Source: Promethearchaeota archaeon | GTDB lineage: Archaea > Asgardarchaeota > Lokiarchaeia > Sigyniarchaeales > SOKP01 | Direction: 5' to 3' | Length of the DNA stretch: 64,000 nt | NCBI GenBank assembly: GCA_016840085.1 | Contig: JAEOTA010000056.1 | Location: 1-64,000, forward strand | Part shown: one piece after another, positions 1 to 64,000 of the stretch | How positions within the stretch are numbered: the stretch's first letter is position 1 | Layout: the number at the start of each line of letters is the position of its first letter | Notes under the pieces: generated by a model | Told to the model about the DNA's origin: nothing | The model's input: the letters and a program-made list of their open reading frames with translations, nothing else | Database searches by the model: none | Position numbers and translations under genes: made by a program

Positions 1-2
1 GG

Positions 3-254
3 GAACCCCCTCCTCAGACCTATTCTGATTGCATGAAAAAATTGGGTAATTTAGGTGTTATCACAGCTCAAACAGCTGAAAAGGCGACATCCTTGGTAAA
101 AATGAGAAACATTGTGGTACATCAATATGACAATATTAATTATCGTTTATTATTCAAGGGACTATGCGAATTATTTGAAGATTTTCCACTATTTCAAGAG
201 GAGATCCTTACGTGGATCAATTCTCAAGAGAAAAATAAGACGCAAAAGGATTAA
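3..254 (+). CDS. DUF86/HepT-like HEPN ribonuclease toxin, 3' part (runs off the window start)
   Basis: The frame is open from base 3 (EPPPQTYSDCMKKL...) and carries the RNIVVHQY = R-x4-H-x-Y HEPN motif. Confidence 0.85.
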   Translation, partial: EPPPQTYSDCMKKLGNLGVITAQTAEKATSLVKMRNIVVHQYDNINYRLLFKGLCELFEDFPLFQEEILTWINSQEKNKTQKD

Positions 255-263
255 AAGGACTAA

Positions 264-752
264 TATTCCCTCTCTTGTCTCATTATTCAAATTATCAGAA
301 AAGACACTGTAGCTCCAGTTATTATTATCAATTCACCAGCTGAAGGAAAAAAATTTGGTAAAAAAGCACCTTCCTTTGATCTCAATATCACTGTTCTTAA
401 CTTTGCTACAATTTGGTATTCGCTTGATGGAGGAGTTTCCAATTTTGCGGTTAATGCAACCGGAGCTATTGACCAAACAGCGTGGGCAGCCTTAGCCAAT
501 GGAGAGGTTACTATTACGTTCTATGCCAGAGATATTGCGGGAAATGAAGTATCAGAAAGTGTTACCATAATCAAGAGCGTTCCAAGGGGACTAGAGCCGG
601 GTGTCATTGCAATTATTGTTGTTGCTTCTGTAGTTGGAGGATTAGCTATAATAGGTGCGATTTTGGGAATACTTTTAAAAATAACAAATTTAAAAAAGAA
701 CGCATTCCAGGATATAATCTATACATTCTCCTTGGCATCCTACCCATTGTAG
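264..752 (+). pseudogene. 5'-truncated fragment of a surface protein (Ig-like domain plus C-terminal TM anchor)
   Basis: Not in the ORF track. The open frame reads KDTVAPVIIINSP...APSFDLNI...TIWYSLDGG...IDQTAWAAL..GEVTITFYARDIAGNE, then a hydrophobic helix. It is homologous to the Ig-like part of 19549-21450 and has no start codon or signal peptide. Confidence 0.75.
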
Positions 753-844
753 CAATCGTTTTAAGTAAAAAAGTAAAGAAATCTTGAATTCTAAACTCTT
801 GTTTTTCTTTTTTTTCTATTTTATAATATATTTCAACATAATTG

Positions 845-1855
845 TTATTTTTCTTCACTTTTATTGAGTTTGTCTCCTTTATTAAGAGATGAATTACGAT
901 TTACAAGTGTTATTCCCAATATTACAAGTAATAGAGCAAAAGGATAGATGAAGAAATCGAATTCTTCTTGTAAAAATATAGCAGAAAAGATCACTCCAAA
1001 TAATGGTACTAAAGTTTGGAATATCGCAGCCCTACTAGCATCTAAACGTTTAACACCTTCTAAATAGAACGTGTACGCTAATATTGAAGAAACAAAAGCT
1101 AAATATGCAATTCCAATCCACACACGGCTTGGAATGGTTATATATTCTAATGGATTAAGATATTCTGGACTAATGAGTAATGCTATAGGAGTGGTTATTA
1201 AAAAACCAAAAAAAGATACCCACGTTATTATCCATAAAGAGCTTGGTTGATAAGAATCAATATTTTTTTGAGTTTTGTTCATAAAAAATCGTGAAGTTAC
1301 CGTATATACCGCATAAGCAAATGCAGCAACCAATATTAAAACATCTCCAAGAATTCGATTAGACACATTTACATTTGGAGAAAATCCTACAACGATGACA
1401 ACAGCCATAAACGCTAAAAGAGTTCCTACACCTTTTTTCCAAGTAAAAGATTCTGTTTTTAAAAGTTTACTAGAAAGAATAACAACCCAAATAGCGTTTG
1501 TTGCGACCATGATACTAGCGTCACTGGCAGCCGTAAAAATTTCACCCATAAGATAACCTATTTGATAAATCGTTACGGATAATAACCCCATAAAAGTTAA
1601 AATTTTCCAATTTTCCTTGGCGAATTGCCAATTTAAAGTTCCTTCTTTATATTTAAGAATGAGAAAAAAACAAGTTACAGCTAAGAAATAACGTATCACT
1701 GCTATCATTAGAGGTGGGATGGTTTCTCCCCCAACTTCTTCAGATACTAACCATCGACCTAATGGCCAGGTACCTCCCCAAATAACCATAGTTAATACTA
1801 ATAATACATAAGCGATGATCTCCTGTCTTCTATTAATATTTGAGGAATGACTCAA
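845..1855 (-). CDS. DMT/EamA family transporter
   Basis: About 10 TM helices in two EamA halves (IWGGTW; GD.L.L.AA..YA.Y; L.E motifs). Confidence 0.9.
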   Translation of the reverse strand: MSHSSNINRRQEIIAYVLLVLTMVIWGGTWPLGRWLVSEEVGGETIPPLMIAVIRYFLAVTCFFLILKYKEGTLNWQFAKENWKILTFMGLLSVTIYQIGYLMGEIFTAASDASIMVATNAIWVVILSSKLLKTESFTWKKGVGTLLAFMAVVIVVGFSPNVNVSNRILGDVLILVAAFAYAVYTVTSRFFMNKTQKNIDSYQPSSLWIITWVSFFGFLITTPIALLISPEYLNPLEYITIPSRVWIGIAYLAFVSSILAYTFYLEGVKRLDASRAAIFQTLVPLFGVIFSAIFLQEEFDFFIYPFALLLVILGITLVNRNSSLNKGDKLNKSEEK

Positions 1856-2087
1856 CTTTAACTCACAAGTATCAAATTATTATCGTTAAAAATATGGTCT
1901 TGAAAAAAAAGTTTTGAAATAATATCTATTTTTCTATAAATTAAATGTGGTTGTGAAGTAAATTCAGTTAATAATGTTTCACTTTTTTTTGAAGACATTT
2001 TCCATGAAATTCCTTTTCTACCTAGTTTTTTAAAATTGAAATGATATATTTAATATAGAAAAACTTTTTAAAAATAACATCTCTTTC

Positions 2088-2504
2088 ATGAATGAACGAA
2101 CAGCCAATTGGCTAGAGGAAGCAAACTGGGATCTAGAAAATGCTAAGATTTTATTTGAGAATGAAAGATTCAATACTGTAGTTTTTCATTGTCAACAAGC
2201 AGCAGAAAAAGCAGTGAAAGCCTTGCTATATCATAATAATCTTAATGGATGGGGTCATTCTATTCACTCTCTTTTAGAAAAATATAAAGAAATAAAGAAT
2301 AAGAATTTTAACGATCTTGAAAGAACAGCGCTAAGCCTTGATAAGCACTATATTACAACACGTTATCCTGATGCTCTTCCAAATATTGCGCCACATAAAG
2401 CCTATAATAAACAAGAAGCAGAATTAGCGATTAATCAAGCGAAAAAAATAATCAATTTTGTTAATAAAGAAATTAAAGGAAAAAAAGGAAATGCTAGAGG
2501 CTGA
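2088..2504 (+). CDS. HEPN domain protein
   Basis: FHCQQAAEKAVKA and YITTRYPDA motifs; overlaps the downstream nucleotidyltransferase gene. Confidence 0.9.
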   Translation: MNERTANWLEEANWDLENAKILFENERFNTVVFHCQQAAEKAVKALLYHNNLNGWGHSIHSLLEKYKEIKNKNFNDLERTALSLDKHYITTRYPDALPNIAPHKAYNKQEAELAINQAKKIINFVNKEIKGKKGNARG

Positions 2505-2913
2505 TTTGAAGAATTATTTAATCAAATTATCGGAAATTATTAACAAAAATGTGCCGTTAGATTGTGTAATTTTATTTGGATCAAGAGCGAGAAAGGATTA
2601 TCTGGAAAATAGCGATTTGGATATGATATTTGTTGGAGATTTCAAAGAATCTTTCATTAATAGGTCAACCATGATTTATGAACATTATAAATCATCTTTA
2701 GGATTGGATGCGTTTTGTTATAGAGCTAATGAATTTGATAAAATGTTTCATGAAGGCGTTGTATCTATTTTGGATGCTATTGATCATGGCATCTGTGTCT
2801 TTGGATATGATTTTTATAACAATTATAAAGAAAAACTAGAAAAACTTAAAGAAAAAGGGCTCAAACGAGATCCTCCCGTTTGGATCCTTCCAGAAAATAT
2901 GTTTTTAGATTAA
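2458..2913 (+). CDS. Minimal nucleotidyltransferase (MNT), partner of HEPN; true start probably ATG 2491
   Basis: LFGSRAR...SDLD motif. Confidence 0.9.
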   Translation: MLIKKLKEKKEMLEADLKNYLIKLSEIINKNVPLDCVILFGSRARKDYLENSDLDMIFVGDFKESFINRSTMIYEHYKSSLGLDAFCYRANEFDKMFHEGVVSILDAIDHGICVFGYDFYNNYKEKLEKLKEKGLKRDPPVWILPENMFLD

Positions 2914-2953
2914 AAGATACTTACAAATTGAAGAATAAGAAAAAATATTACTT

Positions 2954-3142
2954 TTATGCACTATTAAGCCAGGTGGTTTTTTGTTCAGGACGAGTTGGAC
3001 AACGTTTATACTTTACATTTGGATACTCAATCGTAAATACTCCAGATACATAATCAGTAAATCCTAAAATATCCTTTCGAACGTCATCAATTGTATTTAA
3101 TTCTATTAAACAAATAACAGAAATTAACGAAAGATTATTCAA
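2954..3142 (-). CDS. Possible small hypothetical protein or gene remnant
   Basis: TTG start overlaps the upstream stop (TTGA); no recognisable motif. Confidence 0.25.
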   Translation of the reverse strand: MNNLSLISVICLIELNTIDDVRKDILGFTDYVSGVFTIEYPNVKYKRCPTRPEQKTTWLNSA

Positions 3143-3786
3143 ACTTCATGATACCAATTACTAATTAAATTATGTTTTTTAATAAATCTAAGAAGATATA
3201 GAGAAATAACCATCGTAATTAAGGTTTCAATAATCCATATTAGTTGATATACTGTTAAATTACGGTCTATCTGAAATGGGCCAATATTAACGGTTCCAAA
3301 ATCTATAATAGAGTATAATAATATATCAGGAGATTGTAAGATTATTGGATAAAATAGCTCTATTGTTGCATGTGCAGGGAGATCAAGTAAAAGATGAGTT
3401 AACCCTCCAATTAATGCAGAATAAGATGCTACAACATAAAATCTTTTATCAAATTGCTTTTTCTTTAAATTATCCCATTCATCTATACCAAAATATTTCA
3501 TAGGTTTATACAAAATCCCATTTTTCCTTGCAAGCTTAGCGCAAAAAGGAGCAATATGATCGCAAAAAATCAAGGTTAATAAAAGAGTTATGGGTAAGGT
3601 AAATATTATCAGTCCTAATAAACTATGAGTGATTCCTCTAAAGTTAAATGTGAAAAATGGATCAATAACCACACTTATATCCGGAACAAAAGTACTAATG
3701 CATAAAGCGGTTCCATCAAATTTCTGTGGATATTTTATTTTTAAAATCAATCCTGGCGCTTGATGAGAGAATATACTACTTGGCAT
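3139..3786 (-). CDS. DUF4184-like membrane-bound metal-dependent hydrolase
   Basis: N-terminal SH, PD, THS and THLLLD motifs with TM helices. Confidence 0.7.
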   Translation of the reverse strand: MPSSIFSHQAPGLILKIKYPQKFDGTALCISTFVPDISVVIDPFFTFNFRGITHSLLGLIIFTLPITLLLTLIFCDHIAPFCAKLARKNGILYKPMKYFGIDEWDNLKKKQFDKRFYVVASYSALIGGLTHLLLDLPAHATIELFYPIILQSPDILLYSIIDFGTVNIGPFQIDRNLTVYQLIWIIETLITMVISLYLLRFIKKHNLISNWYHEV

Positions 3787-3831
3787 TTAAACATCATATT
3801 CTTTTTATTTATATGAGTTATAATAATAAAA

Positions 3832-4647
3832 TTAACTTTTTGAAAAACCACCATGATGAAATTCAATTTTATATTCTAGATTTAGATTTTTACAAAACGC
3901 ATCAATTTCAGATTCAATCATATCCCATTGAGAGTGGTCCTTTCGAAAGTTTTCATATATGGGTAAAAGTTTAGGATACTTCTCTTTAATTATTTTAAAT
4001 ATTCTTGGAATATTATGAGGCCTGAAGTTCAAGTTTTCAAACATATAAGAATCAGTATAATCTTTGGTTTTTTTCATAATAGCTTTATAATTAGTGATTT
4101 TAGGAAATAAAGGGGAAATAAAGGTATATGTTTTAATTCCATTTTCATGAATCTCTTTCAGAGCTTCTAGCCTTTCTTCTGGTCTTGATGCCCCTCGCTC
4201 GATAATTTTAGCAAATTCAGCATCTAATGTGCTTATTGAAATACCTACCTCTAAATTGTCAAATTTTTTAAATATATCAATGTCTCTTACAACAAATTTT
4301 GATTTGGTTAATATGGATATATGAGCAGTGGTACCTACTAGTTTTTCTAAGATTTTTCTTGTATTTTCATATTTTAATTCTAATGGAATATATGGGTCAG
4401 TTACAGAACTAAGTAAAAGTCTCTTACCATTATATTTTTGCGGTTTAATCTTATTAAAATCAAATTGTTTAATATCTAAAAATTGCCCCCATTTATCGCC
4501 CTTATGATTAGTAAATCTAATCATGAATTCTGCATAGCAATAAATGCAACCGTGCTGGCAACCGGTATAGGGGTTGATTACATAATCAATTGAGGGAATA
4601 TTACTTTTGGTTATAATACTTTTAGCTTCTCGAAAATCAATTTTCAT
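3832..4647 (-). CDS. Radical SAM protein, spore-photoproduct-lyase-like family
   Basis: INPYTGCQHGCIYCYA (CxxxCxxC), SSVTDPY and TKS motifs. Confidence 0.88.
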   Translation of the reverse strand: MKIDFREAKSIITKSNIPSIDYVINPYTGCQHGCIYCYAEFMIRFTNHKGDKWGQFLDIKQFDFNKIKPQKYNGKRLLLSSVTDPYIPLELKYENTRKILEKLVGTTAHISILTKSKFVVRDIDIFKKFDNLEVGISISTLDAEFAKIIERGASRPEERLEALKEIHENGIKTYTFISPLFPKITNYKAIMKKTKDYTDSYMFENLNFRPHNIPRIFKIIKEKYPKLLPIYENFRKDHSQWDMIESEIDAFCKNLNLEYKIEFHHGGFSKS

Positions 4648-4674
4648 TTTTCTTTAACTAGAAAGTTTTGAATG

Positions 4675-5496
4675 TTATATTGTATTATTATTCTTTTTAT
4701 TTGTTTTCCTTCTTGTTTGATAATAAAATAATATAACAAAAAGATTTGTTATAAGATGAAATACCCACGCGAATATTAATCCTAACTGAATTAAAGCAAA
4801 AAAGTAAATGATTGAAGATAATAATGTTGAAATAACATGTCACCAATTTTTCGATGAAGAATAATGAACAAACCCAAAAATTAATGATATTACTATAATA
4901 CCTATAAAGATATTCAAATTAAAATAATAAATAAAGAAACTTAATAAGATACTTCTATATATCAATTCCTCTATAAATGCACTGAGCGGAAATAATAAAA
5001 CAAACATAATTATTTTTCGATAATCTATTTCTTTAGTAAAATATTGAAAAATATCATCACCACCCCCTGCTTCAAGAATCTCAATATTATTCATAAAATA
5101 GATCTTAACACCCCCTAATTTTAATAGCACCAACGCTAACAATATGGAAAAGGATAACATATCAATTCTATGGACTAATCCTATTAAGTTTTTAATAGAA
5201 AAGAAAAATGGGGGAGATAAAGGTCTATAAAAGAAGATTATAACTATTTGAAATGTAATTGGGATAATAAGCAATGAACTCTGAAAAGTTATTGTAATTC
5301 TATCTACTCTTTCTTTAAAATTGAAAATTATTGAACATATTAATAGAATAAGAATAGAAAAACTGATAAAATATAAAATGATAATATTATTGTATGTTGA
5401 ATAGAAAAACCAAAACTCAAAAACCAAGAAAATAATTGAATTTTAAATAATTTTGTTTCTTATTTTTGTTTTTATTTCATAATCCCGGCTTATCAT
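4675..5496 (-). pseudogene. CPBP (CAAX protease/Abi) intramembrane protease with two in-frame stops
   Basis: One frame runs from ATG 5496 to TAA 4675 with EELIYR, FGFVH and HLITN motifs. It is interrupted by TAA 5443-5445 and TGA 4840-4842. Confidence 0.75.
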
Positions 5497-5602
5497 AAGA
5501 ATTATATTATTATTATGTTAATTTTAAATAAAGCAATTAATAAAAATTCATTTTTTAATTACTATAAATATTATTTTAGTTTTAAGATAAAATTACTATA
5601 AA

Positions 5603-6151
5603 ATGAAAGTTCCATACAAAATAGAGACTAAAAGACTTGTACTTAGATCATTCATCAAAGAGGATTTTAAAGCATTTCATGATTTAGTAAGCAATGAAGA
5701 AACAATCAAAAGCCTTTATCTTAAAGATCAATTTAAAGAAATTAACAAAGTTCAATACTTATTTAATTCTTTAATTAATCCTTATAATTCTTCTGAGTCA
5801 ATTTTTGTCTTAGCTATCACAGATAAAGAAAATGAAAATTTCCTGGGATTCTGTGGATTTAAAGATTTAGAAAATAACAGTGATGCATTAACGTTCTATG
5901 CATTGTTACCAGAATATCGAGGTTATGGATATGCTATAGAATTTATGAAAAAACTTATCGAATACGCATTTTTAAGACTAGATTTACCTAAGATTGTCGC
6001 ACTCATTAATCCAAGGTATACTAAATCATGGAAAGTTGCCGAAAGAATAGGAATGAAGTACATGGGGCACGTTAAATATAAGAATTTTAATCCTGATCCA
6101 ATGTTTTTTACTATTGAAAAAAAAGAATTCGAAGCTCAAAGAGCGTATTGA
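5603..6151 (+). CDS. GNAT N-acetyltransferase, RimJ/RimL family
   Basis: IETKRLVLR and YRGYGYA motifs. Confidence 0.88.
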   Translation: MKVPYKIETKRLVLRSFIKEDFKAFHDLVSNEETIKSLYLKDQFKEINKVQYLFNSLINPYNSSESIFVLAITDKENENFLGFCGFKDLENNSDALTFYALLPEYRGYGYAIEFMKKLIEYAFLRLDLPKIVALINPRYTKSWKVAERIGMKYMGHVKYKNFNPDPMFFTIEKKEFEAQRAY

Positions 6152-6181
6152 AAAATTTTTTTAAAAATACTTTTGAGATAA

Positions 6182-6754
6182 TCAGGGATATCCAATTGGA
6201 ATAATGTATAACGGTTCTGTTTTTTTAGGAAGATTTAGAACTTCTTTAACGCGGTCATCTTCATAAGCCCCAATTGGGACTGAGGCTAAACCTAAAGCAA
6301 CAGCTTCTAGATGAACGTTTTGAGCACAATGCCCAATTTCAATGAATACATATCGTACACCTCTTTCGCCATACCTTTGAGTGGTTCTTGAAAATATCGC
6401 ACAAATTATTATATTCATGTATGCTTCAGATATAAAATTTTGATCCCAAGAGGCTCTAGCTAGGTTCTTACTTAAATCCTCCTCAATAATTAATTCTAAG
6501 ATATGTTTTTTAAAATTATAGTGAAAAAAACCTTTATCTTTTAATGTAACATATATCTCTAATGGATAAGTAGCACCTGCGGAAGGCACTGTTCTTTTAA
6601 ATCCTTTTAGTCCCTGGGCAGACCATAAGATTTGTGAAATTTTTTCAATTTCAATCTTTTTATCTTTAAATTTTCTCACGCTTTCACGATTATAAATACA
6701 TTCTTCAAGACTTTTAGTACCTTTTAGTTGTGGATCTGGAAGGTGAATTGACAT
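6182..6754 (-). CDS. SagB/ThcOx-like nitroreductase family protein
   Basis: RESVRKF, RTVPSAGATYPLE and EIGHCAQN motifs. Confidence 0.9.
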   Translation of the reverse strand: MSIHLPDPQLKGTKSLEECIYNRESVRKFKDKKIEIEKISQILWSAQGLKGFKRTVPSAGATYPLEIYVTLKDKGFFHYNFKKHILELIIEEDLSKNLARASWDQNFISEAYMNIIICAIFSRTTQRYGERGVRYVFIEIGHCAQNVHLEAVALGLASVPIGAYEDDRVKEVLNLPKKTEPLYIIPIGYP

Positions 6755-6864
6755 ATTACTACCGTTTTATTTTAAAACCTTGTGATATAATAGAGAGCCC
6801 ACTATTAATATTTATTTTCTTGATAATAGGAAAGTTTTTTTTTATAGAAATAACTGAGTCTTAT

Positions 6865-7221
6865 ATGACATCTGAACCTGATTTAAAGATCATCTTTCAA
6901 GAATGGAATGAATTGAATATTAAGACCCAGGAGTCTCTTGGACAATTTGATTTCTCCAAAATTAAAGAAATCAGAAAGAAACAGAAAGAAATTGAAGATT
7001 CGATATTTGAAATTCTCAAATCAAACGCACCAGATAATATTAAAGCACTATTACCTGATGATTGTGGGGAAATGGAAGTAGGTTTTGAGAGTGAAGAAAA
7101 AACATTTTATTTTGTAATGTTTGACCCTGAGTGTAGTGATGATGAGGAAGAAGCTCTTATTGCAATTACTATCAATACAAATAAAGACGTGAAAATGATT
7201 AAAGATTTTGAAATGGAGTAA
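6865..7221 (+). CDS. Acidic hypothetical protein (start reassigned to ATG 6865)
   Basis: Protein-like composition starts at MTSEPDL; the upstream extension overlaps the divergent gene. Confidence 0.65.
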   Translation: MTSEPDLKIIFQEWNELNIKTQESLGQFDFSKIKEIRKKQKEIEDSIFEILKSNAPDNIKALLPDDCGEMEVGFESEEKTFYFVMFDPECSDDEEEALIAITINTNKDVKMIKDFEME

Positions 7222-7369
7222 ATTTTTCTGTTTTATTCCTTTAATAACCTATAAATTGTATAATTTAGTAAAAAGGATAAACATAAATAATGAATTCAAA
7301 ATAATCCATTTAAATGAATTAATTTAAGTATGAAGTGATTTTAAAATTTCTATTCCATCATCCTTAAGA

Positions 7370-8959
7370 GTGGGTCCAAGAACAACAAATACACTTGCTA
7401 AAAAACGCTATTTAATAGTTTATACCATGGTAATTGTGGTGAGTGCTCAACCGACGATTATCTGGTTATGGTTTTTTTGGCAATCCTTCTATAATCTTCT
7501 ATTTATCTTCTATTTGCTGTTTCCATTTGCTTTCTTTGTTGGTATAATTATTTTAATATTGAGTTCAATAATAGTAGCAAGAATTTTTCTATTTTTTATT
7601 AATTTGATACATAAGCCAAAGGAAGGTGTATTTCTTAGAGATAAAAATGATAAAGATTATTGTTATTGGAGTTTGCGCGCAGTTGTTAAAAAGTGGCCAA
7701 CGTGGTTAGCGCGACAGTTATCTTTACCATTACTTGAGACTTTACTTTTTAAAATTTTAGGAATCAAAACATCATTTTCAAATTGTTTAAGCGAGGGATG
7801 GGTTGATCTTGAATTTATAGAAATGGGTAAAAATGTTAGAATTGGTCAAGGCAGCTTTGTAATTTCTAATATTATTATAAAGAATAAGCTTATTATAAAA
7901 AAGGTGATAATAAAAGATAATGTTATCATAGGTGCACATGCAGTTGTATTACCAGGAACAGTAATTGAATCTAATACTATTCTTGATGCAATTTCTATGA
8001 CAACCATAGATCAACATTTAGAAAGAGATTCAATATATTGTGGTGCTCCTGCTAAAAAAGATGATGAACTTTTTATTGTTAAGAATGAAAAAGAATTTGA
8101 AATACTAATATTTGAAGATGATATTAAAGAGAAATATGATGAAGAAAATCTAAGGGCACATGTTAAAGAAATGTCTGTTCCGTTCCATTTCTATGTAATA
8201 TCAGGTTGGATAATAATAGGAGCATCTTTTATTTTGCCTAGCTTTTTCTTTTTTTCATTTCTTTTTGGAGTTCTAACACCGAACTTATTAACAACTCCTT
8301 TATCATTTGAGACTCTATTAAATATAAATATTGTTCTGATTTTAATTTTTACTCCTTTAGTTTTAATCTGTATTTATTTATTACACTTGTTTTTTGTTGC
8401 TCTATTTACTAAATGGTTTTATAAATTAACTGATAAAAGAGGCCCTGAACAGGGTGTTTTTGATAGAAATTTAGATGAAACCTCAACGATTTTAGATTAT
8501 TATCATTTTAGATCTTTTCTATTTAAATATCCAATTTTCGCTTTTATTCGCTCTCCTTTTCCTTGGCTATTGAATTGCGAGTTAAGATTCCTCCATTCTA
8601 ATAAAATCGGAAAAGGAACTGTATTTGAAGATACGTTTCTTCACAGTCACATTGATTTTGGGGAAAAATGCTATATTGGAACCTTTGCTCACATTACAAA
8701 TCATGTTGTTGATGGTGTATACGGTGAAGAAAATTTAACATTTTTTGGAGCCCAAATAGGAAATAACTGCGTGTTCAATGCCTCAAGTGGAGCATTTCCA
8801 GGATTAGAAATGGATGATAATTCTACTATATTACCTATATCTGCTACAATTAAATTTGATAAACTTGGAAAAGATGGAATATACGGTGGGTTTCCTGCTA
8901 AGAAACTTAATGCTGATGCTATAATTAAACTTCTGGGTGGTAAAAATAATGAAGAATAA
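7370..8959 (+). CDS. Membrane protein with two TM-pair plus hexapeptide (left-handed beta-helix) acyltransferase-like units
   Basis: IGAHAVVLPGTVI and IGNNCVF repeats, Y.G.PAKK unit ends, and P.EG.F.R motifs after the TM pairs. Confidence 0.75.
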   Translation: MGPRTTNTLAKKRYLIVYTMVIVVSAQPTIIWLWFFWQSFYNLLFIFYLLFPFAFFVGIIILILSSIIVARIFLFFINLIHKPKEGVFLRDKNDKDYCYWSLRAVVKKWPTWLARQLSLPLLETLLFKILGIKTSFSNCLSEGWVDLEFIEMGKNVRIGQGSFVISNIIIKNKLIIKKVIIKDNVIIGAHAVVLPGTVIESNTILDAISMTTIDQHLERDSIYCGAPAKKDDELFIVKNEKEFEILIFEDDIKEKYDEENLRAHVKEMSVPFHFYVISGWIIIGASFILPSFFFFSFLFGVLTPNLLTTPLSFETLLNINIVLILIFTPLVLICIYLLHLFFVALFTKWFYKLTDKRGPEQGVFDRNLDETSTILDYYHFRSFLFKYPIFAFIRSPFPWLLNCELRFLHSNKIGKGTVFEDTFLHSHIDFGEKCYIGTFAHITNHVVDGVYGEENLTFFGAQIGNNCVFNASSGAFPGLEMDDNSTILPISATIKFDKLGKDGIYGGFPAKKLNADAIIKLLGGKNNEE

Positions 8960-9836
8960 GGATTCAAATATGAATACTGAAAATTTAGAATTAATAGATA
9001 TAAGAAAAATCCCAATTACCACAAACGCATTCACATGGTCCTGTTCTAGCATTTTACTTTATTTATTTCTCCATATTATATCTATTTTAATTCCAACCAC
9101 AATGATATTATCATTTTTTAGTTTTGCTATGGATTCAAATTTCTTTCATTGGAGAATATTACTCATATTCATAGATGTATTGGCTTGGTGGGGGGCTTAC
9201 CTCCTTACCAGTCTTTTTCTTGGGAAGCTTTGTTTAATTACTTTAAAATTAATCCATAAACCTAAAGAAGGGCTTTTTAAAGCTGATAAAAGCAACCGGG
9301 ATTTTTCATTTTTTTGTCTTAGAGTCACAACCAAGAAATTTATTTTCTGGATATGGAATAACTTTTGCTTTCCTTGGGTTTCAAATTTTGCTTTTAAAAT
9401 GTGTGATATGAGAGCAGATTTCAAAAGTACCATGTTTGATGGATGGAGTGACGTGGAATTTATAGAATTTGGAAATAATATAATGGTTGGACAAGGAGCG
9501 CAAATTTTTTCAAGTATAATTATTAGGATAAACAAAATTGATTATCTTCTAATAAAAAAAGTCATAATCGGGGATCATGTAGTGTTAGGGGGTAATTCAA
9601 TTGTAGCACCAGGTACTATTGTCGGTAAAGGAACTACACTGGGGGTGTGGACTGTAACGTATATTAACCAGATTTTAGATCCTGATTATATTTATATCGG
9701 AAAACCAGCAAGAAAATACCAACCAACTCAAAAAGCGATTGAAGAAACTAAAAAGGAAGCTACAAGAAGGATTATAGATACAGGTGAAAAAATACTATTT
9801 GATATATCCAAATTTAAAAAGAAAGATAGAAAATAA
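8937..9836 (+). CDS. Membrane protein with one TM-pair plus hexapeptide unit, paralogous to the upstream gene
   Basis: HKPKEGLF, DGWSDVEFIE, IGDHVVLGGNSIVAPGT and YIGKPARK. Confidence 0.75.
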   Translation: MVKIMKNKDSNMNTENLELIDIRKIPITTNAFTWSCSSILLYLFLHIISILIPTTMILSFFSFAMDSNFFHWRILLIFIDVLAWWGAYLLTSLFLGKLCLITLKLIHKPKEGLFKADKSNRDFSFFCLRVTTKKFIFWIWNNFCFPWVSNFAFKMCDMRADFKSTMFDGWSDVEFIEFGNNIMVGQGAQIFSSIIIRINKIDYLLIKKVIIGDHVVLGGNSIVAPGTIVGKGTTLGVWTVTYINQILDPDYIYIGKPARKYQPTQKAIEETKKEATRRIIDTGEKILFDISKFKKKDRK

Positions 9837-9848
9837 AAAAAATAATTA

Positions 9849-11213
9849 TTATTCTAATTTTGCGTGTTTTTCAGCATGCATTTGCAATACTTTTTCTTGG
9901 ATTTCTTTTAAATAATCTCCTTTAAGTGGATAAAATACAAGAAGAATAACTCCAATTATCATGGCAATACCGGGTATTAGTCCTATTATGATTTTTATCA
10001 TAAATATCGCACTAGAAGGTTGAGCTATTTCTTCTGTTAGAAAACCAGCAAGTGATAATAACCATGGACCAATAGAAATAGCAATAGATTGAGCAGGTTT
10101 AGTAAGCATAGCATTAGTACCGAAAAATGCTGCTTCTCTTCTAACTCCCGATTTAATTTCATCTTCATCAGCAACTTGACCATAAAGGACGTTTGTTAAT
10201 ACTAAAGGACCAGCTAATCCAATCCCTCCAATAAACAAACTAATATAAATTAAAGTATCAGGAACAAATGGTACAATTATTAAAAACACTGCACCAAAAC
10301 CTAGAAGAATTTGATTTGCTTGAACAACACCAAATCTACCGGCAAGAATATTTGTGAAGAATACGCCAACAATTATCCCTCCAATTAACGCTGCCAATAA
10401 AATTATTGTAGAAACCATCATAACATAGTCCGCTAAATAAAACATGTAACTCAAAATAATTTGTTGAAATAAAATTGACATGAAATTGGCTGCCGTTAAT
10501 ATCAGAAACGCTTTACTTTTAAATGTATATTTAATTGATGCACCCAGTTTTAGTGGTTCATCAACTTGTGTAAATTCAGGGCGCTCTTTAAATCTATAAG
10601 TTGTTAAGATTACACAAGCAGCTCCAATTACTCCAACTATTATCATCCCTATATAAAACCAAGTTAAATTGGTTTGTCCTACTTCAGGTCGTACAAGATC
10701 GGGGATTATAAAACCAAAAATTGCCCCTATTAAATAAAATATAGAACTATATTGTTGAAATTCACCTCTTACTTTGTCTTCTTCACTCAATTCAGGTAAT
10801 AAAGCAGAATATACTAGACCGATTATAGTATAACAGGTATCATACAAACACATTAATAATAACATCCAGAGAAAGATAGAAAGTTGATCAAAATTTAGAG
10901 GGACGAACCAAAATATAATAAATGTTAATGCAAGAAATGGTGCTGTGAATCTCATAAACGGAATACGACGACCTAATTTACTTCTAGTTTTATCTGATAA
11001 ATATCCAAAAATTGGATCATTTAAAGCATTCCAGATTGCGTAGATCCAAGCAGCAACTCCTATTAAAAATGGATCTAAATTTAGATAGACATGATAAAAA
11101 ATTACTGTAGTTGTAGCAAAAACTCCAGAAATTATAGATGTTCCGAAATTAGCAATTCCCCATATTGCTTTATCTTTCGTAGTATATATTCGAGCACTAC
11201 TATTTTCTGACAT
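9849..11213 (-). CDS. MFS glycoside-pentoside-hexuronide (MelB-like) symporter
   Basis: WNALNDPIFGYLSDKTRSKLGRR and DEDE..SG.RRE motifs; likely start MSENSS. Confidence 0.9.
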   Translation of the reverse strand: MSENSSARIYTTKDKAIWGIANFGTSIISGVFATTTVIFYHVYLNLDPFLIGVAAWIYAIWNALNDPIFGYLSDKTRSKLGRRIPFMRFTAPFLALTFIIFWFVPLNFDQLSIFLWMLLLMCLYDTCYTIIGLVYSALLPELSEEDKVRGEFQQYSSIFYLIGAIFGFIIPDLVRPEVGQTNLTWFYIGMIIVGVIGAACVILTTYRFKERPEFTQVDEPLKLGASIKYTFKSKAFLILTAANFMSILFQQIILSYMFYLADYVMMVSTIILLAALIGGIIVGVFFTNILAGRFGVVQANQILLGFGAVFLIIVPFVPDTLIYISLFIGGIGLAGPLVLTNVLYGQVADEDEIKSGVRREAAFFGTNAMLTKPAQSIAISIGPWLLSLAGFLTEEIAQPSSAIFMIKIIIGLIPGIAMIIGVILLVFYPLKGDYLKEIQEKVLQMHAEKHAKLE

Positions 11214-11488
11214 GATATCACATCTTTTTTTTTTAAATTTTTTGAAAAAGTAAAATGTTGTAAATAATATTTCTTTAAGGGCTTTAAATAACTTTCTTTT
11301 CAAATTTGATTTTAAAAATATGGTAATTATCAATTAGAATCTTTCAAAAGATCTCTTCTTATCTAGATATTTTTAAGATTAAAAGGAAAACCGTTAAATT
11401 ATCTTAAAAATTAAAAAAGTAAGAGATATATATTAAAAATTAAATATTCTAATAATACGATTATTATAAATTAAGAAACTGATATATT

Positions 11489-12235
11489 ATGTATAAACTT
11501 GTATTTTTAAGACATGGGGAAAGTATTTGGAATAAGGAGAATAGGTTTTCAGGTTGGACTGATGTTGATCTCTCAGAAAAAGGGATTCAAGAGGCGAAAG
11601 AAGCAGCAAAGTTATTGAAAGAAGGAGGTTATTCATTTGATATTGCTTTCACATCTGTACTTAAAAGAGGTATAAGAACCCTATGGATTGTATTAGATGA
11701 GATGGATTTAATGTGGATTCCAGTTCATCGCTCGTGGAGGTTGAATGAACGACATTATGGTGCCTTACAAGGTTTTTATAAAGCAAAAATGGCTGCTGAA
11801 ATAGGTGAAAAACAAATACTTATTTGGAGAAGAAGTTATGATGTGCCCCCTCCTCCTCTTAAAACTAGTGACCCTCGATATCCTAGAAATGAAAAAAAAT
11901 ACGAAGAGTTAAGTAGCGATGAAATTCCTTTAACTGAATGTTTGAAAGATACAGTTGCCAGAGTATTACCTTACTGGCATGAAACAATTGCCCCAACTAT
12001 TAAATCTGGGAAAAAAATCTTAATTTCTGCCCATGGTAATAGTTTACGGGCTCTTGTTAAATACCTTGATAATGTTTCTGATGAAGAGATTTTAAAATTA
12101 AATATTCCAACTGGAGTTCCTTTAATTTATGAATTAGATGACGATTTAAAACCAATTAAACATTATTATCTTGGAGATCCTAAAAAAATTCAAAAAGCTA
12201 TAAACGCAGTAGCAGAACAAGGAAAAGCATTATAA
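11489..12235 (+). CDS. gpmA: 2,3-bisphosphoglycerate-dependent phosphoglycerate mutase
   Basis: [19 protein letters not shown] and AHGNSLRAL. Confidence 0.97.
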
Positions 12236-12329
12236 TTAAGGAAATTACATTTGAAATATTTTCATTTTTCTAAAGGGTAATTATAAAAAAAAATTTAATT
12301 TTATTAAAAATCTTTTTAAAGTAATTGGT

Positions 12330-12641
12330 TTATTTCCATTCCATTCCAACTATTTTATAAGAATCAGATACTCCCATTAAATTTTCAACCTGAATGTGAA
12401 ATCCTTCAATTTCAGTAGCAAATGGAACGAAATATTTATTAAGTTCTAATGCAACTTCTTCTGCTTTTCCTCGTTCTGTATAAATTAAGTGATATTTTTT
12501 CATTCCATCTTTACCTGCTGGGGTATTGAAAACACGCCATTTTGCTACATAAGGAAGTTCTCTAGGTTGTTTTAAATATATTTTAGCAATATCTAACCCT
12601 TTATGCATTGGATACCATACTGTTACCATAAAAATTCCCAT
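12330..12641 (-). CDS. Hypothetical protein (small alpha/beta protein)
   Basis: Clean ORF with a GAGGT ribosome-binding site upstream. Confidence 0.7.
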   Translation of the reverse strand: MGIFMVTVWYPMHKGLDIAKIYLKQPRELPYVAKWRVFNTPAGKDGMKKYHLIYTERGKAEEVALELNKYFVPFATEIEGFHIQVENLMGVSDSYKIVGMEWK

Positions 12642-12800
12642 AATTCATTTTAACCTCTTTTTACTTTTTAAAATTGGATTTAAAGGTAAGTTAATACTTA
12701 TCATAATTTTATCTAAGAATTTCCATTTTTTTAAGGATCTATTAAAAAATAATAAAAACATTCGAATAATTTTATCAAATAGAACAAGAGGAAATTTAAT

Positions 12801-13589
12801 ATGGTAAAAAAATTGTTAATTGATAATCCTGCTGTTTCCAATGTGGTTTTCTACCCTCGAAAAATTCTAATACCTGATGAAAGGGATTCAAACATTAAAG
12901 TCCTAAAACTTCAAATTACTAAAGATATCCTTATTGGAGGTTTTTTTTATTTGAATAATCCAAATTATCCCACGATTTTATTATTCCATGGTAATGGAGA
13001 AATTGCAGCAGATTATCAGTATTTTTTAAATTTCTTTTTTAAATGTGATATCAATTTAGCAGTTGTGGATTTTCGGGGGTATGGATTTAGTTCGGGTGAA
13101 CCTTTCTACACAAGTTTAATAATAGATGCTTTACCAATCTATAATGCATTTTATAAGTGGATGATTGATAATAATATGAAAGATTCCTTATTTGTTCAAG
13201 GTCGTTCATTAGGGAGTATTTGTGCTTCTGAAATTGGATCATATAATCCTGAGAGTTTAAATGGAATTATTTTTGAAAGCGGATTTGCCAGTTTATATGA
13301 TATGATGACAAGATTATTTAGAGTAAGTGGTTCTGAGATTACACCAGATTTCTTAAGTCAATATTCCAATGATACAAGAATCAGAAAATTTAAGAAACCA
13401 GTGTTAGTCATTCATGGTACTGTTGATTGGATTATTCCTTATTATCAAGGAAAGATGATCTATGAAAATATTCCTGAGGAAGTTGAGAAAAATTTAGTAT
13501 CAATAGAAGGTGCTGGGCATAATAATATTTTTTCTTTTGAAGATGATTATATAACGCCCTTAAAAGAATTCATAAGTAAATTTAAATAA
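12801..13589 (+). CDS. Alpha/beta hydrolase, ABHD13/17 (BEM46)-like
   Basis: FHGNGE, DFRGYG, GRSLG nucleophile elbow, HGTVD and GAGHN. Confidence 0.88.
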   Translation: MVKKLLIDNPAVSNVVFYPRKILIPDERDSNIKVLKLQITKDILIGGFFYLNNPNYPTILLFHGNGEIAADYQYFLNFFFKCDINLAVVDFRGYGFSSGEPFYTSLIIDALPIYNAFYKWMIDNNMKDSLFVQGRSLGSICASEIGSYNPESLNGIIFESGFASLYDMMTRLFRVSGSEITPDFLSQYSNDTRIRKFKKPVLVIHGTVDWIIPYYQGKMIYENIPEEVEKNLVSIEGAGHNNIFSFEDDYITPLKEFISKFK

Positions 13590-13733
13590 CTTTTCTTCTA
13601 TAATTTGTATTTTTATTTAGGTTTTTTATCAGAAATTGTTAAAAATTGGACTAGGTATCATTTTTCTACACTTCTTTTTCTATAATTATTAAGATACAAG
13701 ATAAGTATAGAATAAAACAAAGTGAAAATTTAA

Positions 13734-14051
13734 GTGTCTGGAAAGGCTTTTAATTATTGTCCTCATTGTGGAAAAAAATTACCAAAAACTAATGGTTCCA
13801 AAGCAAATTTTTGTTGTTATTGTGGGCGTAAATTAAGAAATGAAAATAAGAAAACATACACCAGAATCCAATGTACAATTTGTCATAAGTATATTAGTAA
13901 TGAATATATAAATACTATAAAATGTTCTTACTGCGGAAGTCAATATCATTCAAGCTGTGTAACCTCTTGGCTCTTAAAATATAATGCGTGTCCTATGTGT
14001 CAAAATGTTTTTATTTTTCCTGATAAGAAATTAATTGAATTAAAACATTAA
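13734..14051 (+). CDS. Double zinc-ribbon plus RING-type domain protein (putative E3 ligase)
   Basis: CPHC/CCYC ribbon, then CTIC...CSYC-x4-H-x2-C..W....CPMC. Confidence 0.8.
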   Translation: MSGKAFNYCPHCGKKLPKTNGSKANFCCYCGRKLRNENKKTYTRIQCTICHKYISNEYINTIKCSYCGSQYHSSCVTSWLLKYNACPMCQNVFIFPDKKLIELKH

Positions 14052-14084
14052 GAACGGGAAATTGAAAAAAAAAATGGTAGTTTT

Positions 14085-14714
14085 TTACTTTTTCAAGACA
14101 TAAATTCCATTTTCAAGAAACCAGATCAAGTTAGCAAAAAGAAACAACCATTCAGTAAGACTTTGAGCCTCAGGTAATATGTCACTTTGCACTCTATTCA
14201 CAACTAGTATTATTAAATAAATAATGAAAAAGACAGCAACTATTATATTGAACACTGTTTGTATCATTGAAAATTCTGAAGATTTCCATTCAATATATGC
14301 ATATGAGAATAAATATAATATTCCCATGAAAAAGAACATTAATTCAAAAACAAAGTGAGTATTATAGGCTTGCTCTGAATTGAATATTGCCATACCACAA
14401 ATTCCTGCTGCTGAAAGAACACTAAAAATAAACACGATCCAAGTATTTTTCACATCTAAGCCTTTTTCCTGCAAATATCGAGTAAAGCCTAATAGAAAAA
14501 TTATCATAAAAACACCTGTTATAAACCAGAATATATTAAAGAAGATATACAAGTCATTCGAAGGAGTTCCTAAATAACTAACATGGGTCACTAGTAAACT
14601 AAAATTAGGTTCTACCAATATCGCTGGAATTAGCCCTATTATAAAAATTGCAAGTCCAATAAAAGCGAAATAGCTCGTGTGTACCTTTTCAAAAATTTTA
14701 TCTATTCTTTCCAT
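14085..14714 (-). CDS. DUF998/Frag1-like membrane protein
   Basis: 5-6 TM helices; VSYLG, a conserved H and a terminal EW motif. Confidence 0.65.
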   Translation of the reverse strand: MERIDKIFEKVHTSYFAFIGLAIFIIGLIPAILVEPNFSLLVTHVSYLGTPSNDLYIFFNIFWFITGVFMIIFLLGFTRYLQEKGLDVKNTWIVFIFSVLSAAGICGMAIFNSEQAYNTHFVFELMFFFMGILYLFSYAYIEWKSSEFSMIQTVFNIIVAVFFIIYLIILVVNRVQSDILPEAQSLTEWLFLFANLIWFLENGIYVLKK

Positions 14715-14881
14715 TTTGCATCATCTATATTGTTATGTTATTGTTATTAAGAAATATATTGGATATAAGTCTTATTTATAAATATTTAATTCGAAGAAAT
14801 AAAAAAACTATATAAATAAAAGTAATTTTTTTTTTTACCTTTATTGAATTTGAAATCTATTATATAGAGGGAAAAAAAACA

Positions 14882-15265
14882 ATGGCAGAAATATCTAAAG
14901 AATTAAAATATGTAATTTTGGCTCACGCAATAGTATTTTTACTATTTGGGATCTGGTTCTTCTTTTTCATTGAAAACTATGTCGATGTTTTCCAATGGCT
15001 ATATTTAGATCCTATAGCTGGACATTATATTGGTGGATTTTTACTAGCAGGTGGAATTATCAATATACTAATCTATTTTAAAGAGACAGAATGGGATAGG
15101 ATAGAATGTTATGTAATTTTCTTAATACTTTTTTGTCTATTAGGATTGATTGCTCAGATTTGGGGTTCAATTACAGATTTTACTGCTGCAGGAATATTTA
15201 ATGCAATACTACATGCGATATTTTTAGTGGCATATACGTATTTCTTTTTAAAACAGCGTAAATAG
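14882..15265 (+). CDS. 4-TM hypothetical membrane protein
   Basis: Hydrophobic ORF with a GAGG ribosome-binding site. Confidence 0.7.
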   Translation: MAEISKELKYVILAHAIVFLLFGIWFFFFIENYVDVFQWLYLDPIAGHYIGGFLLAGGIINILIYFKETEWDRIECYVIFLILFCLLGLIAQIWGSITDFTAAGIFNAILHAIFLVAYTYFFLKQRK

Positions 15266-15371
15266 ATAGATTACATTAATTCATGAATCAAAATGAAATA
15301 ACAATAGAAAGAGTCATAAAAAAAATATTAAATTTTTTTTCTTTTTTTTAAAAAAACTTAAAAATCTCTTT

Positions 15372-15596
15372 TTAATCACTCAGAAACTCATGGATTAAAA
15401 TTTCCTTAAATTCTAAGTGTTTTTCTTTGAATGGGATCATTTCTTTTCCATCATAAATATCTGGAGGTGTGAATTTTTTAAATGCAACAGAGAAAGGGAT
15501 GATAAGATTTGAGATATCAGGAAAATTATTATTATCTACAGCTTCTTCATCAATATTAATTATTTTTATTTTTTTATCAATTATTTTTATACTCAA
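15372..15596 (-). CDS. Small protein, IPF/DIY repeat family, copy 1
   Basis: ISNLIIPFS...DIYDGKEMIPFKEKH.EFK.IL..EF is shared with other copies in the window. Confidence 0.8.
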   Translation of the reverse strand: MSIKIIDKKIKIINIDEEAVDNNNFPDISNLIIPFSVAFKKFTPPDIYDGKEMIPFKEKHLEFKEILIHEFLSD

Positions 15597-15736
15597 ATAT
15601 AATCCCTCATTATGTTCTTTTTAATTTCAACATATTAAGCTAATTATTTAAGAGAAAACTCCCGACAAATTTAGTGATATATAAAAAAATTGCATTTCAA
15701 ATTCTAATCTTAACACGGTTTTCATCAAGTAAAGTG

Positions 15737-16054
15737 TTATTCTATATGGAATTCATTTTTCATAACATGTTTAATTTTAGAATTGGGTTTCTTTATGATA
15801 TTTCTTTTATCATTGGAGTATAAATCAACTGGAAATTTTTCATTATAGATATTTAAAAGCAGAATTATTAAATTTGAGATATTATGGAAGCAAATTGAAG
15901 AATTTTTACAATTAAATAAGTCTGCTACAAGCTTTGAAAGTAAAAAAAATCTCTTTTTTTGAACCTCCTTGTTTGTAGAATAATCGTCTGTTCTAAAAGT
16001 ACTTTCTAGAAAATCTTCAACAAGTTTTTCAATAGATACTGAATCCATTTTCAT
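15737..16054 (-). CDS. Divergent IPF/DIY-family member with N-terminal extension (copy 2)
   Basis: The C-terminal ISNLII...DLYS...KNEF aligns with copy 1. Confidence 0.65.
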   Translation of the reverse strand: MKMDSVSIEKLVEDFLESTFRTDDYSTNKEVQKKRFFLLSKLVADLFNCKNSSICFHNISNLIILLLNIYNEKFPVDLYSNDKRNIIKKPNSKIKHVMKNEFHIE

Positions 16055-16161
16055 CGTAAAATTGCAATTTTTTACGATTTATCTGAATTAAAATATATAA
16101 AGAAACAGCTTTTTTATCAAAACGAGTTTAGAGTAAATTCATTACTTTATATAAAAAATAT

Positions 16162-16401
16162 TTAATCAACCGTAAATTCAGCTATAAGAATCTTATGATA
16201 TTTAGGGTGTCTTTCATTAAAAGGAATTTTTTCATCTCCATTGTAAATATATTGAGGGTTCTCAATTTCATAAACTTTAGAAAAAGGTATAACTGCTTCT
16301 GAGATGATTGGATAAAATTTTTCTTCAAAATCTTCAATAATTTCCTGAAAAATTCTTTGATTATATCCTAATACCCTCTTGATGTTCTCGTATATTAAAT
16401 G
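16162..16401 (-). CDS. Small protein, IPF/DIY family, copy 3 (no ATG/GTG/TTG start; absent from the ORF track)
   Basis: The open frame reads ...ISEAVIPFSKVYEIENPQYIYNGDEKIPFNERHPKYHKILIAEFTVD*. Confidence 0.75.
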   Translation of the reverse strand, partial: HLIYENIKRVLGYNQRIFQEIIEDFEEKFYPIISEAVIPFSKVYEIENPQYIYNGDEKIPFNERHPKYHKILIAEFTVD

Positions 16402-16592
16402 CTAGTCTTATCAAATTATTTAACATTTTATTAATAAACTGCTTATATTTAATGATAAACAAAACCAAACATTTAAACAAAAAAAATATTGGCTTTTCAG
16501 TATTTTCCACTGAAATAAATGAAAAAGAAATGCAATAATTAAAAATTAAGTGAAAAACCAAAAATAAATCACTAAAAAAAATAAAAAAAAAT

Positions 16593-16904
16593 TTAATCAG
16601 AAATTCGTTCTAATTTAAAACATACAGGGCGAATACCATCTGGACATGCGGTATATATCATATCCTCTCCAGTCCAAGTGGGAAACCCACCTCCACATTG
16701 TAGAATAGACACATTCTTGTATAACCCATACCACGCATGATGACAAAAACCTTCTGGCATATCCCCTGTTTCGTCTACAATAAACTCCATTCCCTCTTTT
16801 ATACCACATTTAGTAATTGGGGTTCCGTCAAGTCGGATAAACTCATGTCCTAGTACATCCTCCGGTCCAAATTGTTTTACTACAGTAATTTTCACCTTAC
16901 TCAT
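16593..16904 (-). CDS. TIGR04076-family small Cys protein
   Basis: KVKITV, PEGFC..AW and CPDG.RPV.FKLER. Confidence 0.85.
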   Translation of the reverse strand: MSKVKITVVKQFGPEDVLGHEFIRLDGTPITKCGIKEGMEFIVDETGDMPEGFCHHAWYGLYKNVSILQCGGGFPTWTGEDMIYTACPDGIRPVCFKLERISD

Positions 16905-16979
16905 AATATTTCCTCCTTTTTTATCTATTTGAGTTAATTTATTATTTTATTGTTTTATTATATTTCTGTCATTTATATT

Positions 16980-17309
16980 TTAATCTGAAATTCGCTCTAA
17001 TTTAAAGCAAACAGGTTTACGACCATCCGAACATGATGTATGTTGAATACCTTCTTTATGTCCATAAAAATTCCCATTAAAATAGAGTACAGAAAGATCT
17101 TTATAGATATCGCGCCACGCCCAGCCACAAAATCCCTCTGGCATTTTTTCAATATGTTCCACTATGAATTCTTGTCCCTCATCGAAGGCACCGCATGTAG
17201 TTATTTTTGTTCCCGATGTAGAAAATACTTCATGTCCAAATACATCAATCGGACTGAATTTCTTAATTACAGTAATTTTTACTTTTGAAATTTCAATATT
17301 CACCATCAA
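16980..17309 (-). CDS. TIGR04076-family small Cys protein (tandem paralog)
   Basis: PEGFCGWAW and CSDGRKPVCFKLERISD. Confidence 0.85.
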   Translation of the reverse strand: MMVNIEISKVKITVIKKFSPIDVFGHEVFSTSGTKITTCGAFDEGQEFIVEHIEKMPEGFCGWAWRDIYKDLSVLYFNGNFYGHKEGIQHTSCSDGRKPVCFKLERISD

Positions 17310-17579
17310 AATTTATTTTAAAATATAGAGAATGATAAAATTTATAGTTTTATTTGTTGAACTTCACTAGAAGTAAAAATTAAAAGCGAACTTTTGAATT
17401 AAATTATCTAAATAATTAATAATTAATAATAGAAAGCTTATAATTGGAATTGTCCTCAAAGAGTCGCTAATTCTAAGAGTGAGAATTTCCAAAAAATTAA
17501 ATAGAATCTTAAACTCATTTTTCCCATATTTAGGTTAAAATTAGTGAACTAAATAGATTATAGAAAAGAAATATATAGT

Positions 17580-18386
17580 ATGATGACAACAAAAATAAAG
17601 TTTGTTGATTTGAGCTTGGAAATTAAGGAAGGATTGGGCGACTTGCCACCTGAATTTAAATACCTTGAAGAAGGTTTATCTGCTAAAATCAAACACTTAG
17701 ATCATAAAGATAACATCTCCTTAATGGTAAGTTCTTTTCCTGGTATTTCCCCCGAGAATCTTCCAGATGGTTTAGCTTGGGCTGATGATCTTCTAACAAT
17801 TGGTGTTCATATGGGTACACATATGGATGCTCCATGGCATTATCACCCGACCAGCGAGGGGAAAAAATCAAAAACTATTGATGAAATCCCTATCGAATAT
17901 TGTTTTAGTGATGGGGTTGTGCTCGATATGACTCATAAAGAATCAGGAGATTTGATAAGCTCAAAAGATATTCAGGAGGTTCTTCAAAAAATTAAGTATA
18001 CACTAAAACCATTGGATATTGTCTTGATCCGGACAGATGCCGATAAATTCTGGGATACATTAAAGTACTGGACAGATTATCCAGGAGTAGGAAGAGAAGG
18101 AACAATTTGGTTGATCAATCAGGGAGTAAAGGTGGTTGGAACTGACGCATCAGGCTGGGATCGTCCTTTTCATTTTCAAGCTAAAGAATTTCGTGAAACT
18201 AGAAATAAAAACTTAATCTGGGAAGGACATTATGCAGGTATTGAGAGAGAATATTATCAGATGGAAAAATTAACTAACTTAGACAAACTTCCTCCATATG
18301 GGTTCAAAGTTAGCTGTTTTCCTATTAAAATATTAAAAGCTAGTGCAGCATGGGTAAGACCCGTCGCTATAATCGAGAAATTTTAA
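17580..18386 (+). CDS. Cyclase family (kynurenine formamidase-like) metallohydrolase
   Basis: HMGTHMDAPWH (HxGTHxDxPxH) motif. Confidence 0.92.
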   Translation: MMTTKIKFVDLSLEIKEGLGDLPPEFKYLEEGLSAKIKHLDHKDNISLMVSSFPGISPENLPDGLAWADDLLTIGVHMGTHMDAPWHYHPTSEGKKSKTIDEIPIEYCFSDGVVLDMTHKESGDLISSKDIQEVLQKIKYTLKPLDIVLIRTDADKFWDTLKYWTDYPGVGREGTIWLINQGVKVVGTDASGWDRPFHFQAKEFRETRNKNLIWEGHYAGIEREYYQMEKLTNLDKLPPYGFKVSCFPIKILKASAAWVRPVAIIEKF

Positions 18387-18452
18387 TAAAATTAATTATT
18401 CATTTTGGATTAAGTAATATAATAAAAAACATAATTATACAAATTTAATAGA

Positions 18453-19286
18453 TTGAAAAAAATGATAGCTATTAAAGATTTTAGAGATATAAAATATGAA
18501 AAAGAAGAAAATGGCATAGGAACTATAACTATTAATCGGCCAGAACGCAGAAATGCTCTATCTCCAATAACCTTTCTAGAATTGGAATCGGCATTCGATC
18601 ATATGGAACGAGATGATGATATTAGAGTTGTTATTATTACGGGGAACCAAGATGGAAATGCATTCTCTTCAGGGGCATATATGAGCCCAAAGATAGCGAG
18701 TGAGATGACACCTGAAATAAAGGAAATGTTAGATCCAACTGATAAATCGTCAATACATATGGCTCGAAAAATTTTTGATTTTCCTAAACCAATTGTTGCT
18801 GCTGTGAATGGGTTAGCTATTGGTGGCGGGATTACAATGCTTTTGATTGGTGCGGATCTTATTTATGCCTCCGAAAATGCATATTTAGGCTTTTATTTTG
18901 TACAAAATGCGTTTATGTCAGAATTTGCTTCAACCTTTCTTTTACCCCTCTATTTTGGATTTCAAAAAGCAAAAGAAATTATATATTTCGGAGCAAAAAT
19001 TGAAGCTCAGGAAGCATTTGAGCTTGGTTTAGTCAATAAAGTACTTCCTCTTAATGAATTAGTACCTTATACGAGAGAACAGGCATTGAAATTAATCACT
19101 CCAAAAGCACCTGGGTTATCCATCAGATTAATGAGGAAAGCCGTGCACGATATTTTTAAAGCTCAAATATACAAAATCCTAGATATAGAAAATGAAGGTT
19201 ATACAACATTACTGAAATCAGAAAATGTAGGAATAGCAATATCTGCTAGACGTAAAAAAATAGAACCTGTATTTAAGGAAAGATAA
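18453..19286 (+). CDS. Enoyl-CoA hydratase/isomerase family protein
   Basis: INRPERRNAL, AFSSG, KPIVAAVNGLAIGGG and GLVNKV. Confidence 0.92.
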   Translation: MKKMIAIKDFRDIKYEKEENGIGTITINRPERRNALSPITFLELESAFDHMERDDDIRVVIITGNQDGNAFSSGAYMSPKIASEMTPEIKEMLDPTDKSSIHMARKIFDFPKPIVAAVNGLAIGGGITMLLIGADLIYASENAYLGFYFVQNAFMSEFASTFLLPLYFGFQKAKEIIYFGAKIEAQEAFELGLVNKVLPLNELVPYTREQALKLITPKAPGLSIRLMRKAVHDIFKAQIYKILDIENEGYTTLLKSENVGIAISARRKKIEPVFKER

Positions 19287-19301
19287 GATCCATTTTTTTT
19301 C

Positions 19302-19370
19302 TTAGATTAAGTTTGCAAATTCTTTTCTTAAAATCATCAAACATTCTAGATCTCTCTCTTAAAAATGAAT
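19302..19370 (-). pseudogene. 3' remnant of an IPF/DIY-family gene (copy 4)
   Basis: Translates IHF*ERDLECLMILRKEFANLI*. Positions 19312-19360 match 21606-21654 at 42 of 49 nt. Confidence 0.75.
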
Positions 19371-19548
19371 TGGGGTTCGTATGGGTCTGGAAGTTCATAA
19401 ATGAGAATTTTGACTATAATTTGTCGTTCTCTTATCAATCGCTTTTTACATAAAAGCTTAAATATCCTTTTGACAAATATATAATTAAATCTTTTAACAA
19501 ATAATCTGAAGATTTAGTTTAGAAATTTAAAATAAAATGGCGAAATAA

Positions 19549-21450
19549 ATGAAAAATAAAAAAATTTTAATAGTGTTAATACTCCTTATTTTAAATTTTA
19601 GCTTCGTGTTTCAGAAATATAACACTATTAATACAGTTCAAGAAGAATGCGACAAGAAAGAAATAAACCCTATATTATCTTCTAGTATTTCTATTGCATA
19701 CGAATGGAATAGGACATGGGACGGAGGTATTAATGATGAGGATTTGGCTTATGGAATCGTATTAGATACATCAGGTAATATTTATCTTGGGGGATATACA
19801 TACAATAGTGTGAGTTATTATGACATATGTGTGGTAAAATTTAACAGCTCTGGTGACTACCAATGGAATAGCACATGGGACGGAGGTATTAATGATGATG
19901 ATTGGGCAAATGGAATAGCATTAGATCCATTAGGCAATATTTATCTTGCGGGAGTTACCTATAATACGGTAAGTGATTACGACATGTGTGTAGTAAAATT
20001 TAATAGCTCTGGTGATTATCAATGGAGTAGCACATGGGATGGAGGTATTAATGATGATGATAGGGCAAATGGAATAGCATTAGATTCATCAGGTAATATC
20101 TACCTTGCGGGATCAACATATAAACTTGAGAGTAATCACGACATGTGTGTAATAAAATTTAACAGCTCTGGTGACTATCAATGGAATAGCACATGGGATG
20201 GAGGTATTAATGATGATGATTATGTTTATGGAATAGCATTAGATTCATCAGGTAATAATATCTATCTTGCAGGTGAAACCTACAACAGTGTGAGTCGTCG
20301 CGACATGTGTGTAGTAAAATTTGATGACTCTGGTGATTATCAATGGAGTAGCACATGGAATGGAGGTATTAATGATAATGATAGGGCATATGGAATAACA
20401 TTAGATTCATTAGAAAATATCTTTCTTGCGGGATACACAATAACTCCAGCAAGTTATTACGACATGTGTATAGTAAAATTTGATGACTCTGGTGATTATC
20501 AATGGAATAACACATGGGATGGAGGTGTTAATAATTGGGATTTAGCTTATGGATTAGTATTAGATTCATTAGAAAATATTTTTCTTGCGGGCTTTACAAT
20601 AAATCCAGCGAGTGGTCTAGACATGTGTGTAGTAAAATTTGATGACTCTGGTGATTATCAATGGAGTAGCACATGGGATGGAGGTTTTAATGATGAGGAT
20701 GTAGCTTATGGAATCGCATTCGATTCATCAGAGAATATCTATCTTGCAGGATATACACATAAACCAGGGAGTTATGACGACATGTGTTTAGTGAAATATA
20801 ATTCAGCACCAAAGATTAAGATTAATACACCAATCCAGAATAATTATTATAGCATAATTGCCCCAAATTTTGAGATTTCTATTCTTGATTCAGAGTTAGA
20901 TACTACGTGGTATACTTTAGATGAAGGGACAACAAACATTATATTTAGTGGATCAATAGGCAATATTAGTCAAGCAGAATGGGATAAAAAAGGCGAAGGT
21001 TTAATTACTATTAATTTCCATGCAAATGATTCTATAGGCCTTGAGGGAACTTCAGGGGTATCTGTCTATAAAGATATAACGGCTCCAACCTCATCAATAT
21101 CTTTTACACCGCATAAAGGAACTAATATAGTGAAAAAATCAACCAGCTTCAATCTAACTGCTGATGATGGACAAGGTTCAGGCGTTGCTTCGATTATGTA
21201 TAAAATTAATGATGGGGATTGGACTAATTATAGCGATCCATTTGATTTATCTGATTTTAAATCCGGCAATCATAATATCTCATATTATTCAATTGACAAA
21301 GTGGGCAATATGGAAAATATAAACTCACAACTAGTAAAAATACCTGGACCAGGCGTAATCCCTGGATACAACCTTTTACTTGTGATAAGCTTAATTTGTG
21401 TAATTTCAGTTGTTACTATTAAATATCGAAATAAAAGTCTAAAGAAATAA
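19549..21450 (+). CDS. Secreted/surface seven-bladed beta-propeller (SBBP-like) protein with Ig-like domains and IPGY-TM-basic tail anchor
   Basis: Signal peptide, seven 53-aa repeats, Ig-like domains, then IPGY + hydrophobic helix + KYRNK. Confidence 0.88.
   Translation: MKNKKILIVLILLILNFSFVFQKYNTINTVQEECDKKEINPILSSSISIAYEWNRTWDGGINDEDLAYGIVLDTSGNIYLGGYTYNSVSYYDICVVKFNSSGDYQWNSTWDGGINDDDWANGIALDPLGNIYLAGVTYNTVSDYDMCVVKFNSSGDYQWSSTWDGGINDDDRANGIALDSSGNIYLAGSTYKLESNHDMCVIKFNSSGDYQWNSTWDGGINDDDYVYGIALDSSGNNIYLAGETYNSVSRRDMCVVKFDDSGDYQWSSTWNGGINDNDRAYGITLDSLENIFLAGYTITPASYYDMCIVKFDDSGDYQWNNTWDGGVNNWDLAYGLVLDSLENIFLAGFTINPASGLDMCVVKFDDSGDYQWSSTWDGGFNDEDVAYGIAFDSSENIYLAGYTHKPGSYDDMCLVKYNSAPKIKINTPIQNNYYSIIAPNFEISILDSELDTTWYTLDEGTTNIIFSGSIGNISQAEWDKKGEGLITINFHANDSIGLEGTSGVSVYKDITAPTSSISFTPHKGTNIVKKSTSFNLTADDGQGSGVASIMYKINDGDWTNYSDPFDLSDFKSGNHNISYYSIDKVGNMENINSQLVKIPGPGVIPGYNLLLVISLICVISVVTIKYRNKSLKK
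19699..20805 (+). repeat. Seven intragenic tandem repeats of about 159 nt
   Basis: Recurring 'acatgggatggaggtattaatgat' and 'gacatgtgtgtagtaaaattt' units, all in frame. Confidence 0.95.
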
Positions 21451-21595
21451 ATACAATTTTTTTTCTATTTTTTTAATGAATATTTCTTTTCAAAATTATA
21501 ATAGTATGGTCATATCGAAAGAAAATATACTAATGAAACATGGCTTATTTAATGGCATAATCTAAGATATCAAAATACAAAAATAAATTCTCTTC

Positions 21596-21824
21596 TTAGA
21601 AACAATTTGCAAATTCTTGTCTTAAAATCATCTTATATTCCGGATCTCTTTCTTTGAAGGGAATTTTTTCCACTACCAGAATAAATATCAATTGATTTAT
21701 GAGATTTAAACATTTTAGTAAAAGGAATGATAATCTGAGAGAAATCTGTACTTTTTTCTAAAACAATTTTATCCGGGCGTACAATGGATTCTTGAGAAAA
21801 CTTATCTAATTTTCCAGAACTCAT
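21596..21824 (-). pseudogene. Frameshifted IPF/DIY-family gene (copy 5)
   Basis: Reads MSSGK...IIIPFTK...DIYSGS, then one extra G near 21671. The shifted frame continues EKIPFKERDPEYKMILRQEFANCF*. Confidence 0.85.
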
Positions 21825-21839
21825 TTTAATATCACTTCC

Positions 21840-22295
21840 TTATTCTTTTACAATTAATTTTCCTCTTATTTGGAGTTTAATTCCAAGTTTTTCTAATTTA
21901 TTTCGATATTCAAATATAATATCTCTCAGAATTTTCTTACTGATTTCTAGTTGTTCTGCCAAGATGTTAAATTCTATTTCATTGAATAGTTCTGAATACC
22001 TTACTATTTTCTGAACTTAATCTTGTATAACTTGATCATAATCTGCTATTTCGATTTCTCTTGTAATATCATTTAATCTAAATTATATTTGCAAGTACAT
22101 TAAGCTTCTCCGTCTAATTATATAAATTTTTCATAATAAGGGATGCTCCATCGAAGAAAAATTCAATTTTCTTTAGTAATTTTAAATTCTCAGAAATAAT
22201 CTTCTATTCTAACTTCAGATGATTTAGAATTAGCCAGTTTTTTAATTATCCTATCATAAAAAATATCCAAATAAACCACATGAACTACTGGTTTA
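21840..22295 (-). pseudogene. Degraded paralog of the RHH/wHTH regulator at 22777-23238
   Basis: VVYLDIFYDRIIKKLA (near 22230-22280) matches TVKLDDFDHRVINKMA. LAEQLEISKKILRDIIFEYRNKLEKLGIKLQI matches LADHFDVPNKIIKKIIFTHSKEIKKVGLNLKL. There is an internal TAA at 22017-22019 plus indels. Confidence 0.75.
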
Positions 22296-22478
22296 AAAAA
22301 TAATTTATCAATTCTTTCTGTCAATCAGAATAACTAAAAATAGAATTGAAATTTAAGTCTTTTTAATCAATAAATCTAAGAAAAGTTATGTGTAATTTTT
22401 AGAATCTGTTATCATTTTCAACTGTTTTTTGTTCTAGCGCTGGTACTTTAAAAAAAGTTAAAAATGTAAGGCCAGATA

Positions 22479-22754
22479 TTAAAGAGTAGGAAATTTTATA
22501 ACTGATTTATAGACCTTAAATTCAACTTTTAAGATATTGGCAAACTCTTGCCTTAAAATCATTTTATATTCAGGATCTCTTTCTTTAAATGGAATTTTTT
22601 CATTTCCAGAATATATATCAGAGGTTTCATATTTCCTAAAGAGTTTTGAGAAAGGAATGACAATTTCAGAAAGATTCAAATGCATTTCAAAGATTTCTTT
22701 TTGAATTTTTTCATCAAATGTATTAAGTAATTTATTTGAACTCATAATGCTCAA
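22479..22754 (-). CDS. Small protein, IPF/DIY family, copy 6 (likely start ATG 22745)
   Basis: LSEIVIPFSKLF...DIYSGNEKIPFKERDPEYKMILRQEFAN. Confidence 0.85.
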   Translation of the reverse strand: MSIMSSNKLLNTFDEKIQKEIFEMHLNLSEIVIPFSKLFRKYETSDIYSGNEKIPFKERDPEYKMILRQEFANILKVEFKVYKSVIKFPTL

Positions 22755-22776
22755 TCTTTAGTTTATTTTATTTGAC

Positions 22777-23238
22777 TTAAATTTTAAATATTTGACCTTC
22801 TTTTAATTTTAGATTTAAACCTACTTTTTTAATCTCTTTACTATGTGTAAATATAATTTTTTTAATTATTTTGTTAGGAACATCAAAATGATCTGCTAGA
22901 TCATCAATATCTACAACTTCGACTATTTCAAAAAACTCGGGAAGCTCTTTAATAATATCCTTCTCAATTTTTCGTAATGTCTTATCTAAAGCTAAACTTG
23001 CAGATTCAGAAAAAATTTCATCTGAAATCTCCTTTATATCTACTCCATAATTTTTCTTTAGTAAATCAGGATTACTTTCAATCCATTGATGAACTATATT
23101 TCTCATACTATTTGAAAGAGATATATTTCTATTGGTAGCCATTTTATTTATTACTCTATGATCAAAATCATCTAATTTGACAGTAATTCTTGTTTTTTTC
23201 TCTTCAATATCCTCTTGATTTGTAGATTCAGATGGCAT
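22777..23238 (-). CDS. Putative transcriptional regulator: N-terminal ribbon-helix-helix plus C-terminal HTH/winged helix
   Basis: RITVKLDD...INKMA..RNISLS..MR.IV..WI fits a CopG-like pattern; IDDLADHFDVP is HTH-like. Confidence 0.7.
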   Translation of the reverse strand: MPSESTNQEDIEEKKTRITVKLDDFDHRVINKMATNRNISLSNSMRNIVHQWIESNPDLLKKNYGVDIKEISDEIFSESASLALDKTLRKIEKDIIKELPEFFEIVEVVDIDDLADHFDVPNKIIKKIIFTHSKEIKKVGLNLKLKEGQIFKI

Positions 23239-23319
23239 TCTTCTAATCCGACAAAATTAACCAGTTGAGATATAAATGATCATTAAAGTATATAAATATT
23301 TGCATTCTTGATTCGAAAG

Positions 23320-23337
23320 TGCATCGATTGTGATGCA
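23320..23337. promoter_or_regulatory. Inverted repeat TGCATC-N6-GATGCA in the divergent promoter region (candidate operator)
   Basis: Perfect 6-bp arms. It is flanked by TATA-like boxes at 23289-23296 (minus strand) and 23342-23349 (plus strand), with a second palindrome TGAATTAATTCA at 23350-23361. Confidence 0.5.
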
Positions 23338-23428
23338 TAAATTTAAATATGAATTAATTCAATAATATCTTAATAATATCAAAATGACACTACGATATTA
23401 CTAACATTTAAAAAAGAATTAGGATTCT

Positions 23429-24079
23429 GTGTGTAAAATGTTAGAACTCTATACCCCTAATTATGAAGTAATAAGTACCAAAGAACGAATAACCATTGAT
23501 TTAATAAAAGATGGTCAAGAATTCTTGGAGCAATTTGACATTAACCATGAATTTTTATTAGATACTGTTTCCTTAGTATATAGATATTTAAGGATCAATG
23601 AGAAAATTCCCCATAATTTATATAAATTCTTTGTGGCTGCATATTACATAATAACCAGACATCCATATAATTTTCCTGTTCATGAAACTAAGAGTGAACT
23701 TTGTCAGAAATTTGGCTTACAGGTGAGTTCTTTAGAGTATTGCGTAGAAAAGATGATTAACTCATTGAATTATATTAAATTATTAGATGATTCGAATTTC
23801 CCATATTTTGTTGATCCTGAACGAGACATTCGGTTAAATCTAACAAAAAGTATTACGAAGAAGAAAGTTGATAAAGCGATGATGAATTTTCTACTCTATC
23901 ATCAACCAATAAACTCGCAAATCCTTACTGAAGAGTTAGTACATGAAATAATTTTTGAACAAAAAGCGTTTCCAGAGGAACTTTTCCGTCAATTATATGA
24001 AATAATAATTGAATTCGTTGAAAAGCAATTTATAGACTATAATGAATATGCAAAAATGCAACAAAAATATTTTATATAA
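23429..24079 (+). CDS. Hypothetical protein with a TFB/cyclin-like helical repeat
   Basis: VAAYYIITRH...TKSELCQKFGLQVSSL...EKMINSL resembles the TFB core repeat pattern AA.LYIA.R....T..E.A....V....L. Confidence 0.5.
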   Translation: MCKMLELYTPNYEVISTKERITIDLIKDGQEFLEQFDINHEFLLDTVSLVYRYLRINEKIPHNLYKFFVAAYYIITRHPYNFPVHETKSELCQKFGLQVSSLEYCVEKMINSLNYIKLLDDSNFPYFVDPERDIRLNLTKSITKKKVDKAMMNFLLYHQPINSQILTEELVHEIIFEQKAFPEELFRQLYEIIIEFVEKQFIDYNEYAKMQQKYFI

Positions 24080-24127
24080 ATATCTGAATTGATACTAATT
24101 TAGAATTAATAACAATCTAAAGAAAAC

Positions 24128-24967
24128 CTATTTCTTTTTTATTATATATCCGCATTGTGGACAAAAATTTAAATGCTCAGTTATTTGCATACCACAAAAT
24201 TTACATCTAAAAGAAAATGTTTTTGGTTCCGCTTCTTTGGGTTCGGAAAATGATGAAATTGGGTCTGATTGGATAATCGAGGTAGTTTGAGGTTTTATAT
24301 CCTTTTGTTCTGTGATTGATGGAACTGTTTGTAATTTTCTATCTGTATCTTGATGAACCTCAATAATAGCTTTTAAAGCTTTTTCATTAATTTTATCTTC
24401 TTTAGCATCTAAATTGATTGGAGTGGGTTTTGTTTTTTTAAACTTTGGTATAATATCTTTAGCTATAGGCTTTAAAGGAGGTACCAGGTCTTCTACTGGA
24501 ATTGTTTGCCTTTTATCAATATATTCTTCAAAATCATTTTTAGTAGCTTTTCTTAAACTGTACCGATTCCCACAAATCTCGCAAAAATCTCTAATTGTAT
24601 CTGTGAAATTCTTGCAGTTATCACAAATAAAAGGCTGAGCTTCTAGAAAGGTTTTCCTATCTTGTATTAACGGTGTTAGAAATCCCACGCTCTCTCTATC
24701 ACGATCTCTTTTTTCTTTTTTTTCTCTTTTAGGTTTAAAAGAAGAATTTTCAGTTTTAGGTTTGTAAGTAACTATATGATAATGAATTTCTCCGTTATAT
24801 AGAGTTGAATATATTTTTCCACTAGATTTCAATTCATTTAAGATTTTTGTGAGATGTTTTTTGCCATATTTTATCTCATTAGAAGGTAATATAAAATTAT
24901 CTAATCTTTTCTTCAAAGCATTAACTGAAAGTGCTTTTCCTTGATATTCTTTCAAGTAATTAAGCAA
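24128..24967 (-). CDS. Zinc-ribbon domain protein with possible N-terminal winged helix
   Basis: CDNC..CEIC and CKFC..CPQC ribbons joined by a low-complexity linker. Confidence 0.7.
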   Translation of the reverse strand: MLNYLKEYQGKALSVNALKKRLDNFILPSNEIKYGKKHLTKILNELKSSGKIYSTLYNGEIHYHIVTYKPKTENSSFKPKREKKEKRDRDRESVGFLTPLIQDRKTFLEAQPFICDNCKNFTDTIRDFCEICGNRYSLRKATKNDFEEYIDKRQTIPVEDLVPPLKPIAKDIIPKFKKTKPTPINLDAKEDKINEKALKAIIEVHQDTDRKLQTVPSITEQKDIKPQTTSIIQSDPISSFSEPKEAEPKTFSFRCKFCGMQITEHLNFCPQCGYIIKKK

Positions 24968-25183
24968 AATATTTGCTAACTTGATTGATTTCTTAATTAA
25001 AAACCAACTTTTTTAATTGTTTTGGATATTATCTATTGTTGTTAATAGAAATGTTATTATTTAAATATTTTTCTTAGTAGTAGTCGATTTCCCATTTCAT
25101 TTATAATAGAGTAAGGATGATCTATTTCAAATTTTAAATAAATAAAAAAGAGTATTTAGAAATTCTTACTTAGAATTTTATTA

Positions 25184-25642
25184 TTATTTTCGAATTTTGT
25201 TTCCTAGTTCTTGAGCCCATGCTTTAACTTTCTCGGGATCAGTATAATCCATATCAGCATATCTTCCTCCAAAAGCTTCGGTCGCTATTGGCTTAATGTG
25301 GGGATTTTTAGTTAATTTTTTGTCTATATATTTTGTAATAGCATCATCATAGCTTTCAGGATCTCCTGCCTTACCAGAGGATAGGAAAATTGCTACATTT
25401 TTATCTTTAAAATTATTTTTTAGAAATTTATTTACTTTTCCATACCATCTTGCGATTCTAATTCCACTACCGATAATAATATTTTTATATTGAGAAAGAT
25501 CAGGTTTTGGATTTTTCTTGAGGTTAATTAAATCAACTTCAAATTCGTATTGATTCTCCAAAATCTTTGCGATTATGTTAGCATTTTCTTCTGTTACACC
25601 CGACTTTGTAGCGTATGCTATAAGGGTCTTATTTTCATTCAT
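25184..25642 (-). CDS. Flavodoxin domain protein (HemG-like)
   Basis: IAYATKSGVT, IIIGSGI and FGGR. Confidence 0.85.
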   Translation of the reverse strand: MNENKTLIAYATKSGVTEENANIIAKILENQYEFEVDLINLKKNPKPDLSQYKNIIIGSGIRIARWYGKVNKFLKNNFKDKNVAIFLSSGKAGDPESYDDAITKYIDKKLTKNPHIKPIATEAFGGRYADMDYTDPEKVKAWAQELGNKIRK

Positions 25643-25786
25643 ATTTAAACACCATTTTCAATTAATTTAAGATTTAATTTATATTAAATGGAGTCCAATT
25701 TTAGATGATATATTAAGGATCTTTCTTGATCCATAAAAATAATTCGTATAAATCTAATTTTACCTCTTGTTTCCTATTTTAAAATT

Positions 25787-26632
25787 TTATTGACCTTCAT
25801 AGAGATTTAAACTTTTTAAAATATCATTTACTTTCGAAAATAAACCGATTGTCAGAGTCAATTCTCTTTTTGACATAAAAGCCCGTTCAAATATATTTCT
25901 AAAGGCAAAATATACATTTTCTTTTTTATAATCTCTTACTTTTAATTTTTCACTTATCTCTTTTACAATTTTCAGGAGTAATTGGCGGTCTTCTCGATCT
26001 GCTAATAAAACTGGATTCTCGCCACGTCCAATATTTAAGATATTTATTTTTTTGAAAATTTCATATAAAATAATTCCACAGGCATGCGATAAATTTAATG
26101 AAGGATAACGAATACCAGTTGGAATTCTTAAAATTATATCAGCGAGGCTAATCTCTTTATTTGTTAATCCTCGAGATTCTTTTCCAAAAAGAATAGCAAT
26201 TTTTAATAATTTTTCAGAACGTGGAATATGTAAATCTTCGGGAAATATCGCGAGCCTCCTAATATTAGTATATCTCTTCCCTTTTGCTGTTGTTGCGATA
26301 ACTAAATCATATTGTCTAAGATAGTTTTTTAACTTAATAATATGTTCTTCATTATCATGAACATCAATAATTTCGGAATTCATTAAAATATCTTTCCCAT
26401 GCATAGCGAATCCTTGAGTTTTGTAACTTAAGATGTTTTCTATAGTCTCAATAGGATTAAAAATTACTAACTTTGTGAAATCGAAATTTTTCATAATTCG
26501 TGCAATAGAGCCAATATTCCCCGCATGCTCAGGCTGAATTAAAACGACTGAAATTGCCACATTTCGATAATCTTCAGCGTGATGGATTTCTTGGAAAGAC
26601 ATTAATTCTCTCTTAACTTTCTTTTTATCCAA
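25787..26632 (-). CDS. trmJ: TrmJ/LasT-family SPOUT tRNA methyltransferase
   Basis: PEHAGNIGSIARIMKNF, FGKESRGLTN and YPSLNLSHA. Confidence 0.85.
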   Translation of the reverse strand: MDKKKVKRELMSFQEIHHAEDYRNVAISVVLIQPEHAGNIGSIARIMKNFDFTKLVIFNPIETIENILSYKTQGFAMHGKDILMNSEIIDVHDNEEHIIKLKNYLRQYDLVIATTAKGKRYTNIRRLAIFPEDLHIPRSEKLLKIAILFGKESRGLTNKEISLADIILRIPTGIRYPSLNLSHACGIILYEIFKKINILNIGRGENPVLLADREDRQLLLKIVKEISEKLKVRDYKKENVYFAFRNIFERAFMSKRELTLTIGLFSKVNDILKSLNLYEGQ

Positions 26633-26767
26633 TTTAGTAATACCTCTTTTGTTTTTAAAGTTCCATAATAAGCAAATTAAATTGATGATTAAAATTTTTT
26701 TATAATCTCATATTTTAAGAAAAAAATAAAATAAAATTAAGAAATTCAGCAAATCATTAGAAAAACG

Positions 26768-27412
26768 CTATTTTAGCTGTGAGTATGGTAGAGGAAATAT
26801 TTGTACTAAACGCTCCTTTGGTGCTAATTCTCGAAGCCCCCTAAACCATTCTTTCATACCCTCAACAGCGGGTTGATAATTTTTTGGACCTATAGCTCCT
26901 TTCCATATATCAATAACTTCATTCGGATTTCCAGCGATAGGCCGCCAACTTGCAATAATTGGGAAAGTGTTTGAACCCATCTTCACGCCTTCAATGAAAT
27001 CCGGCATTTTATTGGGAGCTACCTCGAGAATTGCCATACTATAAACTTTAAGCGCTTTTTTCTGACTTTCTTCGATTGCTTTATGCAAATTTTCGGGTGG
27101 AATCGCTCCAATAGGTTCTAAAAGTCGTGTATGTCTTTCTGGAGCGAAATCTTCTAATTGTGCTGAATATTCACCCCATTGTTTATCTTGGCTAGTTTTA
27201 ATGCGAAAATCCTTTAATGCATTCATATCTTCAAACTCCAATACATGTGTCACCTGAGCGAACCACTCATAAGTGCTAAACCAAGCAGCCACCAAACATG
27301 AACCTAGACGTTTGCAAGTAGGAACCAGCAATTCTTGCGCTATCTTTATAAAAGAATCAAGAATTTCTGGTGTAGCTGGTGTAAGATTATAAATTTCTTG
27401 CAAATAAATCAT
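26768..27412 (-). CDS. NIPSNAP-family protein (two domains)
   Basis: Two alpha/beta repeats, each ending L.P..(Y)S.L. Confidence 0.75.
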   Translation of the reverse strand: MIYLQEIYNLTPATPEILDSFIKIAQELLVPTCKRLGSCLVAAWFSTYEWFAQVTHVLEFEDMNALKDFRIKTSQDKQWGEYSAQLEDFAPERHTRLLEPIGAIPPENLHKAIEESQKKALKVYSMAILEVAPNKMPDFIEGVKMGSNTFPIIASWRPIAGNPNEVIDIWKGAIGPKNYQPAVEGMKEWFRGLRELAPKERLVQIFPLPYSQLK

Positions 27413-27517
27413 ACCTTAATTTCACCTTTATTTTCTAGTTATTATGAATTTCAATTTCAAGATAAAAAATATTTTAATAAATAATTTATCTTGGAACTAT
27501 TTAAAATTAAGTTAAAA

Positions 27518-28396
27518 TCAATTCTCTAAAAAATCTATAATTATTTTATTAACCTCAGATGCTCTCGATAATGTCATAAAATGACCAGCATTTTTAATTA
27601 TTTTTAATGTGCTATTTGGAATTTTTTTAAGAATTTCATACATAGATGATTTTGTTATGAGTCTATCATGAGACGCTGCTAATAGTAGTGTTTGTTTTTT
27701 AATTTTATGCAATTTACCTAAAGTATTATGCTCTTTCATAGCATTTCCTTGATTGATGATATCTTGTGGTCTGGAAGGATTAATCTGGTTCTCTTTTATT
27801 AAAGTTTCTAAAGAAAATGAATTATAATATACTTTTTTCGGATTTGACTTTAGATTACTTCTAAATTTTTGATGAAATGTGAAATATGCTTTATTCCAAA
27901 ATGCTTTTTCTGGGGCAGTTCTTAATAATTCAATTTCCTGAATTCGATTACTTATAATCGAATCTATAGCTTCCTTTTGGTCAAATTTAGAGCTTGTTGC
28001 TATTAGAACAAGCTTTTCTACGCAATTGGGATACTTTAACACAAAATTTTGAGCTATCATCCCTCCAAGTGATCTACCAATAAGATGAGTTAATTTAATA
28101 TGAAAAAAATCCATTAGACCTTTAATATCGTCTGCAAACATTTCCATCGTATAGTGAAAATCAGGTCTATCAGACATGCCTGCTCCTCGCAGGTCGAAAG
28201 TGATTATTTTAAATCTTTTACTTAATTCTAAAACTTGAGGTTGCCAAATCTCCTTTTTTGAGCCAAATCCATGAATAAATATTACTGGAAAACCTTCTCC
28301 TTTCATTTCATAAGAAATATTAATTCCATTTGCATTTGCAAAACTCATAGTTTTAGTAAGAAATGTGTAGAAGATATAATTGAAAAGATTATACAT
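27518..28396 (-). CDS. Alpha/beta hydrolase
   Basis: HGFG, DLRGAGMSD, GRSLGG and AGH; likely start MSFANANG. Confidence 0.9.
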   Translation of the reverse strand: MYNLFNYIFYTFLTKTMSFANANGINISYEMKGEGFPVIFIHGFGSKKEIWQPQVLELSKRFKIITFDLRGAGMSDRPDFHYTMEMFADDIKGLMDFFHIKLTHLIGRSLGGMIAQNFVLKYPNCVEKLVLIATSSKFDQKEAIDSIISNRIQEIELLRTAPEKAFWNKAYFTFHQKFRSNLKSNPKKVYYNSFSLETLIKENQINPSRPQDIINQGNAMKEHNTLGKLHKIKKQTLLLAASHDRLITKSSMYEILKKIPNSTLKIIKNAGHFMTLSRASEVNKIIIDFLEN

Positions 28397-28456
28397 TTTT
28401 TAAAGATAATCGATTAATAACTCTTATTATTATAAATAAAATTTAATGCGATAGCA

Positions 28457-30136
28457 TTGTCTAAAGAAATACTCGAACAAATTACGGAAGCTTCTTTTAA
28501 AGGAGATTATAAAACAATTGGACGATTAGTGAGAAAAGCACGAAGAGAAGGATATTCAAATGAAAAGATAATAGGTGCGCTCTCTGCAGGATTAATTGAT
28601 GTAAGTGAAAAGTATAAGAAACAGGGTATGTATTTAGATGACATTATTAAAGCTGCGGGAGCATTTGAGGCAGGATTTCAATCTTTAGGTTTACAAGATG
28701 AATCTAAAGAACCAGAGAAAAAAGTAGTTTTGGGAGTTATGGGGGGACCTTGGACAATAGGAACAAATATTGTAGCAGCAAATTTGAAAGCCCATGGTTT
28801 TGAAGTAATTAATGCAGGATCTGATATTTCACCCAAAGAAATTGCTGAAACAGTAAAAAACAGTAAAGCAAAAATCGTAGCATCGGCAATTTACTTGATG
28901 CAATCAATTAAAGATATTGAGAGTTTAGAAAATCAATTATGGAAAAATGGAATTCGTCATAAAATTCGAACAATTCTAAGTGGTCCAGCAGGTTCAAAAC
29001 AACTAGCGGAGAAATATAATTATGATGCATTTGTTAAAGACGTAAACGAGTTAATTGTTAAAGTAAAAGAATTCTCGGACGATCTCAAATCAGAAATGAC
29101 CTCATATGATAGAGTTATGACTTCTGTTAAACATAGTGAACCCGATAGAGTTCCGTTTATGCCATTTGCCCAAACGTTTACAGCCAAATTTGCGGGAATT
29201 CCATTTTCAGAATATGTAAGTAAAGCTGAAAAATTTGTTGAGGCGCAGTTAAAAGCTTACAATTTTTTTGGATGGGATGCTCTCTGTTTTTCATCTGATG
29301 TAGGGATGTATGCTGAAGCATTAGGAGCAAAAATTGAATTTCCTTATGATGATGTACCAAGAATAGCTAAACCTGTGCTTAATCATACTTCAATGTATAA
29401 AGATTTCATATCACTTGAAATTCCAAATCTTAATAATGCAGGACGGTTAACAGAGTCAATTAAAGCAATAGAACTCACAAAAAAAGAAGTAAAAAATGAA
29501 GTGCCGCTAATTGGTTGGACAGAAGGACCATTTCAAGGAGTCACATTATTAGCAGGAGGTGATCTTATGCAATTTTTTTATGTATTAGAACATCCTGATG
29601 AATTTAAAGAAATATTAGATTGGTACGCAAATTTTGAAATTGAAGTTGCTGAAGCTATGTATGAAGCTGGCGCTGATATAATTGGTGTTGGAGAAACTGC
29701 AGCATATTTCATGTCTCCAAAATTCTATGAGGATTTTTGTTTGAAACCAGAAAAAAAAGCCTGTAATGCTATAAAAAAGATGCGTATGATTCCACTCATT
29801 CATTGTTGTGGATATGTTCCACAATGCATTCATTTTGCAAAAGAAACAAATCCGGGTGGGGCCATTCAATTTGATTATCAAGTTGATTTGGAATGGGCAA
29901 AAAAACTTATCGGTGATGAGGTAACTATTATGGGAAATCTTAATTATAATAAATTACTTACAGCAAGTCCACAACAAGTATATGAAGATTGTGCGACACA
30001 TATTAAAATAGCTGCGCAAGGAGGAGGGTATTGGTTAGCTTTTGGTTGTGAAATACCTCGTGATCTTCCAATACAGAATCTTAGAGCAATTTTACGTGCA
30101 ACTAAAACTGTAGCGAAATATTCTTTTAACAAATAA
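28457..30136 (+). CDS. Corrinoid-binding-like domain fused to a MtaA/CmuA (URO-D superfamily) methyltransferase
   Basis: N-terminal B12 cap plus Rossmann domain; C-terminal EPDRVP, LIHCCG and GCEIP zinc-ligand motifs. Confidence 0.85.
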   Translation: MSKEILEQITEASFKGDYKTIGRLVRKARREGYSNEKIIGALSAGLIDVSEKYKKQGMYLDDIIKAAGAFEAGFQSLGLQDESKEPEKKVVLGVMGGPWTIGTNIVAANLKAHGFEVINAGSDISPKEIAETVKNSKAKIVASAIYLMQSIKDIESLENQLWKNGIRHKIRTILSGPAGSKQLAEKYNYDAFVKDVNELIVKVKEFSDDLKSEMTSYDRVMTSVKHSEPDRVPFMPFAQTFTAKFAGIPFSEYVSKAEKFVEAQLKAYNFFGWDALCFSSDVGMYAEALGAKIEFPYDDVPRIAKPVLNHTSMYKDFISLEIPNLNNAGRLTESIKAIELTKKEVKNEVPLIGWTEGPFQGVTLLAGGDLMQFFYVLEHPDEFKEILDWYANFEIEVAEAMYEAGADIIGVGETAAYFMSPKFYEDFCLKPEKKACNAIKKMRMIPLIHCCGYVPQCIHFAKETNPGGAIQFDYQVDLEWAKKLIGDEVTIMGNLNYNKLLTASPQQVYEDCATHIKIAAQGGGYWLAFGCEIPRDLPIQNLRAILRATKTVAKYSFNK

Positions 30137-30299
30137 TTTTCATTATCAATGCCTCTCTTTTTAGTTGTTAGTTTTAATGAAAGATATAAATATGAGAAGT
30201 ATCATTAATTAGTTAAAATATTAATTTACTATTTGAGAATATTAATTAGCTTAAAGTAGATTTTATCAAAAGAAATTAATTTTAATTGGTTTGAATTAA

Positions 30300-30893
30300 A
30301 TGCCGGTATATCGAAATATCGGGGAGTTCCTTGAATTTATCAATATTAGCAACGATAAATTTACATTTTTTGAATGGAAGCCTTCCCAGTCGTTCAGAAG
30401 ATTTGATTTAGACCTAAATATCGTTAGAGAAAATGAAACTGCGGATATTTTTTTTCATAAAGATAAGGGTAATATGAAAATTGTCTATATAAGAAAAAAT
30501 AATCTTATTTATACAGTAGGGTCGAGTCCAGAAGTACAATTTCAATTATTAGAAGCATTACTAGAATATATAGATTTAAAATTCAATGAAACTTATGATG
30601 TTGAAGTTATTTTATCTTATGGTAATTTCTCTCCTAACATTTTTGATGGATTTAAAGAAACTACTAAAGATATTTTAGCTAATTTTGCAGAGTTAGATTT
30701 AGTAAAAAGAATTCACATAGAATGTAGAGTCTGTAAGAAAGTCTTACCTTTATTTGTTAAAAAAAGCTTTATACAAAATGCTGAGTCCTATCCTGTTCCT
30801 ATTGTATATGTTCATGCAGGACATGCCACACTCTGTTTTATAGATCAAGATTTTCACCATCGTGGCGTAGAACTTGTTAATATTACAGGCTGA
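30300..30893 (+). CDS. Asgard-type hypothetical protein (longin-like N-terminus, CxxC/H C-terminal domain)
   Basis: Longin-like strand/helix pattern, then CRVC...YPVPIVYVHAGHA..FIDQDF..RG. Confidence 0.55.
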   Translation: MPVYRNIGEFLEFINISNDKFTFFEWKPSQSFRRFDLDLNIVRENETADIFFHKDKGNMKIVYIRKNNLIYTVGSSPEVQFQLLEALLEYIDLKFNETYDVEVILSYGNFSPNIFDGFKETTKDILANFAELDLVKRIHIECRVCKKVLPLFVKKSFIQNAESYPVPIVYVHAGHATLCFIDQDFHHRGVELVNITG

Positions 30894-30961
30894 ATAAGTT
30901 ATACTCAGTAATTTTATAATTAATTGTTCTCTTCTAAGAAGAGTTAATTTTAATCTATTAA

Positions 30962-32053
30962 TTGTTCAACAGAAGAAATTATTATAAGATCTTTATTCTT
31001 TTAATTAATATGGTAGAAAATCAGAATTCCAACGAAGAAGAAAATTTCTATGAAGATATTGTAAAAAAGACTAAAACAGGAATAACATTTCCAAAAGATT
31101 TAAGAGATCTATTATTCCAAGAAGATTCAGATGTATTTTTTAGGATAATAATTCCGAAAACAAAAGATAAAATAATTTTAGAGTTTTTAGCTGAAGAAGA
31201 GGTAAAAGAACTTTCAGAAAAAATAAAGGCTAAAAAACCGAAAGCAGCTAGAACTATAGGCGAAAAACGAGTTGTTAAAGCAAAAAAATCGATAGGACCA
31301 AGCCCCGCTTGGGGTGAATATTTTGTATATGATTTTGAGGCAAAAGACAAAATTCAACCTATTTTAGAATCTGCCTTTTATAAATTTAATGAAACTCCTG
31401 TCAATTTAGAAGATGCTATGGGACGTGTTAAATATGCGTTAGTCTCATTTCTCACACCTACTAAAACAGAAAATGCAAAATTATATTTTGCAGTCGAGAA
31501 GTTTTTATTAGATATTATAGAAAAATTCAATCAACCTAATTTACTTGATTGGATTTTTGATAAAGTTGTGCCAAATATAGAATCTAGATTCCTCTATGAA
31601 TTAGCATTATTGGAACTTGTAGAAGCTAGCTTAAAGTTTAAACGCTGGGAAAAAGCAGAACTCTATATTTTTCATGTCTTAAAAAACATAGATGAGTACC
31701 CAAAAACAGAAATGTATAATGTTATGAATAGCTTCAAACAATTAGTAAAAAAGGTAAAATGGGTTGAAAGATCAGATAAAATAGATATTCTACTTAAAGA
31801 AAAATTAATGGAATATGGGGAAGGCGTAGATGACGCTGATTATAAAATTCAGATTATTGAATTTTTAGAAGATTTGAAATATGTAGAACTTGCTTATGAA
31901 ATGGCTAAAAAAGTTCAAAAGAGTTTACCTCCTGAGAGTGTGAAAGTAGAAGATATCAGAAAAATAGTGAGAAGATTACACATTACTCCCGTAGAGAATA
32001 AACCCGAATCATCAGTAGATTTTGATGATGAAGAAGATGTAAAAGAGGAGTAA
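30962..32053 (+). CDS. Hypothetical protein: AbrB-like N-terminus plus helical solenoid
   Basis: GITFPKDLRDLL resembles the AbrB/MazE G.ITIPK..R motif; the rest is all-helical. Confidence 0.5.
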   Translation: MFNRRNYYKIFILLINMVENQNSNEEENFYEDIVKKTKTGITFPKDLRDLLFQEDSDVFFRIIIPKTKDKIILEFLAEEEVKELSEKIKAKKPKAARTIGEKRVVKAKKSIGPSPAWGEYFVYDFEAKDKIQPILESAFYKFNETPVNLEDAMGRVKYALVSFLTPTKTENAKLYFAVEKFLLDIIEKFNQPNLLDWIFDKVVPNIESRFLYELALLELVEASLKFKRWEKAELYIFHVLKNIDEYPKTEMYNVMNSFKQLVKKVKWVERSDKIDILLKEKLMEYGEGVDDADYKIQIIEFLEDLKYVELAYEMAKKVQKSLPPESVKVEDIRKIVRRLHITPVENKPESSVDFDDEEDVKEE

Positions 32054-32081
32054 TTTAGAGTCGAATTACAGAATAAGTATC

Positions 32082-33326
32082 TTAGGGTGGATTTTGTTCT
32101 TCTTCTTTTTTCTTTATTTCTTTTAATTTTTCTTCAACATGTTTAGCTTCTTCTTCTAAAATCTTTTGTTCTTTCTCTTTAATAATTTTCTCCTTTAATT
32201 CGAGCTCAACTTTAGACAATTCCTTTTCTTTCTCAATTAATTCCTCTTTTATTTTCAAAGTTTTCTCTTTTTCTAAAATCTCCTTTTCTTCTAATTCTTT
32301 TTCTTTCTCTTCTATTTCTAATTTCTTCTTTTTAATTTCTAAGTCTTTTATCTTTAATTCTATTTTTTTATCGATGATTTCGGATTCTTCTTTCTTTAAT
32401 TTTTTTGGTAATTTTTTTTTAACTTTTTTATCAATATCTATATCCTCTTCTGACAATTTACTCTCTTCTTCTAGCAATTCCTCTTTTAATTTTAATACTT
32501 TCTCTTTTTCTTTAATGGTTTTTTCTTCAATTTGCTTTTCTTTTTCTTCTAATTCTAATTTTTTCTTCTTAATCTCTAATTCTTTCTTTTTTAATTCAAT
32601 TTCTTTATCTATAACTTCAGCTTCTTCTTCCTCTAAGCTCCTTTCCTTTTTTTCTTCAGTAAATTCGACAATTTCTTCAATTTTTTCAACAGTCATAAAT
32701 CCTTTTAAAATATTATCAATATTTTTCTTTATTTCCTTATTTTCGGGAGTATTTACTATCTCTTTAGCATAATCAGTTAAAATTTTTGTTACTTTTGAAG
32801 GAGATTTTCGACCTATCGCTTTTAAAGCTTGAATCGCTTTCTCAACAACAAAATCTTTCTCGTCTGTAAGCTTTAAAGCTATGGTTTTAATTAATGATTC
32901 ATCATCTAAAGTTGTCTCTCCTCCTGCCATATATATTAACAACTGTAAATCTGCTTCTCTTACATTGGGATCATCAGAATTTAATAAATTTTCACTAAAA
33001 GGTAGAAATAAATCGCACTCATTTTCGCAAATTGTCTTTAATAGCAATAAAAATGTATATCTTAAGACAGAGTCTTTTGTGGAAAGGTTTTCTAATAACG
33101 AAGGGATGTCGATGATGATATTCTCAATTAGAAATCGTAATACCGTGCGTCCTCCATGCAAAATCAATAAATTCTCGATTACAATTTCAAGTCTATCTAA
33201 ATAATCCTCATCGGCAGCATCTCCAAGCAAAAGGGCAATAACTTGCACAACATCATCAAATCTCCCATCTTGTATAAAATCTTTAATTTGATTAATTTCT
33301 GTTAAATATTTTTCATTATTACTCAT
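32082..33326 (-). CDS. HEAT-repeat protein with a long E/K coiled coil
   Basis: DDPNVREA and D..VVEKAI.AL..IG repeats; duplicated ~57-aa E/K block. Confidence 0.75.
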   Translation of the reverse strand: MSNNEKYLTEINQIKDFIQDGRFDDVVQVIALLLGDAADEDYLDRLEIVIENLLILHGGRTVLRFLIENIIIDIPSLLENLSTKDSVLRYTFLLLLKTICENECDLFLPFSENLLNSDDPNVREADLQLLIYMAGGETTLDDESLIKTIALKLTDEKDFVVEKAIQALKAIGRKSPSKVTKILTDYAKEIVNTPENKEIKKNIDNILKGFMTVEKIEEIVEFTEEKKERSLEEEEAEVIDKEIELKKKELEIKKKKLELEEKEKQIEEKTIKEKEKVLKLKEELLEEESKLSEEDIDIDKKVKKKLPKKLKKEESEIIDKKIELKIKDLEIKKKKLEIEEKEKELEEKEILEKEKTLKIKEELIEKEKELSKVELELKEKIIKEKEQKILEEEAKHVEEKLKEIKKKEEEQNPP

Positions 33327-33356
33327 CTAAAATCACTTTCCTTTTAAATATTATTT

Positions 33357-34310
33357 TTATACCCGAATTATATAATAGTCCGTGTAAATGCGAGTTATAA
33401 AATTTAATATTAATCTTAAATCCCTAAATCTAAGGGCTATTCTTTTTTCATCCTCCGAATAATTATTAGTTAATAGAGATATTGATAGAGTTATTTCTAA
33501 ATTTTGATTTCTATCCATCTGTAAATGAATCTCATCACAATATTGCGTTAAAGCATTAAGATCTTCCCGGAATGTATTCCAAAAGTATAAATCTGCTTTA
33601 GAATCATCATCTTGGGAGGGTTCACTTTTAACTTGTTTAAGAACATCATAGGGAATTTTCACGGCTATTTTTACATACTTAGAAGGGATTAACTTTAAAT
33701 TTATTTCAGGAAAATATATCCCCGCATAAAGTCTACAGAGGTTATATAATAATTCTATACTTTCAATATCTTCACGATTTGCATTACAAAGAACATAATT
33801 TTCATTTAAAAATAACACATGAATCTTGTCACCGAATTTAAAAATTAAATAATTATCAGTTAAGATATAATTGAAATGTTCGTTCCTATTATTTATTCTA
33901 TCATCAAAAATTTTAAGAACATCATCCCATTTCTTAAAATTTATTAATTTATTTAATTTGCGATAATCTCCATGAAAAAAAACATCTAAAAAATCTATTA
34001 CATATAAATAACTATCATATGGTCGGTATACAATAGTTCTATTTCTAAAATCCCTCTCTATAACACCTTTATGTACACTGTAACAAAATTTAGGCAAATC
34101 TTCTATACTTAATCCATTTTTAATCCTTAATTTCAGTAAAAATCTTCTTGAGCACATAGGTGTTAAGGTACAAAGTATTCTATCGCGCTCACATTCCTCA
34201 AAACATAGGGTTTTTATTCTTTTATTGAGTAAGTCAAGTAACTCTGATTTGAATTTTGTATCTGATTCATTATCCAAAAAATGTGCTATGTGATTAGGTT
34301 GTAAAGGCAT
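33357..34310 (-). CDS. Hypothetical protein with N-terminal Cys cluster
   Basis: CFEEC..D..LC...P.C......FCYS.H. Confidence 0.7.
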   Translation of the reverse strand: MPLQPNHIAHFLDNESDTKFKSELLDLLNKRIKTLCFEECERDRILCTLTPMCSRRFLLKLRIKNGLSIEDLPKFCYSVHKGVIERDFRNRTIVYRPYDSYLYVIDFLDVFFHGDYRKLNKLINFKKWDDVLKIFDDRINNRNEHFNYILTDNYLIFKFGDKIHVLFLNENYVLCNANREDIESIELLYNLCRLYAGIYFPEINLKLIPSKYVKIAVKIPYDVLKQVKSEPSQDDDSKADLYFWNTFREDLNALTQYCDEIHLQMDRNQNLEITLSISLLTNNYSEDEKRIALRFRDLRLILNFITRIYTDYYIIRV

Positions 34311-34311
34311 C

Positions 34312-34363
34312 TAAGTATTAAAATCTAATATTTAAGTATTATAAGTATTAAAATCTAATATTT
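34312..34363. repeat. Perfect 22-bp direct repeat TAAGTATTAAAATCTAATATTT (30-bp period)
   Basis: Copies at 34312-34333 and 34342-34363, with a partial TAAGTATTA between them. Confidence 0.85.
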
Positions 34364-34502
34364 TTTATTGTTTTTTAAAGCATAATTAGAGAAGATAAGA
34401 ATTTATAATTATTGGATAATAAATAAAGAATTATTAATTATCATTTCTTTTTTTTTTATAAACCTTAATAATCTCTATTAAAACCATAAGGATAAACAAA
34501 AG

Positions 34503-36056
34503 ATGTTAAGACAAATTCATATTTTTTATTCAACGCAACACCTATTTGTTAAAGATTATGCTATTGCTTATGGAAATGAAGAATTGAAAAATGTAAAAGA
34601 AACAATTCTTAAATACATGGAGATGCCTATACCTGGAAAAACTTTCAATCGAAAAGTTTCTAATTATCAAATATTTCATAGAGGAGTAGGCAATTTGTAC
34701 TTTCTATTTATTACTGATTTAGTAGATTCACTTCAATACATTGAAACACTAATGGAAAATACAATAAAAAAATTTCAAGAATTATTTCCGAATCCTGAGA
34801 ATATAAACGAAACTAGTGACGTTAAAACTGAATTTATCAGTTTCTTAGATCAAATTCAAAGAGATTTAAGATCAAAGATTACAATTATAGGTCCAACCAA
34901 TGCCGGTAAAACAACTTTTTACGATATGTTAAGGAGTAACGGAGAAAAAATAATAATGGAAGTTGTTAAATCATCCAATTTATTAATAGATGGTTTAAGC
35001 TTTGAGATATGGGACTTTCAGTTAAAAGACAACTTCTCGCCTTTATGGGTAAAATTTATTGGTGGCTCTGATTTAGTGATTTTACTATTTAATTTATCAA
35101 ATTATAATTTAAAAAGTATGAATCAATTCTTAAATCTTCAAAAACTAGAGAGTAATTACTCAAAATTATTAATTATAGGGAATAAACGAGATTTAGTCGA
35201 GGATAAAGAGATTAAAAGGATTAAGAATGAACTTAATATTTATGAATTTAAAGAGATTTCATTAAATTCACCTGATGCAAAATCCATTATATTACAATAT
35301 ATTAAAGATGCTTTAGGTTTAAAAAGAGAAATTCCTGAAAATCTTGAAGAATCAATGGAAGAAGCAAATTATTTAGCTGAAAGTGGACAAAATGTTCAAG
35401 CATTAACAAAATATAAAGAACTAAATGCTTTATATGATTCATATCAAGACTTTGAACATGTAAAAATTATTCAAGAAAGGATTGAAGCGTTAAATGCTAA
35501 ACTAAAGAAACAGATGGAAATAAGAAAGGAAACTGCATTGAAAGAAGAATTTCACATCCCAATAGGTCTTAAATTTAAAAGAAAAATTTCTGTTAAGCCA
35601 TTACCAACTGTTAAACCTCTGGATCAGGCGTTTGAACCAGAAGAACCTGAAGTAACAGAACTTACTTCCTCTTCAGAATCTCCACATAAAATGGTTTCTT
35701 TTCAGAAATTAGAGAAAAAACCGATGGAACTAAAAATTTTTAAAACTTCTGACGTTCCTCCAAAACCTGTAATATTTTCTAAAGATAAAGAAGAGAAAAT
35801 CGAATTGGATGAATCAAAAATGCCAATTAAATTGTTTCCCCCTCATGATGAATTGACAGAAGAATTAAGTAAACCAAAAGCTATTGAATTCATACAGGAT
35901 TTACAAAGCATGATTATGGAAAAAGGAAGCACTTTAAGTTTGAAATTATGTGAACAATTAGTTTTAGATTTAGAACAATCTCTCGGTAGACCTTTATCAA
36001 TTGAAGATATAAAAATAGCAGCGGATTTTTTTGTGAAACAAGAACAAATTACATAG
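34503..36056 (+). CDS. Longin-like domain plus Ras/Arf-superfamily GTPase plus coiled coil
   Basis: G1 GPTNAGKT, degenerate G3 WDFQ, G4 NKRD; the N-terminal ~120 aa are longin-like. Confidence 0.8.
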   Translation: MLRQIHIFYSTQHLFVKDYAIAYGNEELKNVKETILKYMEMPIPGKTFNRKVSNYQIFHRGVGNLYFLFITDLVDSLQYIETLMENTIKKFQELFPNPENINETSDVKTEFISFLDQIQRDLRSKITIIGPTNAGKTTFYDMLRSNGEKIIMEVVKSSNLLIDGLSFEIWDFQLKDNFSPLWVKFIGGSDLVILLFNLSNYNLKSMNQFLNLQKLESNYSKLLIIGNKRDLVEDKEIKRIKNELNIYEFKEISLNSPDAKSIILQYIKDALGLKREIPENLEESMEEANYLAESGQNVQALTKYKELNALYDSYQDFEHVKIIQERIEALNAKLKKQMEIRKETALKEEFHIPIGLKFKRKISVKPLPTVKPLDQAFEPEEPEVTELTSSSESPHKMVSFQKLEKKPMELKIFKTSDVPPKPVIFSKDKEEKIELDESKMPIKLFPPHDELTEELSKPKAIEFIQDLQSMIMEKGSTLSLKLCEQLVLDLEQSLGRPLSIEDIKIAADFFVKQEQIT

Positions 36057-36217
36057 TTTTAATAACTTCTTCTACATAGTTCAAAAAAAGTTCACAACAT
36101 ACTTCTTTTAAAGCTATTTAATATTAGAAATTATGAATAAAGAATTGGTAAAGCTTTTTTGTAAAAGCTTAACTAATTCACTTAAACTTTAGTTAAAAAT
36201 TCAAATATTTAAGAAAA

Positions 36218-37723
36218 GTGTTAAAAATGAGTGCTATAAAAGAACTTCGGGAATATTTTGGCGAAATCATGACATTACATTATACACAAGCTGCTTTAGG
36301 ATGGGATCAAGAAGTAAATATGCAAAATTATCGTACACTGGAAGGAAGGTCTAAACAAGTATCTCTACTCGAAAAATTAATTCATAAACGAGTTACCTCT
36401 GAAAAAGTTGGTAAATTAATTAGGGAAGCTCAAAAACTTACTAATCTTACCGAAATTGAGAGTGCTATGTTGCGAGAAATAACCAGAGAATATGAATTAG
36501 AAACCAAATTACCCGAAAAATTAGTCATAGAAATTGCAGAAACAAGTATATTAGCCGCAAAAGAATGGAGAGAAGCCTACACTAAAAGTGAGTTTTCAAC
36601 TTTTCAAGAACTGTTAGAAAAAACAGTTGAATTGCAAAAGGAAAAAGCTACTAAACTGGCAACACATCCTGATATATATTCTACCCTTATTGATTTGTAC
36701 GAACCAGGTGCTACATATGGTTGGATTGCGAATATCTTCAATCCCATAAAACCAAAAATAATTGATTTCGTAAAAAAGTTAAATTCATCTTCAGATAAAC
36801 CTGATGATTCTATATTACATAAAAATTATGATATCAATAAGCAATTTGAACTTAGTTTTGAGCTTATAAAAAAATTACATTATGATCTAGGAATTGGGCG
36901 TCAGGACAGATCAACTCATCCCTTTACATCATCTTTAGCTTCAATGGATATTCGTATTACTACACGAACACGAGAAGATTTTCTTAATGAATGTATTTTT
37001 GGCACGATACATGAATGTGGTCATGCACTGTACGAGATGGGTATTAAGAAAGAGCTTCATAATACTATTTTGTGTAATGGTACTTCGATGGGAATCCATG
37101 AATCACAATCAAGAATGTGGGAAAATATCGTCGGGAGAAGTAAAGAATATTGGTCCTATTGGTATCCGACTTTTCAAAAATATTTCCCCGAAAATTTGAA
37201 AGAATATCCAATGGAAGAATTTCACCGTGCGGTCAACTGTGTTCAACCATCATTTATTAGAGTCAATGCTGACGAGGTCACATATGGTTTACATGTAATT
37301 TTAAGATTTGAAATAGAAAAAGACCTAATTGAAGGCAAAATCCAAGTAAATGAATTGCCAGAAATATGGAATTCTAGAATGGAAGAATACTTAGGAATTA
37401 TACCGGCTAATGATAAAGAAGGAGTTCTCCAAGATATACATTGGTCAATGGGAGCTATAGGTTATTTCCCGACCTATTTCTTGGGGAGCTTATATGCTTC
37501 GCAAATTTATTCAGATGCTATTAAGAAGATGCCACATCTTCCTGAAGATTATAAGAAAGGTGAATTTTCAAACCTATTAAATTACTTAAGAGAAAATGTA
37601 CATCAATACGGGAAAATTTACAGAGCCAATGATTTAATAAAGAGGATAACTGGAGAAGATCTAAATCCAGACTACTTTTTCAAATACATTGAGGAAAAAT
37701 TTTATCCAATCTATAAACTCTAA
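36218..37723 (+). CDS. Carboxypeptidase M32 (Taq family)
   Basis: HPF, DIRITTR, HECGH, HESQSR, IRVNADE and GYFPTY. Confidence 0.96.
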   Translation: MLKMSAIKELREYFGEIMTLHYTQAALGWDQEVNMQNYRTLEGRSKQVSLLEKLIHKRVTSEKVGKLIREAQKLTNLTEIESAMLREITREYELETKLPEKLVIEIAETSILAAKEWREAYTKSEFSTFQELLEKTVELQKEKATKLATHPDIYSTLIDLYEPGATYGWIANIFNPIKPKIIDFVKKLNSSSDKPDDSILHKNYDINKQFELSFELIKKLHYDLGIGRQDRSTHPFTSSLASMDIRITTRTREDFLNECIFGTIHECGHALYEMGIKKELHNTILCNGTSMGIHESQSRMWENIVGRSKEYWSYWYPTFQKYFPENLKEYPMEEFHRAVNCVQPSFIRVNADEVTYGLHVILRFEIEKDLIEGKIQVNELPEIWNSRMEEYLGIIPANDKEGVLQDIHWSMGAIGYFPTYFLGSLYASQIYSDAIKKMPHLPEDYKKGEFSNLLNYLRENVHQYGKIYRANDLIKRITGEDLNPDYFFKYIEEKFYPIYKL

Positions 37724-37795
37724 TCTATTTTTTTATTTTTTAAAAATTTTTAAAATAGACATTCTTTTATTTTATATTTCATAAGGATAGAAAAA

Positions 37796-38410
37796 ATGCT
37801 CTTACAAGTAAAAAAATTTTCAGAAAAACTTTTACTCCCCCTAGGTAAAAAGGTAAAACGAGTACCTGCAAATTATTTTACATTTTTTGGAGTAATTACC
37901 GCATTTATAACTTTCATAGGTTTTTTATTTCAATTTCTGTTATTAGTCATAGTTTTCTTGTTTATTACTGAATTTTTTGATCAACTAGATGGAGTAGTAG
38001 CCCGTCTTCAAGGTCCTACAGAATTGGGCGCATTTTTAGACTCAATGTTAGATAGAATAGGAGATTTTTTCATATTTGTTGGTGTTATTCTTAGTGGATA
38101 TACCACTTTTGAGATTGGAATTATAGTGTTAATTGGCGCCTTTTTGACTTCATATTCTAGAGCAAAAATAGAAGTTTTAGGTATCGAGAATCTTTATGGT
38201 GTAGGCTTACTCGAAAGAACGGATCGAATACCAATCTTATTCATTGGAGCACTTTTGCAAATTTGGTTTCCTATAGCTATTTGGTGGACTATGATAATTT
38301 TAGCAGTTGGAACTAATATAACAGTGATTCAAAGAATAATTTTTGCTTATCGAAACTTTTCAAAAAACCAAAAAGAACGTAAACTTAAAGCATTGAGAAA
38401 CGTTAAATAA
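37796..38410 (+). CDS. CDP-alcohol phosphatidyltransferase (archaetidylinositol-phosphate synthase-like)
   Basis: D.LDG.VAR....T..GAFLDS.LDR motif. Confidence 0.92.
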   Translation: MLLQVKKFSEKLLLPLGKKVKRVPANYFTFFGVITAFITFIGFLFQFLLLVIVFLFITEFFDQLDGVVARLQGPTELGAFLDSMLDRIGDFFIFVGVILSGYTTFEIGIIVLIGAFLTSYSRAKIEVLGIENLYGVGLLERTDRIPILFIGALLQIWFPIAIWWTMIILAVGTNITVIQRIIFAYRNFSKNQKERKLKALRNVK

Positions 38411-38431
38411 GAGAATTTTTAATATTTTTTT

Positions 38432-39658
38432 ATGGGATTAAAAGATTTAGTTGAACTCAAAAAAAGAGAAAACCGTCTTATTCTAATTCTTGTGATTTGG
38501 CTTTTAGTTGGATTTACAGCTGTTCAATTTAGAACAACTCGAAATATTGGTATTGTTATATTTTTACCACTTTTAGGAATTTTAATCATTTTATTATTAG
38601 CTTCAGTAATTTTTAAAAAGGATTTAAAACAAATGACATTTAAATCAATATTAAAATATTGCCTATTAGCTATTCCACTCTTTTTGATCTTTACTGCACT
38701 TGTTTTTTTCGCAGTTCTAATTTTAATAGTTATTTCTATTCTTTCTTACATATTTATAACATCATTATTTACATTACACAGTTGCTATAAATGGGGTGTA
38801 GATTTAGATGAAAAAATATATAAATTGCCAAAACTTCTGAATTTTCTTTTAAGGATAATAACATTCGTAGGAGGCCTAATTCTTTCTATCATCATAATGT
38901 TATTAATTGCTAATATCGGTTTTAATTGGGGTATCATCCCAGAAGAGGTATTAAGTGAATTAGGTCATATCCCATGGGTCATGATAACTTTTTTTATAAT
39001 CTTATTTTTAGTCTGTTTATTATTTCTTTTTATAGGCAAATTTAACGCATGGTTTGGAGTCTTTCTCATTTATGTTTCGATTTATGCTTCTTATTTAATA
39101 TTGAAAGCTTCTTTAAGTTTAATTAAAAGTGAAGAATCTGTATTAGCACTCCCAATACAAATATCTCTTTACTTTTTTGATTTATTTCTATTACTTGTAA
39201 CAATGGGAAGTTTAATTGGGAAAAAGGCTGAAATTATAAGTAAAAAATTGAAATTCATAAAATCTGAAATAATAATAATTTGGTTAATCTTTTCTAAATC
39301 AGCCTATGAATTTATTTTTGCTCTTCCTACTCCGGATGAGGGTATGCCTACTTCATTTTCATTCATAATGATTTCATTCATAATTTTTATCCCACTCTTT
39401 TTATTTATTGGCTTTTATGGAATTTATAATTATTTTAAATTAAAAAAGCAAAGAAAAGAGAAAAAGAAAGCCAAGAAACTAAAGAGAAAAGATTTGGAAG
39501 AGATTAGGATTACCGAAGAAGAAAAATTTGAAGAAGAAAAGCTAGAAAATATTCCTATACAAGAGATTCGAGAAGAGCTTTTAACCTGTCCTTCTTGTTT
39601 AGCAATTAATAGGAAGGGTGCAAAATACTGTAGTAAATGTGGTTTTGAAATTAAATAA
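38432..39658 (+). CDS. Multi-pass membrane protein with C-terminal zinc ribbon
   Basis: About 10 TM helices; CPSC...YCSKCG. Confidence 0.75.
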   Translation: MGLKDLVELKKRENRLILILVIWLLVGFTAVQFRTTRNIGIVIFLPLLGILIILLLASVIFKKDLKQMTFKSILKYCLLAIPLFLIFTALVFFAVLILIVISILSYIFITSLFTLHSCYKWGVDLDEKIYKLPKLLNFLLRIITFVGGLILSIIIMLLIANIGFNWGIIPEEVLSELGHIPWVMITFFIILFLVCLLFLFIGKFNAWFGVFLIYVSIYASYLILKASLSLIKSEESVLALPIQISLYFFDLFLLLVTMGSLIGKKAEIISKKLKFIKSEIIIIWLIFSKSAYEFIFALPTPDEGMPTSFSFIMISFIIFIPLFLFIGFYGIYNYFKLKKQRKEKKKAKKLKRKDLEEIRITEEEKFEEEKLENIPIQEIREELLTCPSCLAINRKGAKYCSKCGFEIK

Positions 39659-39705
39659 AATAATAAAATACTTTTTAAAGAATTATATAAAAAGATAATT
39701 ACACC

Positions 39706-40365
39706 TTAAAATTGCACACGGTTAAATAGAAGTATATTTATACCCATTATTACAGTAGTAATAGATATTCCCAAAATTAACGCTAATAATTCGGGATCTA
39801 AACCTGGTATAAAGAATGTAGGTAAAATTATAATAGAAGATAATTGACCGCCTAAATATACTGCTAAAATTGCTGCTACTGCAACTGAAGATACTAATAC
39901 ACCAATACATATACCTATAGAACATGTAATAGCCATTGAGGACATACTTATTATCAGAGAATCAAACATTGAATTTAAGTAATTTTCAGGAAATCCTATC
40001 GTACTGATATCAATTAATAACCCAACTATAAGGGATATAAAAATGGCTATAATTAAACATAAGAAAACAGCAAAAAACTTTGCTAACAGTAAATTGTACC
40101 GCTTCACAGGTCTTATCAGAAATAATTCATAAACGTGACGATTTTTTTCGCTTACAATTGATGTACTAAGCATAATAGAGGAAAGCGTTCCACCAATACT
40201 AGAAACAAGGAGGACAACTAAAAATGAAATTGGAAAATCTTCAGTTGGAGGTTGAATAAAATGAATTAAGAATGATAATAATGGTAATCCAAACCATAAA
40301 ACTATCATTACTTTAGATTTTGCATATCCTTTTAATTCGTCAAAAAAAAGTAGTATAAAGCTCAG
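39706..40365 (-). CDS. ABC-2 type permease (start extended to CTG 40365)
   Basis: SEK....YELFLIRPVKR..LL.AK. The frame is open 19 codons upstream of ATG 40308 to a CTG that overlaps the ATPase stop, behind GGAGGTG. Confidence 0.8.
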   Translation of the reverse strand: MSFILLFFDELKGYAKSKVMIVLWFGLPLLSFLIHFIQPPTEDFPISFLVVLLVSSIGGTLSSIMLSTSIVSEKNRHVYELFLIRPVKRYNLLLAKFFAVFLCLIIAIFISLIVGLLIDISTIGFPENYLNSMFDSLIISMSSMAITCSIGICIGVLVSSVAVAAILAVYLGGQLSSIIILPTFFIPGLDPELLALILGISITTVIMGINILLFNRVQF

Positions 40366-41366
40366 AAAGTTCCACCTCCGACATATTTTAAATATACATC
40401 TTCCAAACTAGGTTTTACAAGATTGAAATTTCTGATTCTGCATTTCTGTTTTGCTAATTTATTCAAAATCTGAAATATAATTGAATCTACATCGGTATCA
40501 GATTTCAAATGGATTAATTGGATGTTTGATCTTATTTTCTCAATATATTCAACATCCATTAAATCATCTAATCCTTCACATAAAGGAGTGTTTTCTGCAA
40601 CTTCAATTTGTATTATATTTCCTATATGAAAGCTACTTTGAAGATCTTCAGGAGTTCCAATTTTCATAATCTGACCTTGATTTAAAATACCGATTTTATC
40701 TGCAATATTTTGTACATCACTTAAGATATGCGATGAAAACAAAATAGTTATTCCACTTTTAGAAAGTTGTTTAATAATATTTTTGAATTGAAATCGACTT
40801 GTTGGATCTAATCCTGATAATGGTTCATCTAAAACCAAGATTTCTGGTTCATGTAAAAGAGCTTGGCATAATCTTAATTTTTGGAACATACCACCTGATA
40901 AATAAGTTATCTTTTTATATCTTACATCTGATAGATTTAGCAAATTTAAAACTTCTTGAATTCGGTTTTCAAGGTGATTTGAACTAAGTCCTGATAAACG
41001 ACCAAAGGTTTTAAGACTGTGATCGACAGTACGCCATTCTTGAAAACCAGCTTCTTGTGGATGATATCCTATTAGATTTTTTACCTCTTTCAAATTATTG
41101 TAAATACTCTTTCCATTAACATAAACATCACCTTTGTAGTCCTTGATTAAGCCAACTAAAATTTTGATTGTTGTTGTTTTACCTGCTCCATTTGGACCAA
41201 TATAACCAAATATATCTCCCTTTTGGATTGCAAAAGAGACATTATCTAAGGCTAATAACATTTTATATTTTTTAGATACATTACGGAACTCTATTAATGT
41301 ATCTCTATTCGATAACTTATTATTCTGTCTTGTAGTATTAATTTCTTTTTTTCCATTTAAAGCCAT
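40362..41366 (-). CDS. ABC transporter ATP-binding protein
   Basis: GPNGAGKT, LSGG, LDEP and SSH. Confidence 0.95.
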   Translation of the reverse strand: MALNGKKEINTTRQNNKLSNRDTLIEFRNVSKKYKMLLALDNVSFAIQKGDIFGYIGPNGAGKTTTIKILVGLIKDYKGDVYVNGKSIYNNLKEVKNLIGYHPQEAGFQEWRTVDHSLKTFGRLSGLSSNHLENRIQEVLNLLNLSDVRYKKITYLSGGMFQKLRLCQALLHEPEILVLDEPLSGLDPTSRFQFKNIIKQLSKSGITILFSSHILSDVQNIADKIGILNQGQIMKIGTPEDLQSSFHIGNIIQIEVAENTPLCEGLDDLMDVEYIEKIRSNIQLIHLKSDTDVDSIIFQILNKLAKQKCRIRNFNLVKPSLEDVYLKYVGGGTF

Positions 41367-41514
41367 AGTAATTATAGAATATTCTGATATTTTATATTAT
41401 AATTAAGTTATCTATTATCCACCTTAAACTTTTCCCGCCCAAATAAAATCTATAGTAATGGTTCTATTAAATTGAAAAATATTAGCAAACTCTTCTTTTT
41501 TTTAGCATTTATTC

Positions 41515-42669
41515 TTACTTTCTTAATTTAGGTGGAGGTACATAGACTTTTCTCATACCTTCCAATAAAGATATAGCATTTTCAGGACAAAAATGAGCAC
41601 ACACTCCACATCCTATACACCATTCCGCGTTCCGAACGGCTATATTTTTATCATCATTAAAATGTATTGCTTTTGTTGGACATTTTTCAACACACGTTCC
41701 ACACCCAGTACATTTTTCATTGTCAATTTTAGATAAATAATTTGTCCAATTCATCATTGGTAAAACACCTTCTCTCCATAGTTCGAACGTTGCACAGCAA
41801 TCCTCACAACAATTGCAAATACTTGTCTCAGCTTTAGTAATATCTTCGTGAGGATGGAAAGCTTTATGAACTAATCCTGCTTCTTCAGATTTTTTCAAAA
41901 TTTTTAATGCTTCATTTTTATCTATAAGTCTAGCAAAACCTTGTTCTGTTGTATAACGAGCAGATTTTCCGAATGTAAAACAATTTTCTCTCATTCCTGT
42001 TTGTTTGCAAGGAGTTCCTAATAAATCTTTATGATGTCTACAAAAGCAATGACCAACAGCGATATAATCAAACTTTTCAATAAGTTTTCCAACATTTTGA
42101 GTAGTCACTATGGATTCTTCTGGTATTTCTAATTTTTGGTTAACTGAAATCTCAATTTCATCTCCAGAAGCAGTTTTATCTAAAATGGGAACAGTTCTAT
42201 CTAATGGAGGGAATTTTCGAAAAACAGGTTCTAAAACATCATATTTTGATTGAACTGTGTCTTTTACTTCATCAAACAATTTTTTGAATAAATGTGCAAT
42301 CCTCTTTTCTACTGGACTATATTTAAGCTTTTGCATAAATATATACTCAAAAGGTCCAACCATCATTAATGGGAGCAGTCGATAAACCATTATACCTTTC
42401 GAACTTTGTTGATTGAAGATTACACCTTTTTTAGCAAGAGATTCCACGTTATTTAAGATTTCCTCTTCAGATAATTTACTAGTTTTCTGAAGTTCTTCTA
42501 ATGTTTGAGATTTCTTAAGTTTGAAAGCGTTAATAAAATCTAACTCACTCTCATCAATAAGATACTTTAGAATTTCTATTAAAGTATCATTAACAGGAAA
42601 TGGGAGACGGCCAGCTTTTACTATTATTCTTGCTGCTCTCTTGTACTTTTCCTCAGACATTTTTATCAA
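41515..42669 (-). CDS. 4Fe-4S dicluster protein with N-terminal winged helix
   Basis: CFCR, ICNCCEDCC, CTGCGTCVEKCP and CIGCGVCAHFCP. Confidence 0.88.
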   Translation of the reverse strand: MIKMSEEKYKRAARIIVKAGRLPFPVNDTLIEILKYLIDESELDFINAFKLKKSQTLEELQKTSKLSEEEILNNVESLAKKGVIFNQQSSKGIMVYRLLPLMMVGPFEYIFMQKLKYSPVEKRIAHLFKKLFDEVKDTVQSKYDVLEPVFRKFPPLDRTVPILDKTASGDEIEISVNQKLEIPEESIVTTQNVGKLIEKFDYIAVGHCFCRHHKDLLGTPCKQTGMRENCFTFGKSARYTTEQGFARLIDKNEALKILKKSEEAGLVHKAFHPHEDITKAETSICNCCEDCCATFELWREGVLPMMNWTNYLSKIDNEKCTGCGTCVEKCPTKAIHFNDDKNIAVRNAEWCIGCGVCAHFCPENAISLLEGMRKVYVPPPKLRK

Positions 42670-42766
42670 TCATTTTTACAAGATTTTTTTATTGTAGTTT
42701 TGATTAAAAACTATTTAACTATATTTGTTTACAATTGAGTAATTCTCACTGTAATTTTCATTTATT

Positions 42767-44137
42767 TTAATAAAGATTCTCAAATTCAGAAATCCCTTTT
42801 ATAATACCGACTTTTCTAATCCTTAAAATAGTAGAAACACGTGTTTTTCTGAATTTTCGAAAGCTAACGCTTAATACGTGATAATCAGGTAAAATTGTTC
42901 TTTGTCTTTTTTCAATATAATTTTTCCATGAATTATAGAAACAAATTTTACCTAAATCCATTCTTGGAGTTGGTTTTGGGTAATTTTTTGCGTATCCAAA
43001 AATGGCCATACTTGGTATATGCCAATCTTTAGGGATGTTTAAGATTTTCCTTAGATTTCCACGATTAAAAGCTCCAATCCAACAAGAACCAATCCCCAAT
43101 GTATGAGCTCTTAATAACACATTTTGAATAATTGAGCCTGTGTCGGTTTCGGCATAAAAACCTGGTGAATTATTAGAACAATCATATGCTACTACAATAA
43201 TTAAGGGCACTTTTCGAACATGGCTCTGTTGTACAACTATCTTTGCACTTTTAGCGGTTTGTTTAAGTACTTCTTTATCATCAATAATAATTATTTTTAA
43301 ATAGGGGTGATCTATTGTTAAGGGAATCATCATACCTGCTTTTAATAATTCTAAAATAATGCCTTTAGGAATGTCTTTATTCTCATCATATTTTCTTATT
43401 GATCTTCTATCAACAATTGCATCAACAGCATCAATATCATAATTTTGATAATTTATACTTTCATCTTGTAAACTCCTTCCTTCTAAATTATTTCCCCATA
43501 AATTATAAAAATATAAATCCTTGAAATCCTTTCTTTTATATTCCTTTGTATCGAATAATTCTTTTGCTTTCCCAATCACTAATACAGCATCAATGAATAT
43601 TGATTGTGGAATATTAAATTTTTCTCTAATAAATTCCCTATCAAAAATCCTTACCCAACGGGTATGGTATCCTAATTCATATGACATTAGAATCATATTC
43701 GTAATCGCTGCACCCATATCAGTAGATCCAAATATTTTCCCTGATATAGTGCTTTTATGAGTGCAAAGGATAAAAAATGACGCTGATTTAGCACAGTCAA
43801 TATCATTAGAGTGGTGTTTAAATATAAAGTCCTTATATTTATCAGTCTTAGCATTGTAATTTTCAGTAGAGAAGACAAAATTACTCCTTAATTCAGGTGA
43901 TTTAACATCCTGCAATGTTGTTTTTAATCTGGGATCCTTTGCTATAATTGATTGGATGATAGTATCTTTACCTTTTTGAGTATTAATTACTAGAAATCTC
44001 CAGACTTGTTGATTCTCGGCAGAAGGAGCAAATCGTCCAGCTTCTAAGATCTTTAATATTTCATTCTTTGGTATTTCAAAGTTAGATTCAAATTTCAGTG
44101 GTTTTTTCCATGTTTTAATAATTTCTTTTAAATACAT
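42767..44137 (-). CDS. Tandem (double) nitroreductase family protein
   Basis: APSAENQQ.W in domain 1; RRSIRKY and LGIGSCWIG in domain 2. Confidence 0.88.
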   Translation of the reverse strand: MYLKEIIKTWKKPLKFESNFEIPKNEILKILEAGRFAPSAENQQVWRFLVINTQKGKDTIIQSIIAKDPRLKTTLQDVKSPELRSNFVFSTENYNAKTDKYKDFIFKHHSNDIDCAKSASFFILCTHKSTISGKIFGSTDMGAAITNMILMSYELGYHTRWVRIFDREFIREKFNIPQSIFIDAVLVIGKAKELFDTKEYKRKDFKDLYFYNLWGNNLEGRSLQDESINYQNYDIDAVDAIVDRRSIRKYDENKDIPKGIILELLKAGMMIPLTIDHPYLKIIIIDDKEVLKQTAKSAKIVVQQSHVRKVPLIIVVAYDCSNNSPGFYAETDTGSIIQNVLLRAHTLGIGSCWIGAFNRGNLRKILNIPKDWHIPSMAIFGYAKNYPKPTPRMDLGKICFYNSWKNYIEKRQRTILPDYHVLSVSFRKFRKTRVSTILRIRKVGIIKGISEFENLY

Positions 44138-44238
44138 AGAAATAATTACTTGGTTAATAATTAATGTTAAAATTATTTGTTAACCTAGTTAGTAAATATA
44201 ATTAATTAAAATTGATACATTTTCAGTGTTGATAAACT

Positions 44239-45564
44239 ATGGGAAAAAATTCATGTTTAATAATTGGTCACGGCGCCAGAGAACATGTTATTGGTGAAAC
44301 TCTTGTTGGAGATGGAGTAAAATTATTTTCCTTTATGAGTTTTAAAAATGCGGGATTAGAAGATTTAAGTAAAGATATCAAAATTCACTCTGAAACTGAT
44401 TTTCAAGAGATTATAGACTTTTGTAAAGAAAAAAATATTGATTTTGCTGTAATTGGTCCGGAAGCTCCATTAGTAGTTGGAATCGTAGATGCTTTAGAAA
44501 AAGTTGGAATCCCATGCGTTGGGCCAAAAATAGAAGCTGCTCAATTAGAGGGTTCAAAAGTCTTTACCAGAAACTTATTAGAAAAATATAAGATTAAATC
44601 AAATGTTAGAAGTAAAATGTTTGATTCAATGGAAAGAATAGACAGCTATATCAAAGACATGGGTGTCGAAAACATAGTTGTGAAACCAGAAGGGTTAACT
44701 GGGGGTAAAGGAGTTAAAGTTTATGGTGATCACCTTTTTTCGACACAAGACATTTTAGATTATTGCCAAGAATTAGTAAGCAAAAAAAGTAGATTTCTTT
44801 TAGAAGAGAGGTGTGTGGGTGAAGAATTCACATTGCAGACTTTTGTTGATGGTAAAAATGTAATTGGCTCACCCTTAGTTCAAGATCATAAAAGAGCATA
44901 TGAAGATGATAAGGGACCAAATACAGGAGGGATGGGGAGTTATTCAATGGAAGATCATCTTATGCCTTTTTTTACTCAAAAAGATGTTGATGAAGCTCTC
45001 GAAGATATGAAAAAGACGGTAGCAGCAGTTAAAGCTGAAACAGGAGTAGGATATAAAGGATTTTTATATGGGCAATTCATGAAAACAGCGAAGGGATTAA
45101 AACTAATAGAATTTAATTCTCGATGGGGTGATCCTGAAGCGATGAATGTTTTACCACTCCTTGAAGGAAATTTTGTAGATATCTGTTGGTCAATCATAAA
45201 TGGAAATTTATCACAAAATATTGAATTTGAAAATAAGGCTACGGTGTGTAAATATTTGGCTCCAGAGGGATATCCTGTGAATCCTAAAAAAGATGAGCAA
45301 GTAATTATAAACAAGGAGAAAATTAACAAAACAGGGGCAAAATACTACTATGCTTCGGTTTATCGAGAAGGTGAAAAGATATTTACTACTACTTCGAGAG
45401 CAATGGGAGTATTAGGGATTGCAGATTCTTTAGAAGAAGCTGAAAAAATTAGTGAATCCGGAGTTGCATGTATAGAGGGTAGACTCTTTCATAGAAAGGA
45501 TGTAGGTACACGGAGGTTATTACAGAAGCGAATTGATCACATGAATTCCCTTTTAAAAAAATAA
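44239..45564 (+). CDS. purD: Phosphoribosylamine-glycine ligase
   Basis: GAREH, GPEAPL, LEGSK, QDHKR, GPNTGGMG and EFN.R.GDPE. Confidence 0.97.
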   Translation: MGKNSCLIIGHGAREHVIGETLVGDGVKLFSFMSFKNAGLEDLSKDIKIHSETDFQEIIDFCKEKNIDFAVIGPEAPLVVGIVDALEKVGIPCVGPKIEAAQLEGSKVFTRNLLEKYKIKSNVRSKMFDSMERIDSYIKDMGVENIVVKPEGLTGGKGVKVYGDHLFSTQDILDYCQELVSKKSRFLLEERCVGEEFTLQTFVDGKNVIGSPLVQDHKRAYEDDKGPNTGGMGSYSMEDHLMPFFTQKDVDEALEDMKKTVAAVKAETGVGYKGFLYGQFMKTAKGLKLIEFNSRWGDPEAMNVLPLLEGNFVDICWSIINGNLSQNIEFENKATVCKYLAPEGYPVNPKKDEQVIINKEKINKTGAKYYYASVYREGEKIFTTTSRAMGVLGIADSLEEAEKISESGVACIEGRLFHRKDVGTRRLLQKRIDHMNSLLKK

Positions 45565-45662
45565 ATAATAATTTTTTATATAGTAATTTATCTCATTATT
45601 AGATTATTATATTCTATAATCATCATATTATAATAATATTATAATTAAATTCTACTTGAATT

Positions 45663-46145
45663 ATGGATTGGCATGAAAAAAACGCTGAATTTAATGCTTT
45701 AATTAGACAACTTTTTCACGATGATGATTGGCAAAAAAGAGCTGATGCTGCGAGGCATTTAGGTATATTAAAGGACGGAAGAGCAATAAATTTATTATGT
45801 AGAGCACTTAGAACAGAAGAAGATCATATCGTTATTAACAAAATAATCGAATCATTAGGTAGAATAGGAGATGGAAGAGCAACTCTGAGAATTATTGAGA
45901 AACTGAGGGAGGAAAAAGAAAGAATAGAGCCAGATAAATATAGAATAATATATATCTTAGAAAGTTTAACAAGCATTAAAGATAAACGCGCATTAGCTTA
46001 TATTGGGTCGTTCTTAGATTCCTCAGATAATGAAGTAAGAGAATTAGCTTATAAAGCTTTTGATATAATAGAGCCTAATTGGAGAGAAATAATAAAGAAA
46101 GAAAGAAAGAAATCAATTCAGGATATTTTTAAAATTAATGATTAG
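45663..46145 (+). CDS. HEAT/PBS-lyase repeat protein
   Basis: R.DAA..LG...D.RA...L repeats. Confidence 0.85.
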   Translation: MDWHEKNAEFNALIRQLFHDDDWQKRADAARHLGILKDGRAINLLCRALRTEEDHIVINKIIESLGRIGDGRATLRIIEKLREEKERIEPDKYRIIYILESLTSIKDKRALAYIGSFLDSSDNEVRELAYKAFDIIEPNWREIIKKERKKSIQDIFKIND

Positions 46146-46284
46146 GTAAATCTCTTTTTCTCTATACTTTTGTTTAGTTTTAATTTATAATAAAGACTTA
46201 ATAAGTAGATTATTATGATTCCTTTATACTTTTTATTTTAAATTTATGAGTAAATTTGTATAAAACTAAGTAAGGTGTCATAAT

Positions 46285-47391
46285 CTGAAAAAATTGTGCG
46301 CATGTTGGGATTTAGAAGGACCTATTAGTATACTTGATTTTGCAGCAGAATTGGGAAAAGAATTAAGCAAAAAATCTCAATTAAATCTAAGAAACTATAA
46401 TATGGGAGATTTTTTCAAAATGATTTCAAATTATGATGATTACATAATTGATATTCCAGGAGTTAAAGAAAAATTAAACATTCCTGATTATCAGCCTGGT
46501 GATACGCTTAGAATTATGGCTCCTTTGTATGTTGCTAGTTATACTGATACGGAATTAATTAACCTTGCTAGAAGTAACCTTGGATTATTACCTGGATGTA
46601 AAGAATTGATGAAAATTTTACATAAAGATTGGGATATCTATGTTATTTCTACAAGCTATACTCATTTTGCTCACACGGTAACAGCAGCTTTAGATATTCC
46701 AAAAGATCATGTGTACTGCACAGATTTTAATATTAAAAAATTAACAGAAGGTTTGAACGATATAAAAAGCTCTGTAGATGTTTTAATTCGAGAAATATTT
46801 CAAAAATATCTTAATAATAATAAGGACCTTAATACTGTTATTGAGGATTTGAATAATTTCTTTTGGAAAGGGGAAGAATCTGATTTTATTAAAGTGATGA
46901 ATAAAATAAAAGTTAGAGGAGGAAAACGTAAGGAATTAGCAGTAGAAGAGATATCCAAAAAAATAGGTATTCCTATTTCAGAGATGATTGCTTTAGGCGA
47001 TTCAATTACAGATATTGATATGCTTCAAAGATTAAAAAATGAAGATGGTATTGCTATCTCTTTTAATGGAAATAGATTTAGCTTAAAGAGAGCTAATGTC
47101 GCAGTAACCAGTCCAAACAATCTAGGAACTTTACCCATTTTTCAATTTAAAAAAGATATATATAATTTTTTAGATAGTTGGGAATTAAAATATGAAACTT
47201 TTAAACATGATCCAAAAAAAATCTCAAATGAATTAATTTCAAATGAGTCCAAATACTACTTTATTAAATATAATTTTATACCAGATCTAAGAGATTTGAC
47301 AAATAAATCAAAAGAACAAATAGAAGAAATAACGTTAATTCAGGAAAGAATGAGGAAAAAAGTCCGTGGTTGGGGAGGTACTTTAGGATAG
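46285..47391 (+). CDS. HAD-superfamily hydrolase (COG4030/EhaR-like); start probably CTG 46285
   Basis: WDLEGP, YQPGDTL, ISTSY, GDSITD and SFNGN motifs. Confidence 0.8.
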   Translation: MKKLCACWDLEGPISILDFAAELGKELSKKSQLNLRNYNMGDFFKMISNYDDYIIDIPGVKEKLNIPDYQPGDTLRIMAPLYVASYTDTELINLARSNLGLLPGCKELMKILHKDWDIYVISTSYTHFAHTVTAALDIPKDHVYCTDFNIKKLTEGLNDIKSSVDVLIREIFQKYLNNNKDLNTVIEDLNNFFWKGEESDFIKVMNKIKVRGGKRKELAVEEISKKIGIPISEMIALGDSITDIDMLQRLKNEDGIAISFNGNRFSLKRANVAVTSPNNLGTLPIFQFKKDIYNFLDSWELKYETFKHDPKKISNELISNESKYYFIKYNFIPDLRDLTNKSKEQIEEITLIQERMRKKVRGWGGTLG

Positions 47392-47627
47392 AATAATTAA
47401 AATTTACGAGATGGAATCTATTTGCCATTTTATGTATTACAATTGAGAGCTTTTTTTTAACTATATTAAAATCTAGAACAAACTCCAACGTAGAGAAAAA
47501 ATATATTTTTTAATTCCTATATTTTTATTTAAGAAATGATTAATTTAATCTTTCAAAATTTATATATTGACAAATAATCATTTTTCTTAAATTAATATCA
47601 TAATCTAATAGATTAATTGAGGTATGA

Positions 47628-50600
47628 TTGAAAATGTCAACCGCATTTGAAGATAAAAATAGATTAAATCGAATTATATCTGAAAATATCGATGATCCAA
47701 TCTTTTTGTTAAATGAGAAATTTACTTGTGAATATACCAATTCTAAAATTTTAGGAGAAAATAAACTTTTTATTGATTTTATTCACCCAAATGAAACTAA
47801 GCATATAATAAAATTATTAAAAATTGTTTTGAAAATTGGGAATGGGATTGGGGAAGCAAGGATGAAGCTCGAAGTTAATCAATATGATTGGTTTGAAATT
47901 AGAGGTAAACGAATTCAGCTTGATAATAAAACAAAAAAAATATTTCTCATTTGTAGGGATATTACAAATTATAAAAAAAAGGAGGAATATTATAAAGAAA
48001 GTCAGGAAAAGCTCAATAAATTGGCGGATTCATTACCAGAAATTAGATATTGGAAATTTCTTCAATCGAAAGAAGGAATCAAAATAGTTCAAAAAACTCG
48101 GGAAATGTTAGAGCTTGTAATTGATAATATACCTCAATTAATTTATTGGAAAGATAAAAACTTGGTGTATTTAGGGTGTAATAAAAATTATGCTCAAATA
48201 AATGAGATTCAAGAACCCTCTAATATTGTTGGCAAGACAGATAACGATTTAATCTGGTTAAAGAATAATTCATCGCACATCCAAGAGAGAGAGACACAAG
48301 TAATAAAAACTAATAAAGCAGATTATGATGTTACTGAATTATTAAGTACTCCTGATGGCAATCAGGCTTGGTTTGAAATCAATAGAATCCCTTTACACGA
48401 TTTAGAAGGTAATGTTGTAGGAATCCTCGTTACTTATGAAAATATCACTGGTCGAAAAACTGCTGAGCAAAAATTAAAAGAATCTGAAGAAAAATATCGT
48501 GGAATACTTGAAAATATAAAAGAAAGTTATTTTGAAGTTGATTTAAGAGGTAATATCACTTTTTTTAATGATTCATTATGTGACCTTATTGAATATTCAC
48601 GAAATGAACTTTTGGGATTGAATTATAAATATATTATGGATGAGGAAAATCGAAAAGAAATTTTTAGAGGATTTAATGAAGTTTATAAAACTGGTGAACC
48701 TTTAAGTCATTTTCAATATCAATTTAAGATAAAATCTGGAAAAACTGTCATTTGTGAAACTTCAGTTTATTTGAATTATGATTCTAAAGGAAATAAAATT
48801 GGATTTAGAGGTATAACAAGTGAAATTACGGAAAAATACATCTTAGAACAAAAGATTAAAGAGTCAGAAGAAAAATATCGAACAATTTTCAATGCAAGCC
48901 CAGATTATATTTTTATAACTGATATCAATGGAAATATTTTAGAGATGAATCCTATAATGTTAAAAAGAATTGGCGTGACTTTAGAAGAAGTTCGTGGAAG
49001 AAATTTTTCTGAATTTTATACAGGTGATAAACTTGATGAATTACAAAAAGTTGGTGAAAAAATTAGGGAAGGAAAAATGGTCAAAGGAATTGAATTTAAA
49101 TCTAAGTCTAAACTTGGAGAAATTATTGAATATGAAATTAATTCTGTCCCTTTAATGGAAGATGGAAATGTGACCAAAATATTGAATTTAGCACGAGATG
49201 TATCATTTCGAAAAGAAGCTGAAAAACGATTAAGAGAATCTGAAAAACAATATAGAAATATTATCGAAAATACTAAAGATACAATTGTTATTATAGGTTT
49301 AGATGGAAAATTTAAGTATATTTCCCCCCAACTTACTACGATGTTAGGTGGTCGCGAGGTTAATCTTCAAGCTGAATTGTTTTCAAATATTCATCCTGAT
49401 GATATTAAAAATCTTGTAGATTTGTTTTCTAAAGCTGTAAGAGAAAAAAATGTCTTAACCGGAGAAGAAGTTGAATTTCGAGCATTACATCAAAATGGTC
49501 ATTACATCTGGTTATCGAGTTCATCAAAAAATTATCAAGATGAAGATGGAAATATGATTGGTTTTATTACTTTAATACGCGATATAACTGATAAGAAAAT
49601 TGCTGAACAGAAACTAAAAGAATCTGAAAAAAAGTATCGCCATTTATTCAAAAGTTCTCCTTACGGGATTATCTTAGTAAATAGAAAAGGACAAATTATA
49701 GATGCGAATCCCGCAACTGAGATTTTATTTGGGAGAAATATGGAGGAATTAATAAATGAAAGCTTTTTAAATATAAGAATAAAACCCGAAAAGATTTTAC
49801 CAGTATTTAAACAAAGGTATGAAGCAATTCTCAAGGGAAAAGTACCAACACCTTTAGAAATACAAATTACTAGATCTCAAGATAGAGGAAAAATATGGAT
49901 AAACATTGATGATTCATTAGTGGAAGTTGGAGGTGAAATGCTTTTTCAAGTCATAATACAGGATATAACTGAAAAAAAAATTGCTGAACAGAAATTAAAG
50001 AAATCTCAAGAAGAATTGCAGATTTTAAATCGTGAGTTAGAACAGAAAGTCAAAGAAAGAACTAAAAATTTAATAGAATCTGAAAGACAATATCGTACAA
50101 CGATAAATTCATTAGCAGATCCTCTTCATGTCGTAGATAAAGATTTAAGATTAATTTTAATCAATAAAGAACTTCATAACTGGCTTAAAGAACTCAATTT
50201 GAATTCAAACATATTTGGTAAACAGGTCTTTGAAGCGTTCCCATTTTTACCCCCTAAGGTTCATGAAGAATATATGCAAGTATTTGATACGGGAATACCT
50301 CTCATTACTAAAGAAACCACAATACTGAACAATTTTGATGTCATTACTGAAACTCGAAAAATCCCGATCTTTCGTGAAGGAAAAGTTGAGCAAGTAATTA
50401 CAATAATACGAAATATCACTGAAAGTTTCAAATTAGAGCAAGAATTGCGTCAATCTGAGAGGAAATTAAGAGAGCAAAATATTGAGTTAATGAAAATGGA
50501 TAAAATAAAAAATGATTTTATAAGTATGGCGGCGCATGAGTTAAAGACTCCTTTAATTTCAATTTCGGGATACACTGATTATATACTTTTGAAACATAGA

Positions 50601-51197
50601 AATCATCTAAATCCAGAAATTACAGAAGATTTAAGAATTGTGCAACGAAATGTTAACAGATTGGAAATATTAATGGATCAATTACTTGATGTAATGAAGA
50701 TTGACGAAGATAAATTAAAATTGCAGGTAGAACCTACTAATATATGTAAAATAATTAATAACTGCCTTAATGAATTAAGTTATTTGATTAATGAAAAGAA
50801 TCTTGAGATAATTCTTAATATTGATCCTGAAATGATGTTGAATGTAGACCCAACTCGAATTATGACTGTTTTTTCTAACTTGATCTCAAATGCAATAAAA
50901 TTTACACCTGACTATGGGTGGATTGAAATATCTACCAAAAAAGATAAAAATAAATATTTTTTTGAAATAAAAGATAACGGGATTGGATTAACAGAAAGCG
51001 AAATTGGGCGGTTATTCAAAAAATTTGAAAGGATTAAACAACCGATAATAAGTAAAAGTAGTATTATAAAAGATACTGGAACTGGTCTGGGTCTTTATAT
51101 TACTAAAGGTATAGTTAATGCACATGGCGGAGAAATCTGGGCAACTTCTGAAGGTGAAAATAAAGGATCTACTTTTATCTTTGCATTACCATTTTAA
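47628..51197 (+). CDS. Cytoplasmic multi-PAS sensor histidine kinase
   Basis: About 7 PAS/PAC units linked by DIT..K.AE..LKESE; AHELKTPL, NAIKFT, DNGIG and GTGLGL boxes. Confidence 0.95.
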   Translation: MKMSTAFEDKNRLNRIISENIDDPIFLLNEKFTCEYTNSKILGENKLFIDFIHPNETKHIIKLLKIVLKIGNGIGEARMKLEVNQYDWFEIRGKRIQLDNKTKKIFLICRDITNYKKKEEYYKESQEKLNKLADSLPEIRYWKFLQSKEGIKIVQKTREMLELVIDNIPQLIYWKDKNLVYLGCNKNYAQINEIQEPSNIVGKTDNDLIWLKNNSSHIQERETQVIKTNKADYDVTELLSTPDGNQAWFEINRIPLHDLEGNVVGILVTYENITGRKTAEQKLKESEEKYRGILENIKESYFEVDLRGNITFFNDSLCDLIEYSRNELLGLNYKYIMDEENRKEIFRGFNEVYKTGEPLSHFQYQFKIKSGKTVICETSVYLNYDSKGNKIGFRGITSEITEKYILEQKIKESEEKYRTIFNASPDYIFITDINGNILEMNPIMLKRIGVTLEEVRGRNFSEFYTGDKLDELQKVGEKIREGKMVKGIEFKSKSKLGEIIEYEINSVPLMEDGNVTKILNLARDVSFRKEAEKRLRESEKQYRNIIENTKDTIVIIGLDGKFKYISPQLTTMLGGREVNLQAELFSNIHPDDIKNLVDLFSKAVREKNVLTGEEVEFRALHQNGHYIWLSSSSKNYQDEDGNMIGFITLIRDITDKKIAEQKLKESEKKYRHLFKSSPYGIILVNRKGQIIDANPATEILFGRNMEELINESFLNIRIKPEKILPVFKQRYEAILKGKVPTPLEIQITRSQDRGKIWINIDDSLVEVGGEMLFQVIIQDITEKKIAEQKLKKSQEELQILNRELEQKVKERTKNLIESERQYRTTINSLADPLHVVDKDLRLILINKELHNWLKELNLNSNIFGKQVFEAFPFLPPKVHEEYMQVFDTGIPLITKETTILNNFDVITETRKIPIFREGKVEQVITIIRNITESFKLEQELRQSERKLREQNIELMKMDKIKNDFISMAAHELKTPLISISGYTDYILLKHRNHLNPEITEDLRIVQRNVNRLEILMDQLLDVMKIDEDKLKLQVEPTNICKIINNCLNELSYLINEKNLEIILNIDPEMMLNVDPTRIMTVFSNLISNAIKFTPDYGWIEISTKKDKNKYFFEIKDNGIGLTESEIGRLFKKFERIKQPIISKSSIIKDTGTGLGLYITKGIVNAHGGEIWATSEGENKGSTFIFALPF

Positions 51198-51326
51198 TTT
51201 TATTTAATTAAGAGTTCAATTATTTTTTATTTAATAACAAACAGAAATTTATTTACCTGTTATATTATATTATTGATTTTTCATAAACTAGAGTATTGAA
51301 ATGTCTTATTTGTTTAGAAATTCAAA

Positions 51327-53480
51327 ATGGCTACATTAATTATTACTGAAAAAAATAAAGCAGCAGAAGCTATAGCAAAAGCGTTAGGTACCGCTAAAGT
51401 AATAAAGAAAGCCAAATCCTTAAATATATATATTATTCCTTCGAAAAATATATATGTTGTCCCACTTCGTGGACACATTCTTGAATATAAAAATACTGAT
51501 AGCTATAAAAGTTGGACAAAGACAAATCCAAGGGAAATAATTACAAACCCAAAAGCAATTAAGAAAATTCCTATAAGTTATGCTTACCCCTATATTAATG
51601 CTTTAAAGGAATATTCAAAAATTTCAGATCATTGTGTTATAGGGACGGATGCTGATATTGAAGGATGTAACATTGGATTATTTGATGCACTTCCGTTTGT
51701 AAGACAGGGAAATCCTCATATAAAACTATCACAAATGTGGCTTAGTTCTCTTCAAAAAACTGAAATAATAAATAAGTATAATAACCTTATAGCACCAAAA
51801 TATAGTTGGGGTGAATCAGGAGAAACAAGAGCTTATATAGATGCATTTATAGGGTTTTCAGCTACTCGTGAAGTTACTAACACTCTTCGCCCACTTTTAA
51901 ATAAATTTAGAATTCAATTTACTTCAATTGGTAGAGTTCAAACCAGCCTTCTATATTTAATTTATTTAAGAGAACAGGATATAGTTAATTTTATTCCTGA
52001 ACCATATTTTTTAATTGATGCCATTTTATCTCATAATAAAGGAACTTTCATTGCTCATCATCAATTCAATCCTTTTAACAAGAATGAAAAATCCAAAGCA
52101 AATCAAATTTTTCAGAAGATTAAAGATGAGAAAAAAGGGAAAATTATTGATAATTCTAAAAAATCAAATAAAAGATTCCCTCCTCCTCCATTGAATACTT
52201 CAAAAGCTCTTGTACTTTTAACTAAAAATCTAAAGATTACCGCGAATACTGCATTGAGAACTATGAATACATTATATCTTAATAAAATAATTTCCTATCC
52301 CAGAACGGATAGCGATGTATACAAATCAAGTTTTAATCATCTTGAAATTTTAAAAAAGATCTCTTCACATTCTCAATTTGGGAATTATACAACAAATTTA
52401 TTAAAAAATAATCGAATAAATCCAACAATAGGAAAGAAAGATGCAGGAGATCATCCTCCAATAACGCCTCTAGAAAGTTTAGAGATAAATAGTCCAAAAT
52501 TAGAAAATGATTTGCAGAAAAAAGTTTATGCTCTGCTAACAAGGCATTATCTCGCTCTATTTGGGGAAGCTGCGATAGAATCAAAACAATTATTAAAAAT
52601 CCTGATTAAAGAGGAGCTATTTCAAGCTCAACTTGTATACTTGATTTCTCCAGGATATCTTAAAATTGCTCCTTTTCTTAAACCTAAATATAACGAGATT
52701 ATTCAAATTTTTGGAAATGAAATTCCAATAAATGAAATCTTATTTCTAGATAAAGAAACCAAACCTCAACCAAGATATACCGATACTTCTCTACTTAAAT
52801 TAATGGATAAAAATCATTTAGGTACAAAATCAACAAGACCGATAATAATTAGATTATTACAAACTCGCAATTTGATAAAAAGAATCAAATATACATATTC
52901 CATAACCGATCTAGGTAAATTTTTAATTGAACATCTAATAAAGATATGGATGCCGTTTTTAGAGCCCAATTTTACTAAAAGAGTAGAAGAAAAACTGGAA
53001 GACATTAAAAATAAAAGAAGAAAAATGTACGATGTTGTAAATGATATAAGAACAGAATTTTTGGAATTATTTGACAAGTTTATAGCTAGTAAGAAAGAAT
53101 TAATTTCTAACGCTAATAATTATAAAATAAATTTTACTATACCTCTTACTACTTCAAATTGTCCTTACTGTAAAACAAGTCCAATGAAATTCATAAATTT
53201 AAAGAACAAAAGATTTTTAGTTTGCGCAGATGATAATTGCAAAAAATATTTATCATTACCAAAGAATGGAAAAATAGAGTTATTAGAATCAACGTGTTCT
53301 ATTTGTAAATTCAATATTTTTAAAATTTCTCTTAAAAAGAATAATAAATTTTACAATTATTATTTATGTCCTCAATGTTGGAATGAAGGCTTTAAAGATA
53401 ATTCAGGTAAAGGTTTTTGTTCAAATTGTAAAGAATATAAAATATTTAAGGATGATTGCATAAAAAAAAATAAATCATAA
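51327..53480 (+). CDS. topA: Type IA DNA topoisomerase with C-terminal zinc fingers
   Basis: TOPRIM (TEK, DADIEG), SIGRVQT, catalytic ISYPRTDS and GTKSTR. Confidence 0.92.
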   Translation: MATLIITEKNKAAEAIAKALGTAKVIKKAKSLNIYIIPSKNIYVVPLRGHILEYKNTDSYKSWTKTNPREIITNPKAIKKIPISYAYPYINALKEYSKISDHCVIGTDADIEGCNIGLFDALPFVRQGNPHIKLSQMWLSSLQKTEIINKYNNLIAPKYSWGESGETRAYIDAFIGFSATREVTNTLRPLLNKFRIQFTSIGRVQTSLLYLIYLREQDIVNFIPEPYFLIDAILSHNKGTFIAHHQFNPFNKNEKSKANQIFQKIKDEKKGKIIDNSKKSNKRFPPPPLNTSKALVLLTKNLKITANTALRTMNTLYLNKIISYPRTDSDVYKSSFNHLEILKKISSHSQFGNYTTNLLKNNRINPTIGKKDAGDHPPITPLESLEINSPKLENDLQKKVYALLTRHYLALFGEAAIESKQLLKILIKEELFQAQLVYLISPGYLKIAPFLKPKYNEIIQIFGNEIPINEILFLDKETKPQPRYTDTSLLKLMDKNHLGTKSTRPIIIRLLQTRNLIKRIKYTYSITDLGKFLIEHLIKIWMPFLEPNFTKRVEEKLEDIKNKRRKMYDVVNDIRTEFLELFDKFIASKKELISNANNYKINFTIPLTTSNCPYCKTSPMKFINLKNKRFLVCADDNCKKYLSLPKNGKIELLESTCSICKFNIFKISLKKNNKFYNYYLCPQCWNEGFKDNSGKGFCSNCKEYKIFKDDCIKKNKS

Positions 53481-53528
53481 ACTTCTATTATTATCAAAAT
53501 AAAAGATCTATATTTTTGGTTTTACAAA

Positions 53529-54029
53529 ATGAATAAATTTGGATTTATCTCTTTATTACTTACATTTGTTCTTTATTTTCTTCAGTTTATACCTATGGGG
53601 ATTTCCTTCCAATTTGAAACTCCATTCATAATCACTCTGGTTAAAATTCCAATTCATATTTTTGCTTATGAAAATAATGAAATCTTTTTTTGGGGGATAA
53701 TAGCAAATGGAAATTTCCAATTCTGGTTTAATATTAATATTTTAACTGGTATTTTTTTATTAATTCTCACACCACTTGCAGCAGTTTTAAATATTTTTGG
53801 CTTTTGTAAAGAAAATAAAACTGGAAAAAAATTAATGAATGCGAATTTCGTCATATTATTGATTATTTTTTTATACATTATTATTGGGATTCCTATATAC
53901 AGTGAAGAAATTTTTGGAATTCAATTTGGATATTTTGATATCTTTCTTTATCTCAATTATGGATTTTTTATTCTGTTAATTAATGTTATAATCGCTGGAA
54001 TAGCTTACTTTACACACCCAATTAAATAA
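53529..54029 (+). CDS. Hypothetical membrane protein
   Basis: About 4 TM helices; FFWG and LNYGFF. Confidence 0.7.
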   Translation: MNKFGFISLLLTFVLYFLQFIPMGISFQFETPFIITLVKIPIHIFAYENNEIFFWGIIANGNFQFWFNINILTGIFLLILTPLAAVLNIFGFCKENKTGKKLMNANFVILLIIFLYIIIGIPIYSEEIFGIQFGYFDIFLYLNYGFFILLINVIIAGIAYFTHPIK

Positions 54030-54045
54030 GTGGAGGATCTTTTAA

Positions 54046-54522
54046 ATGGCATTAAAATCAGGTATTTTTGCTGGAATAATCGCATTTATAATTGCTTTCA
54101 TAGCTGAGTTCCCTATATATCCCCCTGAAAATTGGGTAATCAACTTTAAATTATTTTCTTTACACAAAACTAATTTCTATTACTGGGGCTATACAACTAA
54201 TGGTCACGGTGTATTCACGCCCCTTTTAGGCTCTATTCCTGAATGTCTTATTTCTGTTTGTTTTTGGTCTTTTATCTTTATTATTGGATTGAATTCTATA
54301 ATGGCCTCAACTTCTAAAGCAAATCTAAACAATTCTTTAAAATTATTTAAGTTAAATATTTTATTACTGATTTTAATATTAATTATATTTAGTTGGATAG
54401 CAGTAACATTAATTTTAGAAGATTTTAGCTCTTTTTTTGATATTATTGGATTAGGTTATTACTTAACTATTAGTGTTTTGATTCTTAATATAATTGCAGT
54501 AAAGAAAGTAAAAAAATTATAA
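54046..54522 (+). CDS. Hypothetical membrane protein (likely distant paralog of the upstream gene)
   Basis: About 4 TM helices; YYWG and IGLGYY; GGAGG ribosome-binding site. Confidence 0.7.
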   Translation: MALKSGIFAGIIAFIIAFIAEFPIYPPENWVINFKLFSLHKTNFYYWGYTTNGHGVFTPLLGSIPECLISVCFWSFIFIIGLNSIMASTSKANLNNSLKLFKLNILLLILILIIFSWIAVTLILEDFSSFFDIIGLGYYLTISVLILNIIAVKKVKKL

Positions 54523-54535
54523 CACGTTCTGCCTT

Positions 54536-54874
54536 CTAAAAGAAATTTCTCGTCTCGAATCTATATGCTGCTCGCGTTAAACCTACATAATTATCTGAGA
54601 TTTTATAAAACATTTTACCATTTACAATTTTCTTCTGTAAGTAATTATTTTTTAGAGTATGATTGAGAGCGCCGATCATAGTCCCTAGCGTGACTGCTCC
54701 TATAAACCCATGCTGTTTTTTAGTTACTCTTATTAATTCAAGCTCAGAATGCCACTGACCATCGAGTAAAGCTATTAGAATTTCGTTTTTAATTGGAGTT
54801 TTAATATCCTTAATTTTATTAAATAAAATTGAATAGCTAGGTTTATAGTATTTATTTTCCTCAATTCCTTCCAT
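54536..54874 (-). CDS. Winged-helix-like hypothetical protein
   Basis: ILIALLDGQWHSE.EL helix pattern with a C-terminal beta hairpin (K...GKMFYKI). Confidence 0.55.
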   Translation of the reverse strand: MEGIEENKYYKPSYSILFNKIKDIKTPIKNEILIALLDGQWHSELELIRVTKKQHGFIGAVTLGTMIGALNHTLKNNYLQKKIVNGKMFYKISDNYVGLTRAAYRFETRNFF

Positions 54875-54986
54875 TATTTAAATTACCTTTAAAAAAGAGA
54901 GTTTATAATATTAAATAATACTAAATTTTGTTATTTAACTAAATATATTATCACAGTATTATGAAAATTCAATTGGATAATATTCA

Positions 54987-56108
54987 TTATATCAAATCAG
55001 GTGTGATGCCCTCTTTAAAATATCTGGCTCGAGTTATCCAATTGTCTGAGAATTCTGGAATCATGGCCAGAATAGAACCACCAATCCAAACGGAAAATGT
55101 CCTTTCTTGAGGAGCAATAATTCTGAGGGACTGATCTTTTTTCTTCCTCCTAGCCAACTCCAATTCTAATTCTTGATATATACGTGATTTTAGATTAGGG
55201 AACATTGAAGATCCTCCAGATAGAAATATGTTGTTTAATAATTCTGGACGAATATCTAAATCACAAGCTCCAATCACATCTATTATAGCAACGGGTAATG
55301 AGTCTTCCTCTAATTCTGAAGAAGGGTTAAATAAGAGCTCTGGTACAATAAATCTTTCTTTATTCAAAGAAATAGTGGAGCCATCGGGTAAGGAATATTC
55401 CTTTTCATACTGTTCACTTCTTCTTAGGTCTTCTTTATAATCTAGCGATACAAAACAAGCCTTTTCCTTTAATACTCGAACTAGTTCTCGTCTTATAGAT
55501 GAATCTACAGACCATCCAATTGATTCTAATGTTTGTTCCATATACCGAGTTAAGACTCTTCCTCCTATGTCCAAAATCTTTACTGCATGTTCTAATTTAT
55601 AGCCTTCATAAATTGGAACAATTCTGGTATTACTATCACCAATTTCAATAATTAAGCCTGTTTGAAATCCTCCTGAATATAGAGTCAACATAGAATCAAG
55701 TACAGGATAAAAAGCCATGCATTGATACTGCTCTAAGAAAAGTTCAAAAATTTTTTTTAAATCTTTATACGGAAATAAAGGGTGTACAGCAAATAATACA
55801 TGCACCAAAGTGGGATCTACTCTCAAATTATAAAAAATATAATCAATAATGTTTTCAAAACGTGCCCAATCTATAATCATCCCTCGTTCTATAGGATGAG
55901 AAATCTTATATAAACCAATTGATTGAATTTCATCACCAACATAGATTTCATTTTCTCGAGATTCATTTGTTACATAATCAATCCCTACACTTTGGTATTT
56001 GGGCTGCCCAACCATCGTTAAAAATACTTGGCTAGGTGAATCTTCTCCTGCAAATCCGATCTTTGAACTAAACTGACCTATATCTAAAACAACAGTAAGA
56101 TTTCCCAT
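54987..56108 (-). CDS. Asgard actin-family (actin-related) protein
   Basis: KIGFAGEDSP, HPIERG.I.DW, VPIYEGY, KEKACFV, YSLPDG, LSGGSSMFP and SVWIGGSILA. Confidence 0.95.
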   Translation of the reverse strand: MGNLTVVLDIGQFSSKIGFAGEDSPSQVFLTMVGQPKYQSVGIDYVTNESRENEIYVGDEIQSIGLYKISHPIERGMIIDWARFENIIDYIFYNLRVDPTLVHVLFAVHPLFPYKDLKKIFELFLEQYQCMAFYPVLDSMLTLYSGGFQTGLIIEIGDSNTRIVPIYEGYKLEHAVKILDIGGRVLTRYMEQTLESIGWSVDSSIRRELVRVLKEKACFVSLDYKEDLRRSEQYEKEYSLPDGSTISLNKERFIVPELLFNPSSELEEDSLPVAIIDVIGACDLDIRPELLNNIFLSGGSSMFPNLKSRIYQELELELARRKKKDQSLRIIAPQERTFSVWIGGSILAMIPEFSDNWITRARYFKEGITPDLI

Positions 56109-56200
56109 AATTTATATTAATTCAAATTTCTTTTTTGTTAAATAGCCTAAAGACCAATATTTAATATATTATTATACTAATTCAAAAATATTATTTACTT

Positions 56201-56947
56201 TTATACTAATAAAATTTTTAGTGGAGTATATGTAGTTTCCGGCATGAATGCTTCCCCATATTCGCTATTAATCTCATTCCCTCGTAAAATAGCAGTGTCT
56301 TTTGCCCAATCTAAAACGCGTTCTAAAACTTCTTTTTGAGAAATATATACACGATTAAAAATTTCTTTTTTACGTTCCCAGGTCTCAGTAATATCTACAA
56401 TTACAAATACAGATCCTTCAATATATTGAAATTTGCATGATGGGGATTCATAATAATAAACTCCATAAGGTTTCCATTCTCTTCCATGACCTCCGTAAGC
56501 TTTCCCGGTAGAACAATGATAAATTGCTTCTCTTACTACAAATGATAAATTTCGATGCACTCTATGAAAATCTGTATAATGAGGTAATAAAATTACTTGA
56601 GGTTTGTAATCTCTTATCAAATTCGTAATTTCTGCAATTTTTTCTCTTTCTCTCTCTAAATTTGAATAATTTAATTCTATAATTTCACATTTTAAAATTT
56701 CCTTTATAAAATCTAGTTCTTTTTCTCTCTGAGATGATATTGTTTCTTTATCCCGTTGTTTAGCATAACCACCTAATCCCCTAGTAGCTATAACAATAAC
56801 AATTTCAGAACCAAGATCTTGATATTTTAAAATTGTTCCACCACAAGAAATTAATTCATCATCAGGATGTCCTGCAAAGACAATTACTTTTTTTGGTATA
56901 ATTACAGGAAGCTTATCTTCACATATCAAAAATGAATTTTCTGGCAT
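56201..56947 (-). CDS. PIG-L/LmbE family deacetylase
   Basis: HPDDE...GGT, R.KE, H.VH and YGEAF. Confidence 0.9.
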   Translation of the reverse strand: MPENSFLICEDKLPVIIPKKVIVFAGHPDDELISCGGTILKYQDLGSEIVIVIATRGLGGYAKQRDKETISSQREKELDFIKEILKCEIIELNYSNLEREREKIAEITNLIRDYKPQVILLPHYTDFHRVHRNLSFVVREAIYHCSTGKAYGGHGREWKPYGVYYYESPSCKFQYIEGSVFVIVDITETWERKKEIFNRVYISQKEVLERVLDWAKDTAILRGNEINSEYGEAFMPETTYTPLKILLV

Positions 56948-57148
56948 TTAATATTAATTTTATCTTAAATATAAAAAACTTTGTTGAATTTCTATTTGAA
57001 GTTCATATTGAGAATTTAGGATCTACTTCTTAAATTTTAAAGCTACAATAATAAGTAATAAAAAGGAAGAGAAAAAGTATCTTAAGTTTCTATTCTACAA
57101 TTTGATTCTCTCAATAGAATGTATAATTCTACCCAATTAAGGATTTAG

Positions 57149-57871
57149 CTATTCTCCTCTCATGATCTTCTTCAATCTATTTAACTCATCGAGCATTTCA
57201 TCTCTAAGAGATCCTAAACCACCGCCTACTTGAGGAGCAGCTGCAGGTGCTGTAGGAGCTGCTGTGCCAGGAGGTCTTGGCGGTCCGCCACTAGGAGCTG
57301 TGGCAGGTGGTGCAGTTGGAGCGACAGGTCTTTTTGCAAATGTTGGTGCTTTTGGTGGACCACCACCAGCTGGAACTTTAGGGGGACCTCCACCTGAAGG
57401 AGGTAGTTTAGGGGCGGGTGGCAAATTACCACGCTTAGGGGGACCGCCACCAGGAGGTGCTTTAGGAGGACCTCCACTAGGGGGTGCCTTTGGAGGACCA
57501 CCACCAGGTGGCGCTTTAGGAGGACTACCACCACTTGGAGGAGCAGGGGTAGCTGTCAGACTGGGGGGAGGTGGAGCTGCTGCTGAAGCCTCAGATGGAA
57601 CTCCTCCGCTTAATAAGGAAAATAATGTGCTAGCTGCGGCTGTTTTAGCAGTATCAGGGGTTGCTGCTGCTACTATTTTTTTAGAGGAAGTACTTACTGT
57701 TTGAACTTCTTCTACAGTAATATCTTTTAAATCCTTCTGGGCTTTAGCTAAAGACTTGATAAAATCATTAATTCCTTTTACAGACTCCTCAAGATCATCA
57801 GCTAAAGAAGTTAGACCTTTTTTCATAAAATTAATAACGCGTTCGATTTTTTTTTGCTCTTTTGAAACCAC
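57149..57871 (-). CDS. Proline-rich protein with N- and C-terminal coiled-coil helices (VASP/NPF-like architecture)
   Basis: GGPPKAPP repeats; terminal GGLGSLRDEMLDELNRLKKIM. Confidence 0.8.
   Translation of the reverse strand: MVSKEQKKIERVINFMKKGLTSLADDLEESVKGINDFIKSLAKAQKDLKDITVEEVQTVSTSSKKIVAAATPDTAKTAAASTLFSLLSGGVPSEASAAAPPPPSLTATPAPPSGGSPPKAPPGGGPPKAPPSGGPPKAPPGGGPPKRGNLPPAPKLPPSGGGPPKVPAGGGPPKAPTFAKRPVAPTAPPATAPSGGPPRPPGTAAPTAPAAAPQVGGGLGSLRDEMLDELNRLKKIMRGE
57340..57540 (-). repeat. 27-nt intragenic repeats encoding GG(G/S)PPKAPP
   Basis: Four tandem plus two degenerate units are visible in the translation. Confidence 0.85.
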
Positions 57872-58152
57872 GTCTTACTCAATTCCTCTAATATTATTGA
57901 AAGTTTGATAAAAAGTTATTATTACTAGTAATAATCTAATATTTTAATTATATAATAAATTAATATGTATTTATATTTTTATTCCATTCTTGAATGAACT
58001 TTTAATTTGAACTAACCAGTATTTCTGAAAAAACGTTAATTATTAAAAAACCTAAACTAATAATATTATATAACATATTTCATTAGTAATTTTTAAATTA
58101 ATTACATTATAAATTCAAAAAAAAAATAAGACATAACTAAAATTTTTGCATT

Positions 58153-58158
58153 GGTGAT
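58153..58158 (+). promoter_or_regulatory. Shine-Dalgarno GGTGAT for the intron-split gene
   Basis: Complementary to the archaeal 16S 3' end; ends 5 nt before ATT 58164. Confidence 0.65.
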
Positions 58159-58163
58159 TAAAT

Positions 58164-58498
58164 ATTCCTAAAAGAGAGCTCTTCATAATAGACTTAACAC
58201 TCCGTTAGGTTTGTGAAAAAAGGGTATATGAAATAGTAAACGAGCTCAAAATACCACTGTTCCATTGAGATCTCCTCATTTTACATTTGGAGTGGACATT
58301 GACGAGCGCGTTTATGATAAGGTTACTTTCAGTACGGGATCGGCGATCGCATCCGTCATTTTCAAATTTGAAGAGGATGAATCTGTAATCCGAGGATTCC
58401 TCGGTCTTGCTGAATACTTTCATACTGTTGTAATTAAGCGTAAGGACGAGTTTTTCATTCCTCATGCGTCTATATTGTTCCGTTTGATTAGCGCTTAA
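58164..58498 (+). CDS. 88-aa protein encoded by three exons: join(58164..58188,58219..58259,58298..58498), ATT start
   Basis: Spliced product: MPKRELFIKRVYEIVNELKIPLIDERVYDKVTFSTGSAIASVIFKFEEDESVIRGFLGLAEYFHTVVIKRKDEFFIPHASILFRLISA. Exons total 25+41+201=267 nt. The ORF track's TTG 58265 start lies inside intron 2. Confidence 0.75.
58189..58218 (+). other. Putative BHB intron 1 (30 nt, contains in-frame UAG)
   Basis: Central helix UCAU(58183-86)/GUGA(58213-16); bulges AAU and AAA; 9-bp intron stem AGACUUAAC/GUUAGGUUU; exon helix GCUCU/AGGGU. Confidence 0.7.
58260..58297 (+). other. Putative BHB intron 2 (38 nt, frameshifting, contains in-frame UGA)
   Basis: Central helix CCAC(58254-57)/GUGG(58292-95); bulges UGU and ACA; intron stem UCCA/UGGA plus UGAG/CUCA; closing A-U pair and GCUC/GAGC exon helix. 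Confidence 0.78.
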
Positions 58499-58556
58499 AA
58501 TTTATTTTTTTTTACTTTTATTTTATAGATTACTAATTTTATAAACGTACTACTAA

Positions 58557-59273
58557 TTAAGTCTCATTTATACTGGAGATATAATAATTTGAATTATTAA
58601 TCATTTCCAATACTTCAGTCTCAGGCACATCATACCAATTTTTATAGGCATCTGCGACAGCAAACCATAGAACATCCCTAATATTAGGACAAAATAAATC
58701 ATCAACTCCCTTCTCAACCACCCTCACAGTTCTCAGAGGAGCTGTCGGAACTGCAACAAAAACTTTCGAGGGATTATATTTTTTTATCATATTAAGCGCT
58801 GCTAACATTGTAAAACCCGAAGCTAAACCATCATCAAGAAGGAATATATATTTATTTTCAATATTTTTTTCGTAAAAATCCTCTGAAATCGAAGTTTTAT
58901 CATAGAACTTTAACCTATCACTTATTTCTTCCTTAGTTAAAACAATAGAATCTTTTATTGCTTTTCCCGATAAGCTAAGCTGATTTAATAACGGTTTATT
59001 AATTAAAATTGTACCATCTGTAGTTACAGCTCCAAATCCTGCTTCTGTATTATACGGAATCTTAATTTTTCGAACTATTAAAATATCATATTTAATGTTA
59101 AGTTTAGAGCAAAAACCCTCTGCAACAGGCACACCACCATTAGGAATCGCAAAACAAAAAAATTGAATATTATTTTCAAGAATACGATCTTTAAAAGAAT
59201 TTCTTTCTTTTAGCACAAAATCCGCTAAAATTTCTCCTGCTTCAAATCTAGAGTCATATCTAATGAATTTCAT
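58557..59273 (-). CDS. Phosphoribosyltransferase family protein (COG1926-like)
   Basis: IPNGGVPVA, RKI..P...E..FGA and LLDDGLASG.T. Confidence 0.9.
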   Translation of the reverse strand: MKFIRYDSRFEAGEILADFVLKERNSFKDRILENNIQFFCFAIPNGGVPVAEGFCSKLNIKYDILIVRKIKIPYNTEAGFGAVTTDGTILINKPLLNQLSLSGKAIKDSIVLTKEEISDRLKFYDKTSISEDFYEKNIENKYIFLLDDGLASGFTMLAALNMIKKYNPSKVFVAVPTAPLRTVRVVEKGVDDLFCPNIRDVLWFAVADAYKNWYDVPETEVLEMINNSNYYISSINET

Positions 59274-59465
59274 TATTATTAATAGTTATGTTAAACAATA
59301 ATATAAAAATTATAGTTCTAAAAATCAAACACTTGAAATTATAACAGTTTTTGTGTAAAAAACTGAGCGTAGAAATATAAAATAAATTTAAATAGTTGAA
59401 TTAGAATAATTAATATAAAATTGTATTTCTAATAACAAGGATAAAAAAATAAAATTGAGGAAAAC

Positions 59466-61184
59466 ATGAAAAAAGCTAGTTTATTTGCTGCTTTAATATT
59501 AGTTACATTATTTTTAATTCCTTTTGGAACTTTAACTGTAGCACAACCAACTAGTTATATTGGAATAGAAGAAGATAAAGAATACGAATGGAGAATCAAT
59601 TTAAATATAGACGGTTTGAACGCATACATGCATAATATTGAGGGGTTATTAACTGACTTACAAACTAAAGTATCAGAATTGAACTTATCCGGCTACGAAT
59701 CCCTAACTATTCCAGAAGCTATGGAAACTTTTGCTCATGAAATGCTTTCAAGTTTATTGCCTTCAAACTGGGAAGCTTTAAACATATCAACATTATTCCA
59801 CAAATCTGTTGAACATTTCATAATTGAATTTAACTCAACATTTCTTTCGGGAATGATCCCTTCTAATTGGAAATCACTAGAATATGATGCGTTTATAGAT
59901 TATATAATTGATGGTCTTAATAATACGTTACCTTCAGGATGGGAAGAGTGCCCAGTTCCAGAATTAATCAAGCTTGCTGTAAATGAATTTAACAGTTCAC
60001 TTTTATTCGGACTACTGCCTACAGGATGGGAAGATTTCACATTAAAAGAAATATTTGATCATGTAATACAAGAAGCAATTCCCGAATTAAAAAAGAGTTT
60101 CATAACCTATAAGATGATATCTCAGATGATAGAAATGATACTAATGGATTTACCATCTGAAGTAGTAGATTATTCAATTGACGACCTTCTACCCATAGTT
60201 TTACCTAGCAACGTGACAGATTTAAATCTTACATCCTTACGTGAATCTATTTGGTATTTTTTCAATAGTACTATGCCAACAGGTTGGGAATCTAAGAATA
60301 TTTCTACATTAATTGATTATCAAATTGAAGCAATTAATTACACTTTACCTCCAGGGTTCGATGAAGCAAATATATCAACCATTATAACATGGGGGATAGA
60401 TGGATTAATGGAAAATGCTACAAATAGCGTGCCTCCAGAATTATTACCTTATGGTTGGGAGAATATGACAATATCAGATTTAGCTATTGCATTGATTGAG
60501 GAGGGTAAAACCCAATGGACAGATATAGTTTTACCACAATGGGAAACTCTCAAGCAAACCTCTGAGTTTGCAGATTATTTTCCCGATAAAATTGGTTTAA
60601 GACTCGCTATTGATCAGATCGGATCAGAAATAGAAGCCTATGTGGGTGGGCCAAAAGCATCCCCTATTGAGATGACAGCTTATATCAGTATTGATATGGA
60701 AAACTGGATAACTCTTGAAGAATTGATTTCTAATCTTACAGGACCAGTTTCTACATCTGAACCTTTAAATTATGAAGAAAATTATACATACACATCCCCT
60801 TTTGAATTTCTTCTTAATTTTTCATATATTCCATACATAGTGGATCCATCGACTTATTCAGATGGGCAATTAGCATTATTGGATCAAGTAGTATTTACAG
60901 GAGGTTTCATCGTAGCAACAAATTATGATTGGGAAAATATTACAACTGATACGGCAATTGAAATCCAAGGAAATGTAGATGCGTTTGAGTTCTCAGCAGA
61001 ATGGAATGATTACGGTCTTCTTAAACAAGCAACTTTAAAGGCAGATGGAAAAACTGCAGTTTCTATTAATTTATTTGAAGAAGTAACAGAAATTCCGGGA
61101 TATGAAATGACAACATTTATTATAGTTATTCCAATAGCTATTGTCGGTTTAATTTATTATATAAGGAAAAAAAACATTAGGTAA
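59466..61184 (+). CDS. Secreted/surface glycoprotein with internal LPxGWE repeats and IPGY-TM-basic anchor
   Basis: Signal peptide, many N-x-S/T sequons, then EIPGY + TM + RKKNIR. Confidence 0.8.
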   Translation: MKKASLFAALILVTLFLIPFGTLTVAQPTSYIGIEEDKEYEWRINLNIDGLNAYMHNIEGLLTDLQTKVSELNLSGYESLTIPEAMETFAHEMLSSLLPSNWEALNISTLFHKSVEHFIIEFNSTFLSGMIPSNWKSLEYDAFIDYIIDGLNNTLPSGWEECPVPELIKLAVNEFNSSLLFGLLPTGWEDFTLKEIFDHVIQEAIPELKKSFITYKMISQMIEMILMDLPSEVVDYSIDDLLPIVLPSNVTDLNLTSLRESIWYFFNSTMPTGWESKNISTLIDYQIEAINYTLPPGFDEANISTIITWGIDGLMENATNSVPPELLPYGWENMTISDLAIALIEEGKTQWTDIVLPQWETLKQTSEFADYFPDKIGLRLAIDQIGSEIEAYVGGPKASPIEMTAYISIDMENWITLEELISNLTGPVSTSEPLNYEENYTYTSPFEFLLNFSYIPYIVDPSTYSDGQLALLDQVVFTGGFIVATNYDWENITTDTAIEIQGNVDAFEFSAEWNDYGLLKQATLKADGKTAVSINLFEEVTEIPGYEMTTFIIVIPIAIVGLIYYIRKKNIR

Positions 61185-61256
61185 ATTAAAAATCTAAAAA
61201 TTTTTTTTTATTTTTGCTTTCTTAAAATTGATTAGAATTTAGAGTTTAGAATTTAG

Positions 61257-61535
61257 ATGAATTTCGCAGAATCAATCCTTTTTTTACTTATGATTGTACT
61301 ATTTTTATCATCTTTGAAATCAAATACCTTTTTTATAGTTTTTGGAGCAGCTATTTATTTATTTTTTATTCTGCAATTGGCTTCATTCGACCCCATTGAA
61401 ATTCTTGAAAAAATTGCTAAATATATTGTATTTAATCCTCTAGGTATACTAATATTGTTTATTCCATTAATGCTAAATGCTTTCTTTAACTATTTAAAAT
61501 CGTCTTTAAAGAAGAAAAAAGAAGATACTAGTTGA
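61257..61535 (+). CDS. Small membrane protein
   Basis: Three hydrophobic helices and a basic tail. Confidence 0.55.
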   Translation: MNFAESILFLLMIVLFLSSLKSNTFFIVFGAAIYLFFILQLASFDPIEILEKIAKYIVFNPLGILILFIPLMLNAFFNYLKSSLKKKKEDTS

Positions 61536-61538
61536 TTT

Positions 61539-63191
61539 TCATTCAATTGAATTTAGATTGCGAATTCCGAAAATAAACATAACACTAGCTATAGCTGATG
61601 ATATTCCTAAGCTAATCAAAATAATATAAATTAGTCCTAAATATGGATTTATTATATCTGGCACAGTTGGGATAAATATAAAAAGAGTGAGCAAAAAAGA
61701 ACAAATATGTAATAAAAGAATTAAATAATTATTTGTAATTAGATTTTTTCGACGTTCTTCAAATAAGGGTCTAATACACTGAAATCCTATAGCTTGAAGA
61801 AGGATATTGGTGCTATTTACGATATAAGTAAAGAAAAATAATAAAGAAATAAAGATATCTAATTGAAAAACAAGAGAAAAAAATAATGTCAATACTATAT
61901 CAAAAGAAATTAAGATATACAACATAGAATACAAAAAAGAGTAAAATAACGATTTGGTTCCTTTGGGAGTCTTTTTATAAGCAAATAATAATTCTTTTGA
62001 TCCAATAAAATCATACATTCCTACTAACAAGCCAAAGATTAATCCTCCCATCCAAGCTATAATAATTGCTATAATGTTTTTATTAAAGGTAATTTGAAAA
62101 ATTATGGGAATATTTAATGGTTCTAATGTGAATGAGAAAGCTTGATTTTCAAAAGAAACCATAATAAATATACCAAGAATACTGATCGTTCCAATAATGT
62201 ATATTAATTTTGTTAGATTTTCTCTTTTTCTTAAGAAGGATTTAAACTGGACAACAACTAATTTTTTGTATTTTGTAAGAGTAATCTTTTTAATTAATTT
62301 ATGCGAAAATTTTATCTTTTCAATGAATTTTGAATCTTTCTGTGTTCCCAATCTTAAATCATAAAAAATGTATGCTTTTTTATAAGAAAGATAGAAAACT
62401 AAGATTGGAATTAAAATAGCTAAACTTAGATTTGCCCAAATATTTAAAATATATGAATTTATGTATGTTGGATTAATAGAATATAGAATTATATTTGAAT
62501 ACCAAAAAGAAGGATAAAAAAAGAACCAATTTTTAAATTCTGGATGATTTCTAATAAAGTCAAACACAAAATGAAATATATAAAATATAATAATTACTAA
62601 AACTGCGATTAAAAATAGAGATATATTGCCTAAATTTTTTAATTTTTTGCTGGAAGTAAATTTATGCTCAACCCAATTAGATACAATTGCCCCTATCAAT
62701 GAGCCGAAAATAGATAAGGTAAAAAAACAAAAATAAAAAATCAGATAATGGAAAATATTCATTTGAGGATTTATTTGTAATATTAAAGCTATACCAAATG
62801 GACCAATTATCAAAATAAATACTAAATAAAATGGTAATTGTCCCATAAATTCACCTAAGAATATGTCTCCTGGTCTGGCAGGTGTAGCTAATAATAATTC
62901 TTTTTTATCAATTTCTGCTTTTCTAAAGAGAACAAAGAGAGGATATATTACAGACATAAAAAAAAAAGTTGTAAATGTATATTCAACTAATTGAATAATG
63001 AAATTTTCTAATTGATTTGAAAAATCTTTTATTATTTCTGGAATAATTGCATCAATAATAACGGGTCCTAAGTAAAGTGCCCAGAATAAAGCTAATGAAT
63101 AGATCAAAATGAAATATAGTCTACGATTTGTTCTTAAACGACTAGATTTTAACCGAATTTCACACTTTGCGATTGTTCTCCAAAGATTCAA
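61539..63191 (-). CDS. ABC-2-type permease-like multi-pass membrane protein
   Basis: ELLLATPARP.DI.LG and ELLFAYKKTP motifs in two halves; about 12 TM helices. Confidence 0.7.
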   Translation of the reverse strand: MNLWRTIAKCEIRLKSSRLRTNRRLYFILIYSLALFWALYLGPVIIDAIIPEIIKDFSNQLENFIIQLVEYTFTTFFFMSVIYPLFVLFRKAEIDKKELLLATPARPGDIFLGEFMGQLPFYLVFILIIGPFGIALILQINPQMNIFHYLIFYFCFFTLSIFGSLIGAIVSNWVEHKFTSSKKLKNLGNISLFLIAVLVIIIFYIFHFVFDFIRNHPEFKNWFFFYPSFWYSNIILYSINPTYINSYILNIWANLSLAILIPILVFYLSYKKAYIFYDLRLGTQKDSKFIEKIKFSHKLIKKITLTKYKKLVVVQFKSFLRKRENLTKLIYIIGTISILGIFIMVSFENQAFSFTLEPLNIPIIFQITFNKNIIAIIIAWMGGLIFGLLVGMYDFIGSKELLFAYKKTPKGTKSLFYSFLYSMLYILISFDIVLTLFFSLVFQLDIFISLLFFFTYIVNSTNILLQAIGFQCIRPLFEERRKNLITNNYLILLLHICSFLLTLFIFIPTVPDIINPYLGLIYIILISLGISSAIASVMFIFGIRNLNSIE

Positions 63192-63585
63192 CTGATCTAT
63201 TCTCTTTAATTTTATTAAAATAGTCTTTTCTATAATAATAAGATTATTCGGTAAATAACTTTAATATTTAGATAAAGGTATGCATTTGATTATTCCCATC
63301 TAAAATTGACTGTGGTAAATATAAAAGCTTAAATAGTTAAAAAACTTAAATAGTTATCTAAAAAGCTATAAATTATAATTAAATAATAGCTAAATATTTA
63401 ATTTTTTCTATACAACACACAAAATATATTGATAATTTAACAATAAAAAAAAAAAATTAGTTGCACCTAAAATTTAAATATGAAGAGAAATAATTTAATT
63501 AAGAAGTTAAATAAATAATAAAATATCTTAAAAAAATGCTTCAAAAAGATAATATTAATTCAATGGATTCTGATGAGGATGGTAG

Positions 63586-64000
63586 ATGGAGTCTCAAGAT
63601 TCTAAAGGAAAAATTGTTAAAGAGACCTTCCCATCAGAGATCATATCAATTATAGGGGATATTTTTGCTGGGATTATTCTTTCTTTTTTGATTTTACCTT
63701 TTGAAAGTTTTCTTATTTTATTATTAATGATACCAGCCCTTTTATCCTTAAGAGGGAATTTAAGCGGTCCTTTCATTGCCAGAACTTCACGTGATTTTAT
63801 TATTGGAGATTTTACAAAGAGATCATGGATTGAAAATGTGTTAGCAACATATTCACTTTCGATTATAACTGCTTTTTTTATTGGTATATTTACGATTCTT
63901 TTAAATATAGCCTTTTTTAAGATATTTATACTTCATATTGGATATCTTATTGCGATACCTATAATATCAATTGTTCTAACTTTATCTATATCAATTCCTT
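63586..64000 (+). CDS. MgtE/SLC41-type divalent cation transporter, 5' part
   Basis: MESQDSKGKIVKETFP...IPALLSLRGNLSGPFIAR; the frame runs off the window end. Confidence 0.8.
   Translation, partial: MESQDSKGKIVKETFPSEIISIIGDIFAGIILSFLILPFESFLILLLMIPALLSLRGNLSGPFIARTSRDFIIGDFTKRSWIENVLATYSLSIITAFFIGIFTILLNIAFFKIFILHIGYLIAIPIISIVLTLSISIP

What the first reader, a model, noticed from the sequence alone, without database searches (positions are those of the whole stretch)
58153..58297. Splicing-gated, non-AUG translation logic of the split gene
Seen: unspliced RNA gives a 14-aa peptide ending at UAG 58206-58208 in intron 1. Removing only intron 1 gives a 24-aa peptide ending at UGA 58266-58268 in intron 2. 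Both introns must therefore be removed to make the protein. The only plausible start is ATT, since an in-frame TGA lies 3 codons upstream. GAGCTC precedes both 5' splice sites (58176, 58242), and the two copies could pair with each other, competing with the intron-2 exon helix. Inference: an AND-gate or ordered-splicing switch that ties this protein to endonuclease/ligase activity.
Basis: partly seen in the sequence, partly recalled or inferred. Interest (0 to 1): 0.7.

Follow-up and report, generated by a model that had tools for sequence, protein, structure and literature searches.

The report
Two mini-introns, odd start, no gate
A small conserved gene of an Asgard (Lokiarchaeia) archaeon is interrupted by two tRNA-type mini-introns and almost certainly starts at ATT, but relatives gain and lose each intron and the odd start separately, so this looks like ordinary obligatory splicing with built-in stop codons, not a two-key regulatory switch.

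Summary
Every sequence claim checks out. The gene (ATT 58164 to TAA 58498) encodes a conserved 88-aa Asgard protein and carries two bulge-helix-bulge (BHB) inserts, 58189-58218 (30 nt) and 58260-58297 (38 nt). Both are absent from most orthologs at exactly the predicted cut sites, and their helices covary. ATT aligns with ATG in orthologs, 7 nt behind GGTG.

The AND-gate reading is not supported. Of 149 orthologs, 122 have no intron. Three intron sites occur singly or in several combinations, and 41 intronless copies also start at ATT/ATA/ATC/ACG. rps3 and EF-2 of this genome carry two such inserts too. The two GAGCTC are mainly the exon-helix arms of each intron. An intron-2-first folding effect appears only in this genome, not in five other multi-intron orthologs.

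What is selected: all 28 frame-preserving introns found carry an in-frame stop (15/15 sequence types, 7.6 expected), like ciliate 3n introns. No RNA shows splicing. The protein has no fold match; its conserved neighbour is a coiled-coil/polyproline gene. This scan already noted Asgard BHB mRNA introns and ATT starts on other DNA; in print I found only cbf5 and one 5'-UTR case.

The parts
58147..58156 (+). TGCATTGGTG leader motif containing the Shine-Dalgarno-like GGTG(A) at 58153-58157
   Evidence: GGTG lies 7 nt before ATT, the commonest spacing among near-cognate starts in the family (43 of 56). The full motif is found in 15/22 intron-1 carriers vs 1/138 others; its function is unexplained.
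58155..58157 (+). in-frame TGA closing the frame 3 codons upstream of the start
58164..58166 (+). ATT start codon (inferred)
   Evidence: Aligns with ATG in 81 of 160 homologs; the other 79 have ATT/TTG/ATA/ACG/ATC/CTG, each one base from ATG. No alternative start.
58164..58188 (+). exon 1 (codons 1-8 plus 1 nt); contains GAGCTC 58176-81 and central-helix strand TCAT 58183-86
   Evidence: spliced alignment to intronless orthologs
58189..58218 (+). intron 1, 30 nt, BHB type, frame-preserving, in-frame TAG 58206-58208 (CDS site 25)
   Evidence: Absent from intronless orthologs; 22 carriers of 29-52 nt at the same site; 95% of cells paired, 8 of 14 pairs with two-sided changes, slid controls 36-49%.
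58219..58259 (+). exon 2 (41 nt); GAGCTC 58242-47 supplies the GCTC arm of the intron-2 exon helix, CCAC 58254-57 is the central-helix strand
   Evidence: GCTC plus downstream GAGC in 4/5 intron-2 carriers vs 3/144 others
58260..58297 (+). intron 2, 38 nt, BHB type, frameshifting, TGA 58266-58268 (CDS site 66)
   Evidence: Homology of the open frame starts at 58298 in nearly all full-length hits. Six carriers of 29-38 nt; the central helix covaries CCAC/GTGG, CCGT/ACGG, CCAT/ATGG.
58298..58498 (+). exon 3 (66 codons plus TAA); GAGC 58304-07 is the 3' arm of the intron-2 exon helix
   Evidence: 83-95% identical to most genus orthologs; folding P about 0.97-0.99 in unspliced RNA
57149..57871 (-). 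coiled-coil/polyproline gene, the conserved neighbour (context, not part of the splicing logic)
   Evidence: Adjacent in 45/51 full-length Lokiarchaeia loci and in 9 loci from more distant Asgard families.

Best explanation
The gene is an ordinary housekeeping-type Asgard gene whose mRNA carries two independent BHB mini-introns. Each folds locally from its own hairpin plus neighbouring exon bases, is cut by the tRNA-splicing endonuclease EndA and re-joined by RtcB (inferred), most likely constitutively and in no fixed order. The in-frame stops are a selected fail-safe: a ribosome that meets an unspliced message quits early instead of making a faulty protein, and may also leave the downstream intron free to fold (inferred). 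The ATT start is a separate, family-wide habit: a strong Shine-Dalgarno element plus a near-cognate codon, used with or without introns. Shown: anatomy, intronless orthologs, covariation, stop enrichment, uncoupling of start codon and introns. Inferred: actual splicing, enzymes used, initiation at ATT, purpose of the stops.
For: Exact insertions relative to intronless orthologs in BHB register. Covariation at both introns. Exon codons constrained only in carriers. EndA and RtcB intact in this genome. 122/149 orthologs are intronless, and the combinations 25, 66, 199, 25+66, 25+199 and 25+66+199 all occur. BHB2 helix P>=0.90 with or without intron 1 in windows ending at 58330 or later. Ten single-intron carriers have an equally low naked-RNA probability for the intron-1 helix (0.00-0.05) yet must splice without a second intron. 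28/28 frame-preserving introns have stops, 15/15 types vs 7.6 expected; non-3n 20/22. 41 intronless copies have near-cognate starts. rps3 and EF-2 of this genome carry two inserts each.
Against: No RNA evidence: the only RNA run is a contig from a relative with ATG and different codons. All 6 multi-intron copies lack ATG, and in rps3 9/10 intron-bearing copies vs 3/40 intronless ones have an SD-led leader. Some coupling between initiation mode and intron retention may therefore exist; it is not significant after correcting for kinship. In this genome, removing intron 2 raises the intron-1 helix from about 0.06 to about 0.4 in silico. The exon helix next to each bulge is only 1 bp (relaxed motif). 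The stop statistic rests on six sites in three genes.
Confidence: 0.68

Rival explanations
1. Translation-coupled or ordered splicing. Intron 2 is removed first; the two GAGCTC then pair, release the intron-1 central helix and allow the second cut. A slow ATT start keeps ribosomes from melting intron 1, so output tracks EndA/RtcB activity steeply.
For: In silico the intron-1 helix rises from median 0.06 to 0.41 after intron-2 removal, with GAGCTC pairing median 0.5. GAGCTC is only 1.1% of Glu-Leu dicodons in this genome. 6/6 multi-intron copies lack ATG. Masking the initiation footprint raises the intron-1 helix in most close carriers. rps3 leader type tracks introns.
Against: No such effect in the 5 other multi-intron orthologs. 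Both GAGCTC occur together in only 1 of 6 multi-intron copies and in 2 intronless ones. 14 single-intron copies use ATG. The effect vanishes in short windows. Independent-pair tests give p=0.5.
Confidence: 0.22
2. The gene is decaying in this lineage (pseudogene): the inserts are not spliced and ATG mutated to ATT.
For: No RNA evidence. The closest relatives on the gene tree are intronless with ATG.
Against: The joined protein is about 94% identical to orthologs, and it is the only copy found in this genome. The inserts covary across diverged carriers. ATT is used by 28 homologs.
Confidence: 0.04
3. Recoding instead of splicing: amber read-through (pyrrolysine) at TAG and a frameshift or restart at TTG 58265 for the second insert.
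For: Intron 1 is frame-preserving with a single TAG. A 77-codon ORF starts at TTG 58265.
Against: The same site holds 29-, 37-, 43- and 52-nt inserts that shift the frame, and the stops are TAG, TAA or TGA in different carriers. The insert's protein sense is not conserved while its RNA pairing is. No PylS over the cut-off. TTG 58265 has no SD and would drop the conserved first helix.
Confidence: 0.04

Closest known systems
cbf5 pre-mRNA intron of Desulfurococcales/Sulfolobales (PMC2738675)
   Same: Short BHB-like intron inside a coding sequence, cut between the 2nd and 3rd bulge base by EndA; patchy loss among relatives; proposed as a negative regulator.
   Different: Here there are up to three intron sites in one small gene, in an Asgard lineage, with other genes (rps3, uL11, EF-2) also interrupted. 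Splicing is not shown experimentally, and the protein is not a known RNA enzyme.
HVO_1309 5'-UTR BHB intron of Haloferax volcanii (PMC7714728)
   Same: An mRNA processed by the tRNA-splicing endonuclease; expression falls when endA is repressed.
   Different: That intron lies in the UTR and does not break the frame; these lie in the coding sequence and carry stops.
Stop-containing 3n ultra-short introns of ciliates (PMC5014332)
   Same: Very short introns; frame-preserving ones are enriched for in-frame stops, so retention ends translation early.
   Different: Those are spliceosomal and coupled to nonsense-mediated decay; these are BHB introns in an archaeon, where I know of no described NMD (own knowledge).
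AUU-initiated bacterial infC and pcnB (own knowledge)
   Same: Near-cognate start behind a ribosome-binding site, probably lowering initiation.
   Different: The codon varies freely (ATT/ATA/ATC/ACG/CTG/TTG/ATG) within the family, and no feedback through an initiation factor is evident.
Multi-intron tRNA genes of Asgard archaea (bioRxiv 10.64898/2026.10.13.758758)
   Same: Repeated gains of short BHB introns where the host RNA can form the motif; EndA widespread; none shown spliced in vivo.
   Different: That study covers tRNA genes only ('mRNA' does not occur in its main text).

Membership tests
BHB (EndA/RtcB) pre-mRNA intron, cbf5 type | Insert absent from orthologs whose precise removal restores the protein | tested here: met
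BHB (EndA/RtcB) pre-mRNA intron, cbf5 type | 4-bp central helix with two 3-nt bulges, cut after the second bulge base matching the insert ends | tested here: met
   TCAT/GTGA gives 30 nt and CCAC/GTGG gives 38 nt
BHB (EndA/RtcB) pre-mRNA intron, cbf5 type | Structure kept by compensatory change | tested here: met
   Intron 1: 8/14 pairs with two-sided changes, 95% paired vs 36-49% slid. Intron 2: A-U to G-C in 3 of 6, 98% paired; few sequences.
BHB (EndA/RtcB) pre-mRNA intron, cbf5 type | Exon-exon helix stacked directly on the bulge (strict hBHBh') | tested here: inconclusive
   Only 1 bp adjoins each bulge; a further exon helix (CTC/GGG, GCTC/GAGC) is selected in carriers. Relaxed motif, as reported for most cbf5 introns.
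BHB (EndA/RtcB) pre-mRNA intron, cbf5 type | EndA and RtcB encoded | tested here: met
   EndA on C79, RtcB on C83, both without stops. A second EndA subunit was not found with these Pfam models.
BHB (EndA/RtcB) pre-mRNA intron, cbf5 type | Spliced mRNA observed | tested here: inconclusive
   The single RNA run holds a relative's contig, not this genome's.
BHB (EndA/RtcB) pre-mRNA intron, cbf5 type | Cleavage by EndA in vitro | not testable with these tools
   bench assay
Ordered or regulated splicing switch (AND-gate) | The intron pair is conserved as a unit | tested here: not met
   122/149 intronless; each site occurs alone
Ordered or regulated splicing switch (AND-gate) | One splice motif forms only after the other intron is removed, in a conserved way | tested here: not met
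   BHB2 is independent of intron 1. BHB1 gains after intron-2 removal only in this genome, in 0 of 5 other multi-intron orthologs.
Ordered or regulated splicing switch (AND-gate) | Product acts in RNA processing (feedback) | tested here: inconclusive
   No family or fold assignment.
Ordered or regulated splicing switch (AND-gate) | Isoform ratios change with condition | not testable with these tools
   no RNA data for this organism
Near-cognate (AUU-type) initiation | Codon aligns with ATG of orthologs, no NTG alternative, SD at normal spacing | tested here: met
   37 of 56 near-cognate copies have no in-frame NTG in the 10 codons upstream
Near-cognate (AUU-type) initiation | Initiation shown by ribosome profiling or N-terminal peptide | not testable with these tools
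   experiment needed
Pyrrolysine/stop read-through recoding | Conserved in-frame TAG with conserved protein sense, and PylS present | tested here: not met
   Frameshifting inserts and TAA/TGA stops at the same site; no PylS over the cut-off.

The most novel reading that the evidence does not exclude
Lokiarchaeia have a translation-coupled quality-control layer on tRNA-endonuclease-spliced mRNA introns. In-frame stops are selected in the introns, and weak SD-led non-AUG starts slow ribosome loading so that BHB motifs can fold and be cut, here in the order intron 2 then intron 1. That would be a prokaryotic, nucleus-free answer to the clash between splicing and co-transcriptional translation in the lineage closest to eukaryotes.
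Probability: 0.25. Interest if true: 0.85.

Novelty: new variant of a known kind. Interest (0 to 1): 0.6.

Why it matters
In the papers I could search, BHB introns in archaeal mRNA are documented for one coding sequence (cbf5) and one 5' UTR. A three-site, repeatedly gained and lost set in a tiny Asgard gene, with similar inserts in rps3, uL11 and EF-2, suggests mRNA splicing by the tRNA machinery is routine in Lokiarchaeia. The stop enrichment in frame-preserving introns parallels the eukaryotic intron 'spell-check' and makes it testable how an organism without a nucleus keeps ribosomes and splicing apart. In practice, gene callers miss or truncate this gene (introns plus ATT start), and readers mistake the TAG for recoding. 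The specific AND-gate claim would matter only if it were conserved, and it is not.

Tried and rejected
RNA evidence: one run with a 0.07 word share. Its contig 'skipping' 58253-58297 has ATG and different synonymous codons, so it is a relative, probably intronless in DNA; it is not evidence of splicing.

Intrinsic genome-wide BHB scan: about 25,000 loose hits with no enrichment over mirror and bulge-size controls; too insensitive, replaced by a homology census. The first census run timed out.

Protein identity: nothing in Pfam, NCBIfam, PDB sequences, Foldseek (best E 0.28), VIA (best Z 4.4), the Atlas or longer fusions. This shows neither a new fold nor absence of relatives. Hits to long MBG-repeat proteins were chance. 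A complex with the neighbour's N-terminal 92 residues returned no answer.

A hidden 5' intron supplying an ATG: no ATG or split ATG is available upstream in this gene. A pairing partner for the TGCAT leader motif: none consistent. Whole-segment transfer of intronless rps3 alleles: the 5' segment tree does not group them. The near-cognate start rate in this genome: the test was swamped by shadow ORFs, leaving only a handful of credible cases. No tRNA or Rfam match in the window. The sigma-70 scan was uninformative.

Full report
Setting. The window is contig C51 of a 4.68-Mb, 29.5% GC genome. Its homologs come from Promethearchaeota/Lokiarchaeia records. The finding lies at the 5' end of a gene that ORF callers see only as a 77-codon TTG frame. 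It is transcribed away from a coiled-coil/polyproline gene, a PIG-L deacetylase and an actin homolog.

Observation. All coordinates are right. From ATT 58164 the unspliced RNA gives 14 aa, intron-1-out 24 aa, intron-2-out 14 aa, and both-out 88 aa. Only TTA and AAT lie between the upstream TGA and ATT.

The introns are real at the DNA level. 55 of 61 related genomes have the gene, and homology of the open frame begins at 58298. Orthologs lack exactly 30 and 38 nt. Spliced alignment of 90 and then 210 distinct loci places the inserts in BHB register: intron 1 is 58189-58218 (H TCAT/GTGA, 9-bp inner stem) and intron 2 is 58260-58297 (H CCAC/GTGG). The family has three sites: CDS nt 25 (22 carriers, 29-52 nt), 66 (6 carriers, 29-38 nt) and 199 (9 carriers, 29-36 nt). 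At site 25, 95% of cells pair and 8 of 14 pairs show two-sided changes, against 36-49% when slid. At site 66, synonymous exon changes are matched by the intron. Exon codons are constrained only in carriers. EndA and RtcB are intact. Splicing itself is inferred: the one RNA run belongs to a relative.

The ATT start is very likely and is a family habit. At the aligned first codon, 160 homologs show ATG 81, ATT 28, TTG 23, ATA 17, ACG 5, ATC 5 and CTG 1. Every alternative is one base from ATG. 54 of 56 near-cognate copies have GGTG upstream, 43 at the 7-nt spacing seen here, and 37 have no in-frame NTG nearby. The state changes at least 24 times on the gene tree. A few intron-free-looking genes of this genome, such as a probable eL34, also seem to start at ATT/ATA, though that test was noisy.

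The gate. Of 149 close orthologs, 122 have no intron, 21 have one and 6 have two or three. The sites occur alone and as 25+66, 25+199 and 25+66+199. Near-cognate starts occur in 41 intronless, 7 single-intron and 4 multi-intron copies; ATG occurs in 60, 14 and 0. The lack of ATG in all six multi-intron copies is a hint, but independent pairs give p=0.5. A homology census over about 415 loci of this genome found BHB inserts in roughly 1% of genes. rps3 has two, EF-2 has two, and uL11 has two in a relative. Needing every intron removed is therefore generic.

GAGCTC. Both copies are Glu-Leu codons. The second supplies GCTC for the exon helix of intron 2 (4/5 carriers vs 3/144 others). The first supplies CTC, present in 19/21 intron-1 carriers vs 48/128 others. 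Both together occur in six orthologs, two of them intronless and only this one multi-intron. In unspliced RNA their mutual pairing is about 0.02 or less at 37 C, and the intron-2 helix stays at 0.90-0.99 with or without intron 1. After intron 2 is removed they do pair (median 0.5), and the intron-1 helix rises from 0.06 to about 0.4 in most windows. So if there is an order here, it is intron 2 first. The five other multi-intron orthologs show no such change, and ten single-intron carriers have the same low baseline with no second intron to help. I read this as a local quirk or a modest kinetic bias, not a conserved switch.

The stops are selected. All 37 introns of this gene carry an in-frame stop, of varying type and position. 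Pooling all homology-found introns, a search blind to stops, frame-preserving ones have stops in 28/28 sequences and 15/15 sequence types against 7.6 expected from shuffles (joint P about 2e-5 if types were independent). Non-3n introns show 20/22. The types come from six sites in three genes; looser clustering within this gene gives P about 0.03. The effect is probable but needs a larger census. It resembles ciliate 3n introns (PMC5014332).

Mechanism. Shown: the anatomy and comparative constraints above. Inferred: each BHB folds locally and is cut by EndA and ligated by RtcB. Ribosomes loading at the weak ATT on unspliced RNA stop at 58206-58208, well before the intron-2 helices, so no faulty 98-aa or frameshifted protein is made. 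Output depends on splicing capacity in the same passive way as for rps3 or EF-2.

The protein. AlphaFold gives a confident alpha-beta-alpha-beta-beta-beta domain (pLDDT 92.9) with no clear match. The family is widespread in Asgard archaea (60 of 151 genomes). Its neighbour is conserved across distant families even though the orientation flips. That points to a shared function with the polyproline protein rather than to RNA processing (inference).

Comparison and novelty. It works like the cbf5 intron and meets every testable feature of that class except a strict exon helix (PMC2738675). PMC7714728 names cbf5 and HVO_1309 as the only mRNA cases. Literature searches found no report of Asgard mRNA BHB introns; the library lacks most subscription papers. 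This scan has noted such introns and ATT starts in other genomes. Verdict: new variant of a known kind; introns about 92% real, ATT start about 90%, dedicated gate about 20%.

Noticed in passing
window 58147-58156 and G000:C85 (+), leader just before the rps3 TTG start: The leader motif TGCAT(T/A)GGTG occurs in 15/22 intron-1 carriers vs 1/138 others. It is also in front of intron-bearing rps3 here and in G066/G073; there are only 6 copies in the genome. No consistent pairing partner was found.
   Followed up: partly
rps3 loci L093-L122, L343-L360; G000:C85:141900-142300: Two leader types: SD-led TTG/GTG (M-P) with introns (9 of 10 intron-bearing copies) versus A-rich ATG-Ser without introns (37 of 40 intronless). 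They are mosaic across genomes; the SD type is longer in several genomes (39 nt in G000 vs G076) and often has a short upstream ORF ending at or near the start.
   Followed up: partly
window 57149-57871 (-): Coiled-coil/polyproline protein with a conserved C-terminal helix; adjacent to the 88-aa gene in Lokiarchaeia (divergent) and in distant Asgard families (convergent). Actin homolog at 54987-56108.
   Followed up: partly
L034, L035, L381 (G066, G069, G213), gene start: ACG start followed by a one-base insertion after codon 6, recurring in three genomes; a GTG in the shifted frame could serve as start.
   Followed up: no
G000:C35 (-), 29-nt insert; L144, L166 (uL11), L146: Further BHB inserts found by homology: one in a C35 gene, 35-37-nt inserts in uL11 of G062 and G002, and a 31-nt insert in a small gene of G062.
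   Followed up: partly
G000:C32 (+) near 34412: Probable ribosomal protein eL34 appears to start at ATT behind AAGGT.
   Followed up: no
window 58028-58090: AT-rich block between the divergent genes, strongly conserved across the genus; probably the shared promoter region.
   Followed up: no
window 58260-58297: Intron 2 is 8-9 nt longer than other site-66 introns; the extra bases form a 9-nt bulge in its stem.
   Followed up: no

What the first reader, a model, noticed from the sequence alone, without database searches (positions are those of the whole stretch)
58164..58498. Protein-coding gene apparently split by two tRNA-type bulge-helix-bulge introns
Seen in sequence: behind a GGTGAT ribosome-binding site the frame starts ATT CCT AAA AGA GAG CTC TTC ATA and is broken twice by short hairpin inserts. 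Insert 1 has central helix UCAU/GUGA, bulges AAU and AAA, and a 9-bp inner stem. Insert 2 has central helix CCAC/GUGG, bulges UGU and ACA, and inner stem UCCA/UGGA. Established: the archaeal splicing endonuclease EndA cuts after the second base of each 3-nt bulge and RtcB ligates. Applying that rule removes 58189-58218 and 58260-58297, giving TTC ATA A|AA AGG and CCA CTG|ATT GAC. The result is one uninterrupted 88-aa ORF (MPKRELFIKRVYEIVNELKIPLIDERVYDK...). For intron 1 I chose between two possible registers by frame; intron 2 is unambiguous. The outer exon helices are imperfect. The archaeal mRNA intron I know of is the single one in crenarchaeal cbf5. Inference: this is a multi-intron mRNA in an Asgard archaeon spliced by the tRNA machinery, reminiscent of non-spliceosomal HAC1/XBP1 splicing.
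Basis: partly seen in the sequence, partly recalled or inferred. Interest (0 to 1): 0.96.

Follow-up and report, generated by a model that had tools for sequence, protein, structure and literature searches.

The report
Two tRNA-type introns in Asgard gene
A small conserved protein gene of a Loki-type Asgard archaeon is broken by two tiny inserts shaped like tRNA introns, and relatives show that its message almost certainly has to be cut and rejoined by the tRNA-splicing enzymes, which the papers I could search report for only one archaeal coding sequence (cbf5).

Summary
Observation confirmed. Removing 58189-58218 (30 nt, in-frame TAG) and 58260-58297 (38 nt, frameshift) gives an 88-aa protein whose N-terminus matches intron-less orthologues residue for residue. 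Relatives carry 29-52-nt inserts at three sites of this gene. All 30 break the frame; 27 of 29 distinct ones form the 4-bp bulge-helix-bulge core exactly in EndA register (0 of 29 at slides of 1-4 nt). Stems covary and exons are under purifying selection. A motif-free census finds such inserts in this genome's only uS3 gene and in EF-2. Best reading: EndA/RtcB-spliced mRNA introns (0.9). Amber readthrough and ribosomal bypassing fail their tests. Splicing itself is not shown: the one RNA run held a different relative, and the catalytic EndA subunit lies outside this assembly. Added here: the intron-bearing 5' part (about 200 nt) is far more diverged from the nearest intron-less relative than the rest of the locus and resembles distant intron carriers, suggesting arrival by a recombination tract. 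Protein function is unresolved. The scan noted this kind of intron before in other Asgard DNA, probably also in this gene family.

The parts
58152..58157 (+). Shine-Dalgarno-like site (TGGTGA); the upstream TGCAT is shared by several intron-1 carriers
   Evidence: sequence; alignment of upstream regions
58164..58188 (+). Exon 1 (ATT start, codons 1-8 plus one base); supplies the 5' strands of the outer and central helices of intron 1
   Evidence: codon 8 is ATA in 18/18 intron-1 carriers vs 33/126 others
58189..58218 (+). Intron 1, 30 nt, BHB type, in-frame TAG at 58206-08, 9-bp inner stem
   Evidence: same site holds 30-52-nt inserts in 19 other copies
58219..58259 (+). Exon 2 (41 nt, codons 9-22)
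   Evidence: identical peptide in intron-less orthologues; pS 0.59 vs pN 0.04 over codons 2-22 among intron-1 carriers
58260..58297 (+). Intron 2, 38 nt, BHB type, frameshifting
   Evidence: same site holds different 30-nt inserts in L071 and L100 with covarying central helix
58298..58498 (+). Exon 3 (codons 23-88 and TAA); a third intron site (codons 66/67) is empty here but filled in 7 related copies
58100..58320 (+). Mosaic tract: 5' leader, exons 1-2 and both introns, only 65-75% like the nearest intron-less relative whose flanks are 88-92% alike
   Evidence: boundaries approximate

Best explanation
The gene is an intact three-exon protein gene. Its transcript folds two bulge-helix-bulge motifs; the tRNA splicing endonuclease EndA (two-subunit type, which tolerates relaxed outer helices) cuts after the second base of each bulge and RtcB joins the exons, giving the mRNA for a conserved 88-aa alpha/beta protein of unknown function. 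Shown: the inserts, their shape and register, their variability, selection on exons, and the same inserts in essential genes. Inferred: cleavage by EndA, ligation by RtcB, existence of the spliced mRNA. The introns are gained and lost at a few permissive sites; in this strain the intron-bearing 5' part probably came in as a short recombination tract from a more distant lineage (less certain, about 0.7 for this locus).
For: Spliced product equals intron-less orthologues; gene found in 140 of 154 genomes of the order. 30 inserts at three sites in relatives, all frame-breaking (11 frameshift, 19 stop), 27/29 distinct ones with 4/4 central helix in register, 0/29 at slides of 1-4 nt. Site-2 helix covaries with the exon's synonymous bases (CCAC/GTGG, CCGT/GCGG, CCAT/GTGG). 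For 13 site-1 copies 99.1% of cells pair, 6 pairs change on both sides, 0/500 shuffles reach this, slid controls 32-52% (kin are not independent). Exons 1-2 of intron carriers: pS 0.59, pN 0.04. Motif-free census with a 1.2-Mb sample of a relative's genes: the 8 best-supported frame-breaking inserts in this genome are 30-38 nt and 7 have a 4/4 helix, among them two in EF-2 and two in the single uS3 gene; uS3 has same-site inserts in 8 more genomes with a covarying helix at site 55. RtcB and an EndA subunit are in the genome; all 20 relatives searched have two or more EndA matches. Asgard tRNA genes are intron-rich and BHB-bounded (bioRxiv 10.64898/2026.10.13.758758).
Against: No junction read: the only RNA run holds a different relative whose intron state is unknown. 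The EndA subunit found lacks the catalytic His; the catalytic paralogue is not in this assembly, although its two neighbours are missing too, which points to an assembly gap. The lowest-energy fold of intron 1 is not the BHB; outer exon helices are offset or interrupted; some inserts (uS3 second site, two site-3 copies) have only 2-3 of 4 central pairs. The exact 38-nt insert is known from this assembly alone.
Confidence: 0.9

Rival explanations
1. Amber readthrough (pyrrolysine or Gln) lets ribosomes read insert 1 as ten extra residues; insert 2 is avoided by a downstream start (TTG 58265).
For: Insert 1 is 30 nt and in frame with one TAG; gene callers did translate it with TAG=Q; earlier scan notes proposed it.
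Against: Insert 2 shifts the frame; the same site 1 holds 37-, 43- and 52-nt inserts; the insert's sequence varies as a stem, not as a peptide; no PylRS over the cut-off in this genome; no orthologue starts with the TTG-58265 peptide.
Confidence: 0.03
2. Programmed ribosomal bypassing (as in T4 gene 60 or yeast mitochondrial byps, from my own knowledge): the ribosome hops over hairpin inserts that stay in the mRNA.
For: Short hairpin inserts of 29-52 nt that break the frame of conserved genes; no RNA evidence of splicing here.
Against: Bypassing needs matching take-off and landing codons: neither window insert has them, and only 2 of 30 inserts show an identical pair among five tested positions. 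Bypassing does not explain the exon-intron central helix in EndA register.
Confidence: 0.03
3. The inserts are disabling mutations and the gene is a pseudogene in the carriers.
For: Most relatives lack the inserts; function and essentiality of the protein are unknown.
Against: Single copy in this genome; strong purifying selection on all exons among carriers; inserts recur at three sites only; the single uS3 gene has the same kind of break.
Confidence: 0.02
4. Assembly artefact or DNA-level excision.
For: Draft metagenome assembly (7.6% contamination); raw DNA reads were not checked; insert 2 is unique in sequence; the 5' tract is mosaic.
Against: Insert 1 occurs in many independent assemblies with different sequence; site 2 is used in two other lineages; no second copy of either insert in the genome and no repeats at the ends.
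Confidence: 0.02

Closest known systems
BHB intron of cbf5 pre-mRNA in Crenarchaeota (Watanabe 2002; Yoshinari 2006; Yokobori 2009, PMC2738675)
   Same: Short intron in a coding sequence, relaxed BHB at the borders, cuts after the second bulge base, patchy gain and loss, hetero-oligomeric EndA.
   Different: cbf5 has one intron at one site in one gene and splicing was shown. Here two introns in one small gene, three sites in the family, further introns in EF-2, uS3 and other genes of the same genome, in Asgard archaea; splicing is not shown here. PMC2738675 notes that introns in other genes were predicted but unconfirmed.
BHB intron in the 5' UTR of Haloferax HVO_1309 (PMC7714728)
   Same: mRNA substrate of the splicing endonuclease.
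   Different: Untranslated region, single case; here the inserts break the reading frame.
Non-canonical, multiple tRNA introns of Asgard archaea (bioRxiv 10.64898/2026.10.13.758758)
   Same: Same phylum, same motif, repeated gains at a limited set of positions.
   Different: That study covers tRNA genes only (no mention of mRNA) and finds no route of intron arrival; here coding genes, with a candidate recombination tract.
HAC1/XBP1 unconventional splicing (own knowledge)
   Same: mRNA intron removed by a protein endonuclease and a tRNA ligase, restoring a frame.
   Different: Cut by IRE1 at stem-loops, stress-regulated; no BHB, no EndA; regulation not tested here.

Membership tests
Archaeal BHB (EndA-type) intron | 4-bp central helix between exon and intron end | tested here: met
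   4/4 in both window introns; 27/29 distinct inserts, 0/29 slid; covariation
Archaeal BHB (EndA-type) intron | Two 3-nt bulges on opposite strands; cuts after the second base give the functional product | tested here: met
   Cut rule restores the orthologous peptide at both sites and in relatives
Archaeal BHB (EndA-type) intron | Intron-intron helix next to the bulge | tested here: met
   9 bp and 4 bp in the window; 5 of 9 pairs with two-sided changes in 13 site-1 copies
Archaeal BHB (EndA-type) intron | Exon-exon helix directly adjoining (strict hBHBh') | tested here: inconclusive
   Intron 1: 5 bp, offset by one base, 15/18 carriers vs 35/126 others; intron 2: one pair, then a loop, then more pairs. 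A relaxed motif, as in cbf5
Archaeal BHB (EndA-type) intron | Host encodes two-subunit EndA and RtcB | tested here: inconclusive
   RtcB and the His-less subunit present; catalytic subunit and both neighbours absent from this assembly, present in close relatives
Archaeal BHB (EndA-type) intron | Spliced RNA, circular intron or in vitro cleavage | not testable with these tools
   Only RNA run offered holds another relative
Group I / group II self-splicing intron | Ribozyme core of hundreds of bases | tested here: not met
   30 and 38 nt; no Rfam match at E<=1
Programmed translational bypassing element | Matching take-off and landing codons | tested here: not met
   None for either window insert; 2 of 30 overall
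Pyrrolysine / amber recoding | In-frame TAG as only break, with PylRS in the genome | tested here: not met
   Second insert shifts the frame; PylRS model under cut-off (25.5 vs 178 bits) in a 98.8% complete genome

The most novel reading that the evidence does not exclude
In Lokiarchaeia, EndA/RtcB splicing of multi-intron mRNAs is a routine, genome-wide step that even essential genes (uS3, EF-2) depend on, and the endonuclease-free mini-introns spread sideways between distant lineages as short gene-conversion tracts centred on the intron site, which would be the missing route of intron arrival.
Probability: 0.4. Interest if true: 0.92.

Novelty: new variant of a known kind. Interest (0 to 1): 0.8.

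Why it matters
In the papers I could search, splicing inside an archaeal coding sequence is documented for cbf5 alone. Multi-intron mRNAs in the closest archaeal relatives of eukaryotes would show protein-catalysed mRNA splicing as a normal part of gene expression without a spliceosome, and bear on the origin of HAC1/XBP1-type splicing and on when exon-intron gene structure became tolerable. It also means Asgard genes are being missed, truncated or mis-called as TAG-recoded by annotation pipelines. This small gene, with three polymorphic sites and close relatives with and without introns, is a compact system for the open question of how BHB introns arrive.

Tried and rejected
RNA evidence: one seawater RNA run; its contig has many synonymous differences and other letters at the joint, so it is another relative and proves nothing. 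De novo genome scan for BHB plus frame rescue: no excess over mirror-geometry controls (2833 vs 2832-2895), so dropped for a homology census; two scripts timed out. Protein function: no Pfam family, no Foldseek match at E<=0.001, best Z 4.5, atlas rows are weak or its own cluster; 29 representatives only; unresolved. Donor copies of the introns in the genome: none better than E 0.4. A third intron in the 5' leader: tried by eye, no consistent helix. Synonymous constraint in exon 3: not seen. One search used a wrong family number; the L003 row was on the wrong strand; both ignored. Low-scoring census rows (under 12 identities in flanks, or antisense frames) are noise. Promoter scan is for bacterial sites and uninformative. 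Five literature searches found no report of Asgard coding-sequence introns; subscription papers are not covered.

Full report
Observation. The sequence at 58164-58498 is as described. Removing 58189-58218 and 58260-58297 gives 88 codons and a stop; unspliced, the frame meets a TAG inside insert 1 and shifts at insert 2. Both inserts have a 4-bp central helix, two 3-nt bulges and an inner stem. The two regions fold better than shuffles (z -3.1 and -2.4); the lowest-energy fold of intron 2 contains the BHB, that of intron 1 a neighbouring register.

The gene. Exon 3 has 313 homologues, mostly 88 aa, named Promethearchaeota/Lokiarchaeota where named. Their N-termini equal the spliced product and never the TTG-58265 peptide. 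The gene is in 140 of 154 genomes of the order and in some other Asgard families, and is single copy here. It folds as a small alpha/beta domain (pLDDT 85) without a known family or clear structural match. It lies divergent from a proline-rich protein, PIG-L deacetylase and actin-family gene; a link to them is untested.

Inserts in relatives. A protein-to-DNA aligner with a free insertion state and no RNA-shape term found inserts at three sites only: after codon 8 (30, 33, 37, 43, 52 nt), after codon 22 (30, 38 nt) and at codons 66/67 (29, 31, 36 nt). At least 17 of the 140 genomes carry one; two metagenome copies carry two. Loci were partly picked for broken matches, so these are not frequencies. 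All 30 inserts break the frame. In the register set by the EndA rule (established: cut after the second base of each bulge; PMC2738675), 27 of 29 distinct inserts pair 4/4 in the central helix and the other two 3/4; slid by 1-4 nt, none does. At site 2 the intron strand follows synonymous changes in the exon strand. For 13 site-1 copies the three helices pair in 99.1% of cells with six two-sided changes, above all shuffles and slides; relatedness inflates this. Exon bases that form the motif are fixed in carriers (codon 8 ATA 18/18 vs 33/126; codon 66 GTA 7/7 vs 20/147). Among carriers exons 1-2 show pS 0.59 and pN 0.04. On the gene tree site 1 needs about five changes, at least three forced by strong branches: repeated gain or loss.

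Not a one-gene oddity. Proteins from a 1.2-Mb sample of relative G006 (about 1,000 orthologous frames) were aligned to this genome without any motif filter. The eight best-supported frame-breaking inserts are 30-38 nt: two in EF-2, two in uS3, one each in an acyl-CoA synthetase and a Rab-like GTPase, and the two studied here; seven have a 4/4 helix. uS3 is single copy, and eight further genomes have inserts at the same two uS3 sites, with a two-sided change in the helix of the first. A broken single uS3 cannot be a pseudogene, so the cell must remove or skip these inserts.

Machinery. RtcB is present. The one EndA homologue keeps the Tyr but lacks the catalytic His of the M. jannaschii enzyme, so it is the structural subunit. 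All 20 relatives searched have two or more EndA matches, and the second paralogue has the His in the six examined. In this assembly that gene and both its neighbours are missing, most simply an assembly gap. The two-subunit type is the one that cleaves relaxed motifs (PMC2738675).

Rivals. Amber readthrough fails on the frameshifting inserts and the lack of PylRS; two database proteins with the insert translated are gene-caller TAG=Q products. Bypassing lacks matched codons. Pseudogene and artefact readings fail on selection and recurrence. Direct RNA evidence was not obtained.

How the introns may have arrived. The nearest intron-less relatives (L031, L032) are 88-92% identical in the flanking genes and 99% and 97% over codons 31-65, yet only 65-75% over 58100-58300; 20 of codons 2-30 differ against 7 of the other 58 (p 1.4e-7; best of 125 intron-less control pairs 5.6e-5; the partner was chosen on the far part, which inflates such values). 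Over codons 2-22 the window is closest to L008 (90%), a carrier whose flanks are only 73% alike, and it shares the leader motif of carriers. The more distant L007 shares the L031 form, so the change is in the window's lineage. Weaker clusters of differences surround the intron site in L100, L154, L029 and L133, but not in most pairs. Inference: a recombination tract brought the intron-bearing 5' part; selection on exon bases for pairing explains part of the codon signal but not the leader. Intron 2 may have come with it or later.

Comparison and verdict. It works like the cbf5 mRNA intron and meets the sequence-testable BHB features; enzyme action is untested. Print documents cbf5 and one 5' UTR case (PMC7714728), and Asgard tRNA introns with no known arrival route (bioRxiv 10.64898/2026.10.13.758758). 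This scan's notes report the same kind of intron in other Asgard genes and genomes, one with RNA support that I did not check. New variant of a known kind; confidence 0.9; interest 0.8.

Noticed in passing
window 58164-58166 and 154 related copies: The codon at the start position is often non-AUG: ATG 85, ATT 31, TTG 19, ATA 8, ACG 4, ATC 2, usually behind a GGTG-type site. May mark translational control and explains why gene callers miss the gene.
   Followed up: partly
window 58148-58157; L003, L008, L020, L029, L062, L070, L081: A leader motif TGCAT(T/A)GGTG and a longer leader go with intron 1 in several separate lineages and are absent from their intron-less neighbours; other carriers (L066, L139, L159) lack it. 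Unexplained.
   Followed up: partly
L319 (G000:C4 16302-16273 and 16173-16144, minus strand): EF-2 carries two 30-nt stop-containing BHB inserts in the GTPase domain.
   Followed up: yes
L318 (G000:C85 142161-142191 and about 142250-142280); L310-L317: Single uS3 gene with a 31-nt and a 30-nt insert; same sites in 8 more genomes; the second has only 2-3 central pairs; L311 has a third, in-frame open 30-nt BHB insert near codon 7.
   Followed up: yes
G000:C6 14028-13999 (minus) and C24 about 30579-30608 (plus): 30-nt stop-containing inserts in an acyl-CoA synthetase and a Rab-like GTPase.
   Followed up: partly
window about 58425-58450 vs L031, L032: A second small patch of divergence (codons 66-73) sits at the empty third intron site; L031 and L032 have the GTA codon of site-3 carriers. 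Possibly a trace of an earlier conversion or intron loss.
   Followed up: no
L321-L334 vs G000: Catalytic EndA subunit lies between an ATP synthase A-like gene and a MEMO1-like gene in relatives; all three are missing from this assembly.
   Followed up: yes
window 54536-57871 (minus strand): Proline-rich protein, PIG-L deacetylase, actin-family gene and small helix-turn-helix-like gene, conserved next to this gene in close relatives.
   Followed up: no
L304-L307 (P0023, P0027): Public gene calls read intron 1 through with TAG=Q, creating false 98-aa proteins.
   Followed up: yes
L309 (G146:C23 11739-12000): A divergent paralogue has a small frameshift near codon 31 without a BHB; probably an ordinary broken copy or assembly error.
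   Followed up: partly
L213: A record labelled as an Actinomycetota genome holds this Loki gene deep inside the Loki tree; probably mis-binned.
   Followed up: no
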